From Podarcis gaigeae (lineage: Eukaryota): a stretch of DNA of 64,000 nt. Below the pieces are notes generated by a model that was given only the letters and a program-made list of their open reading frames with translations, was not told where the DNA came from and made no database searches. Below, piece by piece: positions 1 through 64,000 of this stretch (its first letter is position 1; each line of letters opens with the position of its first letter). The position numbers and the translations under genes are program-made. The stretch is taken from assembly GCA_964106915.2 (NCBI GenBank), contig OZ066916.1, one strand, 5' to 3'.

Positions 1-291
1 GGGGCGCTCATCTCGCTTTATTGGCTGAGGGAGCCGGCATACAGCTTCCAGGTCATGTGGCCAGCATGACTAAGCTGCTTCTGGCTAACCAGAGCAGCAC
101 ACAGAAACACTGTTTACCTTCCCGCTGGAGCGGTATTTATTTATCTACTTGCACTTTGACATGCTTTCGAACTGTTAGGTTGGCAGGAGCTGGGACTGAG
201 CAACGGGAGCTCACCCTGTCTCTGTGATTCGAACTGCCGACCTTCTGATCGGCATGTCCTAGGCTCTGTGGTTTAACCCACAGTGCTGCCC
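1..291 (-). mobile_element. Sauria SINE (tRNA-derived head, BovB-related tail), cut by the window edge
   Basis: Colinear with the full copy at 29690-30042; B-box GTTCGAATC on the minus strand near 226-234. Confidence 0.9.
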
Positions 292-354
292 CAGAGTTAT
301 GGTTTTTGCTAAAAAACCTTTATTGTCCAATTCACTCGAAACCGTCAAATGTTG

Positions 355-860
355 CAGTGGAACTTGTGCCGGTGTTTGGTACTGCTTTGGAGTGAATTGG
401 ACGACATCAGGTTTGGGGCTAAAGGTTCACCACACGGGTTACGGCTCCATTTTGTGGAGCGCTGTGAAATGTGGAGTTTTTAACGCCAAATATGAAAGGA
501 AGCCTTGCCCCGAGCTTTGGCGCTGCTTTTGAGTGAATCGTACAATGTTGAGTTTTCAGCTAAATCTTGACCCCGCAGATTAGGGCCCTGAGGGGACATT
601 TTGTGGGGACAGTGTGAACTGTGCAGTTTTGACCAACAAACCTTGGAGGGAGCTTGTGCTGGTGTTTAGATCCACTTACGTGTGAATCAGACGATGTTGG
701 GTTTTTGGTTAAATCATGATGCCGCGGATTAGGGAGCCGAGGGGATCATTTTGTGGGGCACTGTGAAATGTGTTGTTTTAACCATTAAACATTGAAGTGG
801 GACTCGTGCTGGTGTTTGCAGCTGCTTTGGAGAGAATTGGATGACGTCAGAGTTCAGTGA
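355..860. repeat. Diverged tandem satellite, ~3.5 units of ~141-150 bp
   Basis: CATTTTGTGG recurs at 448, 597, 747; CT(T/C)GTGC(C/T)GGTGTTT-like motif at 363, 504, 653, 802. Confidence 0.8.
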
Positions 861-867
861 AAACTCA

Positions 868-1094
868 TCAGAGACAGTTACAGTTGCAAATGGCAACAAA
901 TTGTGCAAGGAAAAGGAGCAGGTTGGCTCAAGTGTGTTGCAAGTAGAAAAAACTGTTTGTAATGAAGTGAGAGATGTAGTTTACTTGCCCGAATTAAGAG
1001 TTTGCTGAGTGCGACAACCCTGACCAAGCGTGGTTTTAATGTAAATTTGAATCACAACAATTGTGCAGTTGCCAAAGATGGTGTTTTGTATGGA
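868..1094 (+). mobile_element. Decayed Ty1/copia pol fragment (region between protease and integrase)
   Basis: Frameshifted translation SETVTVANGNKL / VQGKGAG / VRDVVYLPEL / SLLSATTLTKRGFNVNLNHNNCAVAKDG fits the copia pattern V.ANG..V.G.G..DVLYVP.L..LLS..L...G..V.F....C. Confidence 0.7.
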
Positions 1095-2202
1095 CCTTTA
1101 TCCGAAAACCCAACGTCATCCAATTCACTCCAAAGCAGTACCAAACACCAGCAGAAGTCCCACATAAGGTCCAGATCTGATTGCACCCCTAAGCTGTGAA
1201 CCTGATCTTTAAGGAGAAATGCAAATTTATCCAAAACAGGTTGAACACTGCCTCCTTGGTCATAGGAAGCACTTAGCAACAACACACACCTCCAGTTCAT
1301 CTGGATTAAATTTCAATGTATTAACTCTCATCCAGATTTATTACTCCCAGGCACAAATGATACATGGCAAATGGTGGGGGAAAGGGAGAGGTAGTATTAG
1401 ATTAGGTATCACATACAATGAAATTGGTTTCAGGTTTATGATTACACTGGCGTAGATTAGATTCATAAGCATGCATTTATATTGTAGGGAAATCCAGTCT
1501 TTTGTAGTGTTTTAGTTACCTTGCTACTGAGGAGCACAGAGTGGTTAAGGGATTGCTATTCCATGTTATTGCTATTCCATGTATATCCTTTAGAGGAAAC
1601 ACTGAAAGTATGAAGAACCCATTCCAGGCCAGATGGCTGCAGTGGGCTCCCCACTCTCCCCTCATAAAGCACCTCCCAGCCTCCAAGCGATAGTCATTCC
1701 TGTTCATGCAATACTGTTTTGGAACTTCTACAATCCTGTACAGAACAAAGCAACCCAGAAGTTCAAAGTGATTGCTGAGAAACAGATTCCCCTTCTTGAG
1801 ACCTCCTAAGGAGCCTGGAACTGGGTGTTCTAGCTAGCGGTGTCTAGCCAGACAGCTCCACATTAGAGAATGTGCGTCATTTGCTGCCAATTTGCTACGA
1901 GATATCAGCATCTTGTCCAGTGGAGGTCCTTTTCATGTTTTTTCTCTCCTCTTATTTTATTCCATCTGGAGAAGGGAAGAGATTTTAGGGGAATCAGATA
2001 AGAAGGAGCATATTCATATATCATAAAATCAGCTGCGGATTGGTTCCTGGACAAAAAAAAAAACACCCTCCACAGTGCAAGTTGCCAACTGAGAGATGGG
2101 TAGTTGTTAAAATTCAGTCCAGATGGCTGTAGAGCAAGCCTAACTAGGGAGCAAGTATAATGCAGCCATTGGGAGCATTGGCTGTATGCCATATATATAT
2201 AT

Positions 2203-2481
2203 CACTCAAGAAATCACTCAAGGTATCTCTCAAGTAATTAAGGAACAAAAGAAGAAAAGGCACACTAGCCTGGGAACTTCCTCTCTGCCCAGAACATTGG
2301 AGGCTAGACACCACACCCCCTCTACAGTATTTATAGGAACTCAAACATTGAGATCCCGCTCTGTTCCAGTAACAAGAAGCCGAAAGCACCAGCCTGAAGA
2401 TGACGAGTGAGACCTCGTCGAAACGTCGCCTAGACACCCCAACTTTTACACGGGAAGACACCCGAGGACACCAAAACCTGC
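2203..2481 (+). mobile_element. Penelope-like element 3' terminal repeat remnant in a (TA)n tract
   Basis: TATTTATA motif, hammerhead core CTGAAGA..GAAACGTC, terminal hairpin CGGG-aagaca-CCCG; (TA)n on both sides. Confidence 0.7.
2391..2431 (+). ncRNA. Minimal type I hammerhead ribozyme motif with weak stem I
   Basis: CTGAAGA 2394-2400; stem II GACGAG/CTCGTC (2402-2407/2414-2419); GAAA-CG-TC 2420-2427. Confidence 0.6.
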
Positions 2482-2501
2482 ATATATATATATATATATA
2501 T

Positions 2502-2830
2502 GTAAAGGTACCCCTGCCCGTATGGGCCAGTCTTGACAGACTCTATAGGCCGGGAGCCAGCGCTGTCCGCAGACACTTCTGGGTCACGTGGCCAGCGTGA
2601 CAAGCTGCATCTGGCGAGCCAGCGCAGCACACGGAACGCCGTTTACCTTCCCGCTGGTAAGCGGTCCCTATTTATCTACTTGCACCCGGAGGTGCTTTCG
2701 AACTGCTAGGTTGGCAGGCGCTGGGACCGAGCGATGGGAGCGCACCCCGCCGCGGGGATTCGAACTGCCGACGTTCCGATCAGCAAGTCCTAGGCGCTGA
2801 GGTTTTTACCCACAGCGCCACCCGTGTCCC
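2502..2830 (-). mobile_element. Sauria SINE of a divergent subfamily, inserted in (TA)n
   Basis: Same head (GGGACACGGGTGGCGCTGTGG..GTTCGAATCC on minus) with a different body; (TA)n at 2482-2501 and 2831-2852. Confidence 0.9.
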
Positions 2831-3268
2831 ATATATATATATATATATATATTACCGTCTTGCTGAGAAGCTTCAGCCAGTCATTCTCTCTCAGCATCAA
2901 TTTCTCCATGACATGGGGATAATAATGCTGGCCTACCTGACAGGGCTATCTGCAGTAAATACTAACATACTTTATCTGAAGTGCTTCATGCACCTAGACC
3001 ACACACACACAGCATCTCAAAGATGCTGAAGAGTAATGGCCAACATATGCACCCAGGACAAACAGCAAGATGAGAGCTCTACTGAACCACACTTTTCTTT
3101 TCACATGTGTCATGGCCATATTGGTTCTTGAACCGGCAACTTGGGGTGCTTCCAGGCTGTTGCTATTTCGGAGTGGGATTCAGTTGCATACTGGCAAATT
3201 CAGGCTGCTCAGTTAAAACTGACTTGCAGATCTTGTGCAATTCGCATGCTTCTCTCACCAACCAACTA

Positions 3269-3497
3269 CAATGGTACCTCGGTTTAAGAACAGCCCTGTT
3301 AACGAACTATTCAGGTTACAAACTCTGCAAAACCGGGAGTATTGCTCCGGTTAGCGAACTTTACCTCGGTTAAGAATGGGACTCAAATGGTGGCGGCGGG
3401 AGGCCTCATTAGGGAAAGCGCACCTTGGTTTAAGAACAGTTTTGGTTTAAAAACGGACTTCTGGAATGGATTAAATTCATAGACCGAGGTACCACTG
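3269..3497. mobile_element. Tigger/pogo-like MITE
   Basis: Termini CAATGGTACCTCGGT / ACCGAGGTACCACTG, TA on both sides. Confidence 0.85.
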
Positions 3498-3657
3498 TAC
3501 CCCTAAAATCAGACTTTTTCCCAATAAGGAAAGTGTACTGGAAATGGAGGAATAACATACTTGATGCAATGCCATCTATGCTCCCTGCGAATAAATCAGA
3601 ACAAATGCCAATTAACCAACAGACATGGCCAATGCAGGCAGGGCAGCACAGCTCACC

Positions 3658-4062
3658 TGTTAGAATTCTGCTCCATGATTGCAGTCATGGGATTTTTGTC
3701 TATCACATGACGGTATATGTTTTGACTCCACAAAGTGGGAAGTGACGGAGACAGGAGGTTTGTGTTACTGTGTTCCGTGAAGTGGGGCTATTGTCCTTTG
3801 TTCTTTCTCTTTACTGTCTGATGCTAGAGAGAGAGGGGGAGCCATGTTGCAGTGCTCCCTGTGTGTTTCTTTGTAAATAAAGTAGATTAGCCAAAATGCT
3901 GAGTTGCTGGGGTTCTGTCACGCAAGCTGCGAAGACTCTGCGGATCCCTAAGTGTGCCGATGTCTGTTGGTATCGGTTGCTGTGATGTTCGGGCAGAATA
4001 AAGCTTTCGAAGCTCCCGAACAATCTACCAGGGCCCTACTCGAGTGTAGGGAAAGCTTCCCA
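3658..4062 (+). mobile_element. Possible solo LTR
   Basis: Starts TGTTAG, contains AATAAA signals and a CpG-richer 3' half; no TSD found. Confidence 0.3.
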
Positions 4063-7000
4063 ATGGCTAGCATGACTGCTAGTTCCTGAGAGCGGGAGGG
4101 ACAGTGGTGCAGAAACAGGAGCTGATTGCCCCACTGCTATGTCCACACAAAGCTCCCCACCCCTCCCCTGTCCCCATCTCAGGAATTGGCAACAATGCTT
4201 GGCATTGGGAGGGCAGGTGGGCCATGCCACCCTGCCTGTTCCATCCCACCAACCCTTCCTGCAAACAGGTAATATGGAGGTGACCTGTATAATAACCTCA
4301 CAACTATTAAAAGAATAGAACAAACCAACAACAACACCATTAAGCAACATTTTAAAATATACACAGTGTGCCATAAAAGCACCCTGACAAGTTTTAATGT
4401 GACAAGTTTTAGGACTTGTCCAGAAGCCAATAAAGAGGGTACATGTGAGTATTCCACAAATATGTGTGCAGATGGGCCATTGCATATACAGATAGAACTT
4501 GAGCACTCTTCAAGCTTTCATAATCAGTGTAAAATGCATGAGAAGAGGCAAAGAGGCAAAGAGGCAAAGAGACAAGAGTGGTGACCTCACCCTTCTTGCC
4601 ATTTTTGTTGTGTATGATTTGGAGGGTGACCTTTTGAAGCAGGGAGACCACTCTACCTATGTAGGCTCCTTTGACATTTTAGAAAGCTGATTCTAATGTG
4701 CCCAGGGTGACTCCATGTATGCAAGAAGTTCCCACTTGAGGAAGTCATCCAGCTCATGGAGAGTGACAAAAATAGCAAAAGAGCCGAGTTCCCACTCTTG
4801 TCCTCATGCCCCTCCTTGTACGTTCACAGTGATTATGAATGCCTGAAGAGGGTTATAGCAGTATCATCTCAAACTGAAGGATTTTAATTTAGATGTGACC
4901 CTCTTCTGGTCATCAAAGGATAGCTCTGGCATCAACGCACCATCACTTGATATCTTTACACTGGGTTCCTGACACGTGGGTGTGTAAACCAGTCCTTGGT
5001 CCATGGTCCCTAGCTTAAATGAAGGAGGGTATCCATTACCCAAGGATGCTTTGAACAGATTTTGTGAATGGGCCAAACTTAGGGAAAATGGAATTCAGCG
5101 TGCATCTTACAACATCAGAATTTCAGGTTGTACTCACCACCAAAGAGATACTGGTATTTGTAATGCATGAACATCAGAAGCTGCTTATAGCAAACCGGAC
5201 CCCTGGTGCATCTAGCTCACTTACTGCCTACAGTCAGACTGCTAGTGACTTGCAAGGGTTTCAGGCAGGAGTCTTTCCCAGGCTTACCAAGAGATACACG
5301 GCATTGCTCCTGGGACCTTTTCCATGCAAATCATGTCCTCTTCCACAGAGCTACAGTTCTTCCCCATGCACCCTTAATTTTCTGTCTATAGAAGAGCTTT
5401 CACTGTTGATCTAACACACATTTATGCCCCCATGCCCATCACTTCAGCTCTAATTGTAATTCAGCTGCAAGTGCTGTGGCTGGACAACATTGATCTTTAC
5501 GTATTTGTGCTTTGTTTTGAACTGTCAGTACTCAATACAAAACAGTAGTTGAGGGCTGTCATATTCTTCCATTGAGCTGGACATTAACAGACAAGAGTAA
5601 GGACAAATAGTCTGGAGATGAAGTGATGGGGAGACAGCTTCACCTGTTGTCATTCAGCCTGTCAGGCAGCCATAAAACACGGGGGAGCTGTGCTAGAACA
5701 CAACAATGGGAGAACTCTGGACAAAATGCAATCTATACTCAATTCACTTTCAGCTGCATTGGAGACCCAGCTGACCAAGAGTCACTCAACTGCATTAAAT
5801 GGTCCTACTCTTAAGGTGTTTCATAGGGAGCTCTTGTTGCCTTAAAAGCAGCAATCAAAGCACTGAAAATGGGCCAATTAGCAAGAAATTTCACATGGTA
5901 CGTTCTGTGACTCCCATGTTACAGCCCTAGTGCTGGGCTCCATGTTAATGTATCTCTGTGAGATGTGGCCTTCAGAAGGTTGAGTCTTCACATGCCTGGC
6001 ATACTGCTGCCAGTTCCGTAACTCAGGCGTCTCTAGAAAGAACACTTTTGAAATCTATCCTGTGCAAAATTCCTGTGTGTGCTTTGCAACTCAGAGCTAA
6101 AGGAGATGTCCCTGTATTCTGCAATTCAGACATATTCTTCAATATTATGTGACCATTGCACCAAATTTTTTATATTGAAGCCTTGTTATGCAGTGGTGTG
6201 AAACCAGTTTCGAATTTAGTGCATCAGTTCTCACAGCCCCCTCATATTTAACTGGTGGTAGTTAGCTAATTCAGACAGATATAATACTGATGGCACATGA
6301 TGGGGTAATCTTCAAGGCATATGACTTGAGCATGTCTTGTGGTGTCTTCTTTCTAGAGGACCACAGATTCCTCACCTCCTTGTTTTAGGCATGTTCCTAA
6401 TGTGATAAAGTGCCACAAAATAACCTTCACATGGGTTCGTTTGACACTAAGAAGAGACTCTTTTTCAAAGCATCACCTTCTTCACAAAATAGGATACTTA
6501 AATATAGCAGATCACCCTGTCTGCTTTTGTGAGAACATAACTAGAACGATGTCAAGCAATAAATTCTTACATTGCATAAGATTTCGAAAACAACATTATT
6601 GAAAAGTGTATAAGTGGTATTCTTTGCCCAATTGTACAATTACACATTTTGTTTTCCTCCTGCATGTTAATTATTAGGATCCTGTCCTAGAATAATTGCC
6701 CTCCTAGAACAATTATTAAAGTGTGAAATTTGATGCGCAGGCAGTGTTTACAAAGGGACAACGGTGATGCTCATACTTTGGCCTCATAACTTGCGAATAT
6801 TCAAGAGTGAGAACGAGGGTCACCAGCCCCTGCATATTTTTCTTTCATTAACTTGACATTTTGTGGGGCTTTAAAATGTTTTGAGAAAGCTCTTTGCAAG
6901 GGCTTAATAAGGGGTTGATCGTTTTGTGCTTCAGCTATTTAATAACTGCACTGAAGTAAAATAATGCTGATGTAGGGAAAGAAATATGTGTTTTATCCAT

Positions 7001-7274
7001 CCCAGCATTTTTTTTTTAATTGGCAAAGCATATTAATTGGCAGCACTGAACTGCAAAAAAATTGAATTTTCAATATATCTAGCAAGACTTTTGGCATCTC
7101 TCTCTACTACACTGTGATGAGGATACTCTTCCCCTATGTGCTGTTGGTTTTCTGGATCAAGGATGAGCTACCTGAGGCGAACTTGACCCAGACAGTTGGA
7201 GTCTGGACCATGGAACAGACAATTACAGCCAGTGTCATGTTCCAATCCTTTTCCCAGTGGAACGTTTGGTGATG

Positions 7275-7620
7275 GCTATGCTCTGGTCTCCTGGTGCTCC
7301 TTGTAAATATTAAGATCGCCCTCAACATGCTGAAGCCAGCTTGACTGGAGTGGCTCAGGACTTCATGTTGCCGTGACAACCACAGGGTGGTCCCAACATA
7401 TTGTCAGGCCAACACATGTAGCTGGGCATACTCTGGATTTTATTTTCATGGTTGGGTAGGGAGAGGGTGATCCAAAGGTGAAGGATGTTAAAACAGACCC
7501 TGTGTCATGGTCAGAACACCTCCTGTTGTTTTTTAGACTCACGGTGGTCTTTTCCCTTTGTGGGGATGCAGGACCTTTTAAGACAGTCCACCTCCCAAGT
7601 CAAGTGGTGGAGCCAGAGCC
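7275..7620 (+). mobile_element. Degenerate L2 LINE APE-endonuclease fragment
   Basis: Translates to GVAQDFM, RPTHVAGHTLDL and VSWSEHLL, matching the PTH.AGHTLDL / WSDH motifs. Confidence 0.6.
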
Positions 7621-7852
7621 AATGAGAGGGAGAAAACAGTGGGGAACATTAGGCCCTTAGATGTTGCTGGACTGCAACTCCCATAATCCCTGACTATTGG
7701 CCATGCTGACCAGGACTGTTGGGATTTGGAATCCAGCAGCACCTAGAGGGCCCCAGGTTCCTTATCTCTTGATAAGTAAGACATAATACAGGTGGGGGCT
7801 GGCTGAAGGGAGACTGAGGTTGGCGGGGCACAGCACCATATGCAGTGCTGGA

Positions 7853-8103
7853 TTTACATTTGGGGGGGCCACTCCCCCCAAAAAAAAACTAAAGAAAAGA
7901 AAAAAAACCCCTGGATGTATATTTCCAAAATATAAGATAAAAAACAAATAAAATGGCTTTAGATACCTATTAGGTCCATAAATTACCATATAGCATATAT
8001 TCAACACAAAAAACAGCAACAATTTGTTGTTGGCAAAGAACAGCTGGACATATAAAGGGCCCCATTATGAGCTTAGGGCCTAATCAAACCTAAATCCGGC
8101 CCT
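7853..8103. mobile_element. Non-autonomous hAT-like element
   Basis: Imperfect inverted ends CAGTGCTGGATTTA / TAAATCCGGCCCT. Confidence 0.45.
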
Positions 8104-8524
8104 TCCCATGCCTCAATGGACCAGCCTCTGTTATTTTGTTGAGGCAGAGGGTATCTCCTTGACGACAAATTTGTGGAAAGTTTTAGAAATCTTATAAATT
8201 GCAGATCATGTCTGATAAATGTAGAAAGAGTGGTGGGCATAATATTTGCTGAATGGACGAGTAGCTGCTGGCTGGAATGTCTGCTCATGTCCTTCCATTA
8301 TGGCAGGAATGGGGAGCCAGTGCCCCTCTGTTGTTGGACTTCAACTTCCATCATTCCCAGCCAACATGGCCAATGGTCAGGCATGATGGGAGTTGAAGTC
8401 CAGCAGCATCCAAAGGGCCACAGGCTCCTCAACCTTGTGTTATGGACTAAGGCTGCATCTCATGCTAGTTGTACTTAAAGCAGACCCATTGACGTAAATG
8501 GACATCACTAACTTAAACCCACTA

Positions 8525-8755
8525 CAGTGGTATCTCGGGTTAAGAACTTAATTTGTTCAGGAGGTCCGTTCTTAACCTGAAACCGTTCTTAACCTGAGGT
8601 ACCACTTTAGCTAATGGGGCCTCCCGCTGCTGCCGTGAGATTTCTGTTCTCATCCTGAAGCAAAGTTCTTAACCCGAGGTACTATTTCTGGGTTAGCGGA
8701 GTCTGTAACCTGAAGCGGCTGTAACCTGAAGCATCTGTAACCCGAGGTACCACTG
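8525..8755. mobile_element. Tigger/pogo-like MITE
   Basis: CAGTGGTATCTCGGGTTA / TAACCCGAGGTACCACTG, TA/TG flanks. Confidence 0.9.
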
Positions 8756-8812
8756 TGATTTCTGGTATCCACTCTGAGTAGAGCTTAGTTCATGGATAAG
8801 CAACATAAGACC

Positions 8813-9107
8813 CGGGGGCTGGATCCAGCCCAATCTCCTTCTCAATCCGGTCTGTGGACGGACCGGCAACCAGCGTGTTTTTACATGAGTAGAATGTGTC
8901 TTTTTATTTAAAATGCATCTCTGGGTTATTTGTGGGGCCTGCCTGGTGTTTTTACATAAGTAGAATGTGTTATTTTATTTAAAATGCATCTCTGGGTTAT
9001 TTGTGGGGCATAGGAATTCGTTCATCCCCCCCCCCCGATATAGTCTGGCCCCCCACAAGGTCTCAGGGACAGTGGACCAGTCCACTGCTGAAAAGTTTGC
9101 TGACCCG
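8813..9107. mobile_element. hAT-like MITE with internal ~71 bp tandem duplication
   Basis: GTGTTTTTACAT..TGGGTTATTTGTGGGGC twice (8875-8938, 8946-9009); right end AAAAGTTTGCTGACCC. Confidence 0.6.
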
Positions 9108-11360
9108 CAGAAGCCTTAATTATAGCAACCCCAAATCAACAAAATCCCACACATATTTACAAGTATTTTGTTGCTACTATTCTTTTTATTGTGGACTAGG
9201 AATTTAAAAAGAAAAGAAGAAACGAGATGGGGGGGGGGGGAAACCATGGTTCTAGTTTCTATGGCAGCTACTAGAATTAACGTTCATGTGCTTCAGGATT
9301 TGATCAAAGCCATGCAGATTTCTAATCACCTTGCCTATGCAGGCTCACTTCAATTATATTACAGTCCAGACTACTATTAACTTGGGATTTGGCTAATACA
9401 TTCCTGCACTAATACTGAGATTATGCTGTTTTCCCTTTCATTGTAAAGCTTTATTACAAGGCTCTGACATACACAAGCCTGTTTAATAATGTCTGCCCAG
9501 TTAACTAAATTATAATTTGCCCGTGTTTAAAACGACTTTTTCCATATCACAGTACTAAAGAGAGGGGCGTGGGGGAATCACAGCTCCCTAATACAGGTTT
9601 TACAGTTCCTGGGAGATACGCAGTATATAACACCTGAAAAACTGACAGACGTCTGCTGAAAGCTACCTAAGAAAAAGAAATCAAGTCTGGCACACAATTG
9701 TCTGCAAAATGAATCTAATGTTGAGATGCCCACAAGCTGCCTATTTTTCATTATTTATGATTGGCAAACAGGCTTTACATTGCTTGGGGACTCTTTGGGA
9801 ATATTACTCATTTTTTTTATCATGTTTCCACATGGTGATTCATTCTAATTATGGAATTCTGCCTACACAGAAAAACAGAACACCGTTCTCTTCCAAAATT
9901 ACTTATTCAGATTGCAGCTAAATTACAGAAATGTATCCTGCTAACAGGCAGAGAAAAGAGACTATTTAAAGGTATCCAGCCTATGTAAGAGAGGCAGACA
10001 ATTTAGGGCTCATCCACACCGCACATTTCTAGGTGCAGGTCTGGGCTTTCAAAGTCCAGGTCCGAACACGTTTCTTTCTGCCCTGCTGCTTTCCCCATGA
10101 AAACCCACTCTTTACTGAGGAATCAAAACAAATGGCAATCTGCAGAAAACCTGAATTGCTGTTTGTTCAGATTCAGCATTAAAGAGCAGCTTTTCTTGGG
10201 GAAAGCAGAGGGGCAGAACAAATAAAAATAAATAAAGCACTCAGACATGGATCAGGAAAGTGCCTAGATAGATGGCCATTTCAGCAAATACATGGAGGTT
10301 GGGTACTAGGACCAGCAAGGTGTAGTAATTTTGGGCGCAGGGACAGTGGGTTCAGCCTCCTTCCCCACCTTCACAATTACTGTGGATGTGGAGATAACCC
10401 CTGAAAAGAACTACAAACCAATCCCTTAAGCTCTAGTGACCAGTGGTATAGTGTGGGAGGGGTCCCACAGGGGTGGTTACCCAGGGCACAAAATGGTTAG
10501 AGGGCGCAAAATGTTGACATCCTGTGCTGCCTCAATGTACCTGCATGCTTCCAGTGATGGGCTCTGTTGAAAATAGCTTCTCCATGCAAACCAGGAAGTG
10601 ACTCTTATCTCTCTGTCTGCAATCTTCTGGGTGATGCAGATGCTGTTAGGTCGTTGAATGAGCATGCGTACTCTCTCCCTTTCCTTCTTCCCAGCCCCCA
10701 GCCCCAGTGGCCCCGGGTGCTAGCAACCCATGCTATGCTGCTGCTAGTGATGGACAGCCTTTTTTTCTGCTACAGAACACCAGATCTAGGATCTAAGATT
10801 GGCGCTTAGCCTATCCCCGGTATATAAGCTGCAGCAACAGCCAGCATTCACATCAATGTAGCCACACACAAGTGAAAGCACACCCTCTCTCATTCACCTT
10901 GACATGTCTCTCAAATCTTCTGTAACAAAAAAAATATTTTCGCTTTCATTCCAGTTAGCTTGCCGCTACTTTAAATCTACCCCATGCTTGGGCATATGAC
11001 CACTTTGACCCCTGAAGGAAACCAAGTGCAGAGAACGAGACGGGCAAGCTACACTGGGAAAGCTCAGACTCTTAAAACTGCAGCCGAGATCCTAATTGAG
11101 TTGTTGCTCTAGGGTATGGCGTCTGTAGCATAATGATTAATCCAGTCTCACACCTAGCAGAGCACGTTGCATAAACACAACAATAAAAACACCCACCCAC
11201 AGATCACCTGCCCTATGAATGAATGCAAGGTCCCATCTGTGCTGTGCATTTGAAGCTGGATTATCATGCCAGTCTAAACAGTCATGGCTTCCCTAAAGAA
11301 TTTGGGGAACTGTGGTTGCTAAGGGTGCTGAGAATTGTAATTTGCAGAGAGGTATTAGGG

Positions 11361-11595
11361 AGGGTTGCCATATGTCCAGAATTTCCCAGACGTAGCTGGA
11401 ATACCACAGCTGGAAGCAGTGTCTTGGTGGAAATGTCTGGGGAAATCTGGACATTTGGCAACCCATGTCAGCAGTGTTGTTTGGGAAATTTTTCCCTTTT
11501 TTGCGATTTTGCCAAAGTAGCTCAAGAACTTTGGGCAAAACTTTAAAAAATAACTTTTGTGTCTGGATTTTCACTTTTTGAAATATGGCAACCGT
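11361..11595. mobile_element. hAT-like MITE
   Basis: TIR AGGGTTGCCATAT / ATATGGCAACC; TATTAGG duplicated at 11353 and 11954. Confidence 0.7.
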
Positions 11596-11601
11596 ATATT
11601 A

Positions 11602-11945
11602 AAGGTAAAGGGACCCCTGACCATTAGGTCCAGTCGTGCCCGACTCTGGGGTTGCGGCACTCATCTCGCTTTATTGGCCGAGGGAGCTGGAGTACAGCTT
11701 CTGGGTCATGTGGCCAGCATGACTAAGCCACTTCTGGGGAACCAGAGCAGCGCACGGAAATGCTGTTTACCTTCCCGCCGGAGTGGTACCTATTTATCTA
11801 CTTGCACTTTGACGTGCTTTCGAATTGCTAGGTTGCCAGGAGCAGGGACTGAGCAACGGGAGCTCACCCCGTCGCGGGGATTCGAACCGCCAACCTTCCG
11901 ATCGGCAAGTCCTAGGCTTGGTGGTTTAACCCACAGCGCCACCCA
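11602..11945 (-). mobile_element. Sauria SINE with TSD
   Basis: Full body, (ACCTTT) tail; TSD CAACC(G/C)TATATTA at 11589-11601 and 11946-11958. Confidence 0.95.
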
Positions 11946-12702
11946 CAACCCTATATTAGGAGACACCTATTTCCCTGAGAGAGACAATTCCCTAATAAGA
12001 GGGATTGACTGTTCAACCACTTTTCAAATTGCTGCTCTGTGAGGGGAACAGAAGGTCTCCTAACAATTCCCAGAATTAAAGTGATATGATACTGCTTTAA
12101 ATGTACAATGCAGGTAAGTCCTGAGTGTCACATAAAGGTTTGAGGAGTGGGTCTGTGCACTCTCATCCTGGACAGATAAGCTGGGTCTGTGTCATCTGAA
12201 AAACAATTCCAATATGGGTACAGACTGGGAAAGATCTCTAGTTAAAAAGGCTTGTTGGAAGAAGTCTTCATGAAGTACTGACAATATATTGAGTAGGATT
12301 GAAAGGTCAGGGAAAGACCTACAACTGCTGCCAGTCAGAGGAGACAATCTGTATTAGGTAAGACAAAGTGCAAGGCAGCTTTGTGTGCTTCACCCCCCCC
12401 CCCAAAAAAATACTTGCTACCTAGATGAATGAGATTTTCTGGATGAGTGTCATGTTATGAAACCAAAAGACAGCAGTTGCCAAACATTATGCTAAGTCCT
12501 TCTGTATTTGGAATGTTGTTTCCTGGAGCCGCAGCTTATTATATGCTTTGTGCTTAGGCACAGATAATGCGGTGCAAGAACACACACGTGTACCAGCCCA
12601 GTTATGAATGGCACATGTGTGTACAGACTGCAGCAACCCCTCTTAAAAACTGGAAAGGGAGGGGAGTGTGACCCAAACTTTGCTGATCACTGATCACGTG
12701 TG

Positions 12703-12974
12703 CAGTAGTACCTCTACTTACGACCACCTCTACTTGGGCCCGATCCAAGTTGCGACCATGGCAAACCTGGATGTAAATACCGGGTTTGCCGTGATTCACG
12801 CATGCGCAGAAGCGGCTTCTGCCATTTGCGCATGCGCAAAAACGGCTGCCACAATCTATGCATGTGTGCTGTCACCAAATGCAGCTGCGCACAACGGCGC
12901 TTCTACCAGCAACCCGGATCCACTTATGGACGGACCTCCGGAACTGATTACGCCCATAAATAGAGGTTCCACTC
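12703..12974. mobile_element. Tigger/pogo-like MITE, GCGCATGCGC-containing subfamily
   Basis: CAGTAGTACCTCTA / TAGAGGTTCCACTC termini. Confidence 0.75.
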
Positions 12975-13534
12975 TATTTAAACTAGAAAAACATGACTTA
13001 TTGTTTTGCATGCACCATCCATCGCTGATTCAGGTGTTTTGCATTCAGGTATCTGCACCAAAGTACAAAACAGACCATAAGAAGAAGCAAGTGAAGAGGG
13101 TGATTTCACAACTAGAGAAGCTTGAAACCTAAACTCTTCCAGTTTGGATAAGCCTCACCCCAGACTGACTTGAATTCAACTCCAGCTCATGAAGAAGCTT
13201 GCTCTCATCCAACTCCTTCCTCCTCACCTTGTTTGAAATGATATCTCCAACTTAACCTAAGAAGCGGACAGCAGTGGGCTGTAGCTCTGTTCTCCCCCTC
13301 ACATAATAGTTAACCATGTTAAGGAGTCTGTCTCCTCAGAACCTCCAAGTGTCATTATAAATCATTTCCCAGAAGTCTTTTACTTTTTTACATTCCCACC
13401 ACATGTGGTAAAATGTGTAGGGCATCTCTGTTTTCATCAGAGAAATGTTGGAGGGTATGCTCCCTACATAGGGCTAGGGTGCCCTGTTTATGGTTCCAAT
13501 ATGGTGTCACATCCAGGAAATAATAACATTAATG

Positions 13535-13755
13535 ATAGTTTTATTATTTGTACCCTGCCAATCTGACTCAGTTGCCCCAGTCACTCTGGGTGGCTCCAAC
13601 ATAAAATAATAATAATAATTACCCCTATACAGGGCTGCCTTCAGATGTCTTCTAAAGGTTGTATAGTTACTTATCTCCTTGATATCTGATGGGGGAGGCA
13701 TTCCATAGGGTGGGTGCCCTTTTCCTAGTTCCCTTTAACTTCACTTCTTTCAGTG
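13535..13755 (-). mobile_element. L2 LINE 3' fragment
   Basis: Reverse complement of the L2 3' end at 42060-42285. Confidence 0.8.
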
Positions 13756-15223
13756 TGAAAGTCCTGGGATGCTTAGCTTCAGGGGTAGAACCAACCCTGG
13801 AGTCTTTTGGACCACATTGGATCTATGTTTTTTTTTTTTTTAAATGGCTTCTCACAGTGCTAGAAAAAAGTGTGGGTGCAGGGAGGAAAGCTTATCTAGG
13901 TACATTTTTGGGGATTGTGCTTCTCTCACAACTCTGTTTGCAAGGCACATAGCATCTCAAAGAACAGAGAGTTTTTTTATGAACAAATTCAATCTAAATT
14001 TGGTGTTCCATGTATTTCCTGCAGCTGTGTATCTTCTATTTGTGTAGCAGTGGGTTCAATGGCACACTGCTTATTAGAATAGTTTCCAAATGCTCCAGTA
14101 AATCTCCATGGAGAGCTACCTCTCTCTCTCTCTTTCGCATACACACACGCCCCTCCAATTCCGCCTGAAAAGTGGGTAGAAACGGAGATGTTTAATCATA
14201 GGAGTCCCGTGTTTTTAAATAAGGTGAACAGCATGCGTAGAACAAAAAATAAAATAAAAAATGCATTATTCATGGGATCATACTGTTTCTAAAGCTTAAT
14301 AAAGAATTTGATTAATAATCTCAGCACATGTCCCACATACTTCTGCCCTGGTATGCATACAGATGCAACGTATAAGATTAGATGCGACTTGTAATCTCCT
14401 CTTGTCATTTGTGCTTTTCAGGCATTCGGGATATGGTGGAGTTGAGTCGGGTGGCAAAGCCAAGCTAAGGAACGTGGAATTGTTTTCATTCCAGAGAAGG
14501 CGTGGGTGGTCCTCCTCCCCACTGGCCCCATTGCCACTCTCGTTGCACAGATTTGGATATTTCAGAGACAAAAATCTATACTCGACGCCTAATGGACCAA
14601 TAGGGAGCAGAGTTTCCACTGAAATCAATGGCAAACACCCATACAGTTTGCTAAAACATGGGGCCTTTCTTATACTGAGTTCAGCGGTCCATTAGCCTTG
14701 TCCAGCAGCTGCTTTCTATGGTCACAGGCAAGGCTGTTTCCCAGTGCTATCACCTAAAACACTTTAACCAGAAAAGCAAAGAATTCAACCTTGGATCTTC
14801 AAAATGCAAAGTATATGGCGCAAATTTGTGGGCGCCATTCCCCAAGCAAGTTTGACTTCTGTGGGTGTGACAGTGGATGTGCAAGACCAATGAATGTGCT
14901 AGACAGGGAGACACGCACTGTCTTGAATGAGCTATTTAGTCTTACTGAAATGCGTTTTGCTTCCCTGGATGTTTTTATTCTGTGTGAGGAATTCAAGGCT
15001 GCATTATGGCAATTGTTCTGTCAGTGCAAGCATTTCAGCTTGTCATATGGAACAATCCCCCTCTTCTTCCCCTGCAAGCTATTCTCCTAAGCCCCTCCCC
15101 TGAGTCAATTGCGGGAGCATGGAAGTGTGTGTGGGGGGGGCACTTCTGCTAATGATAATCATCAATTGAAACTGGCTAAATCGTTGATTTTTTCCAATTT
15201 GAAATTTTTGTTTTGTTTTGTGA

Positions 15224-15264
<41 letters not shown>

Positions 15265-15265
15265 G
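15224..15265. repeat. (CTA)n microsatellite at an L2 tail
   Basis: About 14 CTA units. Confidence 0.95.
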
Positions 15266-15380
15266 TAATAATTCTATCCTTTATATTCCGCCCATCTGGC
15301 TGGGTTTCCCCGGCCACTCTGGGCTGCTCCCTGCAAAATAGTAAAATCACAATAAAGCATCAAACATTAAAAACTTCCCT

Positions 15381-15722
15381 CTGTGGGTTAAACCACAGAG
15401 CCTAGGACTTGCCGATCAGAAGGTCGGTGGTTCAAATCCCCCCGACGGGGTGAGCTCCCGTTGCTCGGTCCCTGCTCCTGCCAACCTAGCTGTTCGAAAG
15501 CATGTCAAAGTGCAAGTAGATAAATAGGTACTGCTCCAGCGGGAAGGTAAACAGCATTTCCGTGTACTGCTCTGGTTCGCGAAAAGTGGTTTAGTCATGC
15601 TGGCCACATGACCCGGAAGCTGTACGCCGGCTCCCTCAGCCAATAAAGTGAGATGAGCGCTGCAACCCCAGAGTTGGTCACGACTGGACCTAATGGTCAG
15701 GGGTCTCTTTATCTTTACCTTT
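15381..15722 (+). mobile_element. Sauria SINE, slightly 5'-truncated, inserted into an L2 3' fragment
   Basis: Body plus CTTTATCTTTACCTTT tail; host L2 reads AAAACTTCCCT before and AAACAGGGCTG after. Confidence 0.9.
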
Positions 15723-17711
15723 TAAACAGGGCTGTAAACTGCTTTCTCCCCCTGTGTTTCAAATTCTGATAATGAGTGGGTGTCTATTGTAAGCTGCTTT
15801 GGGTACAGCTCACTGTAGGAATGCAAAATAGAAATAAAATCAATCAATCAAATTCTTCTGATGATTTTCCCAAGCAGGAACTAGGGCTGGGTGATATCTG
15901 GTTTTCAACATCGTGAAATATCAGCAGCTAAATATCGCTCACTGGACTGAGTAAGCCCCCTTACCACTCTGGCTCCTGCGAACAGGAGCTGCATGGGGGC
16001 TTGATCAGTAATGGGAACAGGCCTCCTATCAAGTTATCAGGCCCCAAGGTGTATAGGGCTTTATAATCTGTTACAAGCTTCTTGAGGCAAGAAGTCCAGA
16101 AGAGATACAAAATAATAATAATAATTGACAGATTTTTCATTTGCAAGGTTGAAGTGATTTTTTCAAAGGCTGTGTTTTATCTGCCAGGCCTATCTCTGTT
16201 ACGTTTTGTTACTTTTTGTTAAGCTGCTTTGAGAAATCTCTATAATAATTAAAAAATAATAATGTATAGACATCCTTAAATGAAGATAGAAACTTGTTGG
16301 TTGATATCTTGGTGTTATCTCTTCTTGGTTTCCTTTTCCTCAGATGGACAGTTATGAAACAGACTTAGAAGGTCCAGCCACCCACACTAAGGTCACACAA
16401 ACAAATTCACAAAGTCAGCACCATTAAGAGAGAATTCAAATAGCCTGCCCTATAGTACTGACAATGCCCTCTGAGATGATCAGAACTGATCAAAACCCAC
16501 CATATTCTAGTAAGTTTGGCAGCAAAACAAAATCTCTGGAAACTAAATGGATTGCAAAACTTCCAATAACCCTGAATAAATAAATAAGTATTCCAGCCCT
16601 GTCAAACTATTTCAAGAATGGAACTCTTGAATAACCCTCACAAACTACAGGGGGTTTCACAGAACTGTCTCATTAAAAAGAAAAGGGGGAAAAAAGACAG
16701 AAGCTTTTGTCAAATACTTATGGATTCCAGGCAGTGCAGGATCTGTCACAAACAGAGGGAGCTTCCAGATGACCTACGTATGGAATATTCATCCCTATTT
16801 GTTTGCAGAAGGATTAGACGACTTCGGCTATTTAATGAACATTTGCATTACCCTCTCTGTTTCCTTATTGCATAAAGCCCGATTTTGTGAGGATGCAGGT
16901 TTCTAGTGCAAGAGCTCTCAAAAAGCTTTAAATGTGCAGCTGGAATTTGCCGGTATGTGACTGAATCCCAACTGAAAATAGCAACAGTTTGGAAACACCA
17001 AGAGACTTAAAATTTGTAACGGAAGATGAGAAATGTTTTAGACACGATTACTATTGTTACTGTTAAGTTTGCTATGCAGCTTGTTGTGATCTCTGCTGTG
17101 ATGTGTGTGTGTTTTGCTGCTCCTTTTCTGGGTGTGGAATTTATTCTTTCATGCTTTTGTTTTATTTAATTTAGCTGTTCTCCATTATATAACTGTTCCC
17201 TTCAGTATGTAAACATAAAGGTCAATATAGCATAATGTCAAATGGGGCATTACATCATGTGAAGACACATCAAAACAAGAGCAGTTAATCTACAAGTTGT
17301 TTCATTCTCTCTCTCTCTTCCTTTGCCCCTAGCCTAAAGGTTTATAACACTCAATATCCTATGTTTTTCATAATTCTTGTCATGGGTGATCATAGGACAA
17401 CTACTTCTGTATGTATTTTGCCTCAGTTTTCATTGTCCCCACCCCAAATTTCAGAGCTTGTAAAATTTCCCCCCTTATTTTGAACCCAAATGAAGTGAGG
17501 TGCGGGAAGATGGAGCAGTTGCACATTTTTACACAATGCCTAGTTAAGTTGCTCTGGCTATTTTATACACATTTTTTAAAAAGAGAGAGAGCGCAAAAAT
17601 ATTGTGAAGAATTAAAAATGGCCGTCCTTTGACTCCATTGAAAGCTTTGCTACAGTTCCTTAATGGCCCCAAGGAGGTGTTCTGGTCTTAGTATATTCTA
17701 GGAATAATATC

Positions 17712-18543
17712 CAGGGATGGGGGAGAAATTCACTTCAGGGTTTCTCCATGCTTCCTCTTGTCCTGCTGCTTTCCGCTGGGGAAATTGCTCTTTAGCACTC
17801 AATCGGAGCAAACAGCTATTTGGGGTTTCTCCAATTTAGAGCAAAAGAGTGGAGCAAGTGGGAAAACTGCTCAGACCTGTGCTTTCTAGCCATGGAGCAA
17901 GCAGAAGTGTGGACGAACACTCAGTTTGCATTTACAGTGGTACCTCAGGTTACAAACACTTCGGGTTACAGACTCCGCTAACCCGGAAGTACTACCTTGG
18001 GTTAAGAACCTTGCCCCAGGGTGAGAACAGAAATAGTACACAGGCGGTGTGGTGGCAGCACGGTGGCAGCGGGAGGCCCCATTAACTAAAGTGGTACCTC
18101 AGGTTAAGAACGGTTTCAGGTTAAGAACGGACCTCCGGAACGAATTAAGTTCGTAACCAGAGGTACCACTGTAAAGGGAAATCTACCAAACCCACAGCTT
18201 CCCTATCAATGTATGAACCAACACATAGCCATCTTTCAAAATCCACACTTCTCCAGACTTCGCAGTTTTCAAGCAAAGTAATGTGCACCAAAATAATAAT
18301 AATAAATAAATACATATATCAGGGCAAGCATGCATATGTAAGAATGTCTATATTAGCAAATATTTTGGCAAAAAGAGCACAACATTGGGGGAAATTGCTC
18401 TGCAAAAAAAAAAGTGTATATATTAGGAGACATTCGCACCAAAATACTGATTAATTAAAAAATAAGAATTGCAAACTGTTATGAAAATGTGGATAAAAAT
18501 GGGAACGTGAGAGAAACTGAAATTGACATATTTCCCATCCCTA
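17712..18543. mobile_element. Old hAT-like element ((C/T)AGGGATG termini) with nested insertions
   Basis: CAGGGATGGG / CCCATCCCTA ends; related copies near 26210-26612, 28645-29061, 34389-34820, 44173-45039. Confidence 0.65.
17935..18171. mobile_element. Tigger/pogo-like MITE
   Basis: CAGTGGTACCTC / GAGGTACCACTG with TA TSD. Confidence 0.9.
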
Positions 18544-19282
18544 GTCTCACTCTAACAGCCTTATGCTGATGTATACTAGGGATACATATGTGGCCCACAT
18601 CCCATGCACAATATTGGATGCCTATTTCAGTTATTCCTTTGCAGATATGCTTAACTGTTCATGAGTAACCACTGGCACAGCCTCTTTGCCTTTCAGCCTT
18701 TTCTTTTCTCAGCAAAGGGAGACTTGCAATGGTGTGAAAAAAAATAGCTTAAATTGCTAGGTGGTTTTTTCCTCTGCTTCCCTTCCCCCTCTGCCTTCAA
18801 AATGCAGTTTCCTGGTTTAATCTATCAATGCTATCTACATCTTCTATTATGTGTCATCAGTGAATTAAAAGGTGTTTTCATGCTGCGCTGTGCTGAGATA
18901 TCATTTTGCCTGTGAATACTTCACTACCATATGCCGATCCCCTACTGACTTGCGGGCGTCGTCAAGCACACCTACAAGAGTATTTCAAGGAGAATTCAAG
19001 AGGGATAGTTTTCAGGGCTACGCACTATTAGAGTGAATTAATGCTGGCAAAGATACAGACAGCCGATATGGATAAGAAAATTATTTTTGCCTTCGGAAGA
19101 GCCTCTGTCATGGCCCAAAATGTGCCATTTCCTTGTTACAAGTATATGGCAGCCAGTTAACAATTCAAAACCATCATAGGCAGACATTGACAGGGAATGA
19201 GAGCAACTCTGTCAAGTCTGTTGGAAAGGCAGTGTGGCCAGAACATCCTTGACCTCCAGACCTGAGCATTGATGTTTGCTGA

Positions 19283-20010
19283 TGTCAGGCTTCAGGGAAT
19301 CTGACCCCCCTCCCTCACGGCTGGCAGCCAGATATGGGAAAACAAGAAGTTCTTACCATGGTATTTTATTCAATATTCACAGAGAGAGAAGTCCAGTTGC
19401 ACCAGGAAGTGATCTGACCATGGCACTTCTTTTGTTTCACTTTTACTTAATGTCAGATCACCAACATCCATAGAGGTGAACACCAGGTCTAAGGCATGTC
19501 CGTGGCTATGAGTTGGGCCAAACTTATTCAGGGACAGTCTCATGGAGGCCATGCTTTCCACGAAATCTTGAGCGACCCCTTGTAAGGTTGTGTCAGCATG
19601 GATGTTAAAATCCCCCAGGACAACCAAGCTAGGTGTCTCCAGGAGCACATCCCACCATGACATGAAGCAGCTCGGGCAGGGAATCCTTGGCACAGCTGGG
19701 AGGTCAGTATACCAAAAGGAATCCTGTACTGCCCCTATTCCCCAACTTCCAGAACATGCCCTCAGAAAACTGGGTCTTCCCAATAGGATGCCTGAGGGCT
19801 GAAGGACACTGAGTCTGTCAGCTGTCCCTCCCCTGGTGTTTCTTTCTCCTGCTGTTCCTCTCCCGATATTTCCCAGCTTCTCTCCACTGCAGCCTCTGAA
19901 CTGTGACCTTCTGCAAACCACTGTTCTAAATCTATACTGTCCTCCTGTTCCCGGAAGTGTTCGGGGGGTGGTGGTGTCCCCACCATTTCTCCTCAGTCCA
20001 GTTCCTGACA
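19283..20010 (-). mobile_element. Solo LTR interrupted by an L2 fragment
   Basis: TGTCAGG..CCTGACA inverted termini; flanks GCTGA/TCTGA; minus-strand AATAAA near 19364-19369. Confidence 0.65.
19386..19794 (-). mobile_element. L2 LINE APE-endonuclease fragment
   Basis: TGFLLVY*PP, LVVLGDFNIH, GPTHSHGHALDLVF, VPWSDHFLV motifs. Confidence 0.9.
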
Positions 20011-23000
20011 TCTGAGCTCCCCAATTTGGATTGCTTTGGGCTTCAGTGGTGGAATAAAATAGTGTTGTGTGTGAACTTGCATGTTGCCTGAGTCCCTTCT
20101 AATTCCTGGGGTCCTGGATCCAGCAAAGGTTAAAATTGTTGAACTAGCCAGGCAAGTTTATTGGTGAATTAATCAGTTTACCTATGTCCACTGTTACTAT
20201 AACAAAGCAAGTTGCTCTGTGCCAGAGGGGAAATGGGTGAGTCCCCTCCCTCACCTGCAATCAAGAACTTTAGAAGTGATGCTCCTCTACATGAGCTTTC
20301 TGGCTAGGACTCTTATGATATCCCAAGCTCAAGGGAGGAAGATCCATGTGTGCAAGTCTACCCCTACTGAGACTATAAACAGCTTTATTCAAACATCTGC
20401 CAGGACCTCCAAGATGCTCGGTTACTTCACGGACTACTGACAACAGATATATGAGGATCTGACCTTCTTGATGGTGACACCACTCTTCCTTCCCCAAGGA
20501 TGCCTTCGAGTGTGCTCTCCTGGGTTGACCCTTTGATGTGAACAGTCCAGGTTTTGCTCTTATCAGCTCTACCCATTCTGCCAGTCCTCACTGGGGTCGC
20601 TGTCAGCTGCCTCTCAGTTGTTGTGTGTTGGTGATGGAGGCACAGCAGCCTTGATATTTGCTGGGCTCCCAAATTTGGTTGGCTCTTGGCTTCAGTGGTG
20701 GAACAAAAGATGTTCTGCTAGGGGGAGATTGGCTGCCTGTGAAGGGTCCAGATTCCCTCCCACCCCACATTCACTATTGGGGTGCCAGGGTAAACTTCCT
20801 GGCATTACAGGCCATGACATACTGGCTCCAAGAGGTATATAATCATGCTAAATAAATAACAAATGAATATCATATATAGTCCCAATTCCAGAATGATGCA
20901 TATCTCAAATCCAAAATGATTTCTGGCAATGGCAATGAATGGCACATTCAGGTTTTGGAAGGGTCGGTTAAAGTTCAATACTAGTGCTGATCTCTTCGGG
21001 CCAAGAGAGTGTGACACCGAAACAACAGCTGTGGGTGCAGACACAAGGTAGCAAGAGCATTAGGCTGTTATAAGGAACAAATGCTACACTAGATGGCCAG
21101 TGAGGCATTGCATCAGTTCTTCTGTTCTTGCAAAGAACTGGCCATCTTCATTTGCAAAACCTAGACAACGATCTTTTTAGCATTGATGAGCAGCACAACG
21201 ATTCTAAGTGTAGAGTCAGTAGTGCTCAGGTGCTCCATTTAATGTTGGCACATAGGTTTGCCAGAAGGTAGGCATACTGTCATTCTTGACTTCTCTCTCT
21301 GTTTGGGCTCTTGACATCTCAGTAGGAGGATGTGTTCAAGTGCAGGTTGGCTGTCAATCAGTGTTCCATTCAGTTCCCTAGCTATTAAAAAAAAAAAGGC
21401 TTGAAGGCGAGGAATTGCTTTGAGTGAAGAGGCACCTCACACACCTTGCTGTTTTGGCAAACGTTGAAAATGTCAAGATTTCTCAACAGTCTAGGAAATT
21501 GCTTCCACTCTGGAATGCTCTGATTTAAAGACCTTCTTTTGCCCTTGAATAAAAACCAACAAAATAAGTCTAAAAGTCATGTTTGTTACTAGAAGTTCTT
21601 TCCCCTCGCAATCTGTTCTGCCTGACTGAAATGTTGAGCAGGCAGTGTTAGCAGGTGAAAGCTCAATACTGTGCAATTTATTTGCCACACAGTATTTAGC
21701 TCTTCGCTTGGCATAAAATGAAAAGAGACAGTTGGCACCATCCCACAAAAATAAATGTACACCAAGTCCTTCCCTCCCCCTTTTAAAAAAGGGTTGTATT
21801 CAGTGTAAGTTCTGCTTATCATAGACCCATTGAAATTAATAGGCATAACTAACATGTCTCAAAATTTCAATGTGTCTATGATGAGTAGAACTCATTGGAG
21901 TTCTACTCATCATAGACCCATCCAATAAAAAATGGCACCCTTTGTAGGGCTGGGGAGCATGTGGTTCTCTAGAAGTTGTTGGACTTCAACCCAACATCCC
22001 TGACCATTGTCCATGCTGACTTGGGCTGATGAGAGTTGGACTCCAAGAACATTAGGTGAGCCACCGCTTCCCCATCCCTGGTGTAGCTTGGCCAGGAGAG
22101 ATTGTTCACTTCCTTTTAGCCTGTCAGACCCTAGCAACCATTGAATTTTGATTGCATCACTTCCTGCCGGCGGCATGAGGGAAGTGTGTGCATACGTAGT
22201 GCATACATAGATTGCTGCAATGTTGAGAGAGGTCCAAATGTGTGATTTAAAAACAACAGCACCTGGTTGGTAGGAACCTTCTCCTGATGTGGGCTTCGCC
22301 CTGTTTTCAAACTCAGTACATTCACAAATGTGACACCTTATTTGAAGACTGGGGAAACGGTATCAGATATATACCCACGTGAGGAAATGACATATCAGGT
22401 CAGAGCCCCTGTAGAAGTCTCCAGGCATCATGAAAGCAACATTTAGTCAATATATTATTTGTTTATTTTAATACTTGTATCCAAACTTTCCATCATTTGG
22501 GGAGCCACAGAAGACTTTCCAGCCACATTAAAACTAACAGTGAAAAGACATAAAACCAACAATTAAAAAAAATAGAGCAGGAAGAAAGAGAAGTTCATAT
22601 TCAGAAGTATCACTGGCACAATTTATTTGGGTGGGTGAGTACATAGAGCTTGTAATTGTTTTGCTGGTGCTTTGTTAATTATTCTATACGATTTATGCTG
22701 TATTTGTGATGTTTGGTTATGTTCTGTCATGGTATGGTTAGCCGGTTTGGGATTTATTTGAATGAAAAGTTGCATAGAAATATAATGAATCAAATCAAAC
22801 CAGGTCTCATTTTTTCATTCAGACAAGCAAAAGGCATGAGTAGAATTTCAAGGACGCATTCTAGCTAGACAAATAAGGGTTCAAAGGGAAGCCAGTGAGT
22901 GGTGTGACCTGGGGAGAGTTCCACATTCCAGCAGACCAGAATCATCTCTGTCTTGCCTGGATTGCTCCCTTTCAGCCAAATGATGCCACATTATCATTCA

Positions 23001-26000
23001 GAAGGTCAAACGACAGCTCAGCTTTGCGAAACCGGTAGTGTAATATTGACTGTGTATCTGGCATTGTCAAAAGCAGATGTTCTCAAAGTGTGCTACGCTA
23101 ATTAACTCCGTTGCTTAAACAAACCTGTTCCTGCTTCCTCGGGAGGATTTAGCTCCTAAGATTCATTCTTGTCACAGGTCCATTTAAAAAGCCGATTAAA
23201 GAAAAGCAAAGGGCAGGAGCCATGCAGAATCACTACCTTATTGGGTCTGAATGCACTCAATCGGTTCAACAAGTGTGTGGCAATTGGCCTGCAGGGCGAG
23301 GCTCCATCCAGTTGGGCTGGGTGTGTTGGCACTCCTTTTTCCTGGCCCGTTGAATGACTTCTACAAAAACAGGCCTAGGAATGTTCATGCCTTCAGAGAG
23401 ACCCACCTCACACTTTGAGAACCAGCAATCTGGAAACTTATTAAAGTGTTAAGTGTGTAATAAAGTGTATATTGCAAAATTATAGGTCATCTTGGCTGGC
23501 TGCGTTTATTGCTAATGTTAAACATGTGAACGGAAAGGGATGTTAAAGAAAATGAGTGATGGTTATAAAATTTAAAAAAGGCTTGTGGAGAGAATTTAGT
23601 GGAAAGTGAGTCTGGGTTTTTTAGCCAGAAATAGCAGTTTTTTTCAATAAGAATAATAATGGGTTTTAGATTTTCTTTCTGTGAGGTTCCTGGAATTCCA
23701 ACAAAAAAGCCCAGCAGAGGAATTGCAGAGTCCATACATCTGGAGAACATAAAATAGGATTTATCGCTTTGGAGGAAATCGCAAGTGTACAAATGCCTGT
23801 TTCAACACTGTTCATAACTGAATGTATTTGGCAGGGGAGCAAAGAATTAGACAATCTTTACAGCCCAGCTTTTGATCCAGACCTGCACAGTAAATAACAC
23901 AACACCAGCTGCGTCCCTTGCCCCTGTGCACACAAAAGATTTGTGTTTTAATGCATAAATGGGTATACCACCTACTGGGAAGCTCTGTAAAGACACCCAC
24001 CCCCACAAGGTCAATCCTGTTCCCTATGCAGAAGGAACTTGTGCCATGCATGAAATGATGGTGTTACAAATCTCTGTTCAATGGCACCTTCTGATCACTA
24101 CAGGCCCACACAAGAGTGAAAAACACAGGTGTGGGTGTGGGTGTGGGTGTGGGTGTACACACACAAACACCCCTTTGTCAGTCACATTTGGAAGTGCTAC
24201 CACTAGGGACTGCTTGGTTGGTGCTGATACATCATAGGGTCTTGGTTGTGGTTCCCTGTTTGTAATCTGCCGTCCCTGTCCAGGTGCACCTGTTGCCCCC
24301 ATTATTGACTTTAAGAAGGAATTTACAAACTTTATTGTTTACTCAGGCATTCATTGGCTGAAAGATACCCTTCCTGGCAACTCTGGACTCACTGACTAAG
24401 AAAATGTATGTAACTGTTTTTAGCATACTTTTTTTTGAAATGGTGCGTTTGCCTCCTTGGGCTCCTTTGGGAGAAAGGTTGGAATATAAATTGAATAAAT
24501 AATAATAATTTAAACTGCAAAGCCAGTAGCTGAGCTTTCCTATCAAGGGACCGTAGGCAGAACTGCCCAGGGTTAATTCTTTACTTCACATAACATTGAT
24601 TATTATTACATATTATCTTTATTCATCACTTTTCACAAAAAGATTTCTCAAAGTAGCTCACAATTAATAAAATACAATTAAGCTAATAAGGAGAAGCACA
24701 ACTTCCCAAGATATCATACCTCTTTGGTTTGTTTAATTTGCTTTATTCAAAGATCTTGTTATTAGATTTTTACAGTTCATTTTTAATATGACAACTGTGT
24801 GCTTGTTTGATAATATACTGTAACGAAACCTTTTGTACATTTGAAAACTACTATGCAATTGAAACCAAATCTACGGAAACAACAATATAACAAAATATTC
24901 AGAAAGTGCATTTCCATCAACAATTATAAGGACTAATACCACCCAACCCATGACAAGACATATAACACCAAACAGGCCGGAAATCATACAACAGTCCAAT
25001 CTAATTTAATAACGCAAAGCCATTGTTTCTCAGAACTTTCTGAATTCACCCCACTCTACAAAGGGATGAAACTAAAGAAGAAAAAGTAAATATCCCTTCC
25101 ATGGACTTTCCCCTCTGCTGCTTCTTGAACCAGACCTGCTGCATCTACTTGCCCTGCTGAATGACTGGAGTCTTGTAGAGGTAAGACGAAAGGCAGTCAC
25201 AATTCTGGAAAAAGGAGTGGAGAATGGCTAGGGAACCTGTGGCCCTTGAGATGTTGCTGGACTCCACCAGGCAGTGTAACCAATGGACAGGGATGATGGG
25301 AGATACAGTCCTACAGCATCTTGGAAGGTCACAGTTTCCCCACCCTTGCAGCAGAGGAGGACTGGTGTCTAGCCAGGGGATTTTGCCGTCTCTCTGTAGC
25401 TATGCAGTCAGAAAGGCAGGTGTGTCCCCATCTAACCTCCCAGTTGAGGAAAACGTCAACTGCTCAGCATGCATGGCTGAGCTGACGGTCCTTCTTACCA
25501 CCTGAAAAGCTCTAAAATAAGAAGCACATTTTGAAACTAAGAAACTTTTTGTTGTGGGTGTCAGGACAGCCCTTTATCCAAATATAGCAGGGGTGTGCAC
25601 TGGCCACAAGATTCAACTTGTATCTATCTGTAGCTTGGGAAGCAGTTCTGATCTGTTTCAGAGCCACTCTAATTCACTTTTTAATTTGGGGTGCAAGCAG
25701 AACTGATGCAACCTCCCCCCCCCCCCAAATATGCCATCCTTGTGATGTATTCAGTTAAAATGGATTTTTTTGCAGTTACAATGTATCTTACACATAAACA
25801 AGATCCATAAATAAACAAAACAGGGGGCAGGTCTACTTCATGCCTACCTGAAGGTCACATATTTCTCAAGAGGAGTCCATCCACAATTTGATAAGCAGTG
25901 GCACCATGTTTCTTTTGAGGCTTAAAAAAACCCCAAGAACCTTGAAAGCACAAGTTGGAAAGATCCAGTTCTGAAGAGTAGACCACCATATTGCTAGTGT

Positions 26001-26634
26001 AAGATGTAATAAAGTTACATCTGAAATGTTAGATCTAGGGGAAATACAAAGGCCACTATTCCTCCACCCGTGGTTGGTTTACACGTAGCCAACAACTGCT
26101 TGAAAACTTTTGGGAAGAAGAGCTGTTCCCTTCATTTACATTCCAGCACCAAAGAAAGGCAGGCCAGGAAGATGGTCAGCTCTGAAGACTGGATCAGCCC
26201 AGTGGGCCACTAGAATAGGAGACATAGTCAATTTAGCTCATAATTTGCACTTCCTGAAACCGTGTGCAAATCCAAACACAGCTATCTTTCAAAAGGTGCA
26301 CTTCTCCAGATTTTGCAATGCAGTTATTCAGCCAAAAAGAATGTGGACAAGGATGCATCTGTTAGAAAGAATGCTATACAATAATAGCATGCAAAATAAT
26401 CTAGAAACTATACGAAAATAATAAAATGGAAGCTTTCAAAAATGTGTTGGGTGGGCAAATCGGTATATGAAAATATATAGGTTAGGAGAAGTGTGTGCTA
26501 AAATTCTGATGACTTCTTGTGAAGACTTTTTTTAAAAAAAAATCACAAACTGATACTGCAGTTAATATTGGGAAAGTGAGACAAATCAAAATTGGTGGAT
26601 TTGTCCATCCACAACATTGATATATTTTGGAAAT

Positions 26635-26638
<4 letters not shown>

Positions 26639-26703
<65 letters not shown>

Positions 26704-26718
26704 TACACAGAGAGAGAG
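26639..26718. repeat. Compound (TC)n(AC)n microsatellite
   Basis: Direct reading. Confidence 0.95.
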
Positions 26719-28353
26719 TTTTAATGTGTGCTCTTTGCTTGGAGAATAAACCAAACTTCACTGGAAGGAGAAGCTAAGACAGTGCATGGGCACTAAATTC
26801 TCCGAGACACAAGAAATTTAAGGATGTGCTTAATTACATACATCTAAAGTTACTATGGTGCTGAGCCCTTTTGACTGACCTCTCTGATCCACAGGAGGTG
26901 TAAATCAACATAGCTGCACTGAGGTCAATGGGGTTCTGCTGATTTATACAACTGGAGGGTCTGTCCCACTGAGCATAATACAAGACTAATGACTCCTGCA
27001 ATCACTTCAGCCCTGGCAGCTCCAACGAGTGCAGTTTCGTGTTAGTTATGTATCCTGCACGCACACCAGAGCTCCAACTTACTGTAAATAGAAAGGAGAG
27101 TGCCTTGTTGCTGAATAATTTATGGCACATTAAAAATGGCCCAAGGCAATAGGCTTTTCAGGTTCCACAAAAGCCTTATGCACTTCCTCCCGGTGCAATT
27201 ACGTAAAGGAAATGCTGACTTTCTGAGCTATGAAATATAGATTAGCCATTCAGTCAGAGATCAAAAGTACCCTTTGCAACAGGGAAGGCCTCCTTCATCA
27301 GGTTTTCAGATTTCCTGCTCTCACATTCTTACAGCAATTGCCAAGTTTAATTCGGTTCAATCTTCCAGATGGGAATAAGAGGGACATCACAGCCATCTCT
27401 AAATAGTTCAGTGGAAGCAGTTATGGCATCTGTTGACCAAAAATGGAACCTCCTGGTGATTCTTGGGTACAAAGGCAAAACTCACAGACTTGGGACCAGC
27501 TTTGTCAATGACAAAGGTGACAGTTAGGTGCTTAGTTCTCAATGATTCAAAGTGTGTTTTAGACACAGATGTGCAAGTTTCCAGCGCAGTAATGAGCGGT
27601 GCCCACACCAGAAGCAGGTTTTCAACGATGCCCTTCCTCATCCTTCAGGACCAGCAAAATATTGTGTTGAGAATGGCTGGGGGCCTTTAAAAGTAGTGAT
27701 GCCTGAATGCCAGTCTCTCAGGGCTGAGAAAGGACTGTCCTTACCAGTAAGTAAGTTTTGCAAATGTTCACTTTTTATCCAAAGAATACAAATTTAATTT
27801 GGGGTAGCCAACATAGTGCTATCCTGGTGCTGCTGAACTCCAGTCAGCCCCAGCCCAGCAGAGATGGTGTGAGTTGCAGTCCTAGATTGAGAGGGTGCCT
27901 CATTGGCAACCCCTTAATTAATCACAGATTCCTTCTGTGAAATAGTCATAAGATAGGTGCATTGCAGATTCCTCTGTATCCTAAGCCTGGTCATATCAGT
28001 GCAAGCCCTATGTCAAGGTAACCCTTTGTGTAGGGCTCTCATATTATACGACCTTCCAAACATATTGGCTATAATCCAGCACAGAGGTAAGTCCACTTAA
28101 GCTCTCTGAAATCAATAGACTTAAGCATACCAAACTCTGGGCTGAGCTCATGTCCACTGGGCACAGTCCAATGGCAGGTGCACTCAAGCTACATTGAAAC
28201 CAATAACAATTAAGCACTTAAATCTCATTGATCTCAATGGAATTTAGACACCCCTGGCTTCCACTCATCAGCCATCCCCTAGTCTATTAGGATGAGTGAT
28301 TATGCTCTATAAGCATAGGTTGGTAGGGCACAAGAATGTAGTTTCCTTCATTA

Positions 28354-28595
28354 CAGTGGTACCTCGGGTTACATACGCTTCAAGTTACATACGCTTCAGG
28401 TTACAGACTCTGCTAACCCAGAAATAGTGCTTCAGGTTAAGAACTTTGCTTCAGGATGAGAACAGAAATTGTGCTCCGGTGGCGCAGCAGCAGCAGGAGG
28501 CCCCATTAGCTAAAGTGGTGACTCAGGTTAAGAACAGTTTCAGGTTAAGTACGGACCTCCGGAACGAATTAAGTACTTAACCCGAGGTACCACTG
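28354..28595. mobile_element. Tigger/pogo-like MITE
   Basis: Perfect CAGTGGTACCTCGGGTTA / TAACCCGAGGTACCACTG, TA TSD. Confidence 0.92.
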
Positions 28596-29689
28596 TACTC
28601 CATCCATTTGTAAAGAGCTCAACTGTTTAGTTACTCGTTCATGCAGAGGGACGAGAGAGAAATTTGATTCAGTTCACATTTAAAGATGAATCTATCAAAT
28701 TCACATGCTCTAAAGCAATAGGAGCATCAAAATTCGCACTTACCGAATTTTACAACGCAATTCTCGAACCAAGCAGAGATTCATATATTAAGGGTTAATG
28801 TTGTCCGAATGAATATAGTGGCGAAAATAACACAAAGTATAGCTGCATCAAGAGAAATTGCTTGCGAAAATGTGTACATGAGTCAAAGCTACGTCCAAAA
28901 ATACATTTATTAGGAGAAATTGGCACTAAAATGCTGAATGATTTTCAAAAGGGTTTCTCTCAGACCAAAGGCAAATTGCTGGAGAAATCTGGAGAAGTGA
29001 ATAGAAGATTGGAAAAATAAGAAACTGGGGGGACTGGAATTGACAGATCCTCCCATCTCTAGTCATGAATGTCACATTTATTTTGCCATCTGTGTGTTAG
29101 AATATGTTTGTTGCATTACACACATTTCCAGCAGTGGTCTTCACAGTGACTGTCATGCTTTGTTTACCCACAATACCCTGGATGTTGCATTGCTCCAGGA
29201 CATCTGGGAGGAAATAATAGGGGAGAAATGCCAGCTGCAGCCCCAAGGAGCAATCCCCAGAGTACATTCTTCTGCCACTGGAGACAGACAAACTCCTTAC
29301 CCATCCCAAGTGGCACAAAGAAGTATGAATAGGACTCTTGAATAGGATTCCCATTTAGACTTCTGAAGCATTCATTTCAGACTGAATGAAAATTGAACCA
29401 AATAGGTTCCGTTCAGTTCACTATTTCATCCAGCCCGAAGGCATATCCCTCTAGCTTGGATCAGTTGCAAAACAATTATCTCTGAGGCAGAAGACAACAA
29501 TGGACGGTACCCAATGAAGTAGTTCCATTAGAACAAAGATTTCTGTTTGTGCCATGGAAATCCCCTTCCCTCTCTCTCCTCACATGCCCCTCACACTCTC
29601 CTCAAATCTGCTCCAGACAGATGGGGGCACAGATTTAGGAGGAATGGGGAAGAAAATGGGGAGGGTAAACTCTGTTGCACAGCCACATA

Positions 29690-30042
29690 GTAAAGGTAAA
29701 GGGACCCCTGACCATTAGGTCCAGTCATGGCCGACTCTAGGGTTGCAGTGCTCATCTCGCTTTATTGGCCGAGGGAGCCGGCGTACAGCTTCCGGGTCAT
29801 GTGGCCTGAATGACTAAGCCGCTTCTGGCGAACCAGAGCAGCACATGGAAACACCGTTTACCTTCCCGCCGGAGCAGTACCTATTTATCTACTTGCACTT
29901 TGACGTGCTTTCGAACTGCTAGGTTGGCAGGAGCAGGGACCGAGCAATGGGAGCTCACCCTGTCGCGGGGATTCAAACCGCCAACCTTCTGATAGGCAAG
30001 TCCTAGGCTCTGTGGTTTAACCCACAGCGCCACCCACGTCCC
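29690..30042 (-). mobile_element. Full-length Sauria SINE with perfect 14 bp TSD
   Basis: TGCACAGCCACATA at 29676-29689 and 30043-30056; A-box TGGCGCTGTGG, B-box-like GGTTTGAATCC, (ACCTTT) tail. Confidence 0.97.
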
Positions 30043-31509
30043 TGCACAGCCACATACTGTTGTTGTAAGAACTTTGCTGAATGATGTCCAATGACTCAAA
30101 GAATGAGTTAGCATTAGGGCTACCTGATGCCCAATCCCCTGAAAGCTACAGATCACTCTGGGCCATCCTACCCAAATTGTAGCGATCCGTAACTGTCTGT
30201 ACCCAACTCAACCAATGCCCAAGTCCCTCTGAATATGCCTGATTTGACTTGGGTCTCAGTTGGTATGCAACTACTGTGTAAAAAACCCCCTCTGTGTTAG
30301 CATTTAACAGAGTGTTAGTCAATGAGTATTGAAACATTTCCCGCAAACAGGTTTCCACTCACACAATGTTTTGTTTTACTCAAAAGTCCTACTACATTCA
30401 ATGGAACTTAATTATTAGCCCCAAGGCCCAGTTCCCTTGGATTTCACTTAGGAGAAGATGCTGTGAAAGCAATACTTTATGAGGCCTCTTTTGATGTTCC
30501 AAGGAAGTGGTAAGAAAGGAAGGTGGGACATGTATGTTCTCCTAAGGTGGCCTGCCACTTGTATTTCCTATCTCACAGTTCTTGTCAAATGCTCCCCCCA
30601 CCAAAAGGTGCCACCTGACAAGAATAAAATGACCCAACCTATTCCTGCACCTTATTGAATAGACATGTGTAAGATTTTCCTGTCTGCCTACAACAATCAG
30701 ATACTTTCTCCTCACCCAGGTAGGAAGTTTCCTCTTTGGATATCCTTCTTTTGAAGCACGGTAGACCAGTTCGCGGCATAACATTACATAAGCCTCCCGA
30801 GACAGCTTTTGAGTGGCATGTCACAGTGACAGCGCACAAAATTGTCATCTAGGGTATCAAATGGGATTACCATATAATAGAGAGATGGAGGGGGAAATGG
30901 TTTGACAAGCAATGATGTGCCAACGTTTTAACATAAAAAGCACTTGCCAGATCAAATGCACTTTCTCTCTGTGGATGGAATATTAGCTGCGGCAAACTTA
31001 GTCATGCCATCCTTGTATAATCCTCGCTATGGTACAGCCATAGGGATGCAAGACATCAAGGCATCTGCTTGAATACTGGGCTCGGGATGGAGCCCCATGG
31101 CAAAACTCCTTTTGATTTCAATGATAGGCTAAGATCCAAGAGGAGCAGTTGTGGCTGGTGGGTGGAGCAAAGGCCAAGAGCTGCCCTCCCAACACAGGCA
31201 CTGCTGCAGCTTACCTAGAGGGTGGGGTAAGGGGGCAGTGAGGTCAAGGTTGTGTGGATGCACTGGATTGGCTGCACTGGGGCATCCACCACCCTGACCC
31301 ACCCCAGTGCCACCCAGGCAACCTGCAGTGATGCCAGTGTTGGGAGTTCACCTTGGCTACACCTGCAAAAGAGGAAAGGGAATGAGAGGTGTTCCTGAGC
31401 TGCACCTGTTCTCATTCATGACAAGCTGGATTCACCAATATACCGTATTCCACACAGCTGTCAGAGGCATAGGGGTCCTCTTCTCCTTTGTATTTGGTCA
31501 AGCTACTGG

Positions 31510-31885
31510 AAGGTCAAGGTCAAGGACCCCTGGATGGTTAAGTCCAGTCAAAGGCGACTATGGGGTTGCAGCACTCATCTGGCTTTCAGGTCGAGGAAGA
31601 CTGCGTTTGTCCACAGACAGCTTTCTGGGTCCTGTGGCCAGCATGACTAAACCACTTCTGACACAACGGGACACTGTAACAGAAACCAGAGTGCACAGAA
31701 ATGTCGTTTACCTTCCCGCTGCAGCGGTACCTATTTATTTACTTGCACTGGTGTGCTTTTCAAAGTGCTAGGAGCTGGGACAGAGCAACAGGAGCTCACC
31801 CTATCGTGGGGATTCAAACCACCGACTTTCTGATTGGCAAGCCCAAGAGTCTCAGTGGTTTAGACCACAGCGCCACCCGCATCCC
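31510..31885 (-). mobile_element. Sauria SINE, older subfamily
   Basis: Same head and core, (ACCTTG) tail variant. Confidence 0.85.
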
Positions 31886-33477
31886 ACATACTGAGAGGAT
31901 ATAGTGTGAAAGGACCATGAGGCTGCCACCTTGCTGGTCAGCATTTGGATGACAGGTCACCTTGGAACAACCAGAAGAAAGGTGGGATAAAAATTTTAAG
32001 GAAATAAATAAGAAGAAATGAATGAATGAATGACTGCAATCCCAGTATTTTGCCTTTATTGAAATCAATATGACTTACATAGGTGTAAACATGGTCAGGA
32101 CTGAGCTGTACTGCATAGGAAATGAACCCAATATAGCTTTTATTACCAAATACAAAGTGTATTTTACCTGGAACTGGCACTATTACAGGTACTACATAAT
32201 AGTCATTCTGCACTTCTAAGAAGTTAGGATGGCAACACCTAAACTTTGGAACTCCCTGCCAATTGACATCAGGCATGTGCTTTCACATGTTTTGGCACCT
32301 GCTAAAAACATTTTTGTTCAGGCAAGCTCTTTTAGACGTGCAGAAAATGACGTGTGTTTTAATCTGTTTTTAGCTTAAATATTAACTTTAATTATGTTTT
32401 GACTTTTCTTAAACATCTGCTTTTAATTTTGTCTTTTATTGACACGTATAACACTTGCTTCATTAATTTTTTTTAGATTTTTAAAAAAGAAATTCTACGA
32501 AACAGGACAATTGTGTAGATATAGTTTTCCTAAAATTTCAGTTCTTGGAAGGACAAAGAAAAAGAAAGAAAACACATTGTGTTCTATCTTAAACAATGAG
32601 GGAGGGACAGTGCAGGATACTTCAGGAACCCAGGAAAATGTGCAGCACAGCAAGATTTTATTTAAACAACTTTAGTATCAACAAGTTCTGAAGAGTTAAG
32701 TCTTCCAGAATGTTTCACGGCTGGCTGGCTAAGGCTACATTCAGACAGCACTTTATTCTGCTTCCCCAATGTTTCCTTACCTGACAATGACCACATTTTA
32801 TATGATCTTTCACATGATGGAAAAGTCACTTATGGAAATCTAGCAGAAGTTTAGTGCTCGTTTCCCTGTCAATTGCTTCCAAAAAAGATATGTTTGCATC
32901 CCGTTAACCTGAAAAATTGTGGGAGTTTTGCGCTGTAATTTTCCTGCAATATGATGACAATTTGAGCGGTATTCTGGCATACGGCTCTCTCTCTCTCCCC
33001 CCCCCCCCCCATTTTCACAAGTTAATCCTAAGGGAACAGAAGCACACGTGCTCATAAAGGTGGCGACATGTCCAATGATGTTCACTGTTGTCACACGGAA
33101 CCCATTGTTGTGAATGAAATTTAGTGCAACATGGTGATAACCCCCCCCCCCACCAACCACAGTTCCAAAATGCAACAGGAAATACAGTGCAAACAGAATG
33201 TTAGAAACCGGGACCAAAGTGCTGACATTATAATCAGAAAAGCTAATGTGAAAATCTCAAAATCTGGATGCATCCTAGGTCCAGCAAGTGTAAGAGAATC
33301 ACAACATGAGGTCTACGTAAAACAAAGGCTGGCACTCCTCCAGATTCTGGTATGACGTAACTGCTAGGAAAATGTGAAGTAACAACAACAACAACAGTAA
33401 TAACAACAACTTACTATTTATACCGTACCCATCTGGCTGGGTTTCCCCAGCCACTCTAGGCAGCTCCCAACAGAATA

Positions 33478-33719
33478 CAGTAGTACATCTGGTTATGAAC
33501 ACTTCTGGTTATGAACGCTTAAGGTTATGAGATCCGCTAACCCAGAAGTAGCTGCTCCTAGTTGCAAACTTTGCCCCAGGATGTGAACGGAAATTGCGCA
33601 CCGGAGGCGCGTGCACAGCAGGAGGCACCATTAGCAAAAGCACGCCTCAGGATAAGAACAGTTTCAGCTTAAGAACAGACCTCCAGAACGAATTAAATTC
33701 ATAACTAGAGGTACTACTG
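33478..33719. mobile_element. Tigger/pogo-like MITE nested in an L2 3' fragment
   Basis: CAGTAGTACATCT / AGAGGTACTACTG, TA TSD; L2 tail continues on both sides. Confidence 0.85.
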
Positions 33720-34265
33720 TATTAAAAACACGATAAAACATCAAAAATTAAAAATTTAGGAAGCAAATTTTAGGTTTATATATGGATTTTGAAACACATG
33801 GGGGAAAATACTGCATGTTTTGTGAATTCCTAGAACATACTTTCTACTCCCACTTATGCTTGGTTGGAAATGTCACCCTTGTTCCCGTGTCAGAGGGTCC
33901 AGGCGAGACAGTTTAACATTCATCTGGCCTCTGCAAGCAGGCTGTTGCTTACATGTTCCCCTCGCTTTATGTTGGCCTTCTTCCTAGCTGCGTTGCACAA
34001 TTTGGTGTCCTCCACCTACCTCCTCCTCCTCCTCCTCCTCTTCCTCTTGCTTCACCTCAAGCTATGAATAAAGAAAGGCAGTTGGGGTTTGGGTGTCGTG
34101 TTACTGATTCAACAACTTGCATACCTTTCCTCTGAATCGCTCTTCCTGAGCCCCTCTCTGCACCAGCGGCTGCTCCCGCTTATGTAAAAGCAACACGAGC
34201 TTGCTGACAAAGAGCAACAGCACTGAGAAGCACTGCCAGGCATGATGGGGGAAGGATGTAACAGG

Positions 34266-34852
34266 GGAGGGCTGTAGCTCAGTGGCGGAGCATCCTGCCT
34301 TGCATGCGAAAAGTCTTCGGTTCAATCTCCGTCATCTCCAGTTAGTGCAGCCAGTACATGGCTAGATGGAGTGATAGTCCAACGCAGTTAGGGACGCGGG
34401 AGAAATCCGATTCAGTTTGCATTTCAAAGCGAACTTACCCAAGTCACAACTGCCTAATTGAAACACGAATGGAAACATGGCTCTTCTTCGAAATTTGCAC
34501 TTCTCTGAATTTTGCAGTGCAGTTTTTTCCAGCCAAGTAATGTGTCTAAAAATGCATGCTCCAGAGTAAAGTGTGCCTGGAACACCCGTTAGTGAAAGTA
34601 GCATACAAGTCTGCAAAAAAAGTGTGTATGGTGCAAAATTTCACACAAAAATGTGTATATTAGGATGGATGTGCACTGAAATGCTGATGAAGTTTCACAT
34701 ATTTATAGACATACATACATATACAAACACACAAACTGATGTGAGAAACTGAACCTAAACTTGTGGCGGGGGATAAAGAGAAAAGGAGAGAGACCAAAGT
34801 TGACACATTTGCCATCCCTGGACTCAGTATAATGGCAGCTTCCTATGTTCTC
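34266..34852 (+). mobile_element. tRNA-derived SINE (Squam3-like) split by a hAT element
   Basis: A-box TAGCTCAGTGG, B-box GGTTCAATCT; tail GACTCAGTATAATGGCAGCTTCCTATGTTC resumes at 34821. Confidence 0.7.
34389..34820. mobile_element. hAT-like non-autonomous element
   Basis: TAGGGACG / CATCCCTG ends; 8 bp TSD AACGCAGT/GACTCAGT. Confidence 0.75.
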
Positions 34853-35657
34853 ATCAGCTATGGTTCTAGGGGACTTACTGGAAAGCAAATCTCATTGAAA
34901 GGAATGAGAGCATGCAATGCAATTCTAAGCACTGAACGTAGAAGCAAGTCCCAGTGAGTTCAGTAGAATGCAACCCCAACCCCACTTACCTGAGTCAAAA
35001 CCCCACTGAATTCAATAGCGCTTACTTCTGAGTAGATGTAGTTAGGACAGCCCTCTTACTTCCAAGTTAGTATGGTTGTAAGTAACCTATGCATGCTCTC
35101 TAGATATGCCATATTGCAATGCTCCCACACCTTGAATGTGATGAGGATTAGAAAGAGGAAACTGGCACCTGGGAGAAGAGCAAAGTTCCATTTCCTCCCA
35201 TATCTGCTGCCAATTTAGCATTGCAGGATGCATGCTACTTTCATCACCTTGAAAAATGCAGAATTCAGGATGTGCCTTTGGTGAGGTATCGCTTGAAGTG
35301 TTTTTACGGCACTGTGCTTTAAGGAATGACCTGCTGCCATTTTTAAAATGTTACCTGATGTTTCTGTTGGTGGTTTATTCTATTGTTTTAATAGCTGAAA
35401 GCTTATTATATAGGCCACTTCCTGTTTATAGGAGTGGTTAATGGGGCGGCACATCATGCTAGGTGCAAAAGCCAGTTCAGGTCACAACCCAATACTTAGG
35501 AAGGACCGTAGCTCAGTGGTGAAACATTGATATCGGAATTTTGCACCTCAAAAAGCACTTAAAGGCACAAGAGCAGGTCAAAACTTGCTTTTTGTCCTTT
35601 GGACACCTCACTGGGATGTCAGGCACTCCAAAAACTAGATGCATGCAGCCTGTAGAG

Positions 35658-35864
35658 CAGTGTTTCCCAAACATGGGTCTCCAGCTATTTTTGGACTACA
35701 ACTCCCATCATCCCTAGCTAGCAAGATCAGTGGTCAGGGATGATGGGAATTGTAGTCCAAAACAGCTGGAGACTCCCATCATCCCTGACCACTAATCTTG
35801 CTAGCTAAGGATGATGGGAGTTGTAGTCCAAAAACAGCTGGAGACTCAAGTTTGGGAGACAGTG
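35658..35864. mobile_element. Palindromic hAT MITE with inverted core duplication
   Basis: CAGTGTTTCCCAAAC / GTTTGGGAGACAGTG; TSD CTGTAGAG/CTATGGAG. Confidence 0.8.
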
Positions 35865-36130
35865 CTATGGAGTTTTCATCTCTCTCTCTCTCTCTTTGCC
35901 TGGAAAAGGCCCAAGCTGCTTATGCACAGCATGAAGAGGCAGTGAAGGAAGAGCTTCACCTGTTGAATTTCTACTTATCATGCAGTTATTAAAGGAATTC
36001 TACCGGGAAGCAAATGTGCCAGTTGGCTCCGTGGACCATCCATATGTTGACCAGTCCTGTTCTAGCTTGTCCGCAGATGAAAATGTCAAGGTACCTCCCA
36101 AAAGATTGTCCCATTTGACAAGCCTTATAA

Positions 36131-36464
36131 AAGTAAAGGTAAAGGGAGCCCTGACCATTAGGTCCAGTCGTGACCGACTCTGGGGTTGTGGCGCTCATCT
36201 CATTTTATTGGCCAAGGGAGCCAGCGTACAGTTTCTGGGTCATGTGGCCAGCATGACTAAGCCGTTTCTGGCGAACCAGAGCAGCGCATGGAAACACTGT
36301 TTACCTTCCCACTGGAGTGGTACCTATTTATCTACTTGCACTTTGACGTGCTTTCGAACTGCTAGGTTGGCAGGAGCAACGGGAGCTCACCCCGTTGTGG
36401 AGATTCGAACTGCTGACCTTCTGATCGGCAAGTCCTAGGCTCTGTGGTTTAACCCACAGCACCA
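36131..36464 (-). mobile_element. Sauria SINE
   Basis: Colinear with 29690-30042. Confidence 0.92.
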
Positions 36465-37038
36465 CTCTTACAGAAACCCAAATCCTTATACAGATGTAAT
36501 TTCATAGACATGAACACAGATCTGAAGCTGATCCCAGGAGACTATCCTTTTGTGAGCTTTGAAGAGTTGAATAAGAGTCCCCCAACATGTAGGACATACC
36601 TAACTCTTTGTCATTTCAAACTCCGTTTCATAACCCTTCCATTATTTATTCTGTACATCATCCTATCATGTTGGCATGGTAACTGCCTAAAATTGGTAAC
36701 AGGCTGAGCTTTTATTGCCGTTTAATCAAAAAGTTTTCAGTACACCACAATGCTCTGAGTACAGAAGCTAAAAATATTTCTCTCCTTGGAGAATAAACAA
36801 CTGTAGCATGTTTTACTTACATGCAAAAGAGAAAAGGCCCGAATTTTTTCCCAATCAAGAACTCAAGTTTGTGTGTAGTTCACCAGCACTAAGTAATCTC
36901 CTGAATGCTTTATCTTGAATATATTTTATTTCTCAGCAGTCACATTCAAGTCCATTATTTTATTTTATTTTGCTACGTTTTCATCCTGCATTTCCTCCAA
37001 GTTTCTCAGGGCCATGTATGTGCCAGTTTTCCAGCAAC

Positions 37039-37207
37039 CAGTGGCGTAGCGTGGGGGGTGCAGAGGGGGCTGGACGCACTGGGGGCAACATCTGGGGGTT
37101 AGGGTTAGGGGGCGCAAATCCACGGGTTAGGGGGCGCAAATCCACAGGTTAGGGGGCACAAATTACTTGCCTTGCCCCGGGTGCTGACAACCCACGCTAC
37201 GCCACTG
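37039..37207. mobile_element. hAT MITE with TTAGGG-containing internal repeats
   Basis: Perfect 17 bp TIR CAGTGGCGTAGCGTGGG; perfect 8 bp TSD CCAGCAAC. Confidence 0.95.
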
Positions 37208-37380
37208 CCAGCAACCTCTGATTTTATCATCACAACAACCCTGTGAGGTTGTTTAGGTTGAGTTAGAATGGCCCAATATGAGTTTTACAGATCACCAGGG
37301 ATTTGAACCTTGATCTCCCTGGCCCCAAATCTGAAAGCCCCAAATCACCTCACCATCCTCGCTCTCAGGCAACTGAGATA

Positions 37381-37601
37381 CAGTGGTACCTCTGGATGCG
37401 AACGGGATCCGTTCTTGAGCCCTGTTCGCATCCTGAAGCGAACACAACCTGCGCCTGTGCATGAGCGAGTCACAATTCACGGCTTCCACACATGCGCGTG
37501 TAGCGAAACCCGGAAGTAACACGTTCTGTTACTTCCGGGTCGCTGTGGAGCATAACTGAAAAATGCTCAACCCAAAGCTACTTCAACCCGAGGTATGACT
37601 G
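37381..37601. mobile_element. Tigger/pogo-like MITE, second subfamily
   Basis: CAGTGGTACCTC / GAGGTATGACTG, TA TSD. Confidence 0.85.
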
Positions 37602-38018
37602 TATTAGACAATCCTGTTGTTGTAGAAGTGGTTACCAGTTTGTTTCTGGGCCCAGTATAAGGTGCTGGTTCGACTGACAGTATCAACTATCTCTTTAAGG
37701 AGGTGTGTTTGGATATTATTACCATCAGTGCTATTTTTCTAGAAAAAGGGATGCCGGATCTCACCACAAACACCTCCCTTGTTCTCTTATAATGGCAATG
37801 GTGCCCACCTGAGAGATGCCAGGACTGAGTTCTGGTGAGTTCCGGCTATTCTTCTTCTTATTAATTACAGTCACATCCAGGTAAGCTATACATGTATACA
37901 GTACTATTTTTCTAGAAAAATGAACACCTACCTTGTTCTGTTATAATGGCATTGGCACCCATCTGAGTTCCAGCAACTGCCAGTTTGGGGGGGGGGGAGC
38001 TCTGCATGTATATATATA

Positions 38019-38244
38019 CAGTGGTGTCTCGGGTTATAGACGTTTCAGGTTACAGACTCCGCTAATCCAGAAATAGTACCTCAGATTAAGAACTCTGCTT
38101 CAGGATGAGAACAGAAATCGCATGGCGGCGGTGCGGCGGCAGCGGGAGGCCCCATTAGCTAAAGTGGTACCTCAGGTTAAGAACAGTTTCAGCTTAAGAA
38201 CGGACCTCCTGAACGAATTAAGTTCTTAACCCGAGGTACCACCG
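38019..38244. mobile_element. Tigger/pogo-like MITE
   Basis: CAGTGGTGTCTCGGGTTA / TAACCCGAGGTACCACCG, TA flanks. Confidence 0.9.
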
Positions 38245-38302
38245 TAAAGGGAAATCTACCAAACCCACAGCTTCCCTATCAATTTCCCCCTTGTTCCTGG
38301 TA

Positions 38303-38533
38303 CAATGGTATCCTGGGTTACAAACACCTTGGGTTACAAACACTTCAGGTTACAGACTCTGCTAACCCAGAAGTAGTACCTCGGGTTAAGAACTTTACCT
38401 CAGGATGAGAACAGCAATCGTGCGGCAGCAGCGGGAGGCCCCATTAGCTAAAGCGGTACCTCAGGTTAAGAACGGTTTCAGGTTAAGAATGGACCTCCAG
38501 AATGAATTAAGTTCTTAACCTGAGGTACCACTG
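38303..38533. mobile_element. Tigger/pogo-like MITE
   Basis: CAATGGTATCC / GAGGTACCACTG, TA TSD. Confidence 0.9.
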
Positions 38534-40216
38534 TAATTAAAGCTGGCTTTGGATCGATGATAAATAAGTTATGACCTGATGGACCTCCTAGAGGATGCAG
38601 AGGACAGCACCAAGAATTTAGAGTGCTGGGTGGAGACGAGGAAAGAGCAAGACCAATAAATCACACACAAAGAGGCAACACCTGTGGAAAAGGATGTCCT
38701 TACAGACATGTCCTACCAAAGGCTATGGCTATTATGACATTCCCCAAAACCAGGAATACAAGTTTCCAAAGCACCTTCTGTGTCCTTGCCTAATTATTAG
38801 AGTTCACCCAGAGACTGGCTTCCAGCTAAGTTTCTCAGCGCCGGCTGAGCTGTTGCATCTGCGAAAGCGTTTCACGTGGGAGGGACTCAGGCTGCAAAAC
38901 CAGCCCGTAGGAAAGGAGTGGCGGAATCCCTGGTTGCAACAGCCCACCTCCGGCAGCGTGAAGAAAGAATGCATTCCCCATGGGGAGGGCTCAGGCTGCT
39001 CTGCACAAACAAGGAAGGAGTAATGAGACGCCGTGTGCATGTGCGTGGAAACTGGCGAGAAGCGTAATGGAATCTGCACAAACATTCAGAGGGGTCGTTA
39101 AAGCCAGCCCGCCGTTGTGAAAAGCATGGGTGGCCGAGAGGCCAGGGGAGGCAGGTGGGAGGAGCAGGGAGCATTACTCCAGAGTGTTTTACAAAATAAT
39201 TTCCTCCACTCCGCAGCAGAACAGGCATTTCCCTTATTTAGCTTTATATGAAGGCGGGTGTCGAAGCAATGATAGAAGGAACACTGTTAATTCCTGCGAT
39301 ATCAATTGCCCCAAGGATTACCTCCACTGTGGACAATGACTCACAATTTAAAGCAGATTCGATACTCGTCATTTCAAGGAGTGACTGAGATTCACCTGGT
39401 AAATATTGCAGCCGTTCTGCTTTTCTGCAATTACCTCGAAGTGCGGCTGTAAAGTACAAAAGGTACCTGTTTCTCGTTTGCAGTACGTTTGGCCTGGTTT
39501 GCCCAGATTCAATGCACATTTTAAAAATGAAATAAAATACTGGGTACTGTAGTCTGTTAAACATGATGGGAACTGTAGCTCTGTGAAGGGGAAACTACAA
39601 TTCCCAGGATTCTTTGGGGGGAGGCAGTCATGTGCATTAAATGTGTGTTGAGTATGCTTTAAAAATATCTTATGGGTCTACCCACTACTGTTTTCTGCTA
39701 GTTCCCAGGGACTTAACCTTGACAACAGTTCATGGTTAAGAAGGAGAAAGCTTAACCATTAGCCTGAGTTTGGCTGACGCACCAAGACTTAACTGTCCCG
39801 CTGCACTGTGCTAAACAGTCCAAAGCAGTCGCAGTCACTAAGCCATGATGTTGCTTAACATTGTGTGTGAATGCAACTTAGGTCTACTCAGAGGCAATTC
39901 AGTGGGGCTTACTACAGTTCTCATCATCCCTTACCACTAGCCATGCTGGCCCTATAACAGCTGGAGAGTTATATAAACTCCCCATTTCTGAGTTTGTAAA
40001 TTGTTATTGTATTTAAGTATTTTTCCCCAAAACTTTGATACATAGCATTACTGATTCTTCCGTCTTCCCAGAAGATAAGCACTTCCTCTTCATCCTTCTG
40101 TGGTTTCCCTATCTCTATTTATTTATCTTTCCACTTTGGGATGTATATTACTCTTGCTGCTGTTGTCACATAAAGAAATAGATCAAAGCATCTGTTCTGG
40201 GAATGTCTGAATAGTA

Positions 40217-40436
40217 CAGTGGCACCTTGGTTTAAGAACAGCTTAGTTTATGAACAACTTGGATTAAGAAAGCTGCAAACCCGGAAGTAGGTGTTTTGGT
40301 TTGTGAACTTTGCCTTGGAAGCAGAACATGTTCTGCTTCCTGTTGAGTGTGTTCCATTTGTAAATTGGTTTAAGAATGCTTTGGTTTAAGAACGGACTTC
40401 CAGAATGGATTAAGTTCGTAAACCAAGGTACCACTG
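40217..40436. mobile_element. Tigger/pogo-like MITE
   Basis: CAGTGGCACCTTGGTTTA / TAAACCAAGGTACCACTG, TA TSD. Confidence 0.88.
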
Positions 40437-41520
40437 TATAAATGGACAGGACCAAACCAGACTGTAGAGCAGGAAAAGGAAACTTCCTATAGCTTCCACT
40501 TTCCTTCTTCACTGGTCATGCTGGTTGGGGTGGATGGGAGTTGGAGTCCAATAACATCTGGAATGCCTCAGGCTCCCCATCCCTGCTGTAGAGTAGAGAA
40601 AACATGCTGGAAAACTCTTTCGCATATAAAAGAGGGACAATCCAGCCAGGGAGCAAAATTTCTCATGGGAACCAGTATGAGAATATTTCCTGTTTCACAG
40701 TTATCATGTTTGCTGCTTTCTGGGGTTTTTTTCCACACGGGTAAGGGGATGATGGGTAATGAAATGATGGTCAGTTTTTTTATCGCAGGATGCAGCTACT
40801 GCCTAAGGACATCTGGAGTTCATTATGTAAACAAAATGTAGGAGAAAATCAAAATAATAACTGTTTTGAAATTCCTGATGGCCCCATTTGCAAAGAGCTC
40901 ACAACATGCCATCATTCCTGCAGATATCTTCTGCACACTGAACTTGTCCAGTAGGTTGCATCGACCTGTCTCAGTATTTTGTCTTCTCATGCATTTCTGC
41001 GAGCAAGTCTAGCAGGGAATTCATCCAAGAGCTCCTTTATGTCAAGGTGAGGAACCTGCAGCCTTCCAGATGTTGTTGGACTACAACTCCTATCAGCCAG
41101 CCACAGGCCTCCATCTCTGCTTTTTATGGAAAGAGTTATTTTATACAGTTAACGCTTCTATGTCATTTTAGCTCTTTTGTGCTTGGGAGAGAATAATCTC
41201 TGCCTGATTTACAACACACAGAAGTGATGTGATTTCCTTTAAGTCATTTTAGCGCCATCAACTTATTTGTACTTAAGTAGCTTGAGGATCAGACTGTCAT
41301 GCAGATTCCTGAGTTTCTGTGTTGTTCACTTCAGTCTTCCCATGCTGTCTTTTCATCCTTGAGATAAAGATGACATGCTTTGCTGGAAATAAATGATGGG
41401 TGAAGCATAGCATGAGGCATATACCAGTATGGAATTGGAGGAGAGCCAGCCTTCTTTGTGTGAGTCAAGCTGGCTTAGCTCCCCCCAAGGAAGGGGACAG
41501 AACTCATTCATAAAGCACAC

Positions 41521-42305
41521 TACCTTCTGGTGGTTCCCTCACCGCAAGAAGTGAAACTACAGGGAACCAGACGGAGGGGCTTCTCAGTAGTGGCATCCAC
41601 TCTGTGGAACGCCCTCCCATCAGATGTCAAGGAGATGGGTTACTATGCAACCTTTAGAAGACACCTGAAGGCAGCCCCATGTACTGTGATGTTTTATTAG
41701 GTTTTAATATGTGTTGGAAGCCGCCCAGAATGGCTGGGGCAACTAAAAAGGGGTGGGAAGGTGTTCTATGTGGGGCTACTTTTGAAGGTGACCCAGAAAC
41801 TACAACTAATCCAGAATGCAGCAGCTAGACTGGTGACTGGGAGCAGCCGCCGAGACCACATAATACCGGTCTTGTAAGACCTACACTGGCTCCCAGTACG
41901 TTTCCGAGCACAATTCAAAGTGTTGGTGCTGACCTTTAAAGCCCTAAGCGGTCTTGGTCCATTATACCTGAAGGAGCATCTCCACCCACATCGTTCTGCC
42001 CGGACACTGAGATCCAGTGCCGAGGGCCTTCTGGTGGTTCCCTCATTGAGAGAAGCCAAGTTACAGGGAACCAGGCAGAGGGCCTTCTCAGTAGTGGCAC
42101 CCGCCCTGTGGACCCACCAGATGTCTAAGAGAACAACAACTACCAGACTTTTAGAAGACATCTGAGGGCAGCCCTGTTAAGGGAAGCTTTTAATGTTTAA
42201 TAGGCTATTGTATTTTAATATTCTATTGGAAGCTGCCCAGAGTGGCTGGGGAAACCCAGCCAGATGGGTGGGGTATAAATAATAAATTATTATTATAATT
42301 ATTAT
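41521..42305 (+). mobile_element. Two adjacent L2 LINE 3' fragments (ORF2 C-terminus and 3' UTR)
   Basis: KLQLIQNAAARLVTG..DHIIPVL*DLHWLPV..FKVLVLTFKAL..RAFSVVAPALW; (TAA/TAT)n tail. Confidence 0.92.
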
Positions 42306-42660
42306 ATTACTGAGCAGCTGAGAGCCCTGCATGACCAAAGCCTCAATCATCAGCTGTTTCCTAGTGCAGCCGAGAGGAAATGAAGGAAGTGGCTGGGATT
42401 CCTCTAGCCACTCAGACATGAGACAGCAGCTGCTCATATTTGCAGATGGTACTGGAAAGCTGATATATCTAGGTTGGTACTATACCTGTTGGAATTAAGG
42501 AGTTGAACAAGTTGTTAGCACATCCAGAGCAGCAGCCATGTTCTAAGTACCTTTTTCATCATGTTCCTCTGAGACATTATCGTTTTATCACTGCAAGGAA
42601 TAAAACAAAACAAAAAAAATTCCTTCCAGTAGCACCTTAAAGACCAACTAAGTCAGTTCT

Positions 42661-42700
42661 TGGTATGAGCTTTCGTGTGCATGCACACTTCTTCAGATAC
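42661..42700 (-). ncRNA. Minimal hammerhead ribozyme motif (minus-strand copy)
   Basis: Minus strand reads GTAT-CTGAAGA-A-GTGTGCATGCACAC-GAAA-GC-TC-ATAC. Confidence 0.75.
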
Positions 42701-42736
42701 GGTATCTGAAGAAGTGTGCATGCACACGATATGATA

Positions 42737-42778
42737 TGGTATCTGAAGAAGTGTGCATGCACACGAAAGCTCATACCA
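42737..42778 (+). ncRNA. Minimal type I hammerhead ribozyme motif
   Basis: Stem I TGGTAT/ATACCA; core CTGAAGA 42743-42749; stem II GTGTG-CATG-CACAC; GAAA-GC-TC, predicted cleavage after 42772. Confidence 0.82.
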
Positions 42779-44397
42779 AGAACTGACTTAGTTGGTCTTT
42801 AAGGTGCTACTGGAAGGAATTTTTTTTGTTTTGACTATGGCAGACCAACACGGCTACCTATCTGTAACAGGAATAAAACAGTCAATGCACTTGGGGGTAA
42901 ACCCATTTTGTCCAATATAGGAGTGGGTGGTATAACTTGAAGCCAAGGTAACTACCATCCATGTCTGCTAAGTTGTATTTGGCAGCCACGTGTGGCATCA
43001 AATGGACCAAACTATAAGCATATTATTACAACCCATGTGAGCACATTTAAATCCTATGACCCTTAAGCTTTTTGTTTCTCAGGGGCCTAGTTTCACATGT
43101 TATGCAGAAACACAGTCTGTTTGCTTCAGAGTGGACAATCAGCAAGGAGCTGCAGCTGATCTTTGTACATTTCAAACATATTATGGGGGCGGCGGCTTAA
43201 AAATGCCATTTATTTCAATGGCCCAAAGGCCAACCAGCGGTGAGTCCAGTCCAAATCCCATTGAACTCAATTGTAGAGCCCCCATTAACATTCACAGTTC
43301 TGGGTTGCATATCTCAACAGTATGCCTAGAATGACTCTTAATAAAGTGACTTAGCTTACCTCAAAACACCGTTTTCCCTTTCACTTTTTTATGAGAGTAA
43401 GCAAATGTTTTTGTTAGCAATGAAAACCCATTCATTATATAAAACAGCAGCTGGGAAGTAGGTGGTGGCAGAGCTGTTCAAACTCCGAAGCAAACAGCTT
43501 GTTGTCTTCCCCCTCCACGAGTGTTGTTTCTTCATATTTACGTCTGATGGTTGCATAAAAGCCACCTTTAATGACATCTGTGGAGCGTTTCTGAAACGTT
43601 AATTTTTCTCTGAGACCTTTTGTGTTTAATCTGGAGGGGTGAGGAGAGAGGTATGGCTTATTCAAACAGCTGAACATGCCAGGTTTCTTTTGTTCCTGAT
43701 TATCTGTTTTCTTTCCAGCGTTCTCTTAATATCTGAAGTAAATGATCTCTTTAACATCAGCTGTGAAGGCTATAAAACCAAAACGAAACAACAAAGTAAT
43801 GCTACTCTCTAACCAAGCTTCATGCTGACATCCCAAAATACCAAAAGCTTTGGTCTGCCCTTCCTTGCTGAGATTTATTTGAGGAAGCGAGAGAACTTGG
43901 GGGAATAGTCCATCTGTGTGTTGAGTCAGGAAGCCAGACATTCTACCTTTTCATGGTACCCCAAGTGAAAACATTGCAAAAGTATCTGTCAAAGAACAGG
44001 AAAGCTCATTTGGGCTTGGGTTGTCACCTGAAAATGATTTTTTGTGCATTTGTCACAGTTTGGGAGACCTGTCATTAATAAATAGAAAATATTTTCTGTG
44101 TTTTTTATTTCTGAAGGAAGAAATAACTTCAATCTGTTCTGCCTTGGAAAATAAGCATAGCTGGGTAGGGAGTAAGGATGGCGGAGACATTTGATTTAGT
44201 TTGCATCAAAACACAAACTTAACTATTTTGCAGTTTCCAAATCAATGCATGAGCCAAAACACAAATATCCTTCAAAACTCAAAGTTCTCTGGATTTCGTA
44301 ATGCAGTTCTCCAAACAAGTAATATGAGCAAAAAATGCATATGCTATGTATAGAAAACACATATATTGGGGGAAATTGCTTTGCAGAAATGTGTATA

Positions 44398-44628
44398 CAG
44401 TGGTATGTCGGGTTAAGTACTTAATTCATTCTGGAGGTCCATTCTTAACCTGAAACTGTTCTTAACCTGAAGCACCACTTTAGCTAAAGGGGCCTCCCAC
44501 TGCTGCCACATGATTTCTGTTCTCATCCTGAAGCAAAGTTCTTAACCCGAGGTACTATTTCTGGGTTAGCGGAGTGTGTAACCTGAAGCGTATGTAACCT
44601 GAAGCGTATATAAACTGAGGTACCACTG
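44398..44628. mobile_element. Tigger/pogo-like MITE nested in the old hAT-like element
   Basis: CAGTGGTATGTC / GAGGTACCACTG, TA TSD. Confidence 0.88.
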
Positions 44629-44711
44629 TACTGAAATGCTGAATTTTCATGAGGATTAAAAAATAAATAAATCTCAAAGTGATGTGGAAATGTGGTGAAC
44701 TACATTTAAGA

Positions 44712-44995
44712 ACAGTAAGAGCTGCTTGGCAGTGGAAGAGACTCCCACCAGAAGCGGTGGACTCTCCTTCCTTGGAGGTTTCTAAGCAGAGGTTGGATGG
44801 CCATCTGTCATGGATGCTTTAGCAGAGATTCCTGCATTGCAGAGGGTTGGACTAGATGATATAGCTGACAACTTATCCCTTTTTTTCCAGGGAAATTCCC
44901 TTATTCCGAATAGGATTCCTTGAAGAAAAGGGAAAAGTTGACAGCTATGCTAGATGACCCTTGGGGTCTCCCCAACTCTAAATTTCTATGATTCT
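44712..44995 (+). mobile_element. CR1 LINE 3' fragment
   Basis: Homologous to 45843-46027; ends TTCTATGATTCT. Confidence 0.8.
44860..44949. mobile_element. 90 bp hAT mini-element inside CR1
   Basis: TIR TATAGCTGACAACT / AGTTGACAGCTATG; perfect TSD CTAGATGA at 44852-44859 and 44950-44957. Confidence 0.9.
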
Positions 44996-45497
44996 GAGAC
45001 TGGAAAAATAATAAATTGCGACAGATTTACCTATCCCTAGTGGAGTGTGCTTTTGGAGAAAGCAACAAATGATCTCGAGTGTGAAATGAAATCTCAACCT
45101 ATTAAGACTTAGATATAAAGGCTCCAGTTCAGACTCAGTTGCACTAAATTTCCTTTGAGATAAATGGGGCTTAATTCATGACTAACATCATGATCCTAAC
45201 CATGTATTCTCAGAAGCAAGTCCTACTGAATGGGGCTTACTCCTAGATAAGTGGGATTTGGAGTGCAGGCTATGTTGTCCCTTGCAGACTTCAGCTGCAA
45301 TCCTAAACACACTTAGTAGGAAGTAGTGAGCATTGAACTCAGTCAAACTAATTTCCAAGTAAACATTTATGGGATTGTGTTCATAATGCATAGTATTCCT
45401 TTGTTTGTCGTAGCCCTTCTGACACTTGCACAGTAATTACCATATAATTACTGCATAAGTAAACAAAGAAAAATTAGGGAACAGTTTTCCAGAACAG

Positions 45498-46027
45498 TAT
45501 TCTGCTCTGGTCAGACCTCACCTGAAGTACTGTGTCCAGTTCTGTGCACCACAGTTCAAGAAGGACACTGACAAACTGGAACGTGTCCAGAGGAGGGCAA
45601 CCAAAATGGTCAAAGGCCTGGAAACGATGCCTTATGAGGAACGGCTGAGGGAGCTGGGCATGTTTAGCCTGGAGAAGAGGAGGTTAAGGGGTGATATGAT
45701 AGCCATGTTCAAATATATAAAAGGATGTCACATAGAGGAGGGAGAAAGGTTGTTTTCTGCTGCTCCAGAGAAGTGGACACGGAGCAATGGTTCCAAACTA
45801 CAAGAAAGAAGATTCCACCTAAACATTAGGAAGAACTTCCTGACAGTAAGAGCTGTTCGACAGTGGAATTTGCTGCCAAGGAGTGTGGTGGAGTCTCCTT
45901 CTTTGGAGGTCTTTGAGCAGAGGCTTGACAGCTATATGTCAGGAGTGCTCTGATGGTGTTTCCTGCTTGGCAAGGGGTTGGACTCGATGGCCTTGTGGTC
46001 TCTTCCAACTCTATGATTCTATGATTC
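45498..46027 (+). mobile_element. CR1 LINE 3' fragment (ORF2 C-terminus)
   Basis: [47 protein letters not shown]; (ATTCTATG)n tail. Confidence 0.95.
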
Positions 46028-46640
46028 CAAGTCATTATTTAATAATTAAAATTGATTACCAACAAAGTGAGTAGATAAAACAACCCCCATACTGCTTTGG
46101 TAGCAACCATACCCAAGAATCAGTTGTATGGACTTTGAGTTTGTAAACTGAAAACAGGAGACCTTCAACAGCAGTTGTCTGTTGATGGCAGAAGACATTC
46201 TCAGGTGAAGGCAAATGGAGATAATATCTGACCTTGAAGCTTGATACTCTTCTTTACAGAGGCGTATATTGTCACAGCTCCAGGCCACAGTGACCTTACA
46301 TTGTTGGAACAGAGTTGTCTCAACCAGACAGTTTTTGCCTGATAGGCGTGCTGGTAAATTACTGAACCTGAATTACTGATATCCTCCAAAAAGCATGCAA
46401 ACAGAAACTTTGGCACTGTGTGTCTCATGTCTAAGCAGAGTACAAAGGATTGCTTTAACTTGGCTGAGGGATACCAGACCAAATGCCAAAGCGCGTTTCT
46501 GTGATGGGACAATGAGCCCTCAAAAGAAGTCCACATCTTAGGCTTTGTCTAAAGGTTCCAGTGTTAATGTGTACCAGGGTGTCAGAGCAGACCTTACAGA
46601 CCAAAGGAGGCTGCAGAGACTTCACTTGAACAATTACTCT

Positions 46641-47014
46641 TGTTGTTGTTGTTTAGTCGTTTAGTTGTGTCCGTCTCTTTGTGACCCCCTGGACCAGAGC
46701 ACGCCAGGCACTCCTGTCTGCCACTGCCTCCCGCAGCTTGGTCAAACTCAGGGTCTTTTCCAGGGAGTCTTCTCTTCTCATGAGGTGGCCAAAGTATTGG
46801 AGCCTCAGCTTCACAATCTGTCATTCCAGTGAGCACTCAGGGCTGATTTCCGTAAGAATGGATAGGTTTGATTTTCTTGCAGTCCATGGGACTCTCAAGA
46901 GTCTCCTCCAGCACCATAATTCAAAAGCATCAGCCTTCTTTATGGTCCAGCTCTCACTTCCATACATCACTACTGGGAAAACCATGGCTTTAACTATACG
47001 GACCTATACAACTA
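46641..47014 (-). mobile_element. BovB (RTE) LINE 3' fragment with TSD
   Basis: Minus strand VKAMVFPVVMYGSESWTIKKA..AFELWCWRRLLRVPWTAR..LQYFGHLMRREDSLEKT; (CAA)n tail; TSD GA(A/G)CAATTACTCT. Confidence 0.93.
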
Positions 47015-50000
47015 GAGCAATTACTCTAGAGATAGACAAACCCATAAATGTTGGTTTCTCTTAGTTTCTCATTTTGCCAGGTTTGGGGGATTCTCTGCTC
47101 CTTCGGTAGCATCAAAAAAGAAGCAAGAAAGTGTGTATTTATGGTTTTATTCAGTTACCGGGTTGCAAGACAAAGAATCCAATCCTTAACTCCATAGTGA
47201 TGTTGCTCACTCTGAGCTCACTCCCCTTCTTTCCCAAGCAGCAGCCCGTGGCCCTACAGGTGGCCTCAAGAACCAAACTCTTTGAGCCCTTTGCTCTTGC
47301 AGAGTCCTTTGCTCTTCCAAGGAAAGCAGAGGAGAAGGAGGGGGCAATCTCCAGCCCTCCTCTTCAGTCCAGTCCCTGACATTTTCCCATTTATTTCCAT
47401 TCAGGTCCCCACCCTTCCAAATCAGGTTGTGATTTATTTATTTTTAGAGTCCTCATGAAAATTCACTGGCGTTTTAGCGCAGATTTATTCTAATATACAC
47501 ATTATTGTATGCCATCTCTCCTAAAGTAATGCACCTTTGCATGTATGTATTATTTTTATTAGTAGTATTTAAATTTATTAGTCACCTAAAAAGTCCCCAA
47601 GTGACTTACATTAAAAACAAAAATAAATGCATTATACCATCTATTAAAAAAAGATTCATACAAAACATTAAAATTTCCACAAAACACCCTTCTCCCCCAT
47701 AACAGCCGTTTTCACAAATTATTCAAATTTTTATGCACACTTTACTTGCTGGTGTACTGCACTGCAAAATTCAGAGAAATGTTAATTGCAAAGGATGGCT
47801 GTGTTCCAGTTCACACATTGTTTCAGAATAGGTGAATTAGGTAGAGACATTTTTAAATTTCTTCAACACAACACTTAAAATCCCATCTTCCTGTCAGAGG
47901 GTGGCAGGATAGAAACATTATTATAAATTAATCAGTTAACCCGATTTGCCCATCAAGTGCACACTGGAGAGGAATATGCATCCAATTCTGGCTCTCTGCT
48001 TAGTGCTTTACGATGTGCTTGTCTCATTCTCTTATGAAATGTGCACACTTAAGATTCTTTTAAAATATGCACAGAAAAATGTGCAATATTAAAATTGAAC
48101 CTCGGTGCCCTTTTCCCCCAGGAACTCTGAAAACTGGATGTCAGGAACAATAACAAGGAGCATTTCTTAGCGTTGTGGATGCCTCTGATCTGAAATCCTA
48201 GAGAGTCACTGCCAAGGACAATACTGGGCTAGACATATCAAGGGCATGACTCAGTGAAGGGCTACTTCCTGTATTCCTAGGAATGCTACATTGCCCAACG
48301 TTTGAGAGGAGGGAAAAAATGTCCTTCCTACAGTCCTGCTATTTTGGGACAGTTCTCGCCTCTCTTCCACATTGCGGCAGGAAGCGCCCAACGTGACTGT
48401 GAGACGAATCTTAAGAAAGTGTCCTATTGATTCAGACCATTAGGCCACGTAGTTCTGTTACTGTTTGCTGCAGCTTTCCAGCATTTCAGACAGATGGGAG
48501 TCTTGACCAGCTATACCTGCATATTAAACCTGGGACCTCTTGTATGCAATGCATGCGCTCGGGAAGTTCTCTGACTATTTTAATCTGCACTATGTTCTGC
48601 TAGGTCACTGTTGCTGTCAGCTCCTGGAGTTAAAATCATTGAGCTGGCAGCAGGTCACTCTTGGAGTCTTCGCTTTTTCTGGACCTGCTTGGTTTGGAAA
48701 TCTGCCAACATCACAGTTTGGCAAGCGTCAGAGTGCAGAGTTAGCTATTCAGAGACAGTAGGGCTTTGGGGTTTTTTGTTGTTTTTTTAATAAACTAACT
48801 GTTGCATCATTCTGGCAGCAGAGCATTAATTACAAGGCCTCATTCTTCATTTTCCTCCTTTTTTATATATATATATATAAAGATGTATTTATGACACATA
48901 AAATAAACATTTTCATATTTGGCACGCCTAATTATGTTGATAATTTAATTCCCAGCTCCCTTCATGATATCTCCATTGTCATAGAGGTTATGCCCGAAAT
49001 CACACAGCAAATGACTAATCAGATCTGGAACTAACAGAAATAAAGTTAGAAGATTCATTTGGTATATCCCAGTAGCACAAGCCAGTCTTCTCATTTCATT
49101 TCAAGTTGGGCTGAGCCAAAATTTCTCGGGAAACAATTGTCCAGTCATTTCTGTTTGAATGTTTGTTGAGCTCTCTGTGGACCCAGTTTCGATACAGTTG
49201 AAGGTGGCTCAAGCCAGCAATGGGCTTGGACCCCTTTCTCCTAGCTTCTCCTAGCTTAGCCTGCTGTTTCGTCTAACATTTTACGAGCCAAAACTTCCAA
49301 GTAGAGAATTTTCTGGAGGTGAGAATATTTGGCAACATCTCCCCAATTTTACCCGCAATAAATAATGTGGAGAATTTGGGAAGCCGGTTTTGAACAGCCC
49401 TCAGCCAAACGTACGGTTGCTGAACATAACCTGAGGCAAAGGCTGATGATCTCATCTGCACTTCATTAATATCAATCATTCATTCAATCAACAATAAATA
49501 ATCTATTAAATTTATATACCACCTTATACCCACAGGTCTCAGAGTGGTTCAGAATATAAATCACAAAATACATAATCAAAATAATTTATATTATATATTA
49601 CTTTGATTTACTTTAGCTGCCTTTCTAAAGACTTAGGTTTCTTTCTCCATTATTATTATTTTAGACAGTTGATAAGTCGACAAGCACTTCTGCACTCTCG
49701 CAGCTGGAGGGTGGGGGGAATGTGATGAGCTACTATAGGTGAAACCAATAGGAGTACATTGCTGAACGACAACCCCCATCATCCCTGACCATTGGCTCAT
49801 CTGAAGGGCATTGCTTTGGCTCCCCCTGGAATACTATCTGATACTGTCCCCTGAAAAGGACTGTGCAGGATAAATAATTGGCAGAAACAATCCCTTGTCA
49901 CTTCAGCACATCACTTTCATTTCCTTGCAGCCCCCCCCCCCCCATACAACAGGAACAAAAGGCAGAGCTTTCTGAAATGCTGGGCTTGCTGTTTTACACC

Positions 50001-50180
50001 ACATTTCGTCAGCTGCAGCACCTAAAACTGCTTTGTGCGCATCTAATTTTTGTTTGTCATGCAGCACGCCACTGTAAATCTTGCACTTCTATTAAACAGC
50101 ACCCTCCGGATTTATTTATTCTTAAGAGGAATGAGCAGTGCGCAAGCTTTTAAGTCTGGCTAGGCAGCAGGATGCAACTA

Positions 50181-50409
50181 CAGTCATATTTCATGTTATG
50201 TTTGCTTCATGTTATGTTTTTTCAGGTTGCGTCCCGCAGCGACCCAGAAGTACCGGAAAGGGTTACTTCTGGGTTTCGCCGCTCACGCATGCGCAGAAGC
50301 GTTAAATTGCACCGCACACCTGCGCAGATACGGCGCTTCAGGTTGTGGGCTTTTCATGTTGAGAACGGGCCTCCGGAACAGATCCTGTTCGCAACCAGAG
50401 GTCCCACTG
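50181..50409. mobile_element. Tigger/pogo-like MITE, second subfamily
   Basis: CAGTCATA / GGTCCCACTG, TA TSD; inverse orientation to 37381-37601. Confidence 0.8.
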
Positions 50410-50888
50410 TATTTGCTTGGTTCCCCCCCCCCACCTCCGACTCAAAATCTCTGCATAAGGAGTTGCCAGCATCTTCTCTGGAAGTTCCCAGCTGTAGCCC
50501 TGGGAGGTGAGGAGGTGGTTGCAGGAGAGAATTGGCAGGTGGAAGGAGTTTGAGGCAAGGGCTGTTGCTCTGTGGTAGAGCTTTGCAATGCAGAAGGCCC
50601 CACATGCAATCCCTGAAGCTCCCAGGTAGGGCTGGGAGCCTAACACCCTAGTGAGCTGCTGCCAGTCGGTTCACAGAATAAAATACAGTATTGGAAAAAG
50701 TAAATAATTAAAGACAAAACAGCAAAACAATTACACCCCCCCTTCCCACAGACAAATTTAAAAGGCTGTAGAATGTTAATCAGCCAAAAGGTAATGAAGA
50801 GGAACATTTCTGCATGGCACCTAAATTATATATAATGAAGGCGCCCGGCGAACCTCCCTGGGGGGAGCATTCCACAAATGGGGAGCCA

Positions 50889-51878
50889 CATAGCTGTCAA
50901 CCGTCCCTTATTTGGTGGGAAACTCCCTTATCCCAGCGCAGTTTCCCGCTGCTGTCCTGGATTGATGATGTCCTTTAAACTTCCCGGGTTTCAAGCTCGC
51001 CCAGCTCAGGAGGGAAGCAGCAGCTCGGGGTCCTCCGCCGAGAGAGAGCGAGAGAGAGAGCGCGCACGAGCTGCCGCGTCTCCATCTCTCCCTTTCCCCC
51101 CTCAGGGGCGCGTCGTGAGGAGACGGGTGGAGGCGGGCGGGCAGGCAGCCCCTCTCTTGCGAGACTTCCACCGCGCTGCCAGAGGAAGCCGGAGGCGGCA
51201 GCGACTGAGGAGGCGGCCTGAGGGAGGAGGAAGAGGAGGGGATGGGGAGGGACACAGAAGGGTGGCGCTTCAGTGGCCGCCGCGGCCCCACAACCGCCTC
51301 TTGCCAGGCTCGTGGGTGGCATGGGCGAGAGTCTCTCTCCTTCCCTCCCTCTCTCTCGGGCGGGGAAGGGCTGATGGAACTCCTCGCACCAGGACGATGG
51401 CAGCCCCAACATGCTGCTTAGCATACCCTCCAATCAGTGCAGCATCTTAATGTAGTGATTTCCCCCTCTGCATCCCTTTCGTAACTCTATTTTTTATAAA
51501 TCATTTGTCCATCCATAGTTCAAATTTTTACTACAAGTTTTCTGTCAATCCTACCAATGTATGTAACTCTTTACAATAGCTTTTCAAATAAATTATAAAC
51601 TTTCCCCATTCTTTATTAAAGAGGTCCTCTTCCTGGTTTCTAATTCTGCCTGCAAGCTTTGCCATCTCGACCTGGTTCATCAGTTTTGTCTGCCACTCTT
51701 CTTTGGTCGGCGTTCTTGACCCTTAGGATCATCTAGTTCAACCCCCTGCAAAACACAGTCAGTGGCAGCCAAAGCAGCATGGCTCTATCAGTGGTGGATT
51801 TCTATATAAGCTAAGTAAAATCCCTTATTTTTGAGGCTGCTGGTCCCTTCTTTTCAAATCTGTAAGTTGACAGCTATG
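50889..51878. mobile_element. hAT-type element with composite internal cargo, inserted into an L2 fragment
   Basis: TIR CATAGCTGTCAAC / GTTGACAGCTATG; TSD GGGAGCCA/GGAGCCA; L2 sequence continues on both sides. Confidence 0.85.
51400..51716 (-). mobile_element. L1-clade ORF2 C-terminal fragment with partial 3' UTR
   Basis: RTPTKEEWQTKLMNQVEMAKLAGRIRNQEEDLFNKEWGKFIIYLKSYCKEL..* (51716-51531). Confidence 0.75.
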
Positions 51879-53099
51879 GGAGCCACTACAGAGAAGGCCT
51901 GTTCTTGTATTGCAACCTCCGGACCTCACATGAAGGAGGCACACAAAGAAAGGCCTTAGAGAATGAATGCAGAGTCCGGGCAGTTTATATTGGTAGAGGT
52001 GGTCCTTGATACTGAGCCAGATGGTATAAGACTAGGTATAAGGCACCAGCCTATGTTCTTCTCCATTTAAATGCCTGAAAAGAGCAGTGATGAAGGGTGG
52101 TATAATAACAATAGAAACAAAACCAACAGCAACAACATATTACAAGTCACAGGTTCCCCAGTTCTGAACTATAATGGGCAAAATAATTTTGTGTTGGCTA
52201 AGCCTTTTAATTTATTGTGATTGACCTATGCTGTCTTTTCTCCCCAGAGATAAAGCATATTTCAATAGCATATTTTTTTTTAGATGATTGTGCATATGTC
52301 TTGCGTTTTTTTCCTAAGAAAATGAGTAAGAAAAGAAAGACTATTAAATTGACATGCATTCCCTGGATAAAATGTCCCGAATCAAGGCCATTTTATAATT
52401 TGTTAAGGTGCCTTGACCTTCCCTCCATGAAACTTCCTAACTCTTTTTTTTTATCTACCATACAGCCTTGCAGAGTTTTCAAAGAGATTCCAATCTACAC
52501 TTTCAAGTTGGAAGAAAATTGCTTTCACACTTTAGAAAACTAATCAAAAAATTCATTCTGCCACCCATCTAGTTTTGATTTGTATTGGTTTGCTGGATAT
52601 TTCCCCCAATGAAGTAATAATAACAATAAATTACTCTTCAAACGAATCATCATTTTATGAATATTTTTATTTGATATTCACTCTTTCTCCACTGCCTCCC
52701 TGCACCTGCAATACGCTAGAGTTCCACTTCCCTGCCATTTTTTGGTTTTTACTGGCCCTGCTCAGTGACGGCCTGACACAGAGATTAAACAGCAAAAGTC
52801 TTTCCAGCCATGAAGATAAGTAGCAGAAAAATTGACACCAAATTAATTTCCATGGGTCAGACTGCTGTTAAGAGCACAAGAGCAGGGCCAATATAAAAGG
52901 CAGTGGCAGCAGATCCAGCTCTGGTCACTACAGGCTATGAATCCCGTGTATCTCTTCCAGCTTAAAAATAATAATATTTTAAATAGTTAAATTAAGTTTT
53001 ATGGCTGTATTAAGAGATCTTTTGCTGCTTTGAGCAAAGTCATGGAACTTCTGTAATCTACAAAGAGAGAAAATATTGCACTTCATGTTGTAGCCTAAT

Positions 53100-53252
53100 C
53101 TGATGATAATGATGATGATGGTGATGATGATGATGATAATTTATACCCCACCCATCTGACTCGGTTTTCCCAGCTGCTCTGGGCAGTGTCCAACAAAGTA
53201 TTAAAAGTACAATAAAACATCAAACATTAAAACTTCAGATGTCTTCTAAAAT
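53100..53252 (-). mobile_element. L2 3' fragment with (GAT)n tail
   Basis: Matches the other L2 tails in the window. Confidence 0.75.
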
Positions 53253-54639
53253 AAGCATTGCTTTTATTCCTTGACTAGGGTCTGCCCCACTGCTTACTCT
53301 GCTCACCAATTCCCTCCCCTGCCCACTCTACACTTGTGGGGTCCTGTGTGCCTTCTGCCAAGAAAACTCAAGAAAGTAGCTTATTTCTCTCCTTTGTCCT
53401 CCCTGCCACTGTGGAAACCAAGGGAAGGATGCAAGCTTTTTCCTCTTGCTCCCACAGCAGCAGGATGGGCTGGGGAGGGGGAGACTTCCTCCCTTCGTTC
53501 CCCTCCTTCCACAAGTGGCAGCAGTGATAGGGGCTTGAAGGGCTGCTTAAGCCTCCCCCTTTTTGTCTCATGCCGCCACGACTGCTGTGCATCTAGAGGC
53601 CAGCCAACACTTCTGTGTGCCTATCTCATCTCTGGCCACTTGAGGCTGTCCATTCACCACCTCTGGCCATGCTGTAGTTCATAGCACCACCTGTTGGTGA
53701 CCAAGAAAACTGCACCATGACAACACAAACACATTGTTATTATAAAGTAAGATCATTTTTATAACTTTTTTTTTTAAAAAAAAAAGCTGAAAAAAGTGAA
53801 GGATAATTAATGGTTTCTCCCTCCCTCACCTTCAGGGTGGCTCACTACTTTTAAAGGGCTAAGCCAGAGTGGTTAGTAGAAAACATCCTGAGCTCTTTTC
53901 CTTTAAGTTGCTGGGTGCTGATGGATTCTGCCACAGAGTAAGACTACAACTTAAACCCCACTTAACCGGGAATTCACCCCAATGAATTTGGTAGGGCTTC
54001 GGAATAAACATGGTAAAGGTTGTGTTGTAAGCCCATTTATTCCAGAAAAAACAGGGCTTTTACAGCTATTCTAATATGATGTGCCAAGTTGTTGTTGTTG
54101 TTGTTATTGTTTAGCAGTGCTCCTGTGCGTGTAGTGGAGAGGGAAAGCAGAGGAGCACATTCAGAAAGGGAACCAGGTGTGCCTGGGTGATTAATGGACC
54201 CTCCTTGCTGTGGCAAGTGAATGAGAAGGCCTTGAAGTTTGTTTAAGGGAAATTATCATAGATGGAGCCAGAGAATGAGAAAAATAATCAAGCAGAGACT
54301 GGGTTTTCTTTTCTTTGATGGGGTAGCTATGTACAGCACTGCAGTCATGCTGATCACATTAAACTGTGTTGTTTAGGGGCAGAAGGTGCTGGCTGCATTT
54401 TTCTTTAGGGGTGCCATATTTCAAAAAGTACAATCCCTGACACCTGCAAAGTTGTTGAGCTTTTGAGCAAACTCCCCCTATGGCATTTTTACACCCCAAA
54501 GCCATGACATTTTCTGGCATATGGCGAGCCTGAATTTTGGGGACTCTCCTCCCTGGTGCTTCGATCCTGGGTAGGTGGACTGCCTGGAAGTGCCCTTACA
54601 TTTCAAAGAGTGTCGTTCATCCACTAGCTCTCCAAGTGT

Positions 54640-54770
54640 AAAATAGCTCAATTGGTAGGGCATGAGACTCTGAATCTCAGGCTCACGGGTTTGAGCCTCA
54701 CATCGGGCAAAGGATTCCTGCACTGCAAGTGGATGGACCAGATCACCTTTCCAACTCGGTGATTCTATGA
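54640..54770 (+). mobile_element. SINE with tRNA-Lys-like head and CR1 tail
   Basis: TAGCTCAATTGGTAGGGCATGAGACTCTGAATCTCAGG..GGGTTTGAGCCTCACATCGGGC then ATTCCTGCACTGCA..TTCCAACTC..ATTCTATGA. Confidence 0.75.
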
Positions 54771-55239
54771 GAGAAGCAGCTGAGCATCCCATCTCTATGG
54801 GTTTGTGTGGAAGTAGGAGCGCCAGTTTGGCCCCACCAGCATGGCTGCCCGGGGCTGTGTGCATGATCCTGGCGCCAAAATGTGTGGGTGCCCGGCCCCT
54901 TCACGGGGAATTTGGTGGGTGCTTGGACACATAGGGAGCAGCCACTTATGTGTGCAAGCTTCCCTGAGTGAACGTCCCCTTACCATGCAACTGCGACTGG
55001 GAAATTTTATGTCAAGTGTTGCATTGCAGTATACTTGGCACGGATTGTTGCATTCCGACGATCATTTCGGGTGAGGAAGCCAGGCTTTTCATTATAACAT
55101 TTCGACGTTTATATAACCAAGTTCTTCATTAAAAAAAAAGAAGGAAACCCTCGATGTAGAGATGCACGAGGATGCCGGGAGGAGAGAGAAAGAGAAAATC
55201 CCCTCCAAACACACTGCAAACTGAGGCTTAAACGGAAAC

Positions 55240-55700
55240 AACCAGAGGTCAGTGCAACGCCACAACTTGTCACTAGCTGTAGTAGCAGCCGCCGCCACGG
55301 CTCACAAAAGCTCCTATTTCACAGCTCGCGCTGCGGAAGGATATTTTACCTTGTTTACCCTGCAGCCGGCTCATTGAATGAGTGGAAAGAGGGAAGGGGA
55401 GGGAGAGGCTTGGGCAGGCTTTGCTCGTGTGATTGGCGCTTCGCCGGCTCAATGGGGAGGCACCTCGGGGCTCGGGGCGGGCCCTCTCCGCGGAGCCAGT
55501 CGGCTCTGCGGCGGCGGGGACTGGGCAGGCAGTCAGTCTCTTAGCCAGCCAGCCAGCCTGCTCGCTTGCCTGTGCGCTCCGGTTCGGCGTAAATGCGCTG
55601 GAGCTGCTGCAGCCGCCGCCGTTTGTGACACCCAGTAAGTAGAGACGCAGCGAGAGAATTCCCAGCGCACGTAAGTAGCTATTAATACATGGTGGGGAAG
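55240..55700 (+). promoter_or_regulatory. TRIB2: TRIB2 CpG-island promoter (TSS not determined)
   Basis: Abrupt rise in CpG density; inverted CCAAT (ATTGG, 55432) and GC box GGGGCGGG (~55474); repeat-free to the ATG. Confidence 0.7.
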
Positions 55701-55973
55701 ATGATGCCTTGCTGAAAGGGATTGGCTCGGCCATCCCTTTCCCTCCCTACCTCCTCCTCCTACCTCCAGGAATTAAGAGAGATCGACGCCTGAAATAACT
55801 GAGTATATATACATATATATATATTCTACACACACGCACATATTCAACGTGCATCTTTAAAGTAGCAGCATCTCCTCCGCATCTCAGGACTCTCAAAAGG
55901 AGGGACAAAGAGGAAACCGGCGAAAGGAGGTCTCCTCTCTTGCAGAGCTACTATTGTTAAGTATTCGCCTTTC

Positions 55974-56093
55974 ATGCTGCTGCTGCTTTTGCATCATCAC
56001 CACCATCATCATCATCGCCGCTGCAGGCGCGTCGCGCTCCAGGATTTGCTGAAAAGCGAAGGGATTTTCTCCCCCCACTCTTGTTGGAGATAA
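55974..56093 (+). other. Candidate uORF, 39 aa, MLLLLLHHHHHHHHRRCRRVALQDLLKSEGIFSPHSCWR
   Basis: ATG 55974 to TAA 56093 in the presumed TRIB2 leader; translation not demonstrated. Confidence 0.4.
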
Positions 56094-57177
56094 ATAAGCA
56101 AATCAGCCCCACGCGAAATGGAAGAGCATTGATCCGCGCCTGTCCTTGATTGCACTTTTTGTCTGATCAAAGGAAACACACGCGAGGGCGCGCGCACACG
56201 AGAGCCGTCGTCTCGGGCGCGTGGATCTTCGCGCACCTCTCTCTTTCCCGGTGGTGACGGTGCCTTTCAATTTAGGAACATTTTCCCTCCCGCAAAAGAA
56301 AAAAAGAGAGAGAGAGAGTAAAGAAATCGATGACCAAATAGCGTCTTTCTATTTTTCTCTGTGTGTATTTGTATATACATATATATTTATATCTATATAT
56401 ATTATATTTTTCATCTTTTTGTTGTTGTTGGAGCTCCTTGCTGACCCTCTGAAGTTAAATGCTCCCTCGTCGTGGTTTTGGTTTTTTTTGCATATCTGGA
56501 TAGTCCTTGCTATCAGGGAAAAAGCTTCAGACGCCATCTACAGTTAAAACGTAGGGGAAAAAATTGATTGGGGGGGAACCCAGTCGTCTGGCTGGTTGCT
56601 GCACGTTACCTGAACTTAACACTTTTCCAGCCGTGCGAGGATTTTGCAGGAGCGCAGAGGAAGCCAAATACTAATAACGATTCTCACCTCTCTCCGTTCT
56701 CGACTTGTTCATTCCATTGTTATTTCTTTAAACAACAACAACAACACAGTTGCATTTCCTGAGAGGCCACGTTTTTGGAAAGACTCACGCTTTGGCTTTG
56801 TTTGTGTCACTTTGTTCTCTTGCGCAAAAGCTCCCCGACGTGCCGGGCTTCTCCGGGAGAGGGGAACCCTTCGGCTTGGCCATCCGCTCTCCAGTTTCCG
56901 CGCCCCCTACCTCCTGTTTCCTCTCTCGGCGACATAAACTGGACACTAACCCCACGGAAACTTGCCCTCCGAAATCCCCCTCTTTTCTTCCGGCGACAGC
57001 ACAAAGGCATCGTTGCGGCCGGCCTGATCTTCACAATAAACCCCCCTCTCCAAAACGGTTGTGTGTGTGTGCGCGCGCGCGCTCTGCTGCTGCTGCTCGC
57101 TCCCGCCTGCATCTGTGCGTGTTGTGTGATTTTTTTGGGGGGGACCTTTTTTTGGAGGGCTTGCTCTCTCCATCCCC

Positions 57178-57447
57178 ATGAACATACAAAGGTCAACCCC
57201 AATCACAATCGCACGCTATGGAAGACCTCGGAATAAAACCCAGGATTTTGAAGAGCTTTCTTCTGTAAGGCCCACCGAGTCCAGCCAGAGTTTCAGCCCC
57301 AATCTCGGCTCACCCAGCCCGCCAGAGACTCCCAACTTGCCGCATTGCGTTTCTTGCATCGGGAAATACTTACTGCTGGAGCCTCTGGAAGGAGATCACA
57401 TTTTTCGAGCCGTGCATCTGCACAGTGAGGAGGAGCTGGTTTGCAAG
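57178..57447 (+). CDS. TRIB2: Tribbles pseudokinase 2, coding exon 1 (aa 1-90)
   Basis: [75 protein letters not shown]; donor AAG|GTAACA, phase 0. Confidence 0.98.
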
Positions 57448-60400
57448 GTAACAACTTTCCTGCCTCTCTTCTCTTCTCCCACCCCCTGGGATTTTTATTT
57501 TTTTAAAAGCCTTTCTCTGTCTAGCGAGTTTATTTTTAGAAAGTGTACTCCGGAGTGGGGGCTGTGTGTGCTGGGGGCGGCGGCGAGCCATTGATTTAAG
57601 CACTGGGAGAAGTTTAATTAAAACAAACAGGGAGGAAAAAAAATCCTTGCATAATTTAAACGGCTCTCAGCAACTTTCCAGACAATGGCCACGTTATAAC
57701 GGTGGCCTGGAGCCAAAGACTTGGGGAGGGGAGGAGGAGGGGAGTTAGGCTCTGAAGGCCACATAGGTAGAAGTACGTATAATCTAATTTCCCTCCTCTC
57801 TTTCCTTTCTGACTTCCCAAAAGGGAATCCCTTGCTAATTTTCAACCGGTCCTCCGAGGATATTTCACTTCCCTTGCGTGGTGCTGGATGCAAACTTGGC
57901 AAGTTGGCAGCTTTGCCTCTGTGTAAGACTGCAGTCCTGTGTAGGCTTACTTGAGAGGAAGCCTGATTCCTCAGAGAGGGAGTTTTACTTGCAAGTCGAC
58001 ATGTGTGGGATTGGAATGTGGATCCGAGTTCTTTTTTTAAAAAAAAAATGCACACGAGCACCAAGCCTCCTTGCTATGGATTGTTTGCAAACACAATCGC
58101 CCACGTTTCAGCAGGAAACAATAATAATAATAATAAAAAATCCTTGCACACTTGCATGCTTATTTTGTTCGAAGGGCATGCAGAAAACAACAACAGGGCT
58201 CAGACTTGGTAGGTTGCTGGCTTCTCCGGTCTCTTCAGCTCCCCAGTGAAGGTAAACTGTGGAGAAAGGAAGTCCACATGCTTCTCCTATGGAGGGAAGT
58301 GGCGTCCATTCACTCAGAGGCGATACTATTTCCTTTGTTCCTAAACTGCTGTGGTTACTCTTGCTTTCGCTCTCCCTGGTGCCCTCTTGGAGCTCTGCTC
58401 CTGGAGCAGCCCCTGGAAAGGCTGTGTGGGAAGATTGCCACACTACACCACCTTTGTAATTACAGAACATTTCACCCAAAATGTGTATTTTTATAGGATT
58501 GAGAACAAAACCCAAACAAGCTGCAATCCTAGTGTTGAATCGGTAGGCTGTGATATAGACACATGGACTACCCTTTAAATAATCCAAGCTTTTTGGTCAC
58601 TGTAGACCAGGTGGATGTTTTTATTTAGATTCATATGTGGTGGCAAAATTAAACTGCAGCCCCTGGTTCGTCCCAAAGAGCTCTCTGTTCAGGGCAGTAA
58701 AAAATGTACTGGCCACCCGTGAGTCATGAACCTTAAATCTTAATAAAGATTTAGTTCTGTGCAGTTTATACCTGATTATGGAAAGTAGAGCCTCTCTGAC
58801 CTTGCAAGGACTTCCACTGCACAAGGAACCAGAAAGTGGAGCGATGGTGCAGATCATTTAAAATGCATGCATTAGTTTGTCCAAAATAGATGCAGATCAA
58901 AATATTATCAGCCTCCTCTTGTGGGAGGTGCAGATGAAAGCCAAAGAACGAGCAGCTGAAATGCAAAGAATGACATCTTTATGAAGATGCACAAATCTCA
59001 CAAGGCTGCCTTATCTGCTTGAAGATTTTCAGGAGCTAGTAACTTCTTTTTACACATCTAGTAGTTAAATTCGATCCAAAACCACCTGTGATTGAGTTCT
59101 AAAGGTATAGGAAACTACTGTGCTACAGAAGCAGAACTCCTGTATGAAAGAGCATCTTTGTCCATTATAATGTCTTTGAGGAAATGTTAGGAATTTTCAT
59201 GTTTTGAGGACACTGGCAACCATTTTTCGTAACTGAACGCCTCCCTAAACAAACAAACAAAAACATTTCAGTTCCCCTCGCTTGCAAAATTGTAACCCTT
59301 CATGTTTGCCTTTAAAAAAACAAAACAAAATCTGCCTCTTTGGCTGCTCCTGAAAAAATAGTGCCCTTGCATATACAGCTAATAATAATAATAATAATAA
59401 TCAACCGACTTGTCTAAGTAAAAACAGGCTTGTGGATTCCCCCCCCCCGCCCCACCCCCATTAAGAGCCAGATAACAAAGGGGGGCTGATGAGGCATAAT
59501 TTAATTTGGCTGGAACCCCCTGAGTATGCAAAATGCCATTCTAGAATCCAAATGAGCTCTTTTCTTTACACTCGCTGCTGGAAAGAGCTAAACTGGACTA
59601 CCTATAAAGTCACATGTCCTGACTTTGCATTATAAAGAAGAACAAAGATAAGCTTTGGGGGAGCCAGTCAAAATGACATCTTAAAAAAAGGCTCTTAGGG
59701 GGAGATTTGGCTGTTAAGGGGAAACGTTTTGCTTGCATGAGGGCCACATGTTTTTATAGTACTTAGAAGGTGGTCATGCCTGCGATCCTGATCCTGGTTA
59801 CCTAGGAGTCAGCCTCAATGGATTCATCAGGACTTCAGAGTAGACAAATAATATCATGCAGACGATGTGCTGCAAGATTTCACAAGGAGACTGCAGTTGT
59901 GGTGGGAATGTATATCTGTTCCCACAGCTTCTGGTATCATTGATGGGTTCCCCTGAAAGGAAGACATCTGGAGGACACAAAAACAAACACCACCTGCAGT
60001 GGTCTTCCCTTTTACAGATATGTAGTTAACCGGTCACCAGCCCCAAGTAAAAGATCTTTTCTCTTTCCACGCATCAGGAATAACAGGAAGAGCTATGGCG
60101 AATGCAGTTCATGGAATTGCCGAAGCTTGCACTTATTTATAGAAACTTGCTAGAGAGTTTCTCAACCTGCTGCAGTCCTCTGCATGTTTACCTAGGAGCA
60201 AAACCCATTGAATTGGGTGAGACTTAGTTCTGAATGGACATGCATAGGATGTTGCTAGTAGGTATCTCAAAGGTAAGCGCTGTTCCGCTTCAGAGCATTA
60301 CAGAAGATAATGGCTTCAAGACAGGTTTTGCATGCCTTAAATTAATTTCTGAATTGCTAAGCTACAAGCTATAGAAAGAGCAAGTGGTGAGCCACAGTCA

Positions 60401-61542
60401 TTTATCCTTACGTTGCGCAATATGGTTGGCCTGCGTTCTTCAGCATTAATCTGACTTTGTAACTTCCTGACCTTCATTACCAAGGGACAAATGCATGAGA
60501 ATCCCGCAGCCTTTGCGAATAATGAAAGCCTTTGTGTCACGCACTGGTTATGCCTTCTTACTGCAGTGCACCCGTTATTCTCAATGAAACGTTTCCATTG
60601 CCTGGAATCCAAATGTCTCAAGCACTGATTCATTCATAATCGCTGGATTAGTGGAACATTTTTTTATATCTATATTTGAGTTTCCCAGCATGCTTGGCGA
60701 TTCCTTGCCATTTCATTCACGAGAACACAAGGTGGATGTGCTTGCAAGGTTAGAGAGCCACTCGTTCTGCTTAAAAAAGATGCACTAAAAATCTCCATAA
60801 GGCAAATACAAGTTTGCAAGTCCATTCGAACATTTCCCTAGTCTTAGTAGGGAACTCGCAACCCAGGGGGCCCAACCCCAAAGTGACGTCTCATATGTTT
60901 GCCATCATTGCGTTTGCACCTAAGCTCCCCTGTTGCACATCTCCCAGAATTTTCTCCTATGCAAGCCATCACAAGCGAAGGGCTATCCATTTTGCCTCAT
61001 CTTACAACCGCCCGCCCTGTCACCGTGTGAACAGCAACCGAAACCTTGTGTTTTCTGTTGCTTAGCAACGGAAACACAGCAGAGTCCTTCCCTTGTTTTT
61101 TAGCATTTCAGACACAACTCTGAGACGTCACCAAAGGCCTCTTTAACTCCTTCCTTTTGTGAAACAGCAAGGGAGGTGTTTTCTATATCTCCGCTCCAAA
61201 TTCCTATGTGGCGGTCAACCTTGGGTGCTTTGCTGTTGTTGGACTACAACGCTTATCCTCCTCAGCCAGCTTAGCCAATTGTCATGGAAGATGGGAAGTG
61301 TAGCCCAAGAACTGTTGGGAACCTAGGGTTGAAGAGCATGGGGATAGACAAGGAGTGGGGAATGGGATAGACTCTGCCAACCTCTGTTGGTGCTTGGGGA
61401 TGGAAGAGGCCATTGCCTGTATATTGGAGAGGGGAGGAAGGAATTTGAGAGCCTTCAGCTTCCATATGAGTTGCGGACCGTGGCACTATTTGTATTGCCC
61501 AACAAGAATTTTGACTTCCCTCATTCCTTCCACTGCCAGAGA

Positions 61543-61702
61543 ATAGAATCATAGAATTGTAGAGTAGGAAGGGACCCTGAGGACCTTCTACTGCAACCCC
61601 CTGCGATGCAGGAATACACAGCTGCCCCACCAGGGAATCAAACCTGCAACCTCAGATGCATTATCAGCACCATGTTCTTTAACCGACCGAGCTATCCAGG
61701 CT
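61543..61702 (-). mobile_element. SINE with tRNA-Ile-like head and CR1 tail, intronic
   Basis: Minus strand TAGCTCGGTCGGTTAAAG..GGTGCTGATAA..GGTTTGATTCC then ATTCCTGCATCGCAGGGGGTTG..ATTCTATGATTCT. Confidence 0.7.
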
Positions 61703-62294
61703 GTGGAAAAGGAAGGTGGTGTGTAGAAATGGGAAACAAGGCTGTGCCCTCCAGAACTACAACTTTCGCCAACCCTAGGCAGCATGGCCAGTGGTCAGGC
61801 ATGATGGGAATTGAAGTCTGAAGGGCACCATGTTGACTTACCCCTCTGATAACCAGAAGAAGGCGGTGATAGTAGCACAACTTGGTTTGAAAGATGGGTG
61901 GGTAAGGGGGAACCTGTGGTCCTCCAGGTGTTGCTAGATTACAATTCCCATAATTTTTGACGATTTAGACCATGGTGGCTGGGCCTGATGGGAGATGGAG
62001 ACCAACAATGTATGGTGCTTCAACCCTGGTTTTTAAAAAAATAAAATGGGAATACAGAGGTAAGGGGGAAACTGGGAGACAACTGAGAGTGCAATTATCA
62101 CATATAAGAAGAGAAAGGTAAATTATGTCAGTAACCAATTTGTGTGAATGGTAAAAATGTTAATAAAAGTTTTAGTTGTTTTTTTAACAAAACAACAACA
62201 GCCCTGGTTTACCAGAGAGTATGGTCCTTTTAAAGAAATGTAGCATGCTCTGCTTACTCTTTAAAACCCATGGCAGAGTTTTCATTCAGATACG

Positions 62295-62511
62295 GAGCCA
62301 GTGTGGTATAGTAGCGAGATGGTTGGACTAGGGCCTGGGAGGCAAGGGTTCAAATCCTCTCTTGGCCTTGAAAGCTCACTGGGTAACCTTGGACCGATCA
62401 CTGCCTCTCAGCCTAACCTACCTTGTAGGATTCTTGGGATTAAATGAGGAGCGGGAGAACTATGGTTGCCACCTTGAGCTCCTTGGGAGGTAAAAAGAAA
62501 AAGGTGGGATG
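62295..62511 (+). mobile_element. tRNA-derived SINE (Squam2/MIR-like), intronic
   Basis: TGGTATAGTAG A-box, GGTTCAAATCC B-box, CTCAGCCTAACCTACC core. Confidence 0.65.
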
Positions 62512-62669
62512 TACCAACAACCTGCAATGCAGGAATCACAGCTAAATGAGTGCCTGGGTGCTGGATCCATTGGTGATATGGGTGGACGGACAGATTGGAC
62601 AGCCCCTCAGAGGCAATGCATAAAAGCAAAACAAGAGTGGGGGAACCCTAAATGTTTTGAAGCATGATA

Positions 62670-63142
62670 CAGTGGTACCTCGGGTTACATATGCTTCAGG
62701 TTACAGACTCTGCTAACCCAGAAATAGTACCTTGCGTTTAGAACTTGGCTTCAAGATGAGAACATAAATCGTGCTCCGGTGGTGCGGCAGCAGCAGGAGG
62801 CCCCATTAGCTAAAGTGGTGCTTCAGGTTAAGAACAGTTTCAGGTTAAGAATGGACCTCCAGAACGAATTAAGTACTTAACCCGAGGTACCACTATACAG
62901 TGGAACCTTGGGTTGCAAACGTGATCTGTGCGGGAGGCACGTTCACAACCTGCAGTGCTGTATCTGCGCACGCGTGTGATGCGATTCAGCTCTTCTGTGC
63001 ATGCGTAAAGCGCGATTTAGTGGTTCTGCGCATGTGTGAGTGCCGAAACCCAGAAGTAACCCATTCTGGTACTTCCGGGTTCGGCGCAGTCCGTAACCTG
63101 AAAACATGGAACCCGCAGTGTTCCCAACCCAAGGTATGACTG
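62670..63142. mobile_element. Two abutting Tigger/pogo-like MITEs (62670-62895, 62898-63142) sharing one TA
   Basis: TA-CAGTGGTACC..GGTACCACTA-TA-CAGTGGAACC..GGTATGACTG-TA. Confidence 0.9.
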
Positions 63143-63597
63143 TACTTCCCTCCCCTCCCCTTTGCTGTAACTTTATTGGCCATCCAGAATCAGAATTTTC
63201 ATAGATTCTGAGCTGTCGTCGAATTTTCTTGATGCTTTTGTTTGCAAAGAACCGGATGTTCCTTTTCAAAACAAGCCTATTTATGTTTCTCCCCTCTTAT
63301 CAGCCGGGAAAATTAGGCCATTCATTTTCCTTTCTCTCGCGGATATAATTTACGTAGGCCGGTTGGAGTGTGTGTTGGGGTGAAAACCCTCGTTTAGTTT
63401 TCGTAAGGAAGAAAGCACTTCCAGACTGCTCAGGGCATAGTCTGCTGAAACAGAAGCGCCAGTTTGCAATTTGGACATCTTTGCTTTTGTAATATGCAGA
63501 GGGGTTTTTATTCGTTTTTAAATCGGTGTGCCTTTGCTACAGCCTATTTCCTTTCTATCTCTAACCCTTTTGTTTTTATTGCCAATTGCATCTCTAG

Positions 63598-63890
63598 GTG
63601 TTTGATATCGGCTGCTACCAAGAGTTGCTCGCGCCCTGCTTCTGCCTGCCCCCTCACGACAACATCAACCAAATCACTGAAATCATTCTCGGGGAGACGA
63701 AAGCCTATGTGTTCTTTGAGAGGAGCTATGGGGACATGCATTCCTTTGTTCGTACCTGCAAGAAGCTGAAGGAGGAGGAAGCAGCCAAGCTGTTCTACCA
63801 GATAGCGTCTGCTGTGGCGCACTGTCACGACGGCGGGCTGGTGCTGCGAGATCTCAAGCTGCGGAAATTCATCTTCAAGGATGAAGAAAG
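63598..63890 (+). CDS. TRIB2: Tribbles pseudokinase 2, coding exon 2; gene continues beyond the window
   Basis: Acceptor TCTCTAG|GTG; [58 protein letters not shown]; donor AAG|GTAAGG, phase 2. Confidence 0.98.
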
Positions 63891-64000
63891 GTAAGGGATT
63901 TCTCTCCCTTCCTCCTGGCCCTTTGGAATCCACCAAGGAGTGTGTCAGGGATGCAGTTTTGAAAGGGGTTGTTTTCTGAAGGCTCGTACTGTTAGCCCCA

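What the first reader, a model, noticed from the sequence alone, without database searches (positions are those of the whole stretch)
50889..51878. Pack-type hAT element carrying a CpG-island-like segment near the TRIB2 promoter
Seen: between matched TIRs and TSD lie ~400 bp of GC/CpG-rich promoter- or 5'UTR-like sequence (~50990-51400, GGCGGG boxes, GA tracts), a tail-less L1 ORF2 end (51400-51716), a short CR1-like piece (~51721-51750) and other fragments. The element splits an L2 relic, so the cargo most likely arrived in or with it. Known: Pack-MULE/Pack-TIR capture is well described in plants and less so in vertebrates. Inference: a vertebrate DNA transposon shuffling host regulatory DNA and placing an ectopic CpG island ~4 kb upstream of TRIB2.
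Basis: partly seen in the sequence, partly recalled or inferred. Interest (0 to 1): 0.7.

Follow-up and report, generated by a model that had tools for sequence, protein, structure and literature searches.

The report
Transposon spreading a DGKQ promoter copy
A small cut-and-paste transposon in a lizard carries an 820-base copy of the DNA just upstream of the DGKQ gene's start codon, likely its promoter, in at least 173 places, but the copies, including this one near TRIB2, are losing their CpG sites and are likely silent.

Summary
The element is real and the capture is now shown, with the donor found. Window 50889-51878 is a non-autonomous hAT (13-bp TIRs; family TSD 8 bp, 7 bp here). Its whole interior (50992-51818) is one block copied from a single TIR-free locus on contig C30, running from the DGKQ start codon about 820 bp upstream. 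The 'L1 end' and 'CR1 piece' are old relics that lay in that donor DNA; they are not separate cargo. A transposase-bearing relative shares only the termini. The loaded element is not a one-off: 173 exact junction hits, about 250 copies. The donor groups with the three copies within 2 Mb of it, which suggests capture nearby and then spread. The TRIB2 story is unsupported: this copy keeps 26 of 40 donor CpGs (family mean 58%), has lost the ATG, the ETS site and two GC boxes, and points away from TRIB2. It is a multicopy Pack-TIR, a known kind, but far more amplified than the 3-copy frog example in print. This scan noted similar promoter captures by hATs on other DNA (CENPW in this genome; TPR, DNAH10, RAPSN elsewhere).

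The parts
50882..50888 (+). left target-site duplication GGAGCCA (7 of the family's 8 bp)
50889..50901 (+). left TIR CATAGCTGTCAAC
   Evidence: same in 28 of 30 loci
50889..50993 (+). native hAT left end (105 bp, repeated TCCCTTAT subterminal motifs), shared with the transposase-bearing relative L111:1164-4113
   Evidence: consensus 1-105 matches at 92%
50992..50994 (-). position of the DGKQ start codon (CAT on +); mutated to CAA in this copy, kept in 26 of 28 aligned copies; CA is a 2-nt microhomology between native end and donor
50992..51357 (-). captured DGKQ 5' flank, part 1: CpG island holding the 5'UTR and likely core promoter (donor L200:7116-7485)
   Evidence: 86% to donor for this copy, 93% for the family consensus; gene identity
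51344..51818 (-). captured DGKQ 5' flank, part 2 (donor L200:5473-5912); in today's donor a younger ~1.2 kb L1-like insertion separates parts 1 and 2
51410..51716 (-). old L1 ORF2 3' relic, part of the donor DNA (3' border not tested)
51718..51752 (+). CR1-like tail relic, part of the donor DNA
51789..51815 (+). first ~27 bases of an unrelated MITE that is cut off here but runs on across the junction at the donor; fixes the direction donor to element
51817..51878 (+). native hAT right end (one 20-bp subterminal repeat missing in this copy) with right TIR at 51866-51878
51879..51885 (+). right target-site duplication GGAGCCA
50750..52010 (-). LINE 3' relic (L2-like, name recalled) split by the insertion; borders approximate
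55201..55800 (+). TRIB2's own CpG-island promoter region (context, not part of the element); TRIB2 ATG at 57178

Best explanation
This is one of at least 173 copies of a non-autonomous hAT transposon whose interior is an 820-bp copy of the DNA upstream of the DGKQ start codon, likely picked up once by template switching during repair or replication, likely spread by a related hAT transposase, and likely methylated and silent today. Shown: the termini, the TSDs, the donor, the single contiguous block, the direction of copying, the copy count and the CpG decay. Inferred: (1) a hAT copy near DGKQ switched template at 2-nt microhomologies (CA on the left, possibly AA on the right) and replaced its native interior; (2) the first copies landed within 2 Mb of the donor and a derived master then spread genome-wide; (3) the intron-containing hAT transposase with the same ends moved it in trans; (4) the block holds the DGKQ transcription start and core promoter; (5) germ-line methylation drives the CpG loss, so the copy near TRIB2 is a bystander.
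For: Donor: 1 of 24 exact hits of a CpG-intact 21-mer has no hAT end, the other 23 are family copies; the same locus was hit 2 of 40. It matches consensus 104-464 (347/372) and 451-924 (412/475, one 35-nt gap), with no TIR in 9.9 kb. The ORF starting at the junction is DGKQ: top hit Zootoca diacylglycerol kinase theta among 54 of 54 candidates, 97 of 116 identical from Met1. Direction: the N-terminus MADG/MAEG is conserved in Pogona, Rhineura, two snakes and Emys, and the MITE cut at the right junction continues only at the donor. Not native: the 2950-bp transposase-bearing element (PF05699, E 2e-12, 8-bp TSD) shares only positions 1-105 and 926-1002; 25 of 30 right-end loci have interiors derived from that element's own 5' region and only 1 of 30 has this cargo. 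Copies: 173 exact junction hits; 45 of 66 known copies match that pattern, giving about 250. Decay: CpG positions diverge 21% per base against 2.7% elsewhere; the consensus keeps 39 of 41 donor CpGs, copies keep 58% on average (n=58, SD 8%, max 80%), 89% of losses are TG/CA. Origin nearby: at 27 sites where the donor allele is rare, the three copies within 2 Mb share 8, 7 and 5; 59 of 66 copies share 0 or 1; donor plus these three group with UFBoot 96 on 632 non-CpG columns, 45 of 66 copies.
Against: No transcription start was mapped, so 'promoter' rests on position, CpG density and recalled motifs. No intact autonomous partner was found; the three transposase-bearing places seen are broken, so a different 5' arrangement in a lost autonomous copy cannot be seen directly. 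The tree is unrooted and nearly star-like; gene conversion from the donor could also make nearby copies donor-like. The nearby copies are not closer to the donor overall (L197 5.1%, median 5.6%). CpG decay records past germ-line methylation, not present somatic state; this copy is on the higher side (0.65 against 0.58 +/- 0.08). Samples of copies were chosen by likeness to queries, not at random.
Confidence: 0.85

Rival explanations
1. The copy works as an ectopic CpG island, promoter or enhancer that changes TRIB2 expression.
For: Still meets a CpG-island cut-off (GC 0.69, o/e 0.71); 3.3 kb from the TRIB2 island; keeps the BANP-like motif (motif recalled, one mismatch even in the donor); weak hints that the insertion is shared by related species (a right-junction contig in run X5 with 44 bases inside and 29 outside, short of the tool's 31-base rule). 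CpG-island promoters can fire both ways (recalled).
Against: 26 of 40 donor CpGs kept, within 1 SD of the family mean; 13 of 14 losses are TG/CA. ATG, ETS site and two of three consensus GC boxes are lost. DGKQ sense points away from TRIB2. With about 250 such copies and thousands of family members, one within 4 kb of some promoter is expected (inference).
Confidence: 0.07
2. The direction is reversed: a hAT copy inserted at DGKQ, lost both ends and now supplies the gene's 5'UTR and promoter.
For: Only the sequence identity itself; donor-like copies cluster near the locus.
Against: No TIR or TSD trace at the donor; the shared block ends exactly at an ATG conserved in distant reptiles; the MITE truncated in the element is whole-ended at the donor; the transposase-bearing relative lacks the block.
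Confidence: 0.03
3. Capture as described, but the donor-like nearby copies reflect later gene conversion from DGKQ in cis, not an origin next to the donor.
For: Shared donor alleles are patchy and differ among L157, L197 and L198; L197 and L198 also keep the most CpGs (0.77, 0.80).
Against: Some alleles are shared by two or all three nearby copies and by none of the others (site 68 in 3 of 60, site 80 in 2 of 60, site 328 in 2 of 48), as expected for an early lineage; L157 lacks the donor's 35-nt deletion; overall distance to the donor is not reduced.
Confidence: 0.25
4. The GC-rich part is native transposon sequence and the L1/CR1 bits are later nested insertions.
For: The family does collect LINE pieces (an RTE-like 3' piece inside L111's right end), and its native 5' region is also fairly GC-rich.
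Against: The whole interior, LINE relics included, is colinear with the single-copy DGKQ flank and absent from the transposase-bearing copy.
Confidence: 0.01

Closest known systems
Multicopy animal Pack-TIRs, esp. Pack-hAT-N8_XT of Xenopus tropicalis (Tan et al. 2021, PMC8277862; read: passages, sections 7 and 9, a supplement term search)
   Same: Non-autonomous hAT ends around a host 5' gene region (there 291 bp of the CAPSL 5'UTR); distinct TSDs; GC-rich cargo; 2-bp microhomology and a parent near the source element as in their FoSTeST model for Ssk-FB4.
   Different: They found 4 multicopy cases among 370 Pack-TIRs in 100 genomes, the shown one with 3 copies, and 0 Pack-TIRs in the one lizard (anoCar2, Supplementary Data 2 row). 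Here at least 173, about 250 copies, with deletion and inversion sub-lineages and a trace of the founding lineage. Copy numbers of their other three multicopy cases were not seen.
hobo_AC and its non-autonomous families in Anolis carolinensis (Novick et al. 2011, PMC3014272; read: passages)
   Same: Lizard hAT elements that take up blocks of genomic DNA containing old TE fragments and amplify to hundreds of copies; their reading that the TE bits came with genomic DNA is what is shown here.
   Different: Different TIRs (TAGGCTTGMTC); the words 'promoter' and 'host gene' occur 0 times in that text; no gene donor named in the passages read.
HelibatN3 Helitrons carrying the NUBPL promoter in Myotis bats (Grabundzija et al. 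2016, PMC4778049; read: passages; Thomas et al. 2014, PMC4224331, listing only)
   Same: A host promoter plus the start codon amplified to many copies by a DNA transposon (15 genes' promoters, 4,690 copies in all).
   Different: Rolling-circle, not cut-and-paste; that cargo has a splice donor and was shown to drive transcripts. Here the cargo stops at the ATG, has no donor splice site from DGKQ, and no activity is shown.
Plant Pack-MULEs (as summarised in PMC8277862; otherwise recalled)
   Same: TIR element with GC-rich 5' gene cargo, multicopy by transposition.
   Different: hAT with short TIRs and 8-bp TSD; one donor block, not several genes' fragments.

Membership tests
hAT superfamily (non-autonomous member) | 8-bp target-site duplication | tested here: met
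   41 of 61 copies exact, 44 within one mismatch; this copy shows 7 bp
hAT superfamily (non-autonomous member) | short TIRs | tested here: met
   13-bp perfect TIRs
hAT superfamily (non-autonomous member) | terminal motif YARNG as given by Novick et al. for anole hATs | tested here: not met
   CATAG has T at the R position; a typical motif, outweighed here by TSD and transposase
hAT superfamily (non-autonomous member) | same ends as an element encoding a hAT transposase | tested here: met
   L111:1164-4113, same ends, 8-bp TSD, PF05699 E 2.3e-12; broken, not intact
hAT subgroup (Blackjack-like, recalled from end structure) | transposase phylogeny | not tested
   no tree or library comparison made; label is a recollection only
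Pack-TIR (Tan et al. 2021) | both TE ends flank internal sequence not found in the parent TE | tested here: met
Pack-TIR (Tan et al. 2021) | a parental copy elsewhere in the genome that is not tied to the TIR element | tested here: met
   G000:C30 about 4.584-4.586 Mb, no TIR in 9.9 kb
multicopy Pack-TIR | same chimeric structure at several loci with distinct TSDs | tested here: met
multicopy Pack-TIR, FoSTeST route | microhomology at breakpoints and source element close to the parent | tested here: inconclusive
   2-nt CA left, possible AA right; donor groups with copies 0.8-2 Mb away; gap repair or conversion not excluded
functional (unmethylated) CpG-island promoter | CpGs protected from decay | tested here: not met
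   26 of 40 kept, 13 of 14 losses TG/CA
functional (unmethylated) CpG-island promoter | open chromatin and capped transcripts | not testable with these tools
   only assembled contigs were available

The most novel reading that the evidence does not exclude
Probability: 0.2. Interest if true: 0.75.

Novelty: new member of a known kind. Interest (0 to 1): 0.5.

Why it matters
It is an unusually clean and unusually large vertebrate Pack-TIR: known donor, exact junctions, fixed direction, about 250 copies against 3 in the published frog example, and a visible founding lineage next to the donor. That makes two open points testable in one system: how multicopy Pack-TIRs arise (template switch in cis, then transposition), and whether a CpG island keeps itself unmethylated when the same sequence is dropped into hundreds of genomic contexts. 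The sequence record here says mostly not. No report of this family was found in the searches made, which cover only the open-licence library and not Repbase or Dfam.

Tried and rejected
Searching with the whole element or the whole GC part returned only sibling copies; the donor was crowded out. A 25-nt CpG-intact motif had 0 hits; it spanned a column where copies vary and where the donor differs, so it said nothing. The donor was already hit 2 but I first read it as a broken copy and recognised it only. A 9-bp (hAT19-like) or 7-bp (P/hATw-like) TSD reading was dropped. The multi-copy hAT ORFs of 658 and 730 aa in this genome have no matching TIRs within the 7-kb stretches fetched (8 loci). 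The donor of the type C sister subfamily was not found: 30 loci, 30 and 12 more fetched (sets overlap) were all family copies. No RNA holder was listed; contigs of four runs guessed to be RNA cover parts of the family but cannot show expression of this copy. Presence or absence at this site in other species stayed inconclusive: no contig bridged a junction by 31 bases on both sides among the rows shown, and empty-site joints had short sides and likely come from other LINE copies. A Pfam scan of the L1 relic was not obtained because the frame has stops. Paper search returned only unrelated CpG-island papers.

Full report
Observation. The element runs from 50889 to 51878 with perfect 13-bp TIRs (CATAGCTGTCAAC) and a 7-bp duplication GGAGCCA. 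The GC-rich part (50990-51400) has GC 0.69 and CpG o/e 0.71; the window averages 0.44 and 0.34. The flanks join into a continuous LINE 3' relic, and other copies of that repeat cross the site without the element. The gene downstream is TRIB2 (ATG 57178), with its own CpG island at about 55200-55800. The host is a lacertid-type lizard by protein likeness.

It is a family, not a one-off. All 40 scored places of a whole-element search match at least 800 of 990 bases, at 85-90% apart from the window itself. Of 30 loci, 28 had both TIRs and 21 of these an exact 8-bp TSD; over 66 distinct copies gathered later, 41 of 61 with both TIRs have an exact 8-bp TSD. So the family is hAT-type and this copy likely lost one base. 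The right-end 24-mer occurs 2046 times. In the first 30 of these on contig C1 the same ends enclose different interiors: 21 of a ~520-bp type or its extensions, 4 of a ~600-bp type, 2 of a GC-rich 800-1160-bp type (type C), 1 with the window's cargo, 2 others.

The cargo is not native. A PF05699 search gave one hit beside the family's right end. It is a 2950-bp element with the same ends, an 8-bp TSD and an intron-broken, partly deleted hAT transposase. It shares only positions 1-105 and 926-1002 with the window-type consensus, while the 520- and 600-bp types are deletion products of its 5' region. Two more broken transposase places were found; neither holds the cargo.

The donor. Because dispersed copies lose CpGs and a live island does not, I searched a CpG-intact 21-mer: 24 exact hits, 23 inside family copies, 1 without any hAT end. 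That locus (L200, G000:C30, about 4.584-4.586 Mb) matches consensus 104-464 at 347/372 and 451-924 at 412/475 (one 35-nt gap), that is, the whole interior, with no TIR in 9.9 kb. A ~1.2-kb L1-like insertion with a poly-T end and a short flanking duplication splits the donor today and is absent from the copies, so it is likely younger than the capture. The match begins exactly at an ATG on the opposite strand that opens an exon encoding a C1 domain. The top of 54 hits is diacylglycerol kinase theta of Zootoca vivipara, 97 of 116 residues identical from Met1. So the cargo is the ~820 bp upstream of the DGKQ start codon: 5'UTR, likely core promoter, then old L1 and CR1-like relics that already lay there.

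Direction. The start MADG/MAEG is conserved in Pogona, Rhineura, two snakes and Emys, so the ATG predates the element. The last ~27 bases of cargo are the beginning of an unrelated MITE; at the donor it runs on across the junction and matches other copies of that MITE in 4 held loci. The element therefore copied the donor. The left junction has a 2-nt microhomology (CA), the right possibly AA.

Copy number and history. The left junction pattern has 173 exact hits, control 0; 45 of 66 known copies match it, giving about 250. Copies are 2.7% from their consensus outside CpGs (28 copies). There are deletion derivatives and a sub-lineage with an inverted GC piece and 40 bp of the L1 relic. At 27 sites where the donor allele is rare, the three copies within 2 Mb of the donor share 8, 7 and 5; the next shares 4; 59 of 66 share 0 or 1; three copies farther along the same contig share 1, 0 and 0. 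In an unrooted tree of 45 copies plus donor (21 shorter copies left out, 632 non-CpG columns) the donor and these three group with UFBoot 96. They are not closer to the donor overall, which fits an early local lineage better than recent conversion, but conversion is not excluded. The family is present in contigs of six coded organisms' runs.

Is it a working island? The consensus keeps 39 of 41 donor CpGs, so the founder was an intact island. Copies keep 58% (n=58 with at least 30 alignable CpGs, SD 8%, range 32-80%), and 89% of losses are TG/CA; CpG positions diverge about eight times faster than others. This is the mark of germ-line methylation (established knowledge). The window copy keeps 26 of 40, on the higher side but within 1 SD; 13 of its 14 losses are TG/CA. 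It has lost the ATG, the ETS site and two of three consensus GC boxes, and keeps a BANP-like motif (motif names recalled). DGKQ sense points away from TRIB2. Nothing here links it to TRIB2 beyond distance, and no expression or methylation data could be tested.

Mechanism. Shown: ends, TSDs, donor, contiguity, direction, copy number, decay. Inferred: a single template switch by a hAT copy near DGKQ, local first insertions, genome-wide spread by the cognate transposase in trans, then silencing.

Comparison. It meets the Pack-TIR definition of Tan et al. 2021 (PMC8277862; passages, sections 7 and 9, supplement term search). They report 4 multicopy cases among 370, the illustrated hAT case with 3 copies, and none in anole. 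Novick et al. 2011 (PMC3014272; passages) describe anole hobo elements that take up genomic DNA with old TE bits and amplify to hundreds, without naming gene donors in the passages read. Bat Helitrons spread promoters to thousands of copies with shown activity (PMC4778049; passages). Searches for a report on this family found none; repeat libraries were not available. Earlier notes of this scan describe hAT captures of CENPW (this genome, 30-40 copies), TPR, DNAH10 and RAPSN; I did not test them, and a sequence look-up with this element found no look-alike.

Verdict. Real, well anchored, a new and unusually amplified member of a known kind; the TRIB2 claim is unsupported. Interest 0.5.

Noticed in passing
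L204 and siblings (type C; e.g. G000:C33:24.94 Mb): A second subfamily with the same hAT ends, about 950 bp, with a different GC-rich, CpG-island-like interior not in the transposase-bearing copy; 175-232 first-look candidates. Donor not found in the loci examined.
   Followed up: partly
L059:1881-2191: A full-length 7SK RNA retrocopy inside a type C element (Rfam RF00100, 219.6 bits).
   Followed up: partly
L163 (G000:C3:42.61 Mb): A DGKQ-cargo copy holding a ~157-bp insert that reads like mitochondrial ND4 (identity recalled).
   Followed up: no
L111:1164-4113: Intron-containing hAT transposase element, broken; its right end contains an RTE/BovB-like ORF tail (label recalled) that the ~600-bp MITEs inherited.
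   Followed up: partly
L200:5913-7115: A ~1.2-kb L1-like insertion, apparently rearranged inside, splits the DGKQ CpG-island flank about 370 bp upstream of the ATG; it may be polymorphic and could affect DGKQ.
   Followed up: no
L167, L168, L171: Sub-lineage with an inverted GC piece, a short fold-back duplication and only 40 bp of the L1 relic; matching joints occur in runs of other coded organisms. Signs of further template switching.
   Followed up: partly
window 44860-44950: A ~90-bp MITE with the same TIR but different subterminal sequence, inserted in a CR1-like tail with an 8-bp TSD CTAGATGA.
   Followed up: no
G000, listing: Among the 100 of 173 places listed, copies cluster near contig ends (e.g. 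C9 7-21 Mb, C2 107-121 Mb, C15 85-96 Mb, C17 both ends).
   Followed up: no
L103, L104, L105 and listing: Other hAT families with long open transposase frames (658 aa at 10 or more places; 730 aa), possibly recently active; ends not identified.
   Followed up: no
L215 (G000:C31:2.885 Mb): A fused type B / type C element directly beside small coding exons that read like RNF126 (identity recalled).
   Followed up: no
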